Shown: piece after piece, positions 1 through 49,515 of the stretch | How positions within the stretch are numbered: position 1 is the stretch's first letter | Layout: each line of letters begins with the position of its first letter | Source of the DNA: an uncultured Bacilli bacterium | GTDB taxonomy: Bacteria; Bacillota_I; Bacilli_A; RF39; UBA660 | Length of the DNA: 49,515 nt | NCBI GenBank assembly: GCA_947624705.1 | Contig: CANQLL010000002.1 | Location: 1 to 49,515, forward strand | Reading direction: 5' to 3' | Position numbers and translations under genes: made by a program | The notes under the pieces: model-generated | Databases searched by the model: none | What the model saw: only the letters and a program-made list of their open reading frames with translations | Told to the model about the DNA's origin: nothing

Positions 1-297
1 TTTAAAGAAGAGGATGATTGGGATATGGGTAAATATACTGATGAAGAATTAAAAGCTGCTGTTAATGAGTTAAAAAGATTAAGTGGTGATGTAGAAGTTA
101 TGGCTGCTTATGACAAAGAAATGGAAGAAAAGCTAGACCGGATTTTAATTAGACAAGCAGGAATGGAAGAAGGTACTAAACAAACTATATCTCAAGCGGC
201 CTTAAACTTACATAAAAATGGGGTAAATAAAGATATAATTTGTAAATCTCTAAATATTACTTTAGAAGAATTAGATAAGATTTTAAAAGAAAGTTAG
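1..297 (+). CDS. C-terminal part of an Rpn-family / PD-(D/E)XK nuclease-type putative transposase (5' end outside the window)
   Basis: The frame is open from nt 1 (FKEEDDWDMGKY...). The C-terminal pattern (coiled EE/KL-rich segment, then ...HKNGVNKDIICKSLNITLEELDKIL) resembles the helix-turn-helix tail of Rpn/YhgA-like proteins. Assigned by pattern only. Confidence 0.45.
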   Translation, partial: FKEEDDWDMGKYTDEELKAAVNELKRLSGDVEVMAAYDKEMEEKLDRILIRQAGMEEGTKQTISQAALNLHKNGVNKDIICKSLNITLEELDKILKES

Positions 298-313
298 TTA
301 GCTTTCTTTTTTT
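285..313. terminator. weak AT-rich hairpin between convergent genes
   Basis: aaaagaaag (285-293) pairs with ctttctttt (302-310) and is followed by a T run. Only 2 GC pairs. Confidence 0.35.
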
Positions 314-2075
314 ATATAGTCAACTTATTTATCCAAGTACTGGAAACCGAATAAGAAGTAATTCCTTTTCCTGTATTTGGATGTTTATTAGAATAAACTT
401 GATCAGTTATAAATATTATTAATAAAATTGAAACTATTGATAATAAAAATTTATGATTTAATTTATTTAATAAGTTATCTAAAACTGGGGCAAGAAGATA
501 AACTATAGCTAAACCACCTAAACCAAAAACAAGTAGACCTTCAGCACAAATACGCCCATTTAAATTCAAGAAATAGCCGCTATAATCCCACCATTTAAGT
601 CCATGATTTATTTCTAAAAAATAAGAAGTGAAATATTCTACTAGACCACATAATACTAAAGTAGTTCCAAATTCTAAAGCTACATTTTTACGAAATCTAT
701 TTAAAAATATTAAAATCAAAATTCCTCCATAACCATAAATTGGTAACCATGGTCCATGTAAAGCTCCTCGATTAACAAAAACTCCATCTTTAATTAAATG
801 TAAACTAACTTCCCAAATCCAACCAATAAATGAAAAGATAAAAAACATCATAATAATATTTACTATTGTATACGATTTTAAGTAATTAGTATGTTCTACT
901 CTTTGGTCTTGCTCCTCTTTTAAAGGACTTAATCTAATTGGATAAGCCTCAGCGGCAATTATATTTTGATAATGATGTTTTTTATATTCTGCTACTTCTT
1001 GTTTATCATAAATTTCTTTTTCTTTTTTATTTAAAATACTTATACCAAAATTTTTAATTAAAAATCCTTTTATACCAGTTAAATTCATTTTATCTTTAAT
1101 TATTTCATTATTAGATTTTATGATATCTTTATATTCTTTTTGTAAAAGATTAATTGAAGCTTTTTCATATAAGTATTTATCATTTAAAAGATTTATATTA
1201 GGTATTTTATTCTTTAAAGCTATATTTCTTAAATAAGTAAAATATTCACTAAATGTTGCTACTTTATAAGGATTAGTATAAAAAATATTAGTTAATCCGA
1301 AAGTTAAAATTCCTAAAATATGCCAACCAATAAAAGATAGTTCTAGTTTAAAACATTCCCATTTATGATTGTACATCATATCTCTAGATAATTTAATAGC
1401 TGTACTTGCTTTAATATCAGGATTTTCAGCAATTATATAAGGAACTAAATAATAAGAATATCTTTTTATAATTCCCCCTATAATAGTTAAATTCCATAAA
1501 AATTTATAGATATATAATATAAACATAGAAAAGGCCGCTTTAAACCATTTATTAACTTTACTTAAGAATAAGAAGCGACTTTTAGAAATTTTTTCATAAG
1601 TTCTTGATTCTAAAAATATTCTTCGACTAATAACAACATAAGTATTAGTAAGAAAGAACCAAAGAAGAAAAATTATAAATAAACTTAATATTACTAATAA
1701 AATTGCCAAAAATTGAATATTAGCTCCTAAAACTTGAATAGCTTGAATAATTGTTATTAAAAAGCTCCCTGTAGTAAAGGAATTAATAAAACCTGATAAT
1801 ACTCCATTACTTCTTCCTAGGATATTATTATGATTTTCTTTTTTTATTTTTTCTATTTTTTGTTCTTCTTGTTTTTTTATTTCTTCAATATTATCGTTTT
1901 TTAAAGCCGAAATAAGATTACTTTCTTTAATTTCTATATTATTTTGCATTTTAGTTAAAGAAATTGAACTAGAAAATTCACTTCCTAAAAAAGCAGCAAA
2001 AAGACAAACCACTACTAAAAGAAAATAATGTTTTTTTAAAGTATGTCGACCCTTATTTTTTAAATTACTACCCAT
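312..2075 (-). CDS. polytopic membrane protein, apparent fusion of a DUF975-like N-terminal region with a CmpB-like (PF06541, putative ABC-transporter type IV) C-terminal module
   Basis: ATG at 2075 is preferred over the ORF-track GTG because AGGTGA lies 5 nt upstream. The N-terminal half has many TM segments plus a charged coiled insert. The C-terminal ~190 aa carry IGWIWEV...GPWLPIYGYGG, typical of the CmpB family. Confidence 0.6.
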   Translation of the reverse strand: MGSNLKNKGRHTLKKHYFLLVVVCLFAAFLGSEFSSSISLTKMQNNIEIKESNLISALKNDNIEEIKKQEEQKIEKIKKENHNNILGRSNGVLSGFINSFTTGSFLITIIQAIQVLGANIQFLAILLVILSLFIIFLLWFFLTNTYVVISRRIFLESRTYEKISKSRFLFLSKVNKWFKAAFSMFILYIYKFLWNLTIIGGIIKRYSYYLVPYIIAENPDIKASTAIKLSRDMMYNHKWECFKLELSFIGWHILGILTFGLTNIFYTNPYKVATFSEYFTYLRNIALKNKIPNINLLNDKYLYEKASINLLQKEYKDIIKSNNEIIKDKMNLTGIKGFLIKNFGISILNKKEKEIYDKQEVAEYKKHHYQNIIAAEAYPIRLSPLKEEQDQRVEHTNYLKSYTIVNIIMMFFIFSFIGWIWEVSLHLIKDGVFVNRGALHGPWLPIYGYGGILILIFLNRFRKNVALEFGTTLVLCGLVEYFTSYFLEINHGLKWWDYSGYFLNLNGRICAEGLLVFGLGGLAIVYLLAPVLDNLLNKLNHKFLLSIVSILLIIFITDQVYSNKHPNTGKGITSYSVSSTWINKLTI

Positions 2076-2087
2076 AAACTTCACCTA

Positions 2088-4094
<2,007 letters not shown>

Positions 4095-4117
4095 CTACAA
4101 TTAAATAATATCATGAA

Positions 4118-4600
4118 TTAACTTTTTGTACAAATTGAACTATTAATTAATCTTTTATAATTATGATTTAATTTCCAAAATAAATTATTAGGAATTTTAT
4201 AATTTAAGATTTCTTGATTTTCTAAAGCATATTTGTATACTTCATCATTACTAGTTATTTCTACTAATTCATACGCTTTTTTATCCCCATATTCGTCTAA
4301 AATTTGGTCTACTATTTCAGCATGGGCATCTAACAAAACTATAGTTGGCGGAATTTTATCTTTAAATTCGATAAAACCTTGAGGTAGGTAATAATTATAT
4401 ACTTCTTTTAACATAGGACCAGTATTAGTTATATTAAATTCATCATCAAACATAGGAATGCCAAATTTTAAAATATGCTCCTTTTGCATTAAATACATTA
4501 GTTTTACTAATTTTGATGTACCTAAATTAATTTTTTTGTCTATGGCCCTATTAATAATAGCATTAGCTATATGAATTGCCCATTTTCTTTCTTCACTCAT
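4118..4600 (-). CDS. Panacea (DUF4065, SocA/PanA-like) domain protein
   Basis: KLVKLMYLMQKEHILKFGIPMFDDEFNITNTGPMLKEVYNYY plus ...ILDEYGDKKAYELVEITSNDEVY match the Panacea-domain pattern (KLqKLlY...G.plf.e.f.A...GPv...vY). AGGAGGG RBS. Sits 13 nt after the pcrA stop. Confidence 0.6.
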   Translation of the reverse strand: MSEERKWAIHIANAIINRAIDKKINLGTSKLVKLMYLMQKEHILKFGIPMFDDEFNITNTGPMLKEVYNYYLPQGFIEFKDKIPPTIVLLDAHAEIVDQILDEYGDKKAYELVEITSNDEVYKYALENQEILNYKIPNNLFWKLNHNYKRLINSSICTKS

Positions 4601-4613
4601 AAGAACCCTCCTA

Positions 4614-6698
4614 TTAACTCAATTTATGTAAACTTTTATGATTTTTCATTAATTTTTTTATACCAAAATTTTTAGCAAAAGCAATTGTTAAAATTTTATC
4701 ACTTACTTCAATAACTACGCCTTTACCATAAATAGTGTGCATTATTATATCACCATTTTTATAGTCTGCATCTTGCTCTTGATAAAATTCATTTTTATCA
4801 ATTTTTTCTTTTACTTCTAACATTGGATTTTCTTCATCAATTAAATTTCTATCTATTTCTTTGATAAATCGACTCGGCATATTTAAATTATCTTTACCAT
4901 ATAACATTCTTCTTTTGGCATTAGAAATAAATAATCTTTGTTTAGCTCTAGTTATCCCTACATAACATAATCTTCTTTCTTCTTCTAAACCATCCTCTTC
5001 TAATAAAGAATTAGCATGAGGAAATATTCCCTCTTCCATTCCTACTAAAAAAACTACTTCAAATTCTAAACCTTTAGCACTATGAATGGTCATTAAAGTT
5101 ACTTCATCATCACTTACTTTATGTTCAGATATATCAGCAATTAAACTAATTTCTTCTAAAAAATCTTCTAGATTTACACTACCCGTTCTTTCTTCAAAAG
5201 AAGCGGTAATACTTTTAAATTCCATTAAGTTTTCGAGTCTTAATTCAGCTTCTAAATTAGCACTATCTTCTAATTCTTTTTGCATTCCACTTTTTTCTAA
5301 GATTAAATCAATTAATTCTGTTAAAGATAAATTTTCACTTTCTTTAGTTAAATCTAAAATTAAGTTTTTAAAAGTTAATTCTTTTCCTTTCGTAATTGCT
5401 TCAAACATCGAAACATTTTGTTTGCTTGCTTCTTTTTCTAACTCTTCAATTGTTTTCGCCCCAATCCCCCTTTTTGGAACATTTATGACTCTTCTTAAAC
5501 TTACTTCATCATCATGATTTAATATTAAGCGCAGATAAGAAATTAAATCTTTTATTTCTTTACGAGCATAGAAATAATAACTTCCTACCACTTTATAAGG
5601 AATATTAAAAGCTAAAAATTGTTCTTCAACAACTCGAGCTTGACCATTGGTTCGATATAAAATCCCAATATCTTTATATTTAAAACCTTCGGTTAATAAA
5701 TCTTTTATTTTATCAATCACTTGTTTAACTTCATGTTTCTCATCATAAGCTCGAAAGTATTTAATATTTAAACCTTTTCCTAAATCACTATATAAATCAA
5801 AATCTTTGCGTTCTTTATTATTTTTAATGACTGAATTAGCAGCGTTCAAAATCGTTTCGGTACTTCGATAATTTTGATTTAAAGTTATTACTTTGGCTTG
5901 TGGATAGTCTTTTTCAAAGTTTAAAATGTTTTTATAGTTTGAACCACGAAATGCATAAATAGCTTGATTAGAATCACCAACGACAAAAATATTTTGATAT
6001 TTTTTAGCTAGTAAACGACTTAACCGATATTGAACTTCGTTAGTATCTTGGTACTCATCGATTAATATATAACGATATCTTTGTTGATATATTTCTAAAA
6101 CTTCCGGATGATTTATAAATAAATTTACGGGTAAATTTAATAAATCATCAAAATCAACTGAATTATTAATTCTTAATTTTTCTTGATAAGCATAATAAAT
6201 ATTTTTGGCTACTATTTCGGCTTCTGTATTAAAAAAAGTTTCAATTTCACTCGAAGTTAACATTTCATTTTTAATAAAACTTATGCGATTTTTGATGTAT
6301 GAGGGAGCATAGTGTTTAGGATCATAACCTTTATCTTTTAATAATTTACGAATTAAACTCGTAACATCATCGCTATCAATTATTGTAAAATTTTTATTTA
6401 AATTTAGATATTCAACATTTTCCCGAATTATTCTTATTCCTAAGGAATGGAATGTTCCCACAAAAGCATGATGTTCTGGAACTAAAACATTTAAACGATC
6501 CCGCATTTCTTTAGCAGCTTTGTTGGTAAAAGTTATCGCTAAAATGTTATATGAGGGAATACCTTGTTCAATCAAATGAGCAATTCTAGTCGTTAATACT
6601 TTAGTCTTACCAGAACCAGCTCCAGCAATAACTAAACAAGGACCATCTAAATGTTCTACCGCCTCTAATTGGTTTTGATTTAAGTTATTAAGTTCCAT
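4614..6698 (-). CDS. pcrA: ATP-dependent DNA helicase PcrA (UvrD/Rep superfamily 1)
   Basis: Walker A AGAGSGKT, DEYQDT motif, QNYRST, VTLMTIHSAKGLEF and LCYVGITRA motifs. Sits in the classic pcrA-ligA arrangement. Confidence 0.93.
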   Translation of the reverse strand: MELNNLNQNQLEAVEHLDGPCLVIAGAGSGKTKVLTTRIAHLIEQGIPSYNILAITFTNKAAKEMRDRLNVLVPEHHAFVGTFHSLGIRIIRENVEYLNLNKNFTIIDSDDVTSLIRKLLKDKGYDPKHYAPSYIKNRISFIKNEMLTSSEIETFFNTEAEIVAKNIYYAYQEKLRINNSVDFDDLLNLPVNLFINHPEVLEIYQQRYRYILIDEYQDTNEVQYRLSRLLAKKYQNIFVVGDSNQAIYAFRGSNYKNILNFEKDYPQAKVITLNQNYRSTETILNAANSVIKNNKERKDFDLYSDLGKGLNIKYFRAYDEKHEVKQVIDKIKDLLTEGFKYKDIGILYRTNGQARVVEEQFLAFNIPYKVVGSYYFYARKEIKDLISYLRLILNHDDEVSLRRVINVPKRGIGAKTIEELEKEASKQNVSMFEAITKGKELTFKNLILDLTKESENLSLTELIDLILEKSGMQKELEDSANLEAELRLENLMEFKSITASFEERTGSVNLEDFLEEISLIADISEHKVSDDEVTLMTIHSAKGLEFEVVFLVGMEEGIFPHANSLLEEDGLEEERRLCYVGITRAKQRLFISNAKRRMLYGKDNLNMPSRFIKEIDRNLIDEENPMLEVKEKIDKNEFYQEQDADYKNGDIIMHTIYGKGVVIEVSDKILTIAFAKNFGIKKLMKNHKSLHKLS

Positions 6699-6775
6699 TT
6701 TCTATCATCCTTTCCATTATGTAATTTCCTTGCTTATTATATCATCATTTTTTACTTAATAAGTACTAAATTTTT

Positions 6776-7645
6776 TTAATTATTAACTTCTTCAAGTTTT
6801 CCTTGCACTTTATTTTCTAACATTCTCTTTTCTTTTTCTAATTCTTTTAAACTTTTCTTAGGAGTTGGCATTTCCTCGGGCATCATCCCGCCAATATCAG
6901 CAATAGCTTTTCTCACTTTTCTCCCAACTTCATAATGAACAGCCTTAGCATTATTTTCACCTTGAACATTATCTTTAATTAATCTTTGTTTTGTCTGATT
7001 TATTCTAAATAAATTGGCAATTAATTCATCTTCATTCATATTATCTAGGATATCTTCTCGATAACGTAATTTTTTTCTTTTGAAAATATCATCAGCTGTT
7101 TCTCCATTATATAATCCTTTATAACCTTCATTATGAAATTCGGCCATATTTTTAACACCAGCCGATGATGCTACCTTTTGAAGAGTATAATTACCTTGTC
7201 TCGTTAATTTTCTTTGATAAAATCTTTTTTCATCATCTGATAAAGAATCATATTCTAACTCCGTAATTTCTTGCTTCCTTGTTTGAATGGCAAAATAAGT
7301 TTGCCCTAAAGCTATAACTTCTTTACTAGGATCAGCATTTTGGACTATAAGATAGCAAGCATATCTCGAAAGTTTATATTCAACAATTTTTCTTTTTGCC
7401 GTTTTTCCTAATTCTATCATTTTGTTGACTTCAACAAAATGATCTAATACGTTAAATTTACTATTTTCACAAGATATAATTGCCTTATCTATTACTACTT
7501 TAAAATTTCGCCATTCTTTATACTCTAATGCTTTTTGTAATTCACGTGCATACCAATATTCATTTCCATTTTTATCTAAATGTTTTATACTTTCAAAAGT
7601 ACTATTAGTATTATTTAATTCTTTTTCTTTTAACTGATTTTTCAT
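6776..7645 (-). CDS. dinD: DNA damage-inducible protein D homologue
   Basis: Collinear similarity to E. coli DinD across the whole length (LSRYACYLIVQNADPSKEVIALGQTYFAIQTRKQE, ANLFR..QT, HYEVGRKVRKAI...GGMMPEEMPTP). The start was moved to the ATG at 7645, which has AGGGAGGAA upstream. The ORF-track 22-aa extension has no RBS. Confidence 0.85.
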   Translation of the reverse strand: MKNQLKEKELNNTNSTFESIKHLDKNGNEYWYARELQKALEYKEWRNFKVVIDKAIISCENSKFNVLDHFVEVNKMIELGKTAKRKIVEYKLSRYACYLIVQNADPSKEVIALGQTYFAIQTRKQEITELEYDSLSDDEKRFYQRKLTRQGNYTLQKVASSAGVKNMAEFHNEGYKGLYNGETADDIFKRKKLRYREDILDNMNEDELIANLFRINQTKQRLIKDNVQGENNAKAVHYEVGRKVRKAIADIGGMMPEEMPTPKKSLKELEKEKRMLENKVQGKLEEVNN

Positions 7646-7668
7646 AAAACCATTCCTCCCTTTCCAAA

Positions 7669-7693
7669 AGTATAACACACAAACTTTTGTTTG
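7669..7693 (-). promoter_or_regulatory. putative dinD promoter (extended -10 TGTTATACT) with an overlapping 14-nt palindrome CAAAC-N4-GTTTG
   Basis: On the minus strand, CAAACAAAAGTTTG (7680-7693) sits just upstream of TGtTATACT (7669-7677). The palindrome resembles the Gram-positive LexA (Cheo) box CGAAC-N4-GTTCG, with one symmetric substitution per half-site. Confidence 0.35.
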
Positions 7694-7755
7694 AAAAGAA
7701 TTATTCAACAATTTTGATAAACTTATGATATACTTTTATTAAAGAGGTGTTGTAA

Positions 7756-8145
7756 TTGAGTAAAGTAAAATTTAAAAGGGAACCAAATCATCCCTTATGG
7801 AAAAGCTTTTATCATGCTTTTGCTGGCATTAAAGAATGTTTAGTAAACGAAAGAAATATGACCATTCATTTTTGTTTTATGATTGCTGTTATTATCTTTG
7901 GTTTTGTTTTAAACATTAGCCTGCGCGAATGGATTACTTGTATTATCTTGTTTGCTTTAGTTATGAGTTTAGAACTTGTAAATACAGCCATTGAAACGGT
8001 AGTTGATATTTGTAGTCCTAATATTAATCCTAAAGCAAAACTAGCCAAAGATATGGCCGCTGGAGCTGTTTTACTTGCCGCTATTGCATCGGCAATTATT
8101 GGTCTTGTTATTTTCATTCCGCGATTAATGATGGTGTTAGGTTAA
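7756..8145 (+). CDS. dgkA: diacylglycerol kinase / undecaprenol kinase family membrane protein
   Basis: Three-TM DgkA pattern (FYHAFAGI, NERN, ELVNTAIETVVD, AKDMAAGAVL). TTG start with AAAGAGGTG RBS. Confidence 0.85.
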   Translation: MSKVKFKREPNHPLWKSFYHAFAGIKECLVNERNMTIHFCFMIAVIIFGFVLNISLREWITCIILFALVMSLELVNTAIETVVDICSPNINPKAKLAKDMAAGAVLLAAIASAIIGLVIFIPRLMMVLG

Positions 8146-8679
8146 ATGAATACAATTGATTTAAAAAATGAAAAAATTATTTATCAAGGCAAAGCTTGTA
8201 TAAATAAAGTAGATAAACAAATTGGTAAATGGCTGACTTTATTTATTAGTTTAGGTATATTAGGATTTTTCGCTTTACAAAACTATATTAAAATAAATTT
8301 ATTTTTTTATATATTGATTATTTTCATTATCTTTATATTATTTATAAGTTTAATCTATGGTTTAATACATAATTTATTTTTAATCAAAAAATATAAAAAT
8401 AATCAATATATTATAACTGATAAAAGATTAATCATAATAGCAGACAATATAAAAGAAGGACTTATTAAAGACATTAATTATGCGCAGATTTCTAATGAAA
8501 AAAATAATTATGGAAACTTAATCTTTTATCAAGCTGATGAAGAAAGTTTTATAAAAATGTTAAAAAGTAAAATTACTTTTAGTTTTATGGGTATAGAAAA
8601 TCCTCGTAATATTTTAAAACAAATTTTACATTTAAATCCTTATATTAATGTGTTTGATGATAAAATTAAATGGAAATAG
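8146..8679 (+). CDS. membrane protein with C-terminal bacterial PH-like (YdbS/YdbT-type) domain
   Basis: Two TM helices followed by YIITDKRLIII...INYAQISN...GNLIFY. The ATG directly abuts the dgkA stop (TAAATG). Confidence 0.5.
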   Translation: MNTIDLKNEKIIYQGKACINKVDKQIGKWLTLFISLGILGFFALQNYIKINLFFYILIIFIIFILFISLIYGLIHNLFLIKKYKNNQYIITDKRLIIIADNIKEGLIKDINYAQISNEKNNYGNLIFYQADEESFIKMLKSKITFSFMGIENPRNILKQILHLNPYINVFDDKIKWK

Positions 8680-8726
8680 TTGATATCCAAACAAATGTAT
8701 GATATCTTAGATTTAAGGTGAGGTCT

Positions 8727-9599
8727 ATGATTTATCTTAAATCTTTTAAATTATTATCCGATCGAGAAGAGGGAATTATTTTAGATACCGATATGCGAAA
8801 TATTTACAATAATTATTATCCTTTGCATATCTTTACACCCAAACAATTAAAAGATATTGAATTTGCTGATATAACTATTTTTTATGGTGATAATGGTAGT
8901 GGAAAATCAACTCTTTTAAATATTATTGCCGCCAAACTAAACGCGCAATGTAAAGAAAGAATTGATAAAGGTTCTTATTTTAATATTTACGTTGATATGT
9001 GTGAATATGATATGGCCAAAAAGCCAATAGATATTAAAAGAATTAGCAGTGATGATGTTTTTGATTATCTATTAAACTTACACGCTATTAATAATAATAT
9101 AAATAGACAAAAAGAAAGTTTAAGTCAAGAATTTTTAATAAATCGGCAAATGAAAGTCCATGGAGCCTATGAAAGTATGGAAATGTTAAAAAATATTACG
9201 GATGCCAAAACTAAAAATATGTCATCATACATTCGGCAAAGATTAGTTAACAATAATATTATTGAACAATCAAATGGTGAATCAGCGTTAATGTTTTGGC
9301 AACAAGAAATTGAAGAAAATGCAATTTATATCTTAGATGAACCGGAAAATTCTTTATCAGCTGAAAATCAATTAAAATTAAAACAATTTATTGAAGAATC
9401 TGTTCGGTTTTATCATTGTCAATTTATTATTTCAACTCATAGTCCATTTTTGCTAAGTCTTAAAGATGCAAAAATTTATGATTTAGATTCTGTCCCCACT
9501 GATGTTAAAAAATGGACAAAATTGAATAATGTCCAAACTTATTATAATTTTTTTCAAAAATACCAAAAGGAATTTAGAGAGGAAGAAGATAAATGTTAG
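8727..9599 (+). CDS. stand-alone ABC-type (AAA_21/COG3910-like) ATPase, no permease partner
   Basis: Walker A GDNGSGKST, signature-like SNGES, Walker B IYILDEPENSLS, H-loop STHSPFLLS. The ATG at 8727 is preceded by AAGGTGAGG. Confidence 0.75.
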   Translation: MIYLKSFKLLSDREEGIILDTDMRNIYNNYYPLHIFTPKQLKDIEFADITIFYGDNGSGKSTLLNIIAAKLNAQCKERIDKGSYFNIYVDMCEYDMAKKPIDIKRISSDDVFDYLLNLHAINNNINRQKESLSQEFLINRQMKVHGAYESMEMLKNITDAKTKNMSSYIRQRLVNNNIIEQSNGESALMFWQQEIEENAIYILDEPENSLSAENQLKLKQFIEESVRFYHCQFIISTHSPFLLSLKDAKIYDLDSVPTDVKKWTKLNNVQTYYNFFQKYQKEFREEEDKC

Positions 9600-10315
9600 A
9601 AGAAAAAGTAGCAATTATTACCGGAGGAACTAGAGGGATAGGCTTTGCCACAGCTCAAAAGTTTAAAGAAAATAAAGCTAAAGTAATAATATTTGGTTCC
9701 AAAAAAGAAACGGTTGATAAAGCTAAAGCTAGCTTAGAAGTAGATGGTTATTATCCTAATTTAAATGATTATGAAGAAGTTGTCAAAACAATTAAAGAAA
9801 TTAAAACGAAATATGGACATATAGATATTTTAGTCAATAATGCCGGAATGAGTGCCAATCAAAAGATTGAAGATACTAGTATTAGTGATTTTGATAAAAT
9901 AATTGATTTAAATGTAAGAGCTATGTTTTATGTTACAAAAGCCGTTGTCGAAATTATGCAAGAACAAAAAGCTGGCGTTATTTTAAATACTAGCTCTATG
10001 GTAAGTATTTATGGGCAACCATCCGGAGTAGGATATCCTATGAGTAAAAGTGGCGTCAATGGATTTACTAAATCCTTAGCGCGGGAACTTGGTCCTTATA
10101 ACATTCGGGTTAATGCGGTAGCTCCAGGCATAATTCAAACGGATATGGTTGCCAAACTTCCTAAAGAAATGATTGATCCTTTAATTAAAAGTATTCCTTT
10201 AAGAAGAATCGGCCAGCCCGAAGATATTGCCAACGCTTTTGTCTTTTTAGCTAGTGATATGGCAAGTTACATTACTGGGAGTGTTTTATCAGTTGATGGA
10301 GCAGCTCAAAATTAG
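9593..10315 (+). CDS. short-chain dehydrogenase/reductase, FabG-like
   Basis: TGGTRGIG cofactor motif, NNAG, catalytic S...YPMSK, PGIIQTDM. The start overlaps the ATPase stop (ATGTTAG). Confidence 0.85.
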   Translation: MLEEKVAIITGGTRGIGFATAQKFKENKAKVIIFGSKKETVDKAKASLEVDGYYPNLNDYEEVVKTIKEIKTKYGHIDILVNNAGMSANQKIEDTSISDFDKIIDLNVRAMFYVTKAVVEIMQEQKAGVILNTSSMVSIYGQPSGVGYPMSKSGVNGFTKSLARELGPYNIRVNAVAPGIIQTDMVAKLPKEMIDPLIKSIPLRRIGQPEDIANAFVFLASDMASYITGSVLSVDGAAQN

Positions 10316-10324
10316 GAGGAGATT

Positions 10325-10951
10325 ATGGATAAAAATGTTTTAAAAAATATCAGTTATGGCTTATATGTTATAGGAGTTAAAACTGATAAATTAGGAGGAT
10401 GTATTGTTAATACCGCTTTTCAAATTACATCTAATCCTTTAACTTTAGCTATTAGTGTTAATCATGATAACGCTACAAATCAAATGTTAAAAGAAACAAA
10501 AAAATTTAGTATTTCTATTTTAAAAGAAAATAGTAATCCCAAAATTATTGGCACTTTTGGTTATAAAAGTAGTAGAGATATAAATAAATTTGCCGAATTT
10601 GAGTATAAAGAAGAAGATAATATTCCTTATCTTTTAGATAGTTGTGGTAATTTAATTTGTGAAATCATCGATAGTATTGAAACAGAAACTCATACTGTTT
10701 TTATCGCTAATATTCAAAAAATGTTTAATTTTACCAAAGATAATCCTATGACATATAAATATTATCAAGAAGTTTTAAAAGGAAAATCTCCGAAAAACGC
10801 TTCAACTTATGTGGAAGAGGAAAAAAAATGTAAAACTATTTGGAAGTGTAACATTTGTGGATTTGAAGTAGAAATGGATGAATTACCTGAAGCTTATGTT
10901 TGTCCAATTTGTGGAGCACCAGTTAAAGTATTCAAAAAAGTAGGTGATTAA
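10325..10951 (+). CDS. flavin reductase-like domain fused to C-terminal rubredoxin (high-molecular-weight rubredoxin type)
   Basis: N-terminal flavin reductase pattern (YGLYVIG...GCIVNT). C-terminal WKCNICGF...YVCPICGAP gives the two CxxC pairs of rubredoxin. Confidence 0.8.
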   Translation: MDKNVLKNISYGLYVIGVKTDKLGGCIVNTAFQITSNPLTLAISVNHDNATNQMLKETKKFSISILKENSNPKIIGTFGYKSSRDINKFAEFEYKEEDNIPYLLDSCGNLICEIIDSIETETHTVFIANIQKMFNFTKDNPMTYKYYQEVLKGKSPKNASTYVEEEKKCKTIWKCNICGFEVEMDELPEAYVCPICGAPVKVFKKVGD

Positions 10952-10953
10952 TT

Positions 10954-11928
10954 GTGCGTGTTTTAATTCAACCATGTTCAGATACAAAAGCCCTAAATAA
11001 CCTAGAACGAACAATTAAACATAATATTAATTTAGATGAAATAAAACCTTTTATATCTCCTGCCCAATACAAAATACTACTGCAAATATATCCTCACAAA
11101 AAATGTTTTATTTGGGGAACAATGCTTAAAAATATAAATAGTTGGAATAAGCTTCAAAGAGGTGATGTTGCCGTTTTTACAGGTAACAATAAAATCTTTT
11201 TAAAAGCTACGGTTACGTTTAAAATTCAAAATACTAAGTTAGCTAATTATTTATGGGGTAAAGATGCTAATCAAACATAGGAATGTTTATATTTTTTAGA
11301 CGAAATTCAAAAAATGAATTTAACTTATGAAGAATTTAATTTAGCTTGTGCTGAAGATCAAAAAAAATATATATTTAGAGGATTTTTGTTAATTAAAGAA
11401 TTAACAAGCTACAAGTTATTAACTAAATTTAATTTATTTAGTAATAGGTATTATGAAGATGTTAGTTTTAAAGAATTTAAAGATGATATTTTAGCTAAAA
11501 ATAAAAAGCAATTAGTAGAAGAAAATGATTTAGAATATTTCGTTATGAAAAAAATTAGAAAAGAGCAAGGATTTTTAAGAAAACAATTATTTAATCATAA
11601 CGATACTTATAAATGTGCTATTTGTGGGAAAGAATATCCTGTAGAATTTCTTTGGTGTTCTCATATTAAAAAAAGGGAAAAATGTACCCCCGAAGAAAAA
11701 CTTGATTATAAAAATATTGTTGTTCCTATGTGTAAATTTGGTTGTGATGATTTATATGAAAAAGGCTATATTGGGGTTTATAATGGGAAAATAATTCAAC
11801 TAAAAAAAATTAATAATTCTAATATTAATAATTATTTAAAAAATATAATTAATAAAAATTGTCTGTTTTATAATTCAACAAATAAAAAATATTTTGATGA
11901 ACATTTAAAAATAAACACAGAACCATAA
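10954..11928 (+). pseudogene. putative PUA-like (EVE/ASCH-type) N-terminal domain + HNH (CxxC...HIK...N...CxxxC) nuclease, interrupted by one in-frame TAG at 11278-11280
   Basis: ORFs 10954-11280 and 11314-11928 are in the same frame. The 33 nt between them are stop-free (ECLYFLDEIQK). There is no SD before the ATG at 11314. The C-terminal half has CAICG...CSHIKKR...KNIVVPMCKFGCDDLYEKGYI. Confidence 0.6.
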
Positions 11929-11950
11929 TAATTAGGTTCTATGTTTTTAT
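11916..11950 (+). terminator. intrinsic terminator after the HNH gene
   Basis: cagaacc (11918-11924) pairs with ggttct.tg (11935-11943), followed by TTTTT. Confidence 0.5.
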
Positions 11951-13459
11951 TTATTCCTCGACAAATAAAGTTTTAGTTTCTTTCATTTCTTCGGGAATAG
12001 AAATATCCATATATTTTAAAATAGTAGGAGCAACATTACTTAAATTACCACTTTGTTTTAATTTTACTTTTTTATCGGTAATTATAAAAGGAACTTCACT
12101 TAAAGTGTGCGTCGTAACTGGATTTTCATTTTCATCTAACATGATATCACAATTACCATGATCAGATAACAAAAATATGGTATAAAAATTGTCTTCGCAT
12201 GCCTCAATAACTTTTCCTAAACACGCATCTAAAATTTGTAAACCTTTAATAGTAGCATTTAAATTACCAGTATGCCCTAACATATCAGGATTAGCATAAT
12301 TAAGTAAGATAAAATCATAATCTTTTTCAATCGCATTTATGGTTTTTTTTGTTACTTCTATGGCGGACATTTCCGGCTTTAGATCGTAGGTTGCAACCTT
12401 TGGAGATGGTATTAAAAATTTATCACAACCGGCAATCGGTCCAGTATATTCCCCATCAAAAAATTTAGTAACATGATTAAATTTTTCCGTTTCCGCTATT
12501 CTAGCTTGTGTTAAACCTAATTTAGATAAATAAATTCCTAATGGATTAGTTGATAATTCCTCTTCAAAGAAAACTCTTTCAGGAATATTTTTATCCATTT
12601 CAAATAAAGTATATAATCTAATGTTACTAACATTAGTTGCAAATTTATCAAAATCTGCTAAAGTTAAACTTGATAGTATTTGCTTTGCTCGATCAGTACG
12701 ATAGTTCATCCATAATAAAGCATCTCCATCCTTAATTAATCCATTCTTATCTAAAAGAATTGGTGGTAGAAATTCATCAGTGACATTTTTAGCATAGCAA
12801 GTATCAATAGCTTTAGGTAAATCTAGAGGTTTATTTCCTTTACCCTTAGTAACTAAATCATAATATATTTGAGTGCGATTATAATTTGTATCACGATCCA
12901 TTGCGTAATATCGACCACAAATAGTAGCAATACTTCCTAAATTATTTTTATTAATTTCAGTTTGTAACATATTTATATATTTTAAAGATGAATTAACAGG
13001 TGTATCACGACCATCAGTTATAACATGAAAATAAACATTAGCAAGATTTTCATTTTTTAAATGTTCTAAAATTTTTATAAAATGGCTAATTTGAGCATGT
13101 ACACCACCATCAGAAAGTAAACCCATTATATGTAAAGATTTCTTATTATCTTTAACATAGTCAATCATATCACTAAAATTTTCATTTTCTTTAAAAGCTT
13201 CTTTGTTTAATTCCTCAGTTGCTATTAATTGTTTTTGTCTTAAAATTTTTCCTGCTCCAATAATCGTATGACATACTTCACTATTTCCAAATTGACCCTC
13301 GGGTAAACCAACTGAATTTTCCGAAGCTTTTAATAACATATGCGGATAGTCATTAAACAATTTGTTGTAATTTGGCATTACTGCCTGTTTAATAGCATTT
13401 CCATGAATTTCTTCCCTATAACCAAAACCATCTAGTATAATAGTTAAGATTTTCTTCAT
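11951..13459 (-). CDS. gpmI: 2,3-bisphosphoglycerate-independent phosphoglycerate mutase
   Basis: Full-length iPGM: ILDGFG, GNSEVCH, GGVH, DGRDT, NYANPDMLGHTG and SDHGN motifs. The ATG at 13459 has AGAAAGAG upstream. Confidence 0.93.
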   Translation of the reverse strand: MKKILTIILDGFGYREEIHGNAIKQAVMPNYNKLFNDYPHMLLKASENSVGLPEGQFGNSEVCHTIIGAGKILRQKQLIATEELNKEAFKENENFSDMIDYVKDNKKSLHIMGLLSDGGVHAQISHFIKILEHLKNENLANVYFHVITDGRDTPVNSSLKYINMLQTEINKNNLGSIATICGRYYAMDRDTNYNRTQIYYDLVTKGKGNKPLDLPKAIDTCYAKNVTDEFLPPILLDKNGLIKDGDALLWMNYRTDRAKQILSSLTLADFDKFATNVSNIRLYTLFEMDKNIPERVFFEEELSTNPLGIYLSKLGLTQARIAETEKFNHVTKFFDGEYTGPIAGCDKFLIPSPKVATYDLKPEMSAIEVTKKTINAIEKDYDFILLNYANPDMLGHTGNLNATIKGLQILDACLGKVIEACEDNFYTIFLLSDHGNCDIMLDENENPVTTHTLSEVPFIITDKKVKLKQSGNLSNVAPTILKYMDISIPEEMKETKTLFVEE

Positions 13460-13595
13460 TCTTATCAACTCTTTCTAAATTGATTATACAATAAGTAACT
13501 TTAAAAATCTATTTAAAATATAAATGTCAGAATTTGTTGATGGAATTTAGTTATAAAATTGAAGTTTTAGTCTAAATTAATATTAGGTGATAATA

Positions 13596-14165
13596 TTGAA
13601 CTTAATACCTTATGTTGTAGAAAGAAACTTTAATAGTGAAAGAAGTTATGATTTATACTCTCGCTTACTTAAAGATCGCATTGTTTTTCTAACAGGTGAA
13701 ATTACTGATGAGGTGGCCAGTATTATTGTAAGTGAACTTTTGTATTTAGACTCTTTAAATAATGAAGAGATTTGTCTTTATATTAATTCTCCGGGAGGTA
13801 GTGTAACGGCCGGTTTTAGTATTTATGATACAATTAATTTTATTAAAAGTGATGTTAAAACAATTGTTATTGGAATGGCTGCCAGTATGGCTGCGTTCTT
13901 ACTAGCTAGTGGTACGAAAGGCAAAAGATGTGCTTTAAAAAATGCCGAGATTATGATCCACCAACCTTTAGGAGGAGCAAAAGGACAAGCTACCGAAATT
14001 CAAATTGCGGCCGAGCGCATTATTAAACTTAAAAATAAATTAAATAATTTATTAGCTGATATTACGGGTAAAGAAGTAGAAATTATTAAAAATGATACCG
14101 AAAGAGATAATTTTATGGATGCTAATGAAGCCTTAGATTATGGCTTAATTGATTGCATTTTATAA
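13596..14165 (+). CDS. clpP: ATP-dependent Clp protease proteolytic subunit
   Basis: NLIPYVVE...[14 protein letters not shown], catalytic Ser in GMAASMAA, His in IMIHQP, Asp in ERDNF. The TTG at 13596 sits 5 nt after AGGTGA and gives the canonical MNLIP start. Confidence 0.92.
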
Positions 14166-14176
14166 AATTATCTTTT

Positions 14177-15100
14177 TTATTTATTTTGGTGTCTATTTAC
14201 TAAATCTTTAATTTTAATAAAACAATGATTTATGCCTGATTTACCAATTTTTTTACCTGTTTCCATACTAATTATCTCCGCTAATTCATTGTATGATACA
14301 TCAGGGTATTTTTCCCGATATAAAGCCACATCTTTACTTCTTTCATCAAGTAAATCCAGTAAATCATTTTCTTTTAAATATTTAATATTTTCTAGTTGTT
14401 TTAAACCAGTTTTAATAGTTTTTTCTTGATTAGCAATTTCACAATTATTTAAACGATTAACCATATTTTTATGGTCCCGATATATCCGAATATCTTCAAA
14501 ATAAAATAAAGAATTAATAGCATTAAACATTTTAATAACATCACTAATTTCTTCCGCACTTTTTAAATAAATCATATAGCGATTATTTCTTTTTAAAATT
14601 TTCGAATCTAACTTTAAAGTTTTTAAAATCTTATTTATAAATATTGCATCTTTTTTAAAATGCACAACAAATTCTAAATGATAACCACTAGTTTTAGGAT
14701 CACTTACACTACCACAAGCTAAAAATAAGCCTTTAATAAAAGCAATTTTATCTTCATCATTTTCTAAAAAATAATCTTGGGGTTCAATTTTTTTATTATT
14801 TTCATAAATACTTAAATCTTCTAAGATAAAATTAATATTTTCTTTTATTTCTAAAATGTATATTTGTTTAGCTCGAAATCTTTTTTGATTTCGAACTATA
14901 ACTTTAATGTTAATTTGATATAAAACTTTAATAATTTTATAAATGCGGCGTGCAACGGAAGCATTTTCCATAATTAAAGTAATACTATCTTTATTTATTT
15001 TGGCATCATATCTAATAAAAGCGGAGAGTTCAGTACGAGCACTAATTAGATCTATTTCTAATTTAGATATTTCTTCTTTAACTTTAGTGGTAAAACTCAT
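14177..15100 (-). CDS. whiA: DNA-binding protein WhiA
   Basis: MSFTTKVKEEI, LAGLIDADG-like LFLACGSVSDP, C-terminal HTH. ATGA overlap with yvcK. Confidence 0.9.
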   Translation of the reverse strand: MSFTTKVKEEISKLEIDLISARTELSAFIRYDAKINKDSITLIMENASVARRIYKIIKVLYQINIKVIVRNQKRFRAKQIYILEIKENINFILEDLSIYENNKKIEPQDYFLENDEDKIAFIKGLFLACGSVSDPKTSGYHLEFVVHFKKDAIFINKILKTLKLDSKILKRNNRYMIYLKSAEEISDVIKMFNAINSLFYFEDIRIYRDHKNMVNRLNNCEIANQEKTIKTGLKQLENIKYLKENDLLDLLDERSKDVALYREKYPDVSYNELAEIISMETGKKIGKSGINHCFIKIKDLVNRHQNK

Positions 15101-16053
15101 GATAACTCATCCATTAAATAAGAAAATATTAAATAAGCCGTTTTTAGACTATCATGTCTTAAAACATTATCTTCAACTTTATAAATTTTATCTTCAATTA
15201 ATTTTACACCTAATTTTTCGACCGCTTTTTTATCTAAAACAACGGGATCTTTTTGTTCTTCTGAAGCATATTTTTTGACTAAATAAGCCGACATTTTGCT
15301 ATTATTAGCAATAATAGCATCAAGACCATCTTTTCCTAAATATTTTTGAAAAACTTTAATATGGTCACTAACTTTATAATTATCAGTTTCGCCTGGTTGG
15401 GTAACTAAGTTGCAAACGTATAAAGTCTTAGCATGGGAAGCATTAATAGCATCTTGAATTTCTTTTAAAACAATATGAGGCATAACACTAGTATAGACAC
15501 TACCACAAGAAAATATAATTAAATCGGCTTTAGCAATAGCTTTAAAAATTTCGGGATTAATAGTAAATTTTTTATCATAAAAAATTTCATCAATTTTCGT
15601 CTTTGCTTCGGTTATTTGACTTTCGCCAATAATATATTCACCTAAATCCGTTTTACCAATTAAATCCACTGGTTCTTCTGTTAAAGGTAAAACTGTTCCT
15701 TGAATATTAAATAATTTACATAAAATCGGAATTGCATGAGCAAAGTCGCCTTTAATATCTAGTAAAGCCGTTAATAAAAGATTTTTAATGGAATGTTCCG
15801 ATAATTTAGAATTTTTTTTAAATCGATAATTTAATAGTTCAGTGTTATCAGCATCTGTATTAGCCATAGCTAATAAAACTTTAGAAATATCCCCAACCGC
15901 CGGAATATCAAATTCTTTTCTTAAAGCTCCTGTACTGCGTCCATTATCAGCCACACTAACAACAGCCGTAACATTGATAGGAAATAATTTTAATCCTTTT
16001 AATAATTGAGACAACCCACTTCCGCCCCCAAAAATAACAACATTTTTCACCAT
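15097..16053 (-). CDS. yvcK: YvcK / CofD-like gluconeogenesis factor (UPF0052)
   Basis: IFGGGSGLSQLLKGLK, VADNGRSTG and NLVTQPGETD motifs. GGTGG RBS. Confidence 0.88.
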   Translation of the reverse strand: MVKNVVIFGGGSGLSQLLKGLKLFPINVTAVVSVADNGRSTGALRKEFDIPAVGDISKVLLAMANTDADNTELLNYRFKKNSKLSEHSIKNLLLTALLDIKGDFAHAIPILCKLFNIQGTVLPLTEEPVDLIGKTDLGEYIIGESQITEAKTKIDEIFYDKKFTINPEIFKAIAKADLIIFSCGSVYTSVMPHIVLKEIQDAINASHAKTLYVCNLVTQPGETDNYKVSDHIKVFQKYLGKDGLDAIIANNSKMSAYLVKKYASEEQKDPVVLDKKAVEKLGVKLIEDKIYKVEDNVLRHDSLKTAYLIFSYLMDELS

Positions 16054-16235
16054 ACCACCTACTTAAGTATATGATAACATATTTAGGAAAAAAATGTTAT
16101 TTTTCTAATTTGGGTTTGTCGGAATTTGACGTACGCTTTTTGTTTATTTTTAAAATACTTACTTTTATAATAGTATTATAATTTTACTGCTAGAATTAAT
16201 CATTATAAAACTTTTAAATATCAGCAATGATAATT

Positions 16236-16283
16236 TAAAATAAAAGACACCAGAGTTTAAGAAGTAATTCTTAGACTGGTATC
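16236..16283 (-). terminator. intrinsic terminator downstream of the lipoprotein gene
   Basis: Long imperfect hairpin (gataccagtctaagaa / ttcttaaactctggtgtc on the minus strand), followed by TTTTATTTT. Confidence 0.55.
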
Positions 16284-16355
16284 TAACAACAAATTGTAGA
16301 TGCCTTTATAGCACTTACATTTTTATTTTAGAAAATCTTTTCTTTTTTTACCATT

Positions 16356-17357
16356 TTATTTTTCTAAAGCCACATTTCCCATGGAAGAAGCAATAGTCAT
16401 TAACTCATCAGTTGATAAATTACTACTAGTTAAATAATAATCTACGTTATCAGAAGTCCATGATAAAGAATTATCGGATAATGCTGCAACTGAGTCGGTT
16501 AATAATAATGGATCTCCATTAACAGGAATTATTTCAAATTCTTTACTTACCGTTGCGGGTTCTTCGACTAATATAAATGATTTGTCACCATTAAAAGTTA
16601 ATATAGTTCGATCAGTTTGCTCATCATTTATTTTATCTTCACTTTTTAAATAAGTATTTGTTGGAACATATAAAGGATAAATAGCATCTTCTAAACTGCC
16701 TGTTTCTTTTGTTTCTTCTTGCGTTTTTTCTTCACTTTCATCAATTAAAGTACTTAATTCAAAATAATCATCTTTATATTTTGCTTTATAATCTAAAGTT
16801 TTAACTAAAACTTTAATTTTAACGTCTTTATTACTATCATAAACATTTACTTCTTTTAAATTCATATCTTTATCAAAGTACAAATTTTGGTTAACTAGAG
16901 ATTTATTATGGGGATAATTAACTGTTGATGTTATAACATAATTACCATCTTTTTCTTGTAAAGTCGCTTTTTCATCGTTTAAAACATCATTTAATAAAGA
17001 AGATAAGATATAAGATTGACTACTATTATCAGGCCATTCACTTTCAAATTTAAAACTTTTATTTAAACTAGGAGTTACCACATAAACACTTTCACTATTT
17101 TTTAAAATTATTTGCTCATGATTATTATTTTGATTAATCATACTTACTTTATAATTATCATCTTTTTTATAATTTACCACTATATCATATTTAAAAGTAT
17201 CTTCATTATTATAAATTTCCATTGTTCCTTTAAGTAAATAACCTTTAGATGATGTTACTTTATTTTTAAATTCATCTTTAGCTTTATTAATATCCATTTT
17301 TCCACAACCACAACACATGAATAATACAATTAAACTTAAAGCTATTATCTTTTTCAT
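16356..17357 (-). CDS. lipoprotein, possibly LolA-like/DUF4367-type fold
   Basis: Signal peptide with lipobox (LFMCCGC). The fold assignment is by pattern only. Confidence 0.65.
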   Translation of the reverse strand: MKKIIALSLIVLFMCCGCGKMDINKAKDEFKNKVTSSKGYLLKGTMEIYNNEDTFKYDIVVNYKKDDNYKVSMINQNNNHEQIILKNSESVYVVTPSLNKSFKFESEWPDNSSQSYILSSLLNDVLNDEKATLQEKDGNYVITSTVNYPHNKSLVNQNLYFDKDMNLKEVNVYDSNKDVKIKVLVKTLDYKAKYKDDYFELSTLIDESEEKTQEETKETGSLEDAIYPLYVPTNTYLKSEDKINDEQTDRTILTFNGDKSFILVEEPATVSKEFEIIPVNGDPLLLTDSVAALSDNSLSWTSDNVDYYLTSSNLSTDELMTIASSMGNVALEK

Positions 17358-17463
17358 TAAACCACTTTCCTTTTCTAGTTAAAGTATATTTTTAAAAAAT
17401 GATATTATTCATGTATATTAATGAAAAATAGTTCCATAATAAGAATAGAAATGAGGTAAGATA

Positions 17464-17664
17464 ATGGAAACATTACAAAAAATAGCATTAGCATTAAATA
17501 TTGTTGGTGGTTTAAATTGGGCTTTAGTCGGTTTGTTTGATTTTAACTTAGTTACAGCTTTATTTGGTGTAGATTCCGTATTAACAAATGTTATTTATGT
17601 AATCATAGGTATTTGTGCAGCGTTTAATATTGGAATATTATTTATGCATTTAAAAAACGAATAG
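17464..17664 (+). CDS. DUF378 family small membrane protein
   Basis: GGLNWALVGLFDFNLV..LFG......IYVIIG is the DUF378 signature. Two TM segments. Confidence 0.8.
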   Translation: METLQKIALALNIVGGLNWALVGLFDFNLVTALFGVDSVLTNVIYVIIGICAAFNIGILFMHLKNE

Positions 17665-17692
17665 ACAACTAGAATTTAGTTGTCTATTTTAA
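17663..17692. terminator. bidirectional intrinsic terminator
   Basis: Perfect 9-bp stem agacaacta / tagttgtct with a 5-nt loop, followed by ATTTTAATTTT. Lies between convergent genes. Confidence 0.7.
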
Positions 17693-17694
17693 TT

Positions 17695-19050
17695 TTAAGA
17701 TTTCGAAATTATAATTGTTATTTGTTTATTAGAAATATATTGAACTTTTGGATCATCACCTAATACAGTTACACTAACTTGATGTTCTCCCTCACCATAA
17801 CCACTTAAATCGACATAGGCTGAAATAGTTGAAGTATCTAAAGCATCTAAGACTTCTTGTGTACCTTTAGCTATTACCGAAATTTTAGTATCAGCCTCCG
17901 ATTTAGCATTCACCGTATATGATGATGATAGATTACGCATCTCTACCCCAATATTATCAATAGTTTTTTGCATTTCTTCTCCAAATTTTACAGTTATTGT
18001 GGCTGTTGTACTACTCATAGAGCGAACTCCATTTGGTTTATTTATAGTAACATTGTAAGTTTTTTCTTGACTTAAATCAGCAACATCAATTGTAACTGGT
18101 ACATTAGTTAAATTTTCTAACATACTTTGATCTCCATAAACGGTGATTTTTTCCACACTACTTTTTATTTCTGATATAGCTTTACCAGATTTAGGAGCTC
18201 CTGTAGTTAAAACTTTAAGTGGTAATTCTTTAGAATGAGATTCTAGTTTTATTGTTGCCGTTAATTTTTCGGGAACAATTTCAACATTTTTAACAATTTT
18301 ACCTTCTTTATCATAGGCTACTAAAGGAACATTATCTATAGTATAATCACCTTTCTCTTTAAATTGTTCATTACTTAAATCAATTAAAGCTCGAACAGTT
18401 GCCACTTTTTCTAAAGTATCTTCTGCTCCTTTAATAACTACTTCAGTCCGATCTAAAGCGACATTTTCAACACTTAATCTTTCATCCAATTTATCTTCAT
18501 TTAATAAATCATACGAAATGGTTTTTAAAGTACTAATTTTTTCTTTTATAACAACTAGAACTGTCGATGGATCAAGTTTATAATTTAAAGAACCTATAGA
18601 TTGATTATAAGTAAGGCGTACTCGATGTTCACCTACCCCATATTTAGTTAAATCAAGTTTTACTTCATGATCTCCTAGTTGTTTAGCTAAATATAAATCA
18701 CTTTTACGTCCTATTAAAGTAACATCAACAGTATCAGGAATTCCTTCAACTACATAAGCTTCTTTATTATACTCGGCTATAACACTTTGATCAGATAATA
18801 CCTCAGCTTCCGTTTGCACTAAAGTAATTACTTTAGAATCTACTAACAAAAAAATTCCTACTGCAAATATTAAAGATAAATAAATTAAAGTCCATGGTTT
18901 ATTTAAGATTTTATCTAATTTATTATTACTACTTTTTAATCTTTTATTAATGCGATATACTACTCTACTAATTGGAGTAACTATTATTTTATCAATTCCG
19001 GCATAAATTAAATGGAAGAAAGCTCTTATAACTTTTAAGATACTACGCAT
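17695..19050 (-). CDS. cdaR: CdaR (YbbR-domain) regulator of diadenylate cyclase
   Basis: N-terminal TM plus repeated YbbR-like beta domains, located directly after cdaA. The ATG at 19050 has AGGTGAAG upstream and overlaps the cdaA stop by 8 nt. Confidence 0.85.
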   Translation of the reverse strand: MRSILKVIRAFFHLIYAGIDKIIVTPISRVVYRINKRLKSSNNKLDKILNKPWTLIYLSLIFAVGIFLLVDSKVITLVQTEAEVLSDQSVIAEYNKEAYVVEGIPDTVDVTLIGRKSDLYLAKQLGDHEVKLDLTKYGVGEHRVRLTYNQSIGSLNYKLDPSTVLVVIKEKISTLKTISYDLLNEDKLDERLSVENVALDRTEVVIKGAEDTLEKVATVRALIDLSNEQFKEKGDYTIDNVPLVAYDKEGKIVKNVEIVPEKLTATIKLESHSKELPLKVLTTGAPKSGKAISEIKSSVEKITVYGDQSMLENLTNVPVTIDVADLSQEKTYNVTINKPNGVRSMSSTTATITVKFGEEMQKTIDNIGVEMRNLSSSYTVNAKSEADTKISVIAKGTQEVLDALDTSTISAYVDLSGYGEGEHQVSVTVLGDDPKVQYISNKQITIIISKS

Positions 19051-19870
19051 TTTCTTCACCTGCACTTTCTTCTTCATCTTCATCGGCATCATAGAAAACT
19101 TCAGTTTTAGGCTTTAATTCATCAATTAAAGTCATTTTAAAATCATCTAAAGTTAAATTGTATTTCATTGCTCCATCAACAGCAATACTAATGCGTCCTG
19201 TTTCTTCCGAAACAATTAAAGCAATGGCATCAGTTTCCTCAGCTACCCCTAAGGCCGCTCTATGTCTTGTTCCTAATCTCTTTGATAAAGTAGGATCCAT
19301 ACTAGTTTTAAATACTGATCCTGCACAAGTGATGCGATCACCTTGAATTATTACGCCGCCATCATGTAAAGGGTTATTAGGAAAGAAAATAGTTCCTAAT
19401 AAAGCACTTGATACATCAGCATAAATTTTAGTTGCTGGTTCAATGTATTCTTGTAAAGAAATATCTCTTTCAATAACAATTAAAGCTCCAATTCGATTTC
19501 TTTTTAAATATTCAATAGCATCCATTATTTCATAAACTACTTTTTCTCGTTCATCAACCGTTAAAATTTTATGACGACCAAGTAAATTAGTACGACCAAT
19601 TGATTCTAAAACATTACGTATTTCTGGTTGAAAAATAATTATTAAAGCTAAAGGCCCCCATGATAAAACATATTCTAATAATAAACCAACTGTATATAAA
19701 TCAAGTAAAGAACTTATTAATTTAATTACTAAAATTAAAATAACTCCTTTAACTATTAAAACCATTTTTATATTATTTTTAACATTCTTTAAAATAAAAT
19801 AGAACATTAACCAAACAATTGATATATCAAGTATTTTTGTAATTATTGACCATAAAGTTGTTAATGTCAT
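19043..19870 (-). CDS. cdaA: diadenylate cyclase CdaA
   Basis: Three N-terminal TM segments plus a DAC domain (GALIVIER, HDGGVII, LGTRHRAALGVAEETDAIALIVSEETGRIS). Confidence 0.92.
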   Translation of the reverse strand: MTLTTLWSIITKILDISIVWLMFYFILKNVKNNIKMVLIVKGVILILVIKLISSLLDLYTVGLLLEYVLSWGPLALIIIFQPEIRNVLESIGRTNLLGRHKILTVDEREKVVYEIMDAIEYLKRNRIGALIVIERDISLQEYIEPATKIYADVSSALLGTIFFPNNPLHDGGVIIQGDRITCAGSVFKTSMDPTLSKRLGTRHRAALGVAEETDAIALIVSEETGRISIAVDGAMKYNLTLDDFKMTLIDELKPKTEVFYDADEDEEESAGEENA

Positions 19871-19952
19871 AAATTCACTCCTTTTTATTTACTATATATA
19901 AGTATATCAAATTATATTGCTTTTTTCTACCGGTAAATTTGTGAATAATTTA

Positions 19953-19978
19953 AAAGATAGAATTAATTTTCTATCTTT
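19953..19978 (-). terminator. hairpin after smpB
   Basis: Perfect 10-bp AT-rich stem aaagatagaa / ttctatcttt with a 6-nt loop. The downstream U-tract is only moderate. Confidence 0.45.
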
Positions 19979-19997
19979 AACTAATTTTAATATAAAA

Positions 19998-20441
19998 TTA
20001 TAAATTATATAGATTAAGATTTCTTTTAGTTTCTTTATCTAATTCTTTTTTCTTAAGACTTTCTCTTTTATCATACAATTTTTTACCTTTAGCAATTCCT
20101 ATTAAAAGCTTTGCTTTATTCTTTTTTAAATATAATTTTAAAGGTACTAAAGAATAACCATCTTGCATAATAGCTTCTTTAATCTTTAATATTTCTTTTT
20201 TATGTAAAAGTAATTTTCTTTCTCTTCTTTCTTCATGATTAAAGATATTACCTTCTTCATATTTAGCAATATACATATTAATTACATATACTTCATTATT
20301 TTTAATCCGGGCAAAAGAATCTTTTAAACTGACAGAACCTTGGCGAATGGCTTTAATTTCTGTGCCTTTTAAAACTATACCGGTTTCATATTCTTTGATT
20401 ATTTCATAATCAAAATAAGCTTTTTTATTCTTGATTTCCAT
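19998..20441 (-). CDS. smpB: SsrA-binding protein
   Basis: [20 protein letters not shown] and [14 protein letters not shown] motifs. The ATG at 20441 is 8 nt after GAGGA. Overlaps the rnr 3' end. Confidence 0.92.
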
Positions 20442-22539
20442 GTTGATCATCCTCTACTAATTCAAAATCAACTTGAGCAGTTGCTTTACTAGCCGCAACA
20501 CATTTAACTTTTACCCTATCGCCTAAACGATAAGTTTTTTTTGTTGATTTACCAATTAAAGCCAATAATTCCGGAACATAATTATAGTAATCACCTTTTA
20601 AAGTTTTAATATGTACTAAGCCTTCTACTAAATTTGGTAATTCCACAAATAAACCAAAATTAGTGACCGAAGTAATAAACCCAGGATACTCCTCCCCAAT
20701 ATGATCTTCCATGTATTCTGCCATTTTCATATCATCAACTTCGCGTTCGGCATCAACCGCTGCTCTTTCCCGTTCACTTGAATGCTCGGCAATTTCTACT
20801 AGAGAATTTTCATAATTAGCAATAGTGGTCATACTCATATCTTTTTTAACTAAGTATGTTTTAAGTAAACGATGCACTGTTAAATCGGGAAAACGACGAA
20901 TTGGCGAAGTAAAGTGCGTGTAACTTGGACTAGCTAAACCAAAGTGCCCAATATTTTCTTTACTATAAATAGCTTTTTTCATACTTCGTAAAAGTAATGT
21001 TGATAAAATGGGAAATTCTTTTTTATCTTTTAATTCAGCTAAAATATTTTGCATACCTTTGGGAGTCAAATCAATTTTTTTAGATTTTAAATTATAACCA
21101 AGTAAATGAACTAATGTCATAAATTCATCTATTTTATCACTATTTGGTTTATCATGAACCCGATAGATAAAAGGTAGGCCCATGTTATAAATATGCGTCG
21201 CTACACATTCATTAGCAGCAATCATGAAATCTTCAATTAACATTTCGCCTTCTTTTTGTTCTCTTTTCTTAATATCAATAGCTTTACCAGTTTCATCCTG
21301 AATGATTTTAGCTTCTTCGGCTTCAAAACTTATATAACCGCGTCCTATTTTTCTTTTTCTTAAGATATGAGCCAGTTCATTCATTAAAAGTAAATCATCT
21401 TTAAAATCTTTATATCCTCTTGGACTTTTATGGTCAATTAAAATAGCATTAACATCATCATAATTCATTTTTTTTCTTGATTTAATATAACTTTCAAAAA
21501 TATCATAAGTTACTAAATTGCCTTGAGGATCAATTTCCATAACACAAGACATAGTTAAACGAATTACCCCCTCATTTAAAGAACAAATACCATTTGATAA
21601 TTTATGAGGTAACATCGGAATAACAGTATCAGCTAAATATGAAGATGTCCCGCGATTATAAGCATCATCACCTAAAGCAGTATTTTCTTTAACATAATGA
21701 GAAACATCAGCAATATGAACTCCTAAAATATAATTATTTCCTTTTTTAAAAATGGAAATGGCATCATCAATATCTTTGGTATCTTTACCATCAATGGTAA
21801 AGATACATTCGCCCGTTAAATCTTTACGACCAACTAATTCTTTTGGATCAACTTCATCCGGAATATTTTCTAATTCTTGTAAAACTTCATCACTATATTT
21901 ATCATATATTTCATGTTTATAAGCAATACTTAAAATATCTACTCCTGGATCATCTTTATGTCCTAAAATAGCTAATACTTTACCTAAATATTTATTTTTA
22001 CCTAATTCTTTTTCAATCCCAACTAAAACTTTATGACCTTCCACACAATTATGTAAAGAATCTTTATCTAAAACGACTTCAATATCTTTTTTAGTATCAT
22101 CTAGTTTAAAACCTAAACCATTATCAACTTTAATAAGTTCTCCTACCAAATTTTTAAGTTCACGATTAATAATACGTAATACTCTACCTTCTTTTTTTAA
22201 GGCTTTGGTTTCCACTTCAACTAAAACAATATCACCATCAATTGCGCCATTTAAATTTTTTTTATCGATATAAATATCATCTTCTTTATCCAAGATTAAA
22301 AAACCAAAACCTTTTTTATTGATATCTAATTTACCTATTTTTAAACCAGGGGTATTTTCTAATAAAATATATTTATCTTTTTTAGTTTTATAAATTAAAC
22401 ATTCTTTTTCTAGCTTATTTAATTCATCTAATAATTCTTTATATTCTAAAGAAGTTTTTAAACCTAATAAATCATTTATTTCAATAGGTTCTAAAGCTTT
22501 ATGAATTGGTTTTAAGATTTCAATTATTTTTTCTTTCAT
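20425..22539 (-). CDS. rnr: ribonuclease R
   Basis: Cold-shock-like N-terminal domains, RNB core ([31 protein letters not shown]) and a C-terminal S1 domain. Confidence 0.93.
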
Positions 22540-22587
22540 ATGTATCCCTCTATTTTAATTTTAGCACTTTTGAAAAAGAATTGCAGT

Positions 22588-22619
22588 AAAAAAAGAAACC
22601 TAGTATACACATAGGTTTC
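22588..22619 (-). terminator. strong intrinsic terminator after the 855-aa gene
   Basis: Minus strand reads GGAAACCTA-tgtgtatac-TAGGTTTCT followed by 7 T. Starts 4 nt after the stop codon. Confidence 0.8.
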
Positions 22620-22622
22620 CAT

Positions 22623-25190
22623 TTAACAACCATTAGGGTTCCATTCTTCATCATCACAAAAATCACCATCCCAGTCAACATTTTCACCAGCTTCAGTTCC
22701 AGGTGCAAGTTGACAAAGTATATCATCACTACCCACATTAATATCACAAACATATACTCCACGCTGATAGTTTTTCTGACATTTAACTTTGTCACAATTA
22801 TAACCTTTCGTATTAATTACACTACCCGCACCTTCTAGATAAAAGCTTATTTTATCCCCGGAATATACATTTCCAGACAATTTATAATGGCCACCATCTT
22901 GCGTACTAGCTTGTCCTATACTAGAATTCGCAACAATATTAGTAAATCCTTTAGAAAAATTAAATTTGCTTACAATAATTTGTATTTTTATATTCCCGAT
23001 ATTTCCACAACCAAAACGATCATCATCAGTATCTGGACAAAGTTGAATTTCCCCTAAATCTTTAAAATAAGAATAATTATCGTTCATATTTAGATATTTA
23101 GTATTTACAAAAACAGGTACTAACTTATCAACATTGTCAACAAATTTTTCGATTTTATATGCTTCTAAATTATTTAATCGAGCCTCTAAATTAGTTTTAT
23201 TCATACCACGAATATAGTCAAACAATTCCGTACTAACGCCAAAATACCATATTGGTGTATAAAAATTCAGTTTAAATTCCTCAAACTTTTGGTGATTATC
23301 AGCAATAACTTTCCAAATATATTCCGTATTTTCGGCATCATGACAGTTTGAAACAATACAATGTCTATATCCTTTTATAACTCTTGTAGCTAAAACATCA
23401 TTAAAATTATCAACGCCATTATTGTTAAGTATAGCCGAGCAGTGCAAAGCAGTCATACCATATAAGTAATAAGCTTGAGATAAATCTAATGTAGCCGTAT
23501 TTTTTAATCCTTGAATATTAAATTTTAAAATATCATAGTCACTATCTTTATCAATAATTAATTTAACATTATTATTACTATCTATTTGATATTCTTCTTC
23601 TGATTTTTTTGTTAAACTAGGATCAAATAAGGAATATGTTTCGGAACCGAATTGTGATCTATTTTTATAATGAGAACCATATATTTTAATTTCTTTAGCA
23701 TTTATTGATTGAATTGGTAAGGTTAATTTTAAATATAAATCATCTTCTACTTCAAAAGTGGCATTATCTCCAGCAATGGCCTTAATATCATTCATGTCAT
23801 ATTGAAAATGTCCTGGTAATATTAAGGTTAATTTAATACTTTTAAATTTTACTGTACATTCCATAGAACTATCTACATTTCCTAACTCTAAATATGCTGT
23901 TGTATCTGTATTACTAGTTTGTCTTACTATTTTACTACTATTACTACATTGCAAACTATCAAATATATATCCATCATTTGCCTTAAAAGAATAATTACTA
24001 TTGCTTCCTTTTAAGACATAATATTCATATGGTGTTGTACTACTTCCTTTTCTAGTAGCAGTTGAATTTGTTACCGTTCCATTTTCAACATTTATTTTTA
24101 CAACTGGCATTTCTTCCCAATAAGCATAAATTGTTGTGTTAGAAGTTGCGAATTTATTAGTTAGATTATTTGTTATATTTCCACTTGCATCAATTAATTG
24201 TTTTCCACTACCATTTTGTTTTTCATAATATCCTTTAAATACATAACCTGTTCTTGTTGGTACACTTACTTTTGTTATTGCTTGCGTAACTGTATTATTA
24301 CTATATAATCCTACTGAATATTTTTCATAGATAGTGCTTGTTCCCCCACTTCCACTTTGTTGATTTAAAGAAATTGAGTAAATTCCTTCGGTCCATTTAG
24401 CATATAAAAACAAATCACTAACTACTGTGTGCTCACTATTAGCATTATACTGGACATTTCCACCTTGGATTGTACTCCAACCTAAGAAATTATAACCTGC
24501 TCTATTAGGAATACTGGAACTAATATGAATTAAAGTGTTATATCCTATGCTTTCTATATTATCTGGCATATTAGTAACATTATCGATAGTATCTTTGTTG
24601 TAAGTAACATTATAAAATCCGGTACTCCATCTTGCATATAACGTAGTATTACTTGTTAAAGCAATTCTATCATTTGGTTGATAAACACTTTTATCTTTTT
24701 TATTTTCCCATCCCGAAAATTTATATCCCGCTCTATTAGGAATTTGATTAGAAAGTGAAAATTTACTTAAAGCATCATGGGTTTCTTTACTTGGAGCATT
24801 ATTGCCTCCATTTGCATCATAAGTTAAAGTATACTTTTCTTTAATAGTCCCCTCACACTTACTTTCATCAGCAACTTTTTCCACTACTTCATATATTCCA
24901 TCTTTTTTATTAACTTTAACGAAATAACTTTCATAATCTTTAACAGCATTTTCTTTTAAATATGATTTCTCTAATAACTTTTGAACATTTAAACAATCAG
25001 TTTGAATATGTTCAACTGTAACATAACTCTCTGCTGCAGCCTTTATCAAACTTTCTATTCTCGTTTGTTCTTTATCTTCTTGTTTTTTATTTAAACCAAC
25101 CATATTTATAGCTATAACGCTTCCTATTAAAGCTAGTAAGGCAATTGTTACAATTAATTCTACTAAAGTAAATCCTTTTTTCTTTTTCAT
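22623..25190 (-). CDS. 855-aa modular prepilin-like protein: class III signal + pilin-like head + 3-4 InlB B-repeat (Flg_new) modules + ~490-aa unassigned Cys-rich C-terminal region
   Basis: MKKKKG/FTLVELIVTIALLALIG, with Gly at -1, Phe at +1 and Glu at +5. Residues 120-188, 193-266 and 271-358 repeat the pattern Y.(V/L).Y..(N)GG....P.R.GY.F.GW....LYA(R/K/Y)W. GGTGAG RBS. Confidence 0.7.
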   Translation of the reverse strand: MKKKKGFTLVELIVTIALLALIGSVIAINMVGLNKKQEDKEQTRIESLIKAAAESYVTVEHIQTDCLNVQKLLEKSYLKENAVKDYESYFVKVNKKDGIYEVVEKVADESKCEGTIKEKYTLTYDANGGNNAPSKETHDALSKFSLSNQIPNRAGYKFSGWENKKDKSVYQPNDRIALTSNTTLYARWSTGFYNVTYNKDTIDNVTNMPDNIESIGYNTLIHISSSIPNRAGYNFLGWSTIQGGNVQYNANSEHTVVSDLFLYAKWTEGIYSISLNQQSGSGGTSTIYEKYSVGLYSNNTVTQAITKVSVPTRTGYVFKGYYEKQNGSGKQLIDASGNITNNLTNKFATSNTTIYAYWEEMPVVKINVENGTVTNSTATRKGSSTTPYEYYVLKGSNSNYSFKANDGYIFDSLQCSNSSKIVRQTSNTDTTAYLELGNVDSSMECTVKFKSIKLTLILPGHFQYDMNDIKAIAGDNATFEVEDDLYLKLTLPIQSINAKEIKIYGSHYKNRSQFGSETYSLFDPSLTKKSEEEYQIDSNNNVKLIIDKDSDYDILKFNIQGLKNTATLDLSQAYYLYGMTALHCSAILNNNGVDNFNDVLATRVIKGYRHCIVSNCHDAENTEYIWKVIADNHQKFEEFKLNFYTPIWYFGVSTELFDYIRGMNKTNLEARLNNLEAYKIEKFVDNVDKLVPVFVNTKYLNMNDNYSYFKDLGEIQLCPDTDDDRFGCGNIGNIKIQIIVSKFNFSKGFTNIVANSSIGQASTQDGGHYKLSGNVYSGDKISFYLEGAGSVINTKGYNCDKVKCQKNYQRGVYVCDINVGSDDILCQLAPGTEAGENVDWDGDFCDDEEWNPNGC

Positions 25191-25192
25191 AC

Positions 25193-25591
25193 TTACTCAC
25201 CATTTTTTTGTAATTCATAATTAAAAGTTATTTTTTCATTTTTATCCAAATTACTATATTTTGTATTTAATTCTTCTTGAATAGATATTGAACTTTTTGC
25301 TTTGACATCTTGATCTATTCTTTTTAAAAGATAAACTACTTCTTCTTTTTTATCATCTAAAACCTTGATAACTATTGAATCTAGATGTTCTTCTTTTTTA
25401 GAAGTATTTTTTATTTCAATATCAATATCTATAGTATCTTCATTAATTTTATAATTTTCTTTAGCTACTACAATATTATCCGTTATTTTTTTAGTTTTAC
25501 TATCTTTAACTATTAAAAAAACTATCATTCCAATTAGGGCAATACCAAGAGCAATTCCAATAACTATTAAAATGTTTTTGCTTTTTTTCAT
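25193..25591 (-). CDS. 132-aa N-terminally membrane-anchored protein, beta-rich ectodomain, unknown function
   Basis: A single N-terminal TM (ILIVIGIALGIALIGMIVFLIV) followed by ~100 aa of hydrophilic sequence. The ATG at 25591 is 7 nt after AGGCGG. The stop is 2 nt before the start of the 855-aa gene. Confidence 0.55.
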   Translation of the reverse strand: MKKSKNILIVIGIALGIALIGMIVFLIVKDSKTKKITDNIVVAKENYKINEDTIDIDIEIKNTSKKEEHLDSIVIKVLDDKKEEVVYLLKRIDQDVKAKSSISIQEELNTKYSNLDKNEKITFNYELQKNGE

Positions 25592-25618
25592 TATCACACC
25601 GCCTTATACCTTAAATAA

Positions 25619-25647
25619 ATTATAATTTTTTTTAAGATTAAAATCAA
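25619..25647 (-). promoter_or_regulatory. sigma-A-type promoter TTGATT-17-TATAAT for the two-gene cassette
   Basis: On the minus strand, TTGATT (25642-25647), a 17-nt spacer and TATAAT (25619-25624). Lies immediately downstream of the secG terminator. Confidence 0.6.
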
Positions 25648-25652
25648 GCTTT

Positions 25653-25675
25653 AAAAAAAGAACCACTTAGGTTCC
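25653..25675 (-). terminator. intrinsic terminator after secG
   Basis: Minus strand reads GGAACC-taagt-GGTTCT followed by 7 T. Confidence 0.65.
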
Positions 25676-25894
25676 CTATTTAACAAAAAGTATAAATGAA
25701 ATAACAAAAAATGCTATTCCTAAAATCATGGTAATTCTAGTTATTAATAATTCAACCCCACGTTCTTTTTGTTTTTGAAACAAATTAGCATTACCACCTG
25801 AAATAATTTGACTAGCATCACTAGCTTTATTACTTTGAAGTAAGACAATAGCAATTAATATAACTGAGATAATTAATAAAATAGTTTCTAACAT
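25676..25894 (-). CDS. secG: preprotein translocase subunit SecG
   Basis: Two-TM SecG pattern (VILIAIVLLQS.K...S.I.SGG...LF). The ATG at 25894 has GGAAGTGA upstream. Confidence 0.88.
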   Translation of the reverse strand: MLETILLIISVILIAIVLLQSNKASDASQIISGGNANLFQKQKERGVELLITRITMILGIAFFVISFILFVK

Positions 25895-25952
25895 AAGTTC
25901 ACTTCCGTTTCCGTATATATAATTTATCATAGGTTGACCAATATAGCAAGTT

Positions 25953-26477
25953 TTAATTTTTAATTATTCCATAAGTATGATTTAAATTATCATAGAAAAA
26001 ATAATTAGGGAAAGGATTATAAGTTAAAGAAGCATTTAAAATAAGTATTAATAAAATAATAAATAAACTAATATAATTTAACGTTTTATAATCCCTACTA
26101 TTTAAAATAAAACTAGCTATATATTCTCCTAAACATATACTTAAAAATAAAATAATAATTGTTACAATAAATACTTCTTTAAAAATTAATGTAAAAGGCA
26201 GATAAATAATTAAAAAAGAAATAATGGTACTTAAACTACTTACTAAGAGAGTTGTACTTAAATTTTGATAATTTAGTTTCTTTTTAAAAAAGCTTAAGAT
26301 TAAATAAAAAATACAATAAGAAGTAAAAATCATTTTTAGATGTTCAAAAATACTTTCATTTACCGGAAAGAAAAAACTAATAAATTTAAAAGGAAACCAA
26401 TCATACATAAAATGAGCAGGAAAATTAAAAAGAAAAATAATAATACTACTTATAAATACATATTTTAATTTATTCAT
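25953..26477 (-). CDS. polytopic membrane protein (DUF6512-like)
   Basis: Five or six TM segments. HFMYDWFP...FFPVNESIFEHLK resembles DUF6512. Assigned by pattern only. Confidence 0.5.
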   Translation of the reverse strand: MNKLKYVFISSIIIFLFNFPAHFMYDWFPFKFISFFFPVNESIFEHLKMIFTSYCIFYLILSFFKKKLNYQNLSTTLLVSSLSTIISFLIIYLPFTLIFKEVFIVTIIILFLSICLGEYIASFILNSRDYKTLNYISLFIILLILILNASLTYNPFPNYFFYDNLNHTYGIIKN

Positions 26478-26515
26478 ATTAATATCTTATTTTAAAGTAA
26501 TAAAATTATGTAGAA

Positions 26516-26941
26516 TTATTTTTCTTTTTTAAATACAAACAATTTACTAAAAACATAGTTGGCTATTGTGATAATAACTTGACTAATTAATTTCGCAATT
26601 TTATCATTCATTTTTAAAATAGTAACAGTAAAAAACATTACCCCCATATCCATAAATAAAGTTAAAATACGAGAAGAAACAAAACTAACTGCTTCTTTTT
26701 TTATGTTTTTATTTTTACTTTTAAAAACATATTTTCGATTAGTAACAAATGCAAAAGCAACTGCCCCAATCCAAGAAACGATATTAGCTATTTGTAACTC
26801 AATGGCATTATTAGGGTTTAAAATGGTTAAAACTAAACCATAATAAATAGCTAAACTAACAACTGTTGTTAAAACCCCTACAATTAAATAATTAATAATT
26901 TCTTCATATTTACGATATAATTTTTTTATTTTTTTAAACAT
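26516..26941 (-). CDS. GtrA-family membrane protein (polyprenyl-phosphate-sugar translocation family)
   Basis: Four TM segments. The GtrA pattern NYLIVGVLTT...VSWIGAVAFAFVTNRKYVFKS recurs in the C-terminal half. Confidence 0.8.
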   Translation of the reverse strand: MFKKIKKLYRKYEEIINYLIVGVLTTVVSLAIYYGLVLTILNPNNAIELQIANIVSWIGAVAFAFVTNRKYVFKSKNKNIKKEAVSFVSSRILTLFMDMGVMFFTVTILKMNDKIAKLISQVIITIANYVFSKLFVFKKEK

Positions 26942-26954
26942 AATTTAACCTTCT

Positions 26955-28247
26955 TTATAATAATTCTTTTTCATCATTTTCTAAATGTTTAATAATAATT
27001 TTGCTTTTATTATCCCAAGAATTTTCCCGAGCTTCTTTAGTTAGTAATTGTTGATAAGTTTTATGATTTTTATATTTATAAGCTTGTTCTAAATTTTTTA
27101 AAAATTCTTGATGATTTTTAGCAATATAAACAGATTTATATTTCCGACATTCTGGCATATTTGTAGTAACAATTGGTATATGTAAAGACATATATTCAAA
27201 TAGTTTTAAAGGTGATGTAGCTAATGTTATATTATTAATTTGAAAAGGAATAGTGAGAATATCCATATATTTAGCATAATATTTTAAAACATTATATTTT
27301 TTTACACCCATATAATAAACATTATCCAACTTTTCAATTTGCGAATTATCAAAAGCTTCATCATATTTGACCCCAAATAAAATTATATTATATTTATTTG
27401 TTTTATTAATTTCTTTTATTAATTCATAATCAAACCATTTAGCTAAAGCCCCATAATATCCAACATTAATTTTACCATTATTAATAATTTTTAAATATTC
27501 TTCTTCTACTTTATAATCATTAAATTCTTGGAAAAATTCATAATCTACCCCATTAGTAGCAAAAATTAATTTATTTGGTCCTCTTTTTTCTAAAATATCA
27601 TTATATAATTTATCAGCTGTAGCTACTATATAAACATTATCTTTATCTATAGTAGCATAATTAAATTTATCTAATATATTTTTAGGAATTTCTTTTGTCC
27701 CCGCAATATCGGCACTTAAATCATCTATATATTCATAAATAATTTTATAACCATCTTTAATATATTCTTTTAAATCACTAGCTTTATTTTGCCATTCGGT
27801 TGAATATATTTCCACATATTTAGGTTTACTTACTTTTCTTAATTCTTCATTTAATAATTTAGCATATTCTAAATTATTAAAATTAACTAAATATAATTTA
27901 TCATTTATTTTTTTTAAAGTTTTAACTTTATCTGTAAAAGCTGTAACTTCATAAAATATTAATGTATTACCTTTAGACATAGATGATACCATATGTTGGG
28001 GTCTTTGATATAAAGGCACATCCCAACCAAAATTACTACGCCAAACAATAATTCTTTCATATTTACTATTTAAAATTTTGTTAATTTCTTTTAAATATTT
28101 ATCTTTATTTTTCTTAATATCTAATTTGGGAAAAATATTGATTTTATTTAAATAATTAACTTGAAAAAATTTAATTGTTTTTTGACTTCCTTTAATAAAA
28201 CCATCTTTTTTAAAAACATTAATTAATTTTGTTATTTTATCTTTCAT
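26955..28247 (-). CDS. cytoplasmic glycosyltransferase, TuaH-like GT-B fold
   Basis: LYQRPQHM motif near the N-terminus and a GT-B C-terminal half (YYGALAKWFDYELI...). No TM segments. The specific family is uncertain. Confidence 0.6.
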   Translation of the reverse strand: MKDKITKLINVFKKDGFIKGSQKTIKFFQVNYLNKINIFPKLDIKKNKDKYLKEINKILNSKYERIIVWRSNFGWDVPLYQRPQHMVSSMSKGNTLIFYEVTAFTDKVKTLKKINDKLYLVNFNNLEYAKLLNEELRKVSKPKYVEIYSTEWQNKASDLKEYIKDGYKIIYEYIDDLSADIAGTKEIPKNILDKFNYATIDKDNVYIVATADKLYNDILEKRGPNKLIFATNGVDYEFFQEFNDYKVEEEYLKIINNGKINVGYYGALAKWFDYELIKEINKTNKYNIILFGVKYDEAFDNSQIEKLDNVYYMGVKKYNVLKYYAKYMDILTIPFQINNITLATSPLKLFEYMSLHIPIVTTNMPECRKYKSVYIAKNHQEFLKNLEQAYKYKNHKTYQQLLTKEARENSWDNKSKIIIKHLENDEKELL

Positions 28248-28301
28248 AGGAAAACCTCTAAATTTATTTTAGCATTATTTTGCATTTTATTCTATAAAAG
28301 T

Positions 28302-30491
28302 CTATAAGAAAAACTTACTTTTTTGGTACAAGATGTATCCTACCAAAGCAATCGCTGTTATAAACAGTCCTATTTTTAAACCATAAGGAAAATAACTAAA
28401 TTTTATCTTATTAGTTCCTTTTGCTACTTTAATAGCCATCATACCATTATCTACTTTTTCAACAGGAACCCTTTTTTTATTAACTTTTGCTTTCCAGCCC
28501 TTATCATATGGTATAGTATAAATTACTAAAGCATCTTGATTAGTTTTGATTGTCGAAGTAAAACTATTTTTACCAAATTCAAAATCGGTATTTGTATAAT
28601 ATTCATCTTGATGAAATAAATTTTTATATTTTTTTATCTGTTTAGTATTTAAAACAACCTTTTCATTTAAAGTTTCTAATTTTTCTTCATTACTTAATTT
28701 ATTAAAAGCTTTTTCATTTAGATAATCATTAACAATAAAACCTAAAGGTTTAGCTTCTTTATTGATATAAATATTATAATCAATTTTATTTTGATAAAAT
28801 TGATAACCATCTTTGCTTAAATTAGCATCTCCACAATCTATAAAATATTTTATAGATAAGAAATCATTTAATAATTTCTTATCTGCAGGAATTTCTGTTA
28901 CTACATATCTTTCATAGCCATAACTTTGATAAAATTCATTAGCACTATTACTGACATTACTATTCCAACTATTAACATTTTTCATATCGTATAAATAACT
29001 AATATTTAATAAACAATTATTAGTATTATAACGAGTATTTTTCTCTAAGTTAAAATCTATATTACCCATAAGATAATTATAATAAGTTTCATCTACTTTA
29101 AATTGGTTAAATTTATAACGATAGGTTACATAATTACCACTAAAAGTAATACTTAGCATAATTAAAATAATATAAGTATTTATTTTCCACTTTTCCTTTT
29201 TGATAAAAGTTAAGCCAAAAGTTAAAATTAAATTAACTATTGCTAAAGTTACCATATATATTAAATTACGGGAATTATAAACAACTTGATGATTGTTAGA
29301 ATAAATAAGTAAAATTAAAAAATAAATAATAGCTCCACTAATAAACAAAATCACACTTTTCTTAAGAGGTATTTTTTCTTCTAAAGCTTTAATACTAGCT
29401 AAGCTCATAATCAAAATTAACATGTAAAACCAACGCGCGTAGTACGTAGGATTAAAAGCGAAAAAGATACTATTTAATATAGGAACAAACATTATAATTA
29501 TTAAAATTAATATTAAAATACTTTCCCATTTTTTAGGATGTTTTAATAGATAAGTTAAAGTAAATATAAAACCAATTAAGGGAAGATATAGTTCTAAGCT
29601 AACAAAATCAACGTTATTAAGCAAAGCTTTAGAATGCATTATCTCCGGAGGCAAAAAGAAAGCTCTTAATAATTCTAAATAACGAGATGAATCAGAGTAG
29701 ATAAAAGCATTTTTTAATTTCCAATGCTTGCCAATTCTAGGATTTCCTAAAGTTAACAAAAGAGAAGGAACTAAAACAATTGCTGCCAATAAAGTTCCTA
29801 AAAGACCTTCAATAATAATCATTTTCAATTTTTTAAAATCAAATTTATAATCTTTGATAAATATTTTAACTAAATAATAAATAATTAGAAAAAATACTTG
29901 GCCAATAAAGAAAAACCAATTGGTAAAAGCACATAAAGCAACAGCTAAGGCAAATCTTCCTTTTTTATTATCATAGATTAAATTATCTAAGGTATATAAA
30001 AGCAAAGGAAAGAAAGCCACAGCATCATGAAAATGATAAAACAAAATGTTTGTTAATTGGAAACCCGAAAAAGTATATAATAAGCAACCTATTATTGCAT
30101 ACTGTGGGTTTTTAACATATCGTTTTAAAAATAAATAAGAGCTAAGACCTGCTACACCATATTTTAAAATATAAATTGGCCCGACTAAATAAACAAAAAA
30201 GTCTGCCGGAAACAAAAAGCCAATTAGATTAAAAGGACTAAACAAATTATAAAAACTAAAGGTGGCAATAAAATTACTCCCTAAATCATTACGCCATGTC
30301 CACCAAAATTCACCATTTTTAATAGCTTCATTCATAACCTTATTAAAAGGAATTTGTTGCAAATTAAAATCAGATAATAACGTATAAATGCTTTTTCCTC
30401 CTAAAATAATATTAGGAACAACAATTAAACAACCTAAGGCTAAAGATAATAAAAAAGCAATAAGTCCATATTTTTTAGCTAATTTTTTCAT
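28302..30491 (-). CDS. YfhO-family GT-C membrane glycosyltransferase
   Basis: About 13 TM segments plus a C-terminal extracytoplasmic domain and a final TM, with YfhO-like length and layout. The ATG at 30491 has GAGGTGAAAG upstream. Confidence 0.78.
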   Translation of the reverse strand: MKKLAKKYGLIAFLLSLALGCLIVVPNIILGGKSIYTLLSDFNLQQIPFNKVMNEAIKNGEFWWTWRNDLGSNFIATFSFYNLFSPFNLIGFLFPADFFVYLVGPIYILKYGVAGLSSYLFLKRYVKNPQYAIIGCLLYTFSGFQLTNILFYHFHDAVAFFPLLLYTLDNLIYDNKKGRFALAVALCAFTNWFFFIGQVFFLIIYYLVKIFIKDYKFDFKKLKMIIIEGLLGTLLAAIVLVPSLLLTLGNPRIGKHWKLKNAFIYSDSSRYLELLRAFFLPPEIMHSKALLNNVDFVSLELYLPLIGFIFTLTYLLKHPKKWESILILILIIIMFVPILNSIFFAFNPTYYARWFYMLILIMSLASIKALEEKIPLKKSVILFISGAIIYFLILLIYSNNHQVVYNSRNLIYMVTLAIVNLILTFGLTFIKKEKWKINTYIILIMLSITFSGNYVTYRYKFNQFKVDETYYNYLMGNIDFNLEKNTRYNTNNCLLNISYLYDMKNVNSWNSNVSNSANEFYQSYGYERYVVTEIPADKKLLNDFLSIKYFIDCGDANLSKDGYQFYQNKIDYNIYINKEAKPLGFIVNDYLNEKAFNKLSNEEKLETLNEKVVLNTKQIKKYKNLFHQDEYYTNTDFEFGKNSFTSTIKTNQDALVIYTIPYDKGWKAKVNKKRVPVEKVDNGMMAIKVAKGTNKIKFSYFPYGLKIGLFITAIALVGYILYQKSKFFL

Positions 30492-30545
30492 TACTTTCAC
30501 CTCGTAAATTAATCTTATCATTTATTGTAAGAACAAACCCAAAAT

Positions 30546-31841
30546 TTATTTTTTTCTCATTATTTTACTTACTTCATGACCTAGACGAATTGCATAGTTT
30601 AACCCTCTATCTTCGGGATATATTTGCGGCATCGAAGCAATATAAATATTTTCATTTTTGATTTTAAACTTGGGTATAATTTTAGAATAATTCTTAGTAA
30701 TAATTGGTTGAGCATATCTTTCATTAAATACTTCTACTCTTAAAACATCTTTTTCGGAAAAATCTTTATTAATTGTTTTAAGCATTGGTATATATTTTTT
30801 AAATAATTCTTCTTTTGTTAAATTATAAAGTTCATCATCTTCATACATATAATTAGAAATATACATTACGTGTTTATTATCATAATTTTCTTTATCGATA
30901 AAATTAGTATGTTCAATTAAGCCGCCAAAGGGAATATCTTTATTACCATTATTTAACCAATAAAATTTCATAAAAGGCTTTTTCATAAATAAAACCATAA
31001 TCCGGGCCGCTGTATATTTAATCGAACTTAAATTCTTTTTGGTTTTTTCATCAATTAAGTCATTAGCTATATCTATAAAATAAGGATAAGCTATTGTTGA
31101 TAAAACCATATCATAGTTAGAATAATTCTTTTTATCAGTTACTATTGTATATTTATTTTTGTTCTTTTTTATTTGTTTAACTTTACAATTATTAAATATA
31201 TTAACTTTTTTCGTCAGTAAATCTTTTTCTAAAGCTTCAGTTAAAACTTGATAACTTCCTTTCATATAGCCTAAAGATTCTCCCTCTTTATCGGTAGATG
31301 AACCCCGTAAAACAATTTTACCCCACATCCAAGCCATTGATACTTCTTTATAAGAAGCACCAAATTTGGAAAACAAAAGGGGTTCCCAAATCATTTCATA
31401 AGCTTTTTTTCCTGCGTGTTTAATAAGCCACTCATGAGCTGATACTTTTTCTAATTTTTCATAATGACGAATTAATTTAATTCTAATAACACTTAAACCA
31501 AACCGAAACTTGTTCCCTAAATTCAAAGGTTTAAACTTTAAAAGCGAAATTGGGGTACCAAATTCATAAGCTCCGCCCTCAGAATAATATCCCATTTTAG
31601 TATGCGGCCAAAATAACTTATCCTCAATTTGCAGTTTCTTGATTAAATCAATAACATAACTATCACTTTTAAATATATGGCGATAATATTTTTCCAAGGG
31701 TGTACCATAAGCCTCAAAAGTTGCGGTCATACCACCAACTTTTTCTTCGGCTTCAAATATATCAACTTTATTATCTTTAATTAAATCTCGAGCGGCAATC
31801 ATACCTGTGTAACCTGCTCCAATAATGGCTATTTTTTTCAT
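30546..31841 (-). CDS. FAD/NAD(P)-binding oxidoreductase (amine oxidase / HemY-like fold)
   Basis: MKKIAIIGAGYTGMIAARDL...FEAEEKVGGM dinucleotide-binding motif. The 41-aa ORF-track extension was rejected because it runs into the divergent promoter region. Confidence 0.75.
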   Translation of the reverse strand: MKKIAIIGAGYTGMIAARDLIKDNKVDIFEAEEKVGGMTATFEAYGTPLEKYYRHIFKSDSYVIDLIKKLQIEDKLFWPHTKMGYYSEGGAYEFGTPISLLKFKPLNLGNKFRFGLSVIRIKLIRHYEKLEKVSAHEWLIKHAGKKAYEMIWEPLLFSKFGASYKEVSMAWMWGKIVLRGSSTDKEGESLGYMKGSYQVLTEALEKDLLTKKVNIFNNCKVKQIKKNKNKYTIVTDKKNYSNYDMVLSTIAYPYFIDIANDLIDEKTKKNLSSIKYTAARIMVLFMKKPFMKFYWLNNGNKDIPFGGLIEHTNFIDKENYDNKHVMYISNYMYEDDELYNLTKEELFKKYIPMLKTINKDFSEKDVLRVEVFNERYAQPIITKNYSKIIPKFKIKNENIYIASMPQIYPEDRGLNYAIRLGHEVSKIMRKK

Positions 31842-31869
31842 TACTTCATCTATCTTTCTAAGTAACTTT

Positions 31870-31899
31870 ATTATACCAAAAACGACAAATAATTCCCAA
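31870..31899 (-). promoter_or_regulatory. putative promoter TTGGGA-18-(TGg)TATAAT for the oxidoreductase-yfhO-GT-gtrA unit
   Basis: Minus strand has TTGGGA (31894-31899) and TATAAT (31870-31875) with a TG extension. Confidence 0.45.
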
Positions 31900-31913
31900 C
31901 TTTTTACTATAAA

Positions 31914-31922
31914 TGCTATAAT
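31914..31922 (+). promoter_or_regulatory. putative extended -10 (TGcTATAAT) for the divergent GT-C/GT2 unit
   Basis: TGCTATAAT lies 19 nt upstream of the ATG and is followed by a GTGAGGTAG RBS. The -35 is weak. Confidence 0.4.
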
Positions 31923-31940
31923 GGATAAGTGAGGTAGTTT

Positions 31941-33425
31941 ATGAAACAATTTATTAAAAACCATAAAGATATAATATTTATTACATTAATTTCTTTTATA
32001 ATGATGCTTATTTGTTCCACATCTTCACCTTTATATTTTGCTAATAACTGGGTTGATGTTAATGCTTATCTAACAATGGGACGGGGTTTATTTCATGGTA
32101 AAGTTTTATATCTTGACCTTTTTGATCATAAAGGACCTTTATTATATTTTATTTATGGTATTGCTAGTCTTTTATCTCCTCATAGTTATTTTGGGGTCTA
32201 CTTATTAGAAAGTATCTTTTTTACTTTTACTTTATACTATGCTTTTAAAATAGCCAATTTATTTTTAAACAAAGAACCATCTTATTTATCTTTATTTTTA
32301 CTAATGCCTTTTATGTTTATAAGTAAATTCTTTTGTTTAGGAGGTTCATCCGAAGAATTTATTCTACCCTTTATATTTATGGCCATTTATTACACCATTT
32401 CTATTTTAAAAAATAATTATACTAAAAAGGATTTTTACCTCATTGGTCTATGTCTTTGTGCCATAATTCTTATAAAATTTCCCATGGCTATTTTTATGTT
32501 ACCTTTTTTAATTGCTATTTTATTTTCAACTTTAAAAAAACAGAAATTTAAAAAGACCGCTATTTTAGTTGGTTATGCTTTCTTAGGTTTCTTCACTATT
32601 TTATTACCTTTTATAATTTATTTTTTAATTACCCATAGTCTTAAAGCTTTTTTTGAAGTTTATGTTCATTTCAATTCTTTATATGCTAATATAAAATTAA
32701 CTAAAGATTATTTAATTTCCCTTGGCCAAAATTTAATTTCCATGATAAAAAGCAATTTTTTAGAAACCATCATTATTTTATATGGATGCTTTTATTTTAT
32801 ATTTATTAAATACTTTAAAACAAAAATTTATAATTTTTCATTTTTCTTTTCTTGGTTAATCTTATTTTTAATCATTTATAGTGGAGATAGTATTCTTCCC
32901 TATTATTTTCTAATTTTTATACCTTTTATCTTTTTGGGTTTAGTAGCTTTTATGCGAACGTTTAATTATTTGAAATTTAGTTATAAAATAATTATTCCTT
33001 TATGTATCGTTTTATCATTTATTACTATTGTTTTAAATACCAATCTTAATAACTATACTTCAAAAATAACGCATCAAAATAATGATGCTCTATCTTTAAT
33101 CACTAAAGATTTAAAAAAAGAAAAAGCTAAGAAAATATTAGAGTATTATACTTTAGATATTGGTTTATATAATCGTTTAAATATTGTGCCAAATATTAAA
33201 TATTTTTATATTCCCAATATTGACTATGAAATATATCCTAAAGCATTTGACGAACAAAATAGATATTTAAAAGAAAAGTTAGTCGACTTTGTAATAGTAA
33301 GAGCTTATCATATTAATTCTAGTAATTATTTTAAAGAGTTTAAAAATATTGAGAAAAATTATAGGTTATATAAATATTACGATAGTATAGAAAGTTACCG
33401 ATATTATCTCTTCAAACGCAAATAA
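31941..33425 (+). CDS. polytopic GT-C-type glycosyltransferase (GT39/ArnT/PMT_2-like)
   Basis: About 12 TM segments plus a C-terminal soluble domain, a layout typical of polyprenyl-P-sugar-dependent GT-C enzymes. Assigned by pattern only. Confidence 0.6.
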   Translation: MKQFIKNHKDIIFITLISFIMMLICSTSSPLYFANNWVDVNAYLTMGRGLFHGKVLYLDLFDHKGPLLYFIYGIASLLSPHSYFGVYLLESIFFTFTLYYAFKIANLFLNKEPSYLSLFLLMPFMFISKFFCLGGSSEEFILPFIFMAIYYTISILKNNYTKKDFYLIGLCLCAIILIKFPMAIFMLPFLIAILFSTLKKQKFKKTAILVGYAFLGFFTILLPFIIYFLITHSLKAFFEVYVHFNSLYANIKLTKDYLISLGQNLISMIKSNFLETIIILYGCFYFIFIKYFKTKIYNFSFFFSWLILFLIIYSGDSILPYYFLIFIPFIFLGLVAFMRTFNYLKFSYKIIIPLCIVLSFITIVLNTNLNNYTSKITHQNNDALSLITKDLKKEKAKKILEYYTLDIGLYNRLNIVPNIKYFYIPNIDYEIYPKAFDEQNRYLKEKLVDFVIVRAYHINSSNYFKEFKNIEKNYRLYKYYDSIESYRYYLFKRK

Positions 33426-33483
33426 TCAATAATTGCATGAGATTTTTAGGTATTGTATAATTAAAAAGAAATAGGTGGTAATA

Positions 33484-34413
33484 GTGAAAAAAATATCAGT
33501 AATAGTCCCTTGTTATAATGAACAAGATAATATTAAAATTTTTAATGAAACTTTAAAAGAAACTTTAAAAAAAATTGATTATGAAGTAATTTATGTTAAT
33601 GACGGAAGTAGGGATAAAACATTAAATAATTTAAAAGAAATTGCTAAAAATGATAAACATGTTAAATATATAAGTTTTTCGCGAAATTTTAATAAAGACG
33701 CTGCTTTAGCAGCAGGATTAGATTATAGTGAAGCTTTGTATACAACTATTATTGATGCTGATATGCAGCAGCATCCAAAATATATTTTAAAAATGTATGA
33801 ATTTTTAGAAAATAATCCCGATTATGATCAAGTAGCTATGGTTAATAAACATCGTAAAGAAAATTTTTTAACAATTTTCTTTAAAAAATGTTTTTATAAA
33901 ATAATTGATTTTTTAAGCGATATTAAATTTGTAGATGGTGCCAGTGACTTTCGAATGTTAAGAAATAATGTTGTTACGGAAATAAAAAGATTAAAAGAAA
34001 AAAATCGTTTTTCTAAAGGTATATTTTCGTGGATTGGTTTTAATACTTATTATATGGAATACGAAGTTTTAGATCGAGTAAGTGGAGTATCAAAATTTAA
34101 TTTTGATTCTAATTTAAGATATGCCTTTAATGGTATTATTAGTTTTAGTACTAAACCATTAAGGATTGCTACTTATACAGGGATACTATCATCAATTATA
34201 GCTTTTATTCTTTTAATTGAAGTATTAATTGAAAAAATATTTTTTAATACACCGATAGCTGGTTACCCAACTATTATGTGTGCAATTTTATTTTTAGGTG
34301 GCATTCAATTAATAACTATAGGCATTTTAGGAGAATATTTAGCAAAAGCATATATTGAAACTAAAAATAGACCTATATATATAATTAAAGAAAAATATGG
34401 TTTTAAAGATTAA
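33484..34413 (+). CDS. GT2 polyprenyl-phosphate glycosyltransferase (GtrB/CsbB-like)
   Basis: ISVIVPCYNEQDNI, VNDGSRDKT, DADMQQHP and two C-terminal TM segments. The GTG at 33484 is 5 nt after AGGTGG. Confidence 0.85.
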   Translation: MKKISVIVPCYNEQDNIKIFNETLKETLKKIDYEVIYVNDGSRDKTLNNLKEIAKNDKHVKYISFSRNFNKDAALAAGLDYSEALYTTIIDADMQQHPKYILKMYEFLENNPDYDQVAMVNKHRKENFLTIFFKKCFYKIIDFLSDIKFVDGASDFRMLRNNVVTEIKRLKEKNRFSKGIFSWIGFNTYYMEYEVLDRVSGVSKFNFDSNLRYAFNGIISFSTKPLRIATYTGILSSIIAFILLIEVLIEKIFFNTPIAGYPTIMCAILFLGGIQLITIGILGEYLAKAYIETKNRPIYIIKEKYGFKD

Positions 34414-34428
34414 CCATATTTTTATAAA

Positions 34429-34452
34429 CAAAAAAAGAACTAAACTAGTTCT
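34429..34452. terminator. hairpin terminator at the end of the alpha operon (convergent with GT2 gene)
   Basis: agaacta / tagttct 7-bp stem, with a 7-A run on the plus strand that forms the U-tract for the minus-strand transcript. Confidence 0.6.
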
Positions 34453-34781
34453 AATTTTACTTGTAAAGCATCGTCGCCGATTCTTTCTTTTAATTTAACA
34501 ATACGTGTGTAACCACCATTACGTGTTTCATAACGTTTTGCTAAATCATTAAATACTTTATCAACAACAGCTTTATCATTATGAACAAAAGCTAAAGCTT
34601 TACGACGAGCAACTAAAGTACCTCTTTTTCCATAAGTAATCATTCTTTCAATAAATTTACGGGCTTCTTTAGCTCTTGCTTCTGTTGTTATTACCGATTC
34701 ATTGTTAATAACATCTTTTGTAATTCCAGCCAGAATGCTACGACGGATTCTTGATTCTCTACTTAATTTTCTATATGCCAT
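34440..34781 (-). CDS. rplQ: 50S ribosomal protein L17
   Basis: Sequence identity pattern ([28 protein letters not shown]) and its position after rpoA. Confidence 0.95.
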
Positions 34782-34792
34782 AATTTACCTCC

Positions 34793-35740
34793 TTATTCGT
34801 GGAACTGAAGTCCCAATTCTTTTACTTTATCAATTACTTCTTTTAAAGATTTTTTACCTAAATTACGAATTTTAGTAACTTCAACTTCTTTTTTAGAAAT
34901 TAAATCTTGAACAGTATGAATACCAGCTCTTTTTAAACAATTATAAGCTCTAACTGAGAATTCAATTTCTTCAATAGGAGTTTCTAGTGTTTTAGTAATT
35001 GTATCAATTTTCTTTTCAGCCATCATACCAGATAAGTCGCTTATTTCATTTAAATCAGTAACAATAGTAAAATGTTCAATTAAAATTTTAGCAGCTAAAG
35101 CCATAGCTTCTTCGGGAGTTGTTGCTCCATTTGTATAAACATCCATTACTAATTTATCAAAATTTTCATTTTGACCAACCCGAGCAGGTTCTACTTCATA
35201 AGCAACTCTTTCAATTGGTGAATAAATTGAATCAATCGGAATCATACCTACTTCTTGATTTTCAATTAATTTTTTATTTTCTTTAGCATCAACATAACCA
35301 CGACCATTAGAAACAGTCATTTTCATTTCAATTTTGCCACCTTTTACAAGGTTACAAATTACTAAATCTTTATTAATTATATCTAAATCAGCATCAATTT
35401 CAATATCACCAGCAGTAACTGGTCCTTCTTTAGAAGCAGTTAATCTAATGACTTTATCTTCATCAGAATAATTTTTAATAACAACACTTTTTAAAGCTAA
35501 GATAATAGCTGTAACATCTTCAACAACACCATCTAACTTTTGGAATTCATGCATTACACCTTCAATTTTAACACTAGTTATGGCACTACCAGGTAGTGAT
35601 GATAACATAACACGACGTAAAGCATTACCAATTGTTGTTCCAAAACCTCTTTCAAGTGGTTCTAAAACAAATTGACCATAGTGATTATTATCCATATATT
35701 CCGTGATTTTATATTCTGGTTTATCAAATTTAATATTCAT
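34793..35740 (-). CDS. rpoA: DNA-directed RNA polymerase alpha subunit
   Basis: LERGFGTTIGNALRRVMLSSLPG, plus a C-terminal domain with SVRAYNCLKRAGI. Confidence 0.96.
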   Translation of the reverse strand: MNIKFDKPEYKITEYMDNNHYGQFVLEPLERGFGTTIGNALRRVMLSSLPGSAITSVKIEGVMHEFQKLDGVVEDVTAIILALKSVVIKNYSDEDKVIRLTASKEGPVTAGDIEIDADLDIINKDLVICNLVKGGKIEMKMTVSNGRGYVDAKENKKLIENQEVGMIPIDSIYSPIERVAYEVEPARVGQNENFDKLVMDVYTNGATTPEEAMALAAKILIEHFTIVTDLNEISDLSGMMAEKKIDTITKTLETPIEEIEFSVRAYNCLKRAGIHTVQDLISKKEVEVTKIRNLGKKSLKEVIDKVKELGLQFHE

Positions 35741-35761
35741 ATTCTTACCGTTTCCTTCCCA

Positions 35762-36145
35762 TTAATTTCTTGGACGTTTTGGTGGACGGCAACCATTATG
35801 TGGTATTGGTGTTTCATCAGAAATAGATGTAATTTCTAGTCCAGCAGTTTGTAATGCTCTGATAGCATTTTCCCGACCTTGTCCTAAACCTTTAACTTTA
35901 ACTTCAACTTTTACAACTCCACTATCCATTGCGGATTTGGCTGCGGCTTCAGCGGCAAGTCCGGCTGCAAAAGGAGTTTTCTTTTTACTTCCTTTGTAAC
36001 CAATTGTTCCAGATGATGCCCATGAAATAACATTTCCATCTTTATCAGCAATACTAACAACTGTATTATTAAAAGTGGAATGAATATGAGCAACAGCTTC
36101 AGGTATATTTTTCTTTACTTTTCTTTTTCTTCTATTATAAGCCAT
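35762..36145 (-). CDS. rpsK: 30S ribosomal protein S11
   Basis: [35 protein letters not shown]. Confidence 0.96.
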
Positions 36146-36156
36146 TATTTAACCTC

Positions 36157-36531
36157 CTATTTACCTACTTTTTTCTTATTAGCTACTACTTTACCTTTAC
36201 CCTTACGAGTTCTAGCATTTCGAGAAGTTCTTTGTCCACGAACAGGTAATCCTTTTTTATGTCTAATACCTTGGTAACTATTAATTTCCATTTTATTTTT
36301 AATGTTCATTTGTACTTCGCGACGAAGATCACCTTCAACAGTATATTTATCAATTTCTGTACGTAAAGCAGTTACTTCTTCGTTTGTTAAATCTTTACAT
36401 TTTTTAGTAGAATCAACTTTAGCATCTTCACAAATAGTCTTAGCTAAATTACGACCAATACCATGAATAGCTGTTAATCCTATTACAATATGTTTTTCAT
36501 TTGGTAATTCAATATTTTTTATCCGTGCCAT
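36157..36531 (-). CDS. rpsM: 30S ribosomal protein S13
   Basis: MARI..I.LP..K.....[23 protein letters not shown]. Confidence 0.96.
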
Positions 36532-36543
36532 ATTTTCCTCCTA

Positions 36544-36657
36544 TTAACCTTGTCTTTGTTTGTGTTTTGGATTTTCACAAATAATCATTGTTTTTCCTTT
36601 TCTTTTTATTATTTTGCACTTTGCACAAATCGGTTTTACCGATGGTCTAACTTTCAT
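36544..36657 (-). CDS. rpmJ: 50S ribosomal protein L36 (37 aa; below the ORF-track size cut-off)
   Basis: Manual translation of the minus strand gives [37 protein letters not shown]. Sits in the canonical infA-rpmJ-rpsM position. Confidence 0.93.
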
Positions 36658-36671
36658 AAGTTTACCTCCTA

Positions 36672-36890
36672 TTATCTCTTATTCCAAATAATTCGCCCAC
36701 GTGTTAAATCGTAAGGTGAGAGTTCAATCGTTACTGTATCACCTGGTAGAATACGTATCATATTCACGCGCATTTTACCAGAAACGTAGGCAGTTACAGT
36801 ATGTTTATTTGTTAATTCAACTAAGTAATCTCCACCTTTTAATACTTCGATAACTTTACCTTCAACTTCGATTTTATTCTCTTTAGCCAT
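36672..36890 (-). CDS. infA: translation initiation factor IF-1
   Basis: [14 protein letters not shown]....Y.VEL.N.H.V.A.VSGKMR...[20 protein letters not shown].. Confidence 0.96.
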
Positions 36891-37640
36891 TTATTCATCT
36901 CCTGTTAATATTTCATAACCATCATCAGTAACTAAAACTGTATGTTCAAAATGAGCTGATGGTTTATTATCACCTGTTACTATTGTCCAATCATCATCTA
37001 ACATATAAACTTTTTCAGTGCCTAAATTAAGCATTGGTTCAATAGCAATAGTCATTCCTTTTTTTAAAACTAAACCCGTATTTTTTTGTCCATAGTTAGG
37101 TACATCAGGATCTTCATGTAAATTAGTTCCAACTCCATGTCCTACTAAAACTCTAACTACACCTAAGTGATTTTTTAAAGCGAATGATTCAATAGCATAA
37201 CCAATATCACCTAAGCGAGCTCCAGCTTTAACTTCATGAATTCCGCGATATAAAGCTTCTTTAGTTATATCTAAAAGCTTTTGCTTTTTTTCACTAATTG
37301 TTCCTACCGGATGAGTCCAAGCGGAATCAGAATGATATCCTTTATAAATAACGCCAATATCAATTGATATTATATCACCATTTTTTAGTTTACGCTTGCT
37401 AGGAATACCATGAACAATTTCTTCATTAACGGAAGTACAGATAGAGGCTGGATACCCTTCATAATTTAAAAATGATGGTATTCCTCCTTGACTACGAATA
37501 TAAGCATCAGCAATATCATTAAGTTCTTGTGTCGTAATCCCCGGGCGAATATTCTTGGCAAGCAATTGGTGAGTTTCAAAATTTATTCTTCCCGCAATTT
37601 TCATTAATTCAATTTCCCGATTACTTTTTATACTAATCAT
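36891..37640 (-). CDS. map: type I methionine aminopeptidase
   Basis: Metal ligands in context (DIGV..KGYHSD, GHGVG, EPM, HFEHT). Confidence 0.94.
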   Translation of the reverse strand: MISIKSNREIELMKIAGRINFETHQLLAKNIRPGITTQELNDIADAYIRSQGGIPSFLNYEGYPASICTSVNEEIVHGIPSKRKLKNGDIISIDIGVIYKGYHSDSAWTHPVGTISEKKQKLLDITKEALYRGIHEVKAGARLGDIGYAIESFALKNHLGVVRVLVGHGVGTNLHEDPDVPNYGQKNTGLVLKKGMTIAIEPMLNLGTEKVYMLDDDWTIVTGDNKPSAHFEHTVLVTDDGYEILTGDE

Positions 37641-37641
37641 A

Positions 37642-38295
37642 TTAAGCCTCTATTTCTCCTTTAATAATTTTAAATATTTCTTCTTTAGTTAAAGAAGCAT
37701 CTATTTTCTTTAAAATATTTTGTTTTTCATAATAATTTAAGATTGGCATAGTTTGTTTGATGAAAACGTCAAACAAACTATTAAATGCTTCTTCTGTATC
37801 ATCATGTCTTTTTTCTAATGGACTTTGACATTTATCACAAATACTCTCTACTTTAGGTTGTAAATTAGGATAATATTCATTATATGATTTACCACAATTA
37901 GGACAAATCATTCTTCCTAAAGTTCTTTTTAAAGCTTCTTCTTTAGAAATTTCTAAATAGAAAACATGATCTATTTTTTCATTTAAATTTTGCATTAATT
38001 CATCTAAAGCATAAGCTTGATTTAAAGTTCTTGGATAACCATCAAAGATAATTCCTTTCTCCTCTTTATTATCTTCTAAATATTTTTTTAACATTTCTAA
38101 GACAATATCATCACTTACTAATTGCCCTTTACTAACAATATCATTTAGTTTTTTTCCTAAATCATCTTGTTTAGCAATTTGTTGACGAATTAAATCACCA
38201 GTTGATAAGTGCAGAAAGTTATATTCTTTTTCTAAAAACTCACATTGAGTTCCTTTCCCCGTTCCATGGGGAGCTATAAAGATGATATTTTTCAT
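37642..38295 (-). CDS. adk: adenylate kinase
   Basis: P-loop APHGTGKGTQ, a Zn-lid CPNCG...CDKC, and DGYPRT. Confidence 0.94.
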   Translation of the reverse strand: MKNIIFIAPHGTGKGTQCEFLEKEYNFLHLSTGDLIRQQIAKQDDLGKKLNDIVSKGQLVSDDIVLEMLKKYLEDNKEEKGIIFDGYPRTLNQAYALDELMQNLNEKIDHVFYLEISKEEALKRTLGRMICPNCGKSYNEYYPNLQPKVESICDKCQSPLEKRHDDTEEAFNSLFDVFIKQTMPILNYYEKQNILKKIDASLTKEEIFKIIKGEIEA

Positions 38296-39554
38296 ATTCT
38301 TTTTCTGCGCCGGGTATAACTACGACTAACAATTGAACTTTCTAATTGTTTATAAGTTTCAATAGCTACACCAACAACGATTAATAATCCAGTTCCGCCA
38401 ATTGTAACACTCGCTCCTAAATGAGAAAAGTGGGAAAATACAATTGGAAGTCCAGCAATTATAATTAAGAATATTGAACCAACAATGGTAATTTTAGATA
38501 AAACATTACTAATATATTTACTAGTTGGAACTCCCGGTCTAACTCCAGGGATATAACCACCATTTTTATTTAAGTTTTTGCTCATTTCATCTGGGTTCAT
38601 TGACATAAATGTATAAAAATACCCAAAGAAGAAGATTAGAGCGATGTAAATTAAGAATCCCGTAAGTGAAGTATAATTAATCCACTTATTAACAAAGTTG
38701 ATGGCATTTTCATTGCCAATAAAATTAACGATTGTACTAGGAATAGCCATTAAAGTAGAAGCAAAGATAACAGGAATAACTCCCGCTGAGTTTATCTTAA
38801 TTGGTAAGAATGAACTTTCGGAATTAATTACTGTATTGCTTCGATTAGCATATTGAATTGGAATTCTTCTTTCGGCTAGTTGAACCCAAATAACACCAAC
38901 AATTATCAATAAATAAACAATTACAAAAGCACTAAATAGGGTAATACCAAGCGGTAGAGCATAAGTTCCACTTGAGATTAAACCGCTAAAGGCTGTTCTA
39001 AACATGCCTGGCATTGATTCAATAATACCAGCCATAATGATTAAAGATAAACCATTACCAATACCTTTTTCGGTAATTTGATCACCTAACCACATTAATA
39101 AGGCTGTTCCAGCCGTTAGGACTAAAGTTGTTTTTAAAATAACGGTAACATCTTTAGAACCTAAGAAGGCAATTGAGATAACATATCCTTGAATAAAGGC
39201 AAATAAAATTCCTAAATAACGAGTAATTTTATTAATTTTTTGTCTACCGACATAACCTTGATCTTTAAGTTCACTAAAGTAAGGAATGATATCCATTTGC
39301 AGTAATTGCGTAATGATTGATGCTGTGATATAAGGAGTAACTCCTAAAGCAAAAATCGAAAATTGTTGTAAGGCTCCTCCAGCCATTAAGTTAAGTAGTT
39401 GAAGAAAACCTAATTCTTTCGTAATTGTTGAGGCCCAAGGCACTGTAATGTTAGTACCAATACAAAATATTCCTAGAACCATAAATGTAAATAATATTCT
39501 TTTTCTTAAGTCTTTATTGGAAGGCTTAAATATTTGCTTAATTGTGGCAAACAT
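38292..39554 (-). CDS. secY: preprotein translocase subunit SecY
   Basis: Ten-TM SecY pattern (FALGVTPYITASII.QLL, GNGLSLII) and its position after rplO. Confidence 0.95.
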   Translation of the reverse strand: MFATIKQIFKPSNKDLRKRILFTFMVLGIFCIGTNITVPWASTITKELGFLQLLNLMAGGALQQFSIFALGVTPYITASIITQLLQMDIIPYFSELKDQGYVGRQKINKITRYLGILFAFIQGYVISIAFLGSKDVTVILKTTLVLTAGTALLMWLGDQITEKGIGNGLSLIIMAGIIESMPGMFRTAFSGLISSGTYALPLGITLFSAFVIVYLLIIVGVIWVQLAERRIPIQYANRSNTVINSESSFLPIKINSAGVIPVIFASTLMAIPSTIVNFIGNENAINFVNKWINYTSLTGFLIYIALIFFFGYFYTFMSMNPDEMSKNLNKNGGYIPGVRPGVPTSKYISNVLSKITIVGSIFLIIIAGLPIVFSHFSHLGASVTIGGTGLLIVVGVAIETYKQLESSIVSRSYTRRRKRI

Positions 39555-39997
39555 TAAATCACCTCAGCTTTAGAACCAGCTTCTTCTATTTTAGTAACAG
39601 CACTTGATGAGAAACGATGTGCTTTAATCGTTACTTTTTTATCAAGTTGACCATTACCTAAGACTTTAAGACCACTTAATTCTTTTTTGATAATTCCCCG
39701 TGATTTAAGAATTTCTGGAGTAACTTCATCACCGTCATTAAAGAATTTATTAATATCACTTAAGTTAATTGTGGCAAATTTTGTCGCAAAACGTGTATTA
39801 TTAAATCCTCTTTTTGGAATTCTTCGATATAATGGCGCTTGTCCACCTTGGAACCAAGGTTTAATACTGGCACCACTACGAGATTTTTGACCTTTTTGAC
39901 CTCTTGTTGAAGTTTTACCCATTCCACTTCCTGGACCACGGCCTACTCTTTTAATAGCTTTAGCCTCAGGTGATTTATTTAATTCATGTAATTTCAT
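39554..39997 (-). CDS. rplO: 50S ribosomal protein L15
   Basis: MKLHEL...RVGRGPGSGMGKTSTRGQKGQKSRSG. Confidence 0.95.
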   Translation of the reverse strand: MKLHELNKSPEAKAIKRVGRGPGSGMGKTSTRGQKGQKSRSGASIKPWFQGGQAPLYRRIPKRGFNNTRFATKFATINLSDINKFFNDGDEVTPEILKSRGIIKKELSGLKVLGNGQLDKKVTIKAHRFSSSAVTKIEEAGSKAEVI

Positions 39998-40500
39998 TAT
40001 AAATCCTCCACTTCTTTACCACGAAGTTGGGCAACTTTTTCCGCCGTTTTTTGCATTCTTAAAGCTTCTAAAGTTGCTTTTGCTACGTTAATTTTTGTAT
40101 TTGAACCTAAGGATTTAGATACAATATCCTTAACTCCTGCTAATTCCAAAACAGCCCGAGCAGCTCCACCCGCAATAACTCCAGTACCTGGTTTAGCTGG
40201 TTTAACTAAAACTTCAGCTCTTCCTACTTTAGCAATAGCATCATGAGGAATTGTACGATTATCAATTAAAGCAATTTTGGTTACATTTTTATTAGCTGCT
40301 TGAATCGCTTTTTTAATGGCATCTGGTACTTCATTGGCTTTACCAGTACCAATACCAACTAAGCCTTTATGATTACCAACTACAACAGTAGCTGAGAATC
40401 TAAAGTGTCTACCACCTTTAGTTACTTTCGTAACCCGAGAAATGGAAACAACAGTTTCATCAAGCAAATTTTTCTTAGAGTCTTTTTCAAATTTTGGCAT
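39997..40500 (-). CDS. rpsE: 30S ribosomal protein S5
   Basis: [27 protein letters not shown]. The stop overlaps the rplO start (TAATG). Confidence 0.95.
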
Positions 40501-40513
40501 TCTTTACCTCCCT

Positions 40514-40870
40514 CTAGAATTCTAATCCATTTTCGCGTGCGGCTTCAGCTAAAGCTTTAACACGTCCATGGTAAAGGTATCCACCTCTATCGAAAACGAT
40601 TCTTGTAATTTTATTTTTTTTCGCTTTTTCAGCAAGGTCTTTACCTACTAAAGCAGCGCCCTCAACATTTCCACCATTTTTAAGTTTTAACTCAACTGAT
40701 GAAGAACTAACTAAGGTAACTCCCGCTTCATCATCAATTATTTGAGCGAAAATGTTGGAATTTGATCTAAATACATTTAATCTCGGACAAGATTTTGTTC
40801 CAGATATTTTATTGCGTACACGTGCATGTCTTCTTTGACGTGAAACGTTTTTTGATTCTTTTTTTATCAT
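40514..40870 (-). CDS. rplR: 50S ribosomal protein L18
   Basis: RRHARVR.KISGT...[36 protein letters not shown]. Confidence 0.95.
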
Positions 40871-40888
40871 AATCTTAACTCCTTTACC

Positions 40889-41425
40889 TTATGCTGCCTT
40901 TTTTCCTTCTTTACGACGAATATGTTCATTTTTATAACGAATACCTTTACCTTTATAAGGTTCTGGTTCTCTTACTTTTCGAACATTCGCCGCAAATTCA
41001 GATACTCTTTGTTTATCAATACCACTAATAGTTAGTTCAGTATTGCTTCCTGATTCTGCTTTTAAATCACTTGGTACTTCAATTACAACAGGATGAGAAT
41101 ATCCAGCATTAATTGTAATTTTATTGCCAGCTACATTAAATCTGTAACCAACACCAACAGCTTCTAAATCTTTTTTAAAACCATCAGTTACCCCAATTAG
41201 CATATTATTAATTAAGGCATTAGTTGTACCATGTAATTGTTTAGCTTGTTTTGTTTCATTACTTCTTTTAACGATTACTTTATTATCTTCAACTTCAACA
41301 CTAATTAAATTGTCATAAGAAGTACTAAGTTCGCCTTTTGGACCTTTAACTTTTACTTCATTATTCTCAATATTAACAGTTACACCCTCAGGTATAGTTA
41401 ATTCTCTTTTTCCTATTCTACTCAT
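40889..41425 (-). CDS. rplF: 50S ribosomal protein L6
   Basis: MSRIGK..L.IP.GV.V, PEPYKGKGIRY.NE.IRRKEGK. Confidence 0.95.
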   Translation of the reverse strand: MSRIGKRELTIPEGVTVNIENNEVKVKGPKGELSTSYDNLISVEVEDNKVIVKRSNETKQAKQLHGTTNALINNMLIGVTDGFKKDLEAVGVGYRFNVAGNKITINAGYSHPVVIEVPSDLKAESGSNTELTISGIDKQRVSEFAANVRKVREPEPYKGKGIRYKNEHIRRKEGKKAA

Positions 41426-41437
41426 AAGTAATTTTCC

Positions 41438-41833
41438 TTACCAAACAAAGGCAAGTACTTCTCCTCCTAGACCAGCTTCACGAGCTTTTTTGTCAGTCAT
41501 TAATCCTTTTGAAGTTGAAATGATTGCTATTCCAAGTCCATTTAGAACACGAGGAATTTCATCACTTTTAGCATAAACACGTAATCCAGATTTACTGATT
41601 CTTTTAAGTCCAGTAATAACTCTTTCTTTTTTATCTGTATATTTTAGGTCAATAATTAATTTATCACCTTTAGTATCTTTTTCATATTTATAATCAGCTA
41701 TATATCCTTCTTCTTTTAAAATCTTCGCAATTCCTAAAGTCATTTTACTACCAAGAACTTCTACTTCTTTGTATTTCATTTGATTAGCATTACGAATTCG
41801 AGTAAGCATATCAGCTATTCTATCAGCTACCAT
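41438..41833 (-). CDS. rpsH: 30S ribosomal protein S8
   Basis: [39 protein letters not shown]. Confidence 0.95.
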
Positions 41834-41849
41834 TTAAATTCCTCCCTTC

Positions 41850-42035
41850 TTACCAACTTGATTTTTTTACGCCTGGTATTTGTCCTTTATTAGCTAGTTC
41901 TCTAAAACAAATACGGCATAATTTAAATTTACGTAAAACACCATGAGGTCTTCCGCATCTTTCACAACGCGTGTAAGCACGTGATTTAAATTTTGGTGCT
42001 CTTTTACTTTTTACAACCATTGATTTTTTTGCCAT
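41850..42035 (-). CDS. rpsZ: 30S ribosomal protein S14, zinc-binding type Z (61 aa)
   Basis: CERCGRPHG...CRICFRELA gives the two CxxC pairs. The short form is typical of the spc operon in Bacillota. Confidence 0.94.
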
Positions 42036-42051
42036 TATTTATTCCTCCAAA

Positions 42052-42591
42052 CTACTTTCTAAAAGGCATTCCAAAGCCTGCAAGTAAATCTTTAGCTTCG
42101 TCATTGGTTTTTGCTGTTGTCACAAAAACAATGTCCATTCCTCTAATTTTTAATACATTATCATAATTTATTTCTGGGAAAATTAATTGTTCTTTAATTC
42201 CTAAAGTATAATTACCATGTCCATCAAAGGCTGTTTTAGATACTCCTCTAAAATCCCGAACCCGAGGAAGAGCAATTCTAATTAACTTTTCCATAAAGTA
42301 ATACATTTTTTCTCCTCTTAATGTTACTTTAGCTCCAATTGTTTGTCCTTCCCGAAGTTTAAAACCAGCAATTGATTTTTTTGCTTTAGTAACAACTGGT
42401 TTTTGACCTGCTAAAGCTTCTAAATCTTTAACAGCTGCCTCAATGAATTTTGAATCATGAGAACCTTCACCAACTCCCATATTGATAACGATTTTTTCTA
42501 ATTTAGGAACTTCCATTATTGATTTGTAATTATATTTTTTCATTAAAGAATCTTTAATTTCTTTAGTATATAAATCTTTAAAATTACTCAT
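42052..42591 (-). CDS. rplE: 50S ribosomal protein L5
   Basis: [37 protein letters not shown]. Confidence 0.95.
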
Positions 42592-42602
42592 AACTTTACC
42601 TC

Positions 42603-42863
42603 CTAATTAGCTTTCTTTTCTTTTTTAGTAGTCTTTTTCTTATCTTCAGTAATTACTTTAACATTAGATACGTGAATTGGTGCTTCGATATCTCGAATTC
42701 CTCCAGTTTCGCCTTGACCATTAGGTTTAATATGCTTTTTAACGATATTAATACCTTCAACAATAACTTTATCTTCTTTTCTTAAAGTTTTTATGACTTT
42801 TCCTTCTTTGCCTTTATCTTTTCCAGCTAGAATTTTAACTTTATCGCTAACTTTAACTTTCAT
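42603..42863 (-). CDS. rplX: 50S ribosomal protein L24
   Basis: [24 protein letters not shown]. Lys-rich tail. Confidence 0.92.
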
Positions 42864-42872
42864 ATTAACCTC

Positions 42873-43241
42873 CTATAATACCTCAGGAGCAAGGGATACA
42901 ATCTTCATGAAATCTTTTTCGCGAAGTTCTCTTGCCACTGGTCCTAAAACACGTGTTCCCACAGGAGTTTTATCATCTTTGATTAAAACGCAAGCATTAT
43001 CATCAAATTTAATATAACTTCCATCTTTACGACGAATTCCTTCCACACTTCTAACAATTACTGCTTTAACTACTTTACCTTTTTTGATGTTACTGTTAGG
43101 AATAGCTTTTTTAACAGTAGCAACAACAGTATCACCAATATAGCCATATTTTACTTTGCTGCCACCTAGAACTCTAATTACACTTACTTCTTTAGCTCCA
43201 GTATTATCAGCAACTTTTAAACGTGTTTCTTGTTCAATCAT
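42873..43241 (-). CDS. rplN: 50S ribosomal protein L14
   Basis: [18 protein letters not shown]...RFDDNA-like FDDNACVL. Confidence 0.96.
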
Positions 43242-43253
43242 TGTGATACCTCC

Positions 43254-43514
43254 TTATAGAACCACAGCTTCAGTTATTACTTCCACAAGTTCAAAACGCT
43301 TAGTTTTAGAAAGTGGTCTTGTACTAACTATTTTAACTGTGTCCCCTTCTTTAGCTTTATTTGCCTCATCATGGGCAGTATATTTTTTAGAATATTTAAC
43401 CCGTTTTTTGTATAGTGGATGCTTACGATAAGTTTCAACTAAAACAGTAATAGTTTTATTATTTTTTGCACTTACAACTTTTCCAACTAATTCTTGTCTT
43501 TTAGTTTCGGCCAT
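43254..43514 (-). CDS. rpsQ: 30S ribosomal protein S17
   Basis: GKVVS.K..KTI.V.VET...HPLY.K.VK.SKKY.AHDE.N....GD.V.I...RPLSK.K. Confidence 0.95.
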
Positions 43515-43720
43515 TATTTAGCACCTCCATTATTTAATGTTCTTTCTTTAAGAATGGTTTTCATTCTTGCCACTTGTTTTCTTAAAGCTTTTATTTGGTG
43601 AGGTTTATCTAGAGAACCAGTAGATTGTTTTAAACGTAGTTCAAATAATTCTTTTTTAGCTTCTGTTATTTTAGTATTTAATTCTTCATCAGTTAATTTT
43701 CTTATTTCTTCTACTTTCAT
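43514..43720 (-). CDS. rpmC: 50S ribosomal protein L29
   Basis: [10 protein letters not shown]...[24 protein letters not shown]. Confidence 0.94.
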
Positions 43721-43722
43721 TA

Positions 43723-44148
43723 CTAGTTACCTCCTTGTTCCTCTTTTTTAACAAATTTACATTTGATTGGTAGTTTATGAGAAGCAAGTCTTAAAGCTTC
43801 ACGCGCAACTTCTTCTGATACTCCATCAATTTCAAACATAATTTTTCCTTCTTTAACAACAGCTACCCAATCTTCAACGTTACCTTTACCTTTACCTTGA
43901 CGAGTTTCAAGTGGTTTTTTAGTTAAGGCTAAATGAGGGAAGATGTTAATCCAAACTTTTCCACCACGTTTCATATAACGAGTCATGGCAATACGAGCAG
44001 CTTCGATTTGGCGAGTGGTAACCCAAGCTCCTTCTTTCGCTTGTAAACCATAAGCTCCAAAATGAAGTTCGGTATTTCCTTTAGCATGACCATCATAAGA
44101 TAGACGATGTGGTTTACGATATTTAGTTCTTTTTGGCATTAGTGGCAT
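43723..44148 (-). CDS. rplP: 50S ribosomal protein L16
   Basis: [21 protein letters not shown]. The ATG at 44148 is 7 nt after GGGGGT. The longer ORF-track start lies inside rpsC. Confidence 0.93.
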
Positions 44149-44806
44149 TATCATTACCCCCTTTTGCTTTATTTTTAGTAGGAAGAACTTCACCTTTGTA
44201 AATCCATACTTTTACGCCGATTTTTCCGTAAGTAGTATCCGCTTCACTTTGAGCATAATCAACATTTGCTCTTAAAGTATGAAGAGGTACTGTTCCTTCC
44301 GTATAACCTTCAGTTCGAGCCATTTCCGCTCCACCTAATCTTCCTGAAGTTGAAGTTTTAATTCCTTTTGCTCCCGCTTTCATTGTATTTCTAATTGCTC
44401 TTTTTTGAGCACTTCTAAATGGTGCTCTGGCCTCGATTTGAGAAGCAATATTATCAGCAACTAATTGCGCACATAAATCAGGATTTTTAACTTCCACAAT
44501 GGAAATATAAACGTCTTCTCCTACTAATTTAGAAATTTTCTTTCTTAATTTGTCAATATCTTCTCCACCACGACCGATGATAACACCAGGTTTTGCAGTA
44601 TTAATTGTGATATCAACTCTTTTGGCTGTTCTTTCAATAATTACTTTAGCCACAGCCGCATTCTTAAGTTCTTTCGCTAAGAACTTTCTAATTTTTAAAT
44701 CTTTATTTAATTTATCACCAAAATCTTTTTTAGGGGCATACCAATTTGATTCCCATTCTTCAGTGATTCCTAGTCTAAGACCTTTAGGATTTACTTTTTG
44801 TCCCAT
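44123..44806 (-). CDS. rpsC: 30S ribosomal protein S3
   Basis: [15 protein letters not shown] domain. The ATG at 44806 has TAAGGAGG upstream. Confidence 0.95.
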
Positions 44807-44807
44807 C

Positions 44808-45152
44808 TTAAACCTCCTTAACCTGGTCACTTACTTTTACAGTAATGTGACTTGTTCTTTTATCTCTGCGATCTATATTTCCCTTAGATCCATAATGAAT
44901 TCTTTTATAAACAGGACCTGGATTAATAAAGCATTCAGAGATTACTAAACTATCTTCGTTAGCACCGTTATTATTTACGGCATTAGCAACAGCTGAGTTT
45001 AATACTTTTAAAATTAAACGGCTGGCTTTAGTATTAGTTGTATTTAATATTCCTTGTGCAGTAACGACATCTTTTCCTCGAATTAAATCAAGAGTCATTC
45101 TTGCTTTACGAGGAGCAATCATTGCACTTTTATGTATTGCATAAGCTTCCAT
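44808..45152 (-). CDS. rplV: 50S ribosomal protein L22
   Basis: ISPRKARL-like [16 protein letters not shown], and [12 protein letters not shown]. Confidence 0.95.
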
Positions 45153-45166
45153 ATTTTACTCCCTTC

Positions 45167-45430
45167 CTACTTTTGTCCTGCATGTCCCGTAAATTTGCGA
45201 GTTGCCGCAAATTCACCAAGTTTGTGTCCAACCATATCTTCAGTTATATAAACAGGAATAAATTCTTTCCCATTATGAACCGCAATTGTATGTCCTATAA
45301 AGTCAGGATAAATTGTTGAACGACGAGACCATGTTTTAATAACTTCTTTTTTATTTGCTTTATTTAATTCTCGAACCTTATTTAATAATCTATCAAAAAC
45401 ATAAGGTCCTTTTTTCAAACTTCTTGCCAT
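45167..45430 (-). CDS. rpsS: 30S ribosomal protein S19
   Basis: [45 protein letters not shown]. Confidence 0.96.
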
Positions 45431-45445
45431 AAAATCAATTTCCTC

Positions 45446-46276
45446 CTACTTTTTCTTACGGCTAACAATAAGTTTGTCAGACGCTTTCTTATTTTTACGA
45501 GTTTTAAGGCCAAGGGCTGGTTTACCCCAAGGAGTAACTGGTCCTTTTCTTCCGACTGGCGCGCGGCCTTCTCCACCACCATGTGGATGGTCATTAGGGT
45601 TCATAACTGAACCACGGTTGGTAGGACGAATTCCCATATGACGTTTACGTCCTGCTTTTCCTAAATTAACTAGTTCGTAATCTTCATTACCAACTACACC
45701 AATAGTAGCCATACAAGTTCCTAAAACTTTTCTTGTTTCACCACTTTGTAATCTTAACATTACATATTTGCCTTCACGGCCTAAGATTTGCGCACTTGTT
45801 CCAGCTGCTCGACACATTTCGGCTCCTTTACCAGGTTTAAGTTCAATGTTATGAACTACTGTACCAACAGGAATGTTTTGAAGTGGTAAAGCATTTCCAA
45901 CTTTAATATCAACATTTTCGCCACTTTCAATAATCATTCCTACTTTTAAATCTTTAGGAGCTATAATATATCTTTTTTCCCCATCTTTATAATTGATTAA
46001 AGCTATATTAGCACTTCGATTTGGATCATATTCTATTGAAGCAACTCTTCCTGTAACATTAAATTTGTTACGTTTATAATCGATAAGACGATATTTTCTT
46101 TTTGCTCCGCCCCCGATATGTCTAACAGTCATTCTTCCTTGATTATTACGTCCACCTGATTTAGATTTAGATACTAATAAGGATTTTTCAGGAGTAGAAG
46201 TTGTTATTTCTTCATTAGTTAAGGTAGTCATCCCACGTCGACCATTAGTCGTTGGTTTATATTTTCTTATTGCCAT
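45446..46276 (-). CDS. rplB: 50S ribosomal protein L2
   Basis: [40 protein letters not shown]. Confidence 0.97.
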
Positions 46277-46286
46277 AATTTACCTC

Positions 46287-46565
46287 CTAATAAATTTCTA
46301 TTGACTGTCCACTTTCTAAAGTAACAATCGCTTTCTTATATGTTTTAGTTTTACCAGTGTATCTTCCCACTCTTTTTTTCTTTGATTTTGTATTTAAAGT
46401 ATTAACTTTTTTTACTTTAACCCCAAAAGCAGTTTCAATTGCTTTTTTAATTTGCGTTTTATTAGCAGATGCTGCAACTTTGAAAGTATAGATACCATTT
46501 TTCATATTAGTTGCTGATTTTTCAGTAACAACTGGACTAATTATAATATCAGTATAATCTTTCAT
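46287..46565 (-). CDS. rplW: 50S ribosomal protein L23
   Basis: P..TEKS......Y.F.V...A.K.QIK.A.E..F.VKV..VNT pattern and position. Confidence 0.93.
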
Positions 46566-47185
46566 TATTTAAGCACCTCCTCAATTTGATTTAATGCTGC
46601 TTCATCTAAAACTAATTTATCAGCATTAGTGATATCATAAACATTTACCTCATCACTATTAATAGCATAAGCATAACCTAAGTTACGAGTTGCCATATAT
46701 AAGTTTTCATTTTCTTCATTTGTAACGAATAATGTTTTACCATCTAATTTTAAATTAGCCATAATATTAACAATTTCTTTAGTTTTTAAACTATCTAATT
46801 TAATATCATCAATTATAACTAATTCTTTGTTTTTTAATTTATAAGATAAAGCAGTTTTTAAGGCTAAAACTCTTTCTTTTTTGTTCATTTTGAAGCCATA
46901 ATCACGAGGAGTTACACCAAAGACAGTTCCTCCACCTCGCCAAATTGGGCTTCGAGATGAACCAGCGCGAGCTCGACCTGTTCCTTTTTGTTTCCAAGGT
47001 TTTCTTCCTCCGCCTGAAACTTCAGAACGGGTTTTAGTTTTATGAGTTCCTTGTCGTTCAGCAGCTAATTGTAAATCAATTGCCTTTTTTAAAACAATAT
47101 CATTAAATGTTTTCCAAATAGAATCATTTAAAGTTACATCTTTAACTTTTTCACCTTTAAGGTTAATCATTTCTACTTTAGCCAT
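46565..47185 (-). CDS. rplD: 50S ribosomal protein L4
   Basis: [28 protein letters not shown]. Confidence 0.95.
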
Positions 47186-47976
47186 TAATTCTCACCTGCC
47201 CCTTCTTCTTTTACTTCTTCGGCAGCTTCTACTTTTTCTTCTGCAGTTTCTTCAGTTTTTACTTCTTCAGTTTTTGTTTCTTCCGTTTCTTCAACAACTT
47301 CATCAACTACAGTTTCTTCTTCATAACTAACTAATTCTTTAGCTTCCGCTTTTTCATTTTTCTTAATAGATGATTTAATAAATACTAAAGAATTTTTAGC
47401 TCCAGGTATACTTCCACTAACTAAAATATAGTTTTCGTTAGTATTTACTTCAATTATCTCTAAGTTTTGAATAGTTACAGTTTCAACACCCATGTGACCA
47501 GAAAGTTTTTTACCTTTCATAACTCGCATTGGTCGCATTGTTCCCATTGAACCTGGTCTTCTATGATATCTTGAACCATGAGTTTCTGGTCCTCGAGATT
47601 GATTGTGTCTTTTAATAACACCTGTAAATCCTTTACCTTTTGAAGTTCCAGTTACATCAACATATTCACCAGCTTCAAAAATTGAAGCATCAATAGTATC
47701 GCCTAAATTGTAAGTTCCTTCCACATTTCTTATCTCTTTTAAGAAGCGCTTAGGAGTAGTATTTGCTTTTTTAACATGACCAACTTCGGCTTTAGTGGCA
47801 TGTTTTTCCTTTTTCTCAACAGTTGCAACTTGAATGGCTTTATAACCATCTGTTTCTTCACTTTTAACTTGTGTTACCACATTTGGTTCTACATAAACAA
47901 CTGTGACAGGAATTAATTTTCCATCTTTTGTGAAGACTTCAGTCATTCCGACTTTACGTCCTAAGATTCCTTTCAT
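47185..47976 (-). CDS. rplC: 50S ribosomal protein L3 with ~50-aa acidic C-terminal extension
   Basis: MKGILG.KVGMT, GKGF.G..KRHN...GP..HGS..HR.PGS.G. The tail is [47 protein letters not shown]. Confidence 0.94.
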
Positions 47977-47995
47977 TATTTTTCCTCTTTTCTAC

Positions 47996-48304
47996 TTATA
48001 ATTTAATATTAATATCAACACCACTTGGAATATCCAAACGCGTAAGTGCCTCAATTGTTTCTTTACTTGGATCTTTAATATCGATAAGTCTTTTGTGAGT
48101 TCGACTTTCGAATTGTTCTCTTGAATCCTTATCCTTATGTACCGCTTTTAACACTGTATAAACTTGTTTTTCTGTTGGAAGTGGCACAGGTCCTGAAACA
48201 ACGCCCCCAGTTCTTTTTACAGTTTCGATTATTTTTCCACATGCTTGATCTAACATTCTGTGATCGTATGCTTTTAAATTAATCCGAACTTGTGTTTTTG
48301 ACAT
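47996..48304 (-). CDS. rpsJ: 30S ribosomal protein S10
   Basis: IRI.LKAYDH..LD......I.ET..R.G....GP.PLPT, and RTHKRLIDI. Confidence 0.96.
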
Positions 48305-48437
48305 TATTCATGTCCTCCTTTCGCCTATATCTAGTATAGACTCGCTCCGTAACGAATTACCTGATATCAAGATTTGTTTTAACAACTCATCCTAGTGTAT
48401 CAGCAACCTCGCACATCTAAGCAGTCATACAAAATCA

Positions 48438-48466
48438 ATTATAGCAATAAATTATATGATAATCAA
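48438..48466 (-). promoter_or_regulatory. sigma-A-type promoter TTGATT-17-TATAAT of the S10 operon
   Basis: Minus strand has TTGATT (48461-48466), a 17-nt spacer and TATAAT (48438-48443). This predicts a leader of ~125 nt before rpsJ. Confidence 0.65.
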
Positions 48467-48566
48467 CCCCAAATTTCCCTAAATTAGTTAATTTTTTGAA
48501 AAAAAGTTAAATTGACTAAATTAATTTAATATGTTAATGTATGTAAACAAGAAAGGAAAAAGATAA

Positions 48567-48926
48567 ATGAATAAAGAATTTGATTTAGAAACAATTCTAT
48601 CAGTTACAATAGGTATATCTTTAGTAGATGATTTTAATAAAGTTATAGAATTAGCTCAATATGTTTATAATGATGAATTTATTAATGATTATGCTCTTGT
48701 GTTTTTAAAGGATGACTTAAGAGATTACATTCTTGAGTGTCATAAAGAATTAGCTGGTCTATGCCCTCCACCTAGTTATGTTTATTATAAAGGACATAAA
48801 CAAATAAAACTTAGTTTACTATCGGCATGGATAGATGAGCTAAAGAAAATTTTTGGAACCAAATTAGAACTAACTCCTAAAAATGAAAATATGACATTAA
48901 TAAAAATCTACCAGCTAAGCTGGTAG
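48567..48926 (+). CDS. hypothetical 119-aa protein (no family assigned)
   Basis: GAAAGGAAAAAG RBS, a clean ORF and a strong terminator overlapping the stop codon. The N-terminal pattern LETILSVTIG...V.EL..YV is reminiscent of small phage/plasmid-borne proteins, but this rests on my recall only. Confidence 0.5.
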   Translation: MNKEFDLETILSVTIGISLVDDFNKVIELAQYVYNDEFINDYALVFLKDDLRDYILECHKELAGLCPPPSYVYYKGHKQIKLSLLSAWIDELKKIFGTKLELTPKNENMTLIKIYQLSW

Positions 48927-48933
48927 TTTTATT
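48908..48933 (+). terminator. intrinsic terminator
   Basis: CTACCAGC-taa-GCTGGTAG followed by TTTTATT. Confidence 0.8.
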
Positions 48934-49016
48934 AAGCACTAAAAGTGCCTCTTACTGGCCGCGCTATATTGCGCTCCGAATTTGCCTAACTCCTGCACTA
49001 CTTTTACTACTTGCTA

Positions 49017-49439
49017 TTATTTAAATAGCCTAAATTGTTTTACTTTCTTTCCTGTGAATGGGTCTATGTACTCTTTACTACTCATATCATCTGCTAGTTT
49101 ATCTTCTTTTAATTGATTCGCTATATATTCTTGTATTGCTTTTGTATTTTTTCCCACTGTATCTACATAGTACCCTCTACACCAAAATTGTCTTTGCCCA
49201 TATTTATATTTCATGTCTGCATGTCTATCAAATATCAATAATGTACTTTTTCCCTTGATATATCCTATTGCTCCTGATACACTCATTTTTGGTGGTATAC
49301 TTATTAACATATGTACATGGTCTGGGCACAATTCTGCTTCTATTATTTTTATTTCCTTTCTTTCACATAACATTCTTATTATTTTTCCAATATCCACTCT
49401 TAATTGATTATATATTATTTTTCTTCTAAATTTTGGAGT
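49017..49439 (-). CDS. tnpA: IS200-family Y1 (HUH) transposase TnpA; 5' end unresolved or degenerate
   Basis: TPKFRRKIIYNQ..., HUH motif PDHVHMLISIPPK, catalytic Tyr region FWCRGYYVDTVG, and C-terminal YIDPFTG. The frame stays open upstream to nt 49515 but has no canonical start codon, and the sequence there does not look like the usual N-terminus. Confidence 0.8.
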   Translation of the reverse strand, partial: TPKFRRKIIYNQLRVDIGKIIRMLCERKEIKIIEAELCPDHVHMLISIPPKMSVSGAIGYIKGKSTLLIFDRHADMKYKYGQRQFWCRGYYVDTVGKNTKAIQEYIANQLKEDKLADDMSSKEYIDPFTGKKVKQFRLFK

Positions 49440-49457
49440 GTAAAAGTCAATATAAAA

Positions 49458-49506
49458 ATGTACAAAAAGTGGAAAATAACTATGTACAAAAAAGTGAAAA
49501 TAAAAT
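49458..49506. repeat. imperfect tandem duplication (24 + 25 nt)
   Basis: ATGTACAAAAAGTGGAAAATAACT is followed by ATGTACAAAAAAGTGAAAATAAAAT. A weaker third copy (TGTAAAAGTCAATATAAAA) lies just before it. Confidence 0.6.
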
Positions 49507-49515
49507 ATACCTGTT

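Follow-up and report, generated by a model that had tools for sequence, protein, structure and literature searches.

Modular pilins have been catalogued by Raynaud et al., 2021 (PMC8179133), and Dataset S1 of that work includes the architecture IPR012902-IPR013378. In Streptococcus sanguinis, PilB (vWA module) and PilC (lectin module) consist of a class III signal, a small pilin module and grafted modules, and display at the pilus tip and adhesion are predicted for them, as for the other catalogued modular pilins. S. sanguinis PilA, a small protein encoded beside PilC, binds and stabilizes the PilC pilin moiety (PMC9934059). ETEC CofB and Vibrio cholerae TcpB, which are large minor pilins of type IVb pili, join a pilin module to beta-repeat and beta-sandwich domains located at the pilus tip (summarized in PMC8179133). 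Here, we describe an 855-aa protein from an uncultured Bacilli bacterium that shares this general plan. The combination of an N_methyl signal with Listeria/Bacteroides repeats is already known, and the protein is a further example of it, not a new kind of system.

The gene lies in a 49.5-kb stretch of DNA (the window, 49,515 nucleotides). As stated in the original prediction, a small single-pass membrane protein and an 855-aa ORF are encoded between secG and rnr; the small ORF ends in TAA, followed by GT and then by the ATG of the large ORF, a spacing of 2 nt. The features of the locus are as follows.

19998-20450, minus strand: smpB
20425-22539, minus strand: rnr
22588-22619, minus strand: terminator-like hairpin and U-run 3' of the large ORF, 83 nt before rnr; 9-bp stem GGAAACCUA/UAGGUUUCU, -10.6 kcal/mol, z -3.3
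22623-25190, minus strand: large ORF, 855 aa
22626-22898, minus strand: conserved small beta domain and Cys-rich acidic tail, aa 765-855 (C799, C804, C815, C826, C845, C855)
22899-23795, minus strand: fast-evolving C-terminal region, aa 466-764, presumed ligand-binding tip (allele comparison)
23796-24110, minus strand: additional beta domain, aa 361-465, with C415 and C445 (AF2 pLDDT about 80)
24111-24839, minus strand: three Flg_new (InlB B-repeat / Listeria-Bacteroides repeat) modules, aa 118-360 (PF09479, TIGR02543)
24840-25190, minus strand: pilin head module, aa 1-117, with conserved C66 and C112 (AF2 model, family alignment)
25095-25190, minus strand: class III (prepilin) signal and hydrophobic alpha1-N, MKKKKG/FTLVELIVTIALLALIGSVIAINMVG (PF07963, TIGR02532)
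25193-25591, minus strand: small partner ORF, 132 aa from ATG (134 aa from GTG at 25597); TM helix aa 4-29 and extracytoplasmic beta-sandwich aa 40-128, without class III signal
25619-25647, minus strand: promoter-like site TTGATT-17-TATAAT, 5' of the small gene, 10/12 matches
25653-25675, minus strand: terminator-like hairpin and U-run directly 3' of the secG stop; GGGAACC-UAAGU-GGUUCUU then U7, -8.4 kcal/mol, z -1.95
25676-25930, minus strand: secG

The expression signals that had been proposed stood in part. The TTGATT-17-TATAAT site is present at 25647-25619 and heads the promoter-scan list for the region, tied at 10/12 (five sites in all). The region holds 50 promoter-like sites against 43 expected from shuffles of this 27% G+C DNA, so the supposedly near-consensus site is not significant alone and is suggestive only. 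Both hairpins with U-runs exist, but they are moderate by the energies given above, not strong as had been claimed; the automatic terminator scan overlooked them. An Rfam scan of the window returned no RNA family.

The N-terminus of the large protein carries the predicted prepilin signal. A basic leader ending in Gly precedes about 20 hydrophobic residues (MKKKKG/FTLVE), with Gly-1, Phe+1 and Glu+5 represented by G6, F7 and E11. Both curated cut-offs are passed (Pfam N_methyl, PF07963, 30.1 bits against 21.2; TIGR02532, 23.5 against 16.3). In an alignment of 20 giant family members G6, F7, L9, V10 and E11 are invariant, and the two cysteines of the pilin-like head that had been recognized from the sequence, C66 and C112, are nearly so. 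The motif G-F-T-x-x-E is intact in 38 of 38 pilin genes at rnr-flanking loci, whose host RNase R is 57-80% identical, the motif being the criterion by which these genes were picked. In the AF2 model, a helix at residues 9-60 is followed by strands at 64-68, 90-96 and 99-106, giving, at moderate confidence (pLDDT 65-75), the lollipop shape of a long alpha1 helix on a small beta-sheet head. This head is 56-61% identical to other giant-pilin heads.

Weak, sub-threshold profile similarity to ComGC, ComGD, ComGE and ComGF covers the N-terminal 90 residues of this head and of small pilins encoded in the rnr slot of related genomes. All scores are far below the equivalog cut-offs (21.6 bits for the 855-aa protein against 75 for ComGC, NF040999; 17-30 bits for the small pilins) and comGA and comGB are not adjacent.

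Behind the head, the three predicted Flg_new modules are recovered as three stretches of PF09479 (E 1e-24, 86.8 bits against a cut-off of 27). They match one another at E 1e-3 to 5e-11, are modeled with pLDDT 70-90, and in Foldseek match the InlB B-repeat structures 2y5p, 7pv9 and 9qr5 as well as beta-grasp repeat proteins. All three thus combine a profile score above the cut-off with a beta-grasp fold. The following segment (aa 361-465), which had been taken for a divergent fourth repeat, was rejected as such: it is a confidently modeled beta domain with no Pfam match and, in pairwise repeat comparison, no significant similarity to repeats 1-3. It is conserved in the related proteins P0051 and P0057 (E 1e-10 to 1e-11).

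The signal, head and repeats class the 855-aa protein with the modular type IV pilins; its N_methyl signal plus three Flg_new modules correspond to an IPR012902 module with at least one non-pilus domain. Most of its top homology matches are large Flg_new surface proteins of Bacillota, with which it has the beta-grasp repeat (PF09479) in common as a stalk. No prepilin motif is annotated in those proteins, whereas here the repeats hang on a prepilin head. The parallel with CofB and TcpB is one of design: a PDB sequence search and Foldseek gave no sequence or fold match between them and the 855-aa protein, and their genes lie within their own pilus operons in diderm bacteria, whereas the 855-aa gene is not in such an operon. 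Compared with the single module of PilB or PilC, about 735 aa are grafted, comprising the three repeats, the additional beta domain, the variable region and the Cys-rich tail. Unlike the PilB and PilC genes, the gene sits beside rnr, away from any pilus operon, and its distal half behaves as a swappable allele. PilB and PilC also differ from the Flg_new giant-pilin subfamily in that the latter has no experimentally characterized member.

The C-terminus had been described as unassignable, and our searches agree. A phmmer search of 1.84 billion representatives with the C-terminal 385 aa (residues 471-855) gave no significant full-length homologue; the query returned itself and two weak, short partial matches. 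Pfam found no family in separate C-terminal segments, including aa 765-855, a PDB sequence search of the large protein gave Flg_new-type matches only, and Foldseek with the full-protein model gave beta-grasp repeat proteins only. The tip has no fold assignment because AF2 left residues ~500-770 unmodeled (pLDDT below 45). Comparison of alleles explains the lack of full-length homologues, since the tip is variable. In a related species, the first 450 aa (head and stalk) are 86-99% identical and the remainder is 20-30% identical in some pairs; within aa 466-764, only the first ~120 residues align with P0051. With residues 500-770 unmodeled, it is this variability alone that suggests ligand binding by the tip. 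The extreme C-terminus (aa 765-855, strands 771-830, pLDDT 52-62) is common to P0051, P0057, P0023, P0024 and a protein encoded at 12258-13304 of locus L007.

The small partner has no Pfam or NCBIfam family and defines a narrow unannotated family, with 14 clusters in a collection of 5.8 billion proteins. Its AF2 model reaches a mean pLDDT of 79 (about 90 for the sandwich) and consists of a TM helix of 26 residues and a detached sandwich. A fold search returned only generic Ig-like/beta-sandwich matches (best E 1.4e-3, none at E <= 1e-3). The original prediction of a dedicated partner is borne out by gene order as well as by the 2-nt spacing. Homologues with 23-61% identity adjoin Flg_new-type giant pilins at L089/L090, L098, L007/L095-97, L008 and L094, so that the adjacency recurs in five genomes or genome groups besides the window, among eight such loci examined. 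At L094, the giant pilin is followed by the partner and then by two further small prepilins, an order that resembles a minor-pilin set.

This arrangement recalls PilA and PilC, in that a small partner is co-conserved with a giant pilin and apparently coupled to it in translation. PilA, however, is a pilin itself, having a class III signal and a GspI-like fold, whereas the 132-aa partner is a TM helix with a free beta-sandwich, and the N-termini of the family (MKKSKNILIVIG..., MSKSSKIVLV..., MMNKKRLIIM...) have no Gly-1 or Glu+5. The partner is not itself a class III pilin, and the analogy with PilA is therefore functional only.

A conserved N-terminal half, unrelated C-terminal halves and a small gene that is always adjacent are also what would be expected of a polymorphic toxin-like effector, in which a conserved N-terminal delivery part carries a swappable C-terminal toxin and the small gene encodes an immunity protein. 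We rejected a toxin/immunity pair since the partner shows no co-variation with the tip: an identical 130-aa partner (P0126) adjoins differing downstream pilin alleles. Moreover, the small gene is usually upstream, the partner is modeled as a membrane protein with an extracytoplasmic domain and not as a cytosolic immunity protein, Pfam detected no toxin domain in the whole protein or its segments, and the extreme C-terminal domain is conserved where a toxin would vary. We consider an effector function very improbable.

The original prediction held that the cassette had been inserted into a conserved secG-rnr block, and comparison of this interval in relatives does not support that claim. We evaluated 74 species-level related genomes, counting prepilin genes within 900 bp upstream of rnr. 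Such a gene is found in 40 of them (in 26 it is small and next to rnr, in 13 a gene or spacer intervenes, and in one it is large), while secG directly precedes rnr with no gene between in 28. In the related rabbit-gut MAG L098 the order is a 707-aa pilin, a 136-aa partner, a 779-aa pilin and rnr; the 779-aa pilin is collinear with the 855-aa protein over residues 2-583 and 765-855. In L010 (rnr identity 80%), this interval holds a 101-aa pilin that shares 54% identity with the head studied here. The G+C content of the cassette (0.26-0.29) equals that of its flanks, there is no integrase, transposase or flanking repeat around it among the window genes, and a tRNA scan of the window found none, and therefore no tRNA-linked integration site.

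The slot pilins of relatives, the L098 cassette, the G+C content and the L010 head lead us to conclude from these sequence comparisons that the cassette is an enlarged resident pilin locus, variably present in the clade. A recently acquired mobile or horizontally transferred cassette would account for its own promoter-like site and terminator, for the 28 relatives with no gene there and for the arrangement in L009, the species with the closest RNase R (83%), where secG stands directly before rnr with an 82-bp gap. Repeated loss and expansion at a resident locus fit this pattern of presence and absence better, and we consider recent acquisition improbable. Enlargement of this rnr-adjacent pilin slot has happened on more than one occasion, with different grafted modules. 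At L067, the slot is enlarged with unrelated Ig-like/Gly-rich modules.

No machinery for a type IV filament was detected near these genes. As had been claimed for the 49.5 kb, the annotated genes of the window include no T2SSE, T2SSF or peptidase A24 domain, and a six-frame motif screen for GspE Walker A and for A24 was negative. The same was true of a regex screen for GspE Walker A and A24 GGGDxK across 95 loci (1.3 Mb of related DNA), and no prepilin peptidase, assembly ATPase or platform protein is encoded within ~10 kb of the related giant-pilin loci examined (local contigs). We found no paper on type IV filament or competence genes in RF39-like Bacilli. The genomes are reduced, and the machinery might therefore be missing.

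These negative results weigh against a giant pilin, as does the size of an 855-aa subunit that would have to pass the Gram-positive wall on a filament. They favor a membrane-anchored surface adhesin that is never polymerized, in which the pilin-type helix serves as a signal-anchor only, cleaved or not. Such a protein would stand on the membrane, possibly paired with the bitopic partner, with the repeat stalk spanning the wall. The locus L100 also fits this description: up to four giant genes are arrayed there, every one accompanied by a bitopic neighbor of its own, distant from any pilus operon. However, a plain signal-anchor needs none of Gly-1, Phe+1 and Glu+5, which are invariant in the 20 giant pilins; the motif is likewise intact in the 38 rnr-flanking genes despite the divergence of RNase R, with the reservation on their selection given above, and the extra small prepilins at L094 fit a filament. 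We regard a non-polymerized adhesin as rather unlikely.

The bitopic neighbors in L100 are 136- and 364-aa proteins unrelated to the partner family. A more speculative and likewise doubtful proposal is that giant pilin-headed proteins and their bitopic neighbors constitute a separate display system in gut Bacilli with reduced genomes. Each prepilin would then need its own small partner, from the partner family or of the kind seen in L100, for extraction from the membrane and mounting, or for anchoring without a classical filament machine.

We prefer, at a probability of roughly 0.6, to read the 855-aa protein as a giant modular type IV (minor) pilin, probably a pilus-tip adhesin with a small stabilizing partner. 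The most likely course begins with cleavage after Gly6 by a prepilin peptidase whose gene lies elsewhere. With its hydrophobic alpha1 helix and small, presumably disulfide-bonded head, the protein could be taken up by a type IV filament machine, and it would most probably be placed at the filament tip because of its bulk. There, the three beta-grasp Flg_new modules, together with the additional beta domain, would form a stalk and project the rapidly diversifying C-terminal region, which most likely binds a ligand on the host, mucus, food particles or other microbes. The 132-aa bitopic protein, probably co-transcribed and translationally coupled with the pilin, most likely holds or stabilizes the membrane-embedded prepilin before assembly, by analogy with PilA and PilC. 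The locus as a whole would be a lineage-specific enlargement of a pilin gene kept directly upstream of rnr in many uncultured gut Bacilli.

The guts of humans and animals commonly harbor uncultured Bacilli with small genomes, such as 'Mycoplasma sp. CAG:956', 'Coprobacillus sp. CAG:605' and Candidatus Caccenecus. The enlargements of the rnr slot, with Flg_new modules and a variable tip in the window and Ig-like/Gly-rich modules in L067, illustrate the module-grafting strategy of pilins. The giant versions are plausible strain-specific adhesins or antigens, and the co-conserved bitopic partner family could be a new pilin accessory factor. Current concepts are unchanged unless the genomes prove to lack filament machinery. 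If the distinct display system were real, it would amount to a new accessory-factor class for type IV pilin-like proteins or to pilus-independent use of the class III signal, and the swappable C-terminal halves would constitute a strain-level repertoire for variable attachment or antigenic variation.

Every gene around the cassette lies on the minus strand of the window, where the G+C content is ~27%, in the order listed below.

Genes and promoter-like site of the cassette and its flanks
Before secG, minus strand: DUF6512 gene, first in order
25676-25930, minus strand: secG
25647-25619, minus strand: promoter-like site TTGATT-17-TATAAT
25193-25591, minus strand: small partner ORF, 132 aa counted from ATG
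22623-25190, minus strand: large ORF, 855 aa
20425-22539, minus strand: rnr
19998-20450, minus strand: smpB

The small ORF stops at TAA and the large ORF starts 2 nt further on, a gap that points to translational coupling. The promoter-like site noted in the original prediction is present and top-listed locally (one of five sites at 10/12), but such sites occur at chance level in this AT-rich DNA (50 found versus 43 expected). Two hairpins with U-runs are likewise present, one behind secG (-8.4 kcal/mol, z -1.95) and the other behind the large ORF (-10.6 kcal/mol, z -3.3); both plausibly represent intrinsic terminators, though of moderate rather than strong character. Six contigs, each assembled independently from rabbit-gut-type samples, encode the identical 855-aa protein in the same gene arrangement, which is thus not an assembly artefact. 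Downstream, a 26-nt stretch (window 20425-20450) belongs to both the rnr and the smpB reading frame; gene callers set the smpB start at 147 aa, and the overlap with rnr remains.

The large protein begins with the leader MKKKKG followed by FTLVELIV. Pfam assigns N_methyl to residues 1-26, at a score exceeding the gathering threshold, and Flg_new to three stretches (E 1e-24), and NCBIfam recognizes a GFxxxE prepilin domain above cut-off, along with sub-threshold similarity to ComGC, ComGE, and GspG. Across 20 aligned family members, G6, F7, L9, V10, and E11 never vary, and C66 and C112 hardly do. The AlphaFold2 model is arranged as follows.

AlphaFold2 model of the 855-aa protein
Residues 9-60, then about 61-106: long helix, then small sheet, forming a pilin-type head (pLDDT 65-75)
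Residues 118-360: three well-modelled beta-grasp modules (pLDDT 70-90)
Residues 361-465: further beta domain (pLDDT about 80)
Residues about 500-770: no modelled structure (pLDDT below 45)
Residues 771-830: small beta domain preceding a Cys-rich acidic tail (pLDDT 52-62)

Together, Pfam, NCBIfam, the alignment, and AlphaFold2 bear out the predicted prepilin signal, pilin head with C66 and C112, and three Flg_new modules. A divergent fourth repeat had also been proposed and could not be confirmed, because the 361-465 domain has no detectable Flg_new similarity. Foldseek matched the model to beta-grasp-repeat surface proteins, the InlB B-repeat among them, and returned no match for the tip (residues 466-764). 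A sequence search of 1.84 billion representative proteins likewise gave no significant full-length homologue of residues 471-855.

A search of 5.8 billion proteins identified about 20 that combine N_methyl and Flg_new (676-1375 aa). The alignment of these giant pilins with the window protein starts at residue 1 and extends to about 240-480, with 45-61% identity in the head. In a human-gut relative, the last giant pilin before rimP-nusA (L095/L096/L097 10472-13885; L092 10001-13261) occurs as strain-level alleles whose first 450 residues are 86-99% identical; beyond this point, over the C-terminal 640 aa or so, identity drops to 20-30% in some pairs. Such divergence of tips between alleles accounts for the orphan distal region of the window protein, which, judged from sequence, behaves as would be expected of a surface-exposed, ligand-binding or antigenically variable tip. 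The giant pilin gene of L096 is split (676 + 348 aa), and a more distant locus (L100 5102-24128) carries an array of four giant N_methyl and Flg_new proteins of 1448, 1375, 1178, and 1052 aa.

The last ~90 residues, comprising the small beta domain and the Cys-containing acidic tail, are kept in four related giant pilins (P0051, P0057, P0023, and P0024) and in L007 12258-13304. An acidic C-terminal end with two to four Cys and a terminal or near-terminal Cys occurs in the window protein (22626-22700, aa 831-855) and in the same four pilins (...DWDGDFCDDEEWNPNGC; ...CRFDDDGDWIDGSC). This tail matches no family and could be metal-binding or disulfide-locked.

The 132-aa partner has no match in Pfam or NCBIfam. 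Its AF2 model (mean pLDDT 79) has a transmembrane helix at the N-terminus (4-29), followed by a beta-sandwich of seven strands (40-128) whose fold matches are generic Ig-like domains only. The class III motif is absent, so the partner is ruled out as a pilin. Outside the window, homologues with 23-61% identity directly adjoin giant pilins of the Flg_new type in five genomes or genome groups, in agreement with the proposal of a dedicated small partner.

Partner homologues beside giant pilins
L089/L090: partner, then pilin, with an 11-nt overlap
L098: 707-aa pilin, 136-aa partner, 779-aa pilin
L007/L095-97: three pilins with two partners among them
L008: pilin, then partner
L094: pilin, partner, two small prepilins

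A profile search of the whole collection recovered only 14 partner clusters, none annotated. One identical partner sequence lies beside differing tip alleles, which argues against the partner being an immunity protein and links it to the conserved part of the pilin rather than to the tip. Interspersed among the L100 giant pilins are bitopic proteins (136, 364, 364, and over 290 aa) that have no homology to the window partner family, and at L099 the giant pilin is without such a neighbour.

The comparison of the rnr region drew on RNase R relatives in 80 species-level genomes, of which 74 gave a locus that was evaluable upstream of rnr. Every one of these genomes is from uncultured gut Bacilli or a 'Tenericutes' MAG; among them are 'Mycoplasma sp. 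CAG:956', 'Coprobacillus sp. CAG:605', Candidatus Caccenecus, and Candidatus Onthocola.

Content upstream of rnr in 74 loci
28/74: secG directly before rnr, no gene between
26/74: small prepilin (111-143 aa) directly upstream of rnr, e.g., L042 7638-7991; L031 7580-7978; L022 7026-7361
13/74: prepilin with one gene (thymidine kinase; pilin-like paralogue in L085/L086) or a spacer (L010) between it and rnr
1/74: 771-aa pilin with grafted modules unrelated to those of the window (L067)
6/74: other content

Solitary small prepilins with GFTL[IV]E intact, upstream of rnr or tdk-rnr and with no pilus operon visible nearby, occur in 39/74 species genomes; we found no description of an 'orphan pilin' slot beside rnr in the literature. 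The paralogue in L085 (769-1134) and L086 (3512-3877), 121 aa long and directly after the small pilin, has a pilin-like head motif (AACDYASE...) and a plain hydrophobic N-terminus from which Gly-1/Glu+5 are absent. Only the head of the L067 prepilin (5568-7883) aligns with the window protein; the remainder resembles three Ig-like repeats followed by a Gly-rich region, and different modules have therefore been grafted onto the pilin at this slot. L010 (80% rnr identity) has a 101-aa pilin in the interval, 54% identical to the window head. The approximately 560 bp without an ORF between this pilin and rnr (L010 713-1272) could be what is left of a deleted extension, or else an unannotated RNA. 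In L012 a partner homologue is all that the interval contains. In the rabbit-gut MAG locus L098 the gene order of the window recurs (partner, 779-aa pilin, rnr), and residues 2-583 and 765-855 of the window protein are collinear with this pilin (P0051).

These observations do not support the original prediction that the cassette was acquired as an insertion. A pilin lies upstream of rnr in 40 of the 74 relatives, the L098 cassette is collinear, the G+C content of the cassette equals that of its flanks, and no mobility genes are present at the cassette. Gene content and order instead argue that the secG-rnr site is a resident pilin locus of the clade, which some lineages have lost and others have enlarged; the cassette described here is one enlarged version.

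Elsewhere in the window, pcrA is flanked by two genes (4118-4600 and 6776-7711), one for a protein with a SocA/Panacea antitoxin domain and one for a protein with a Bro-N domain. Amid what is otherwise housekeeping content, the two look like leftovers of mobile or phage-derived genes. Two ORFs are without a Pfam family (16356-17357, 333 aa; 8146-8679, 177 aa), and the 333-aa gene is kept in sister contigs.

The general modular-pilin concept is established, since the IPR012902 + IPR013378 architecture is already listed among more than 1,200 modular pilins (PMC8179133). We found no prior description of three features that our computational analysis suggests: the co-conserved bitopic partner family, the rnr pilin slot enlarged more than once with different grafted modules, and the allele-like exchange of tips.

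No genes for type IV filament machinery were identified in the window, near any related locus examined, or in 1.3 Mb of fetched local DNA, and we found nothing in the literature on such genes in this clade. The main rival explanation is therefore that the 855-aa protein is an unpolymerised, helix-anchored surface protein. The pilin reading is supported by the invariance of Gly-1/Glu+5 in the 20 giant family members and by GFTxxE, which is intact across deep divergence in 38 pilin genes of rnr-flanking loci; the L094 cluster, which resembles a minor-pilin set, also supports it. Precedents are the modular pilins (PMC8179133) and the stabilising PilA-PilC pair of S. sanguinis (PMC9934059), to which the window partner and giant pilin may be likened. 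The best-supported interpretation is a modular minor pilin, probably a tip-mounted adhesin with a variable tip. A prepilin peptidase would cleave the 855-aa protein, which would then join a type IV filament encoded elsewhere, probably at the filament tip; the partner may act as a membrane-side holder or stabiliser of the giant pilin, and the variable tip would serve adhesion.
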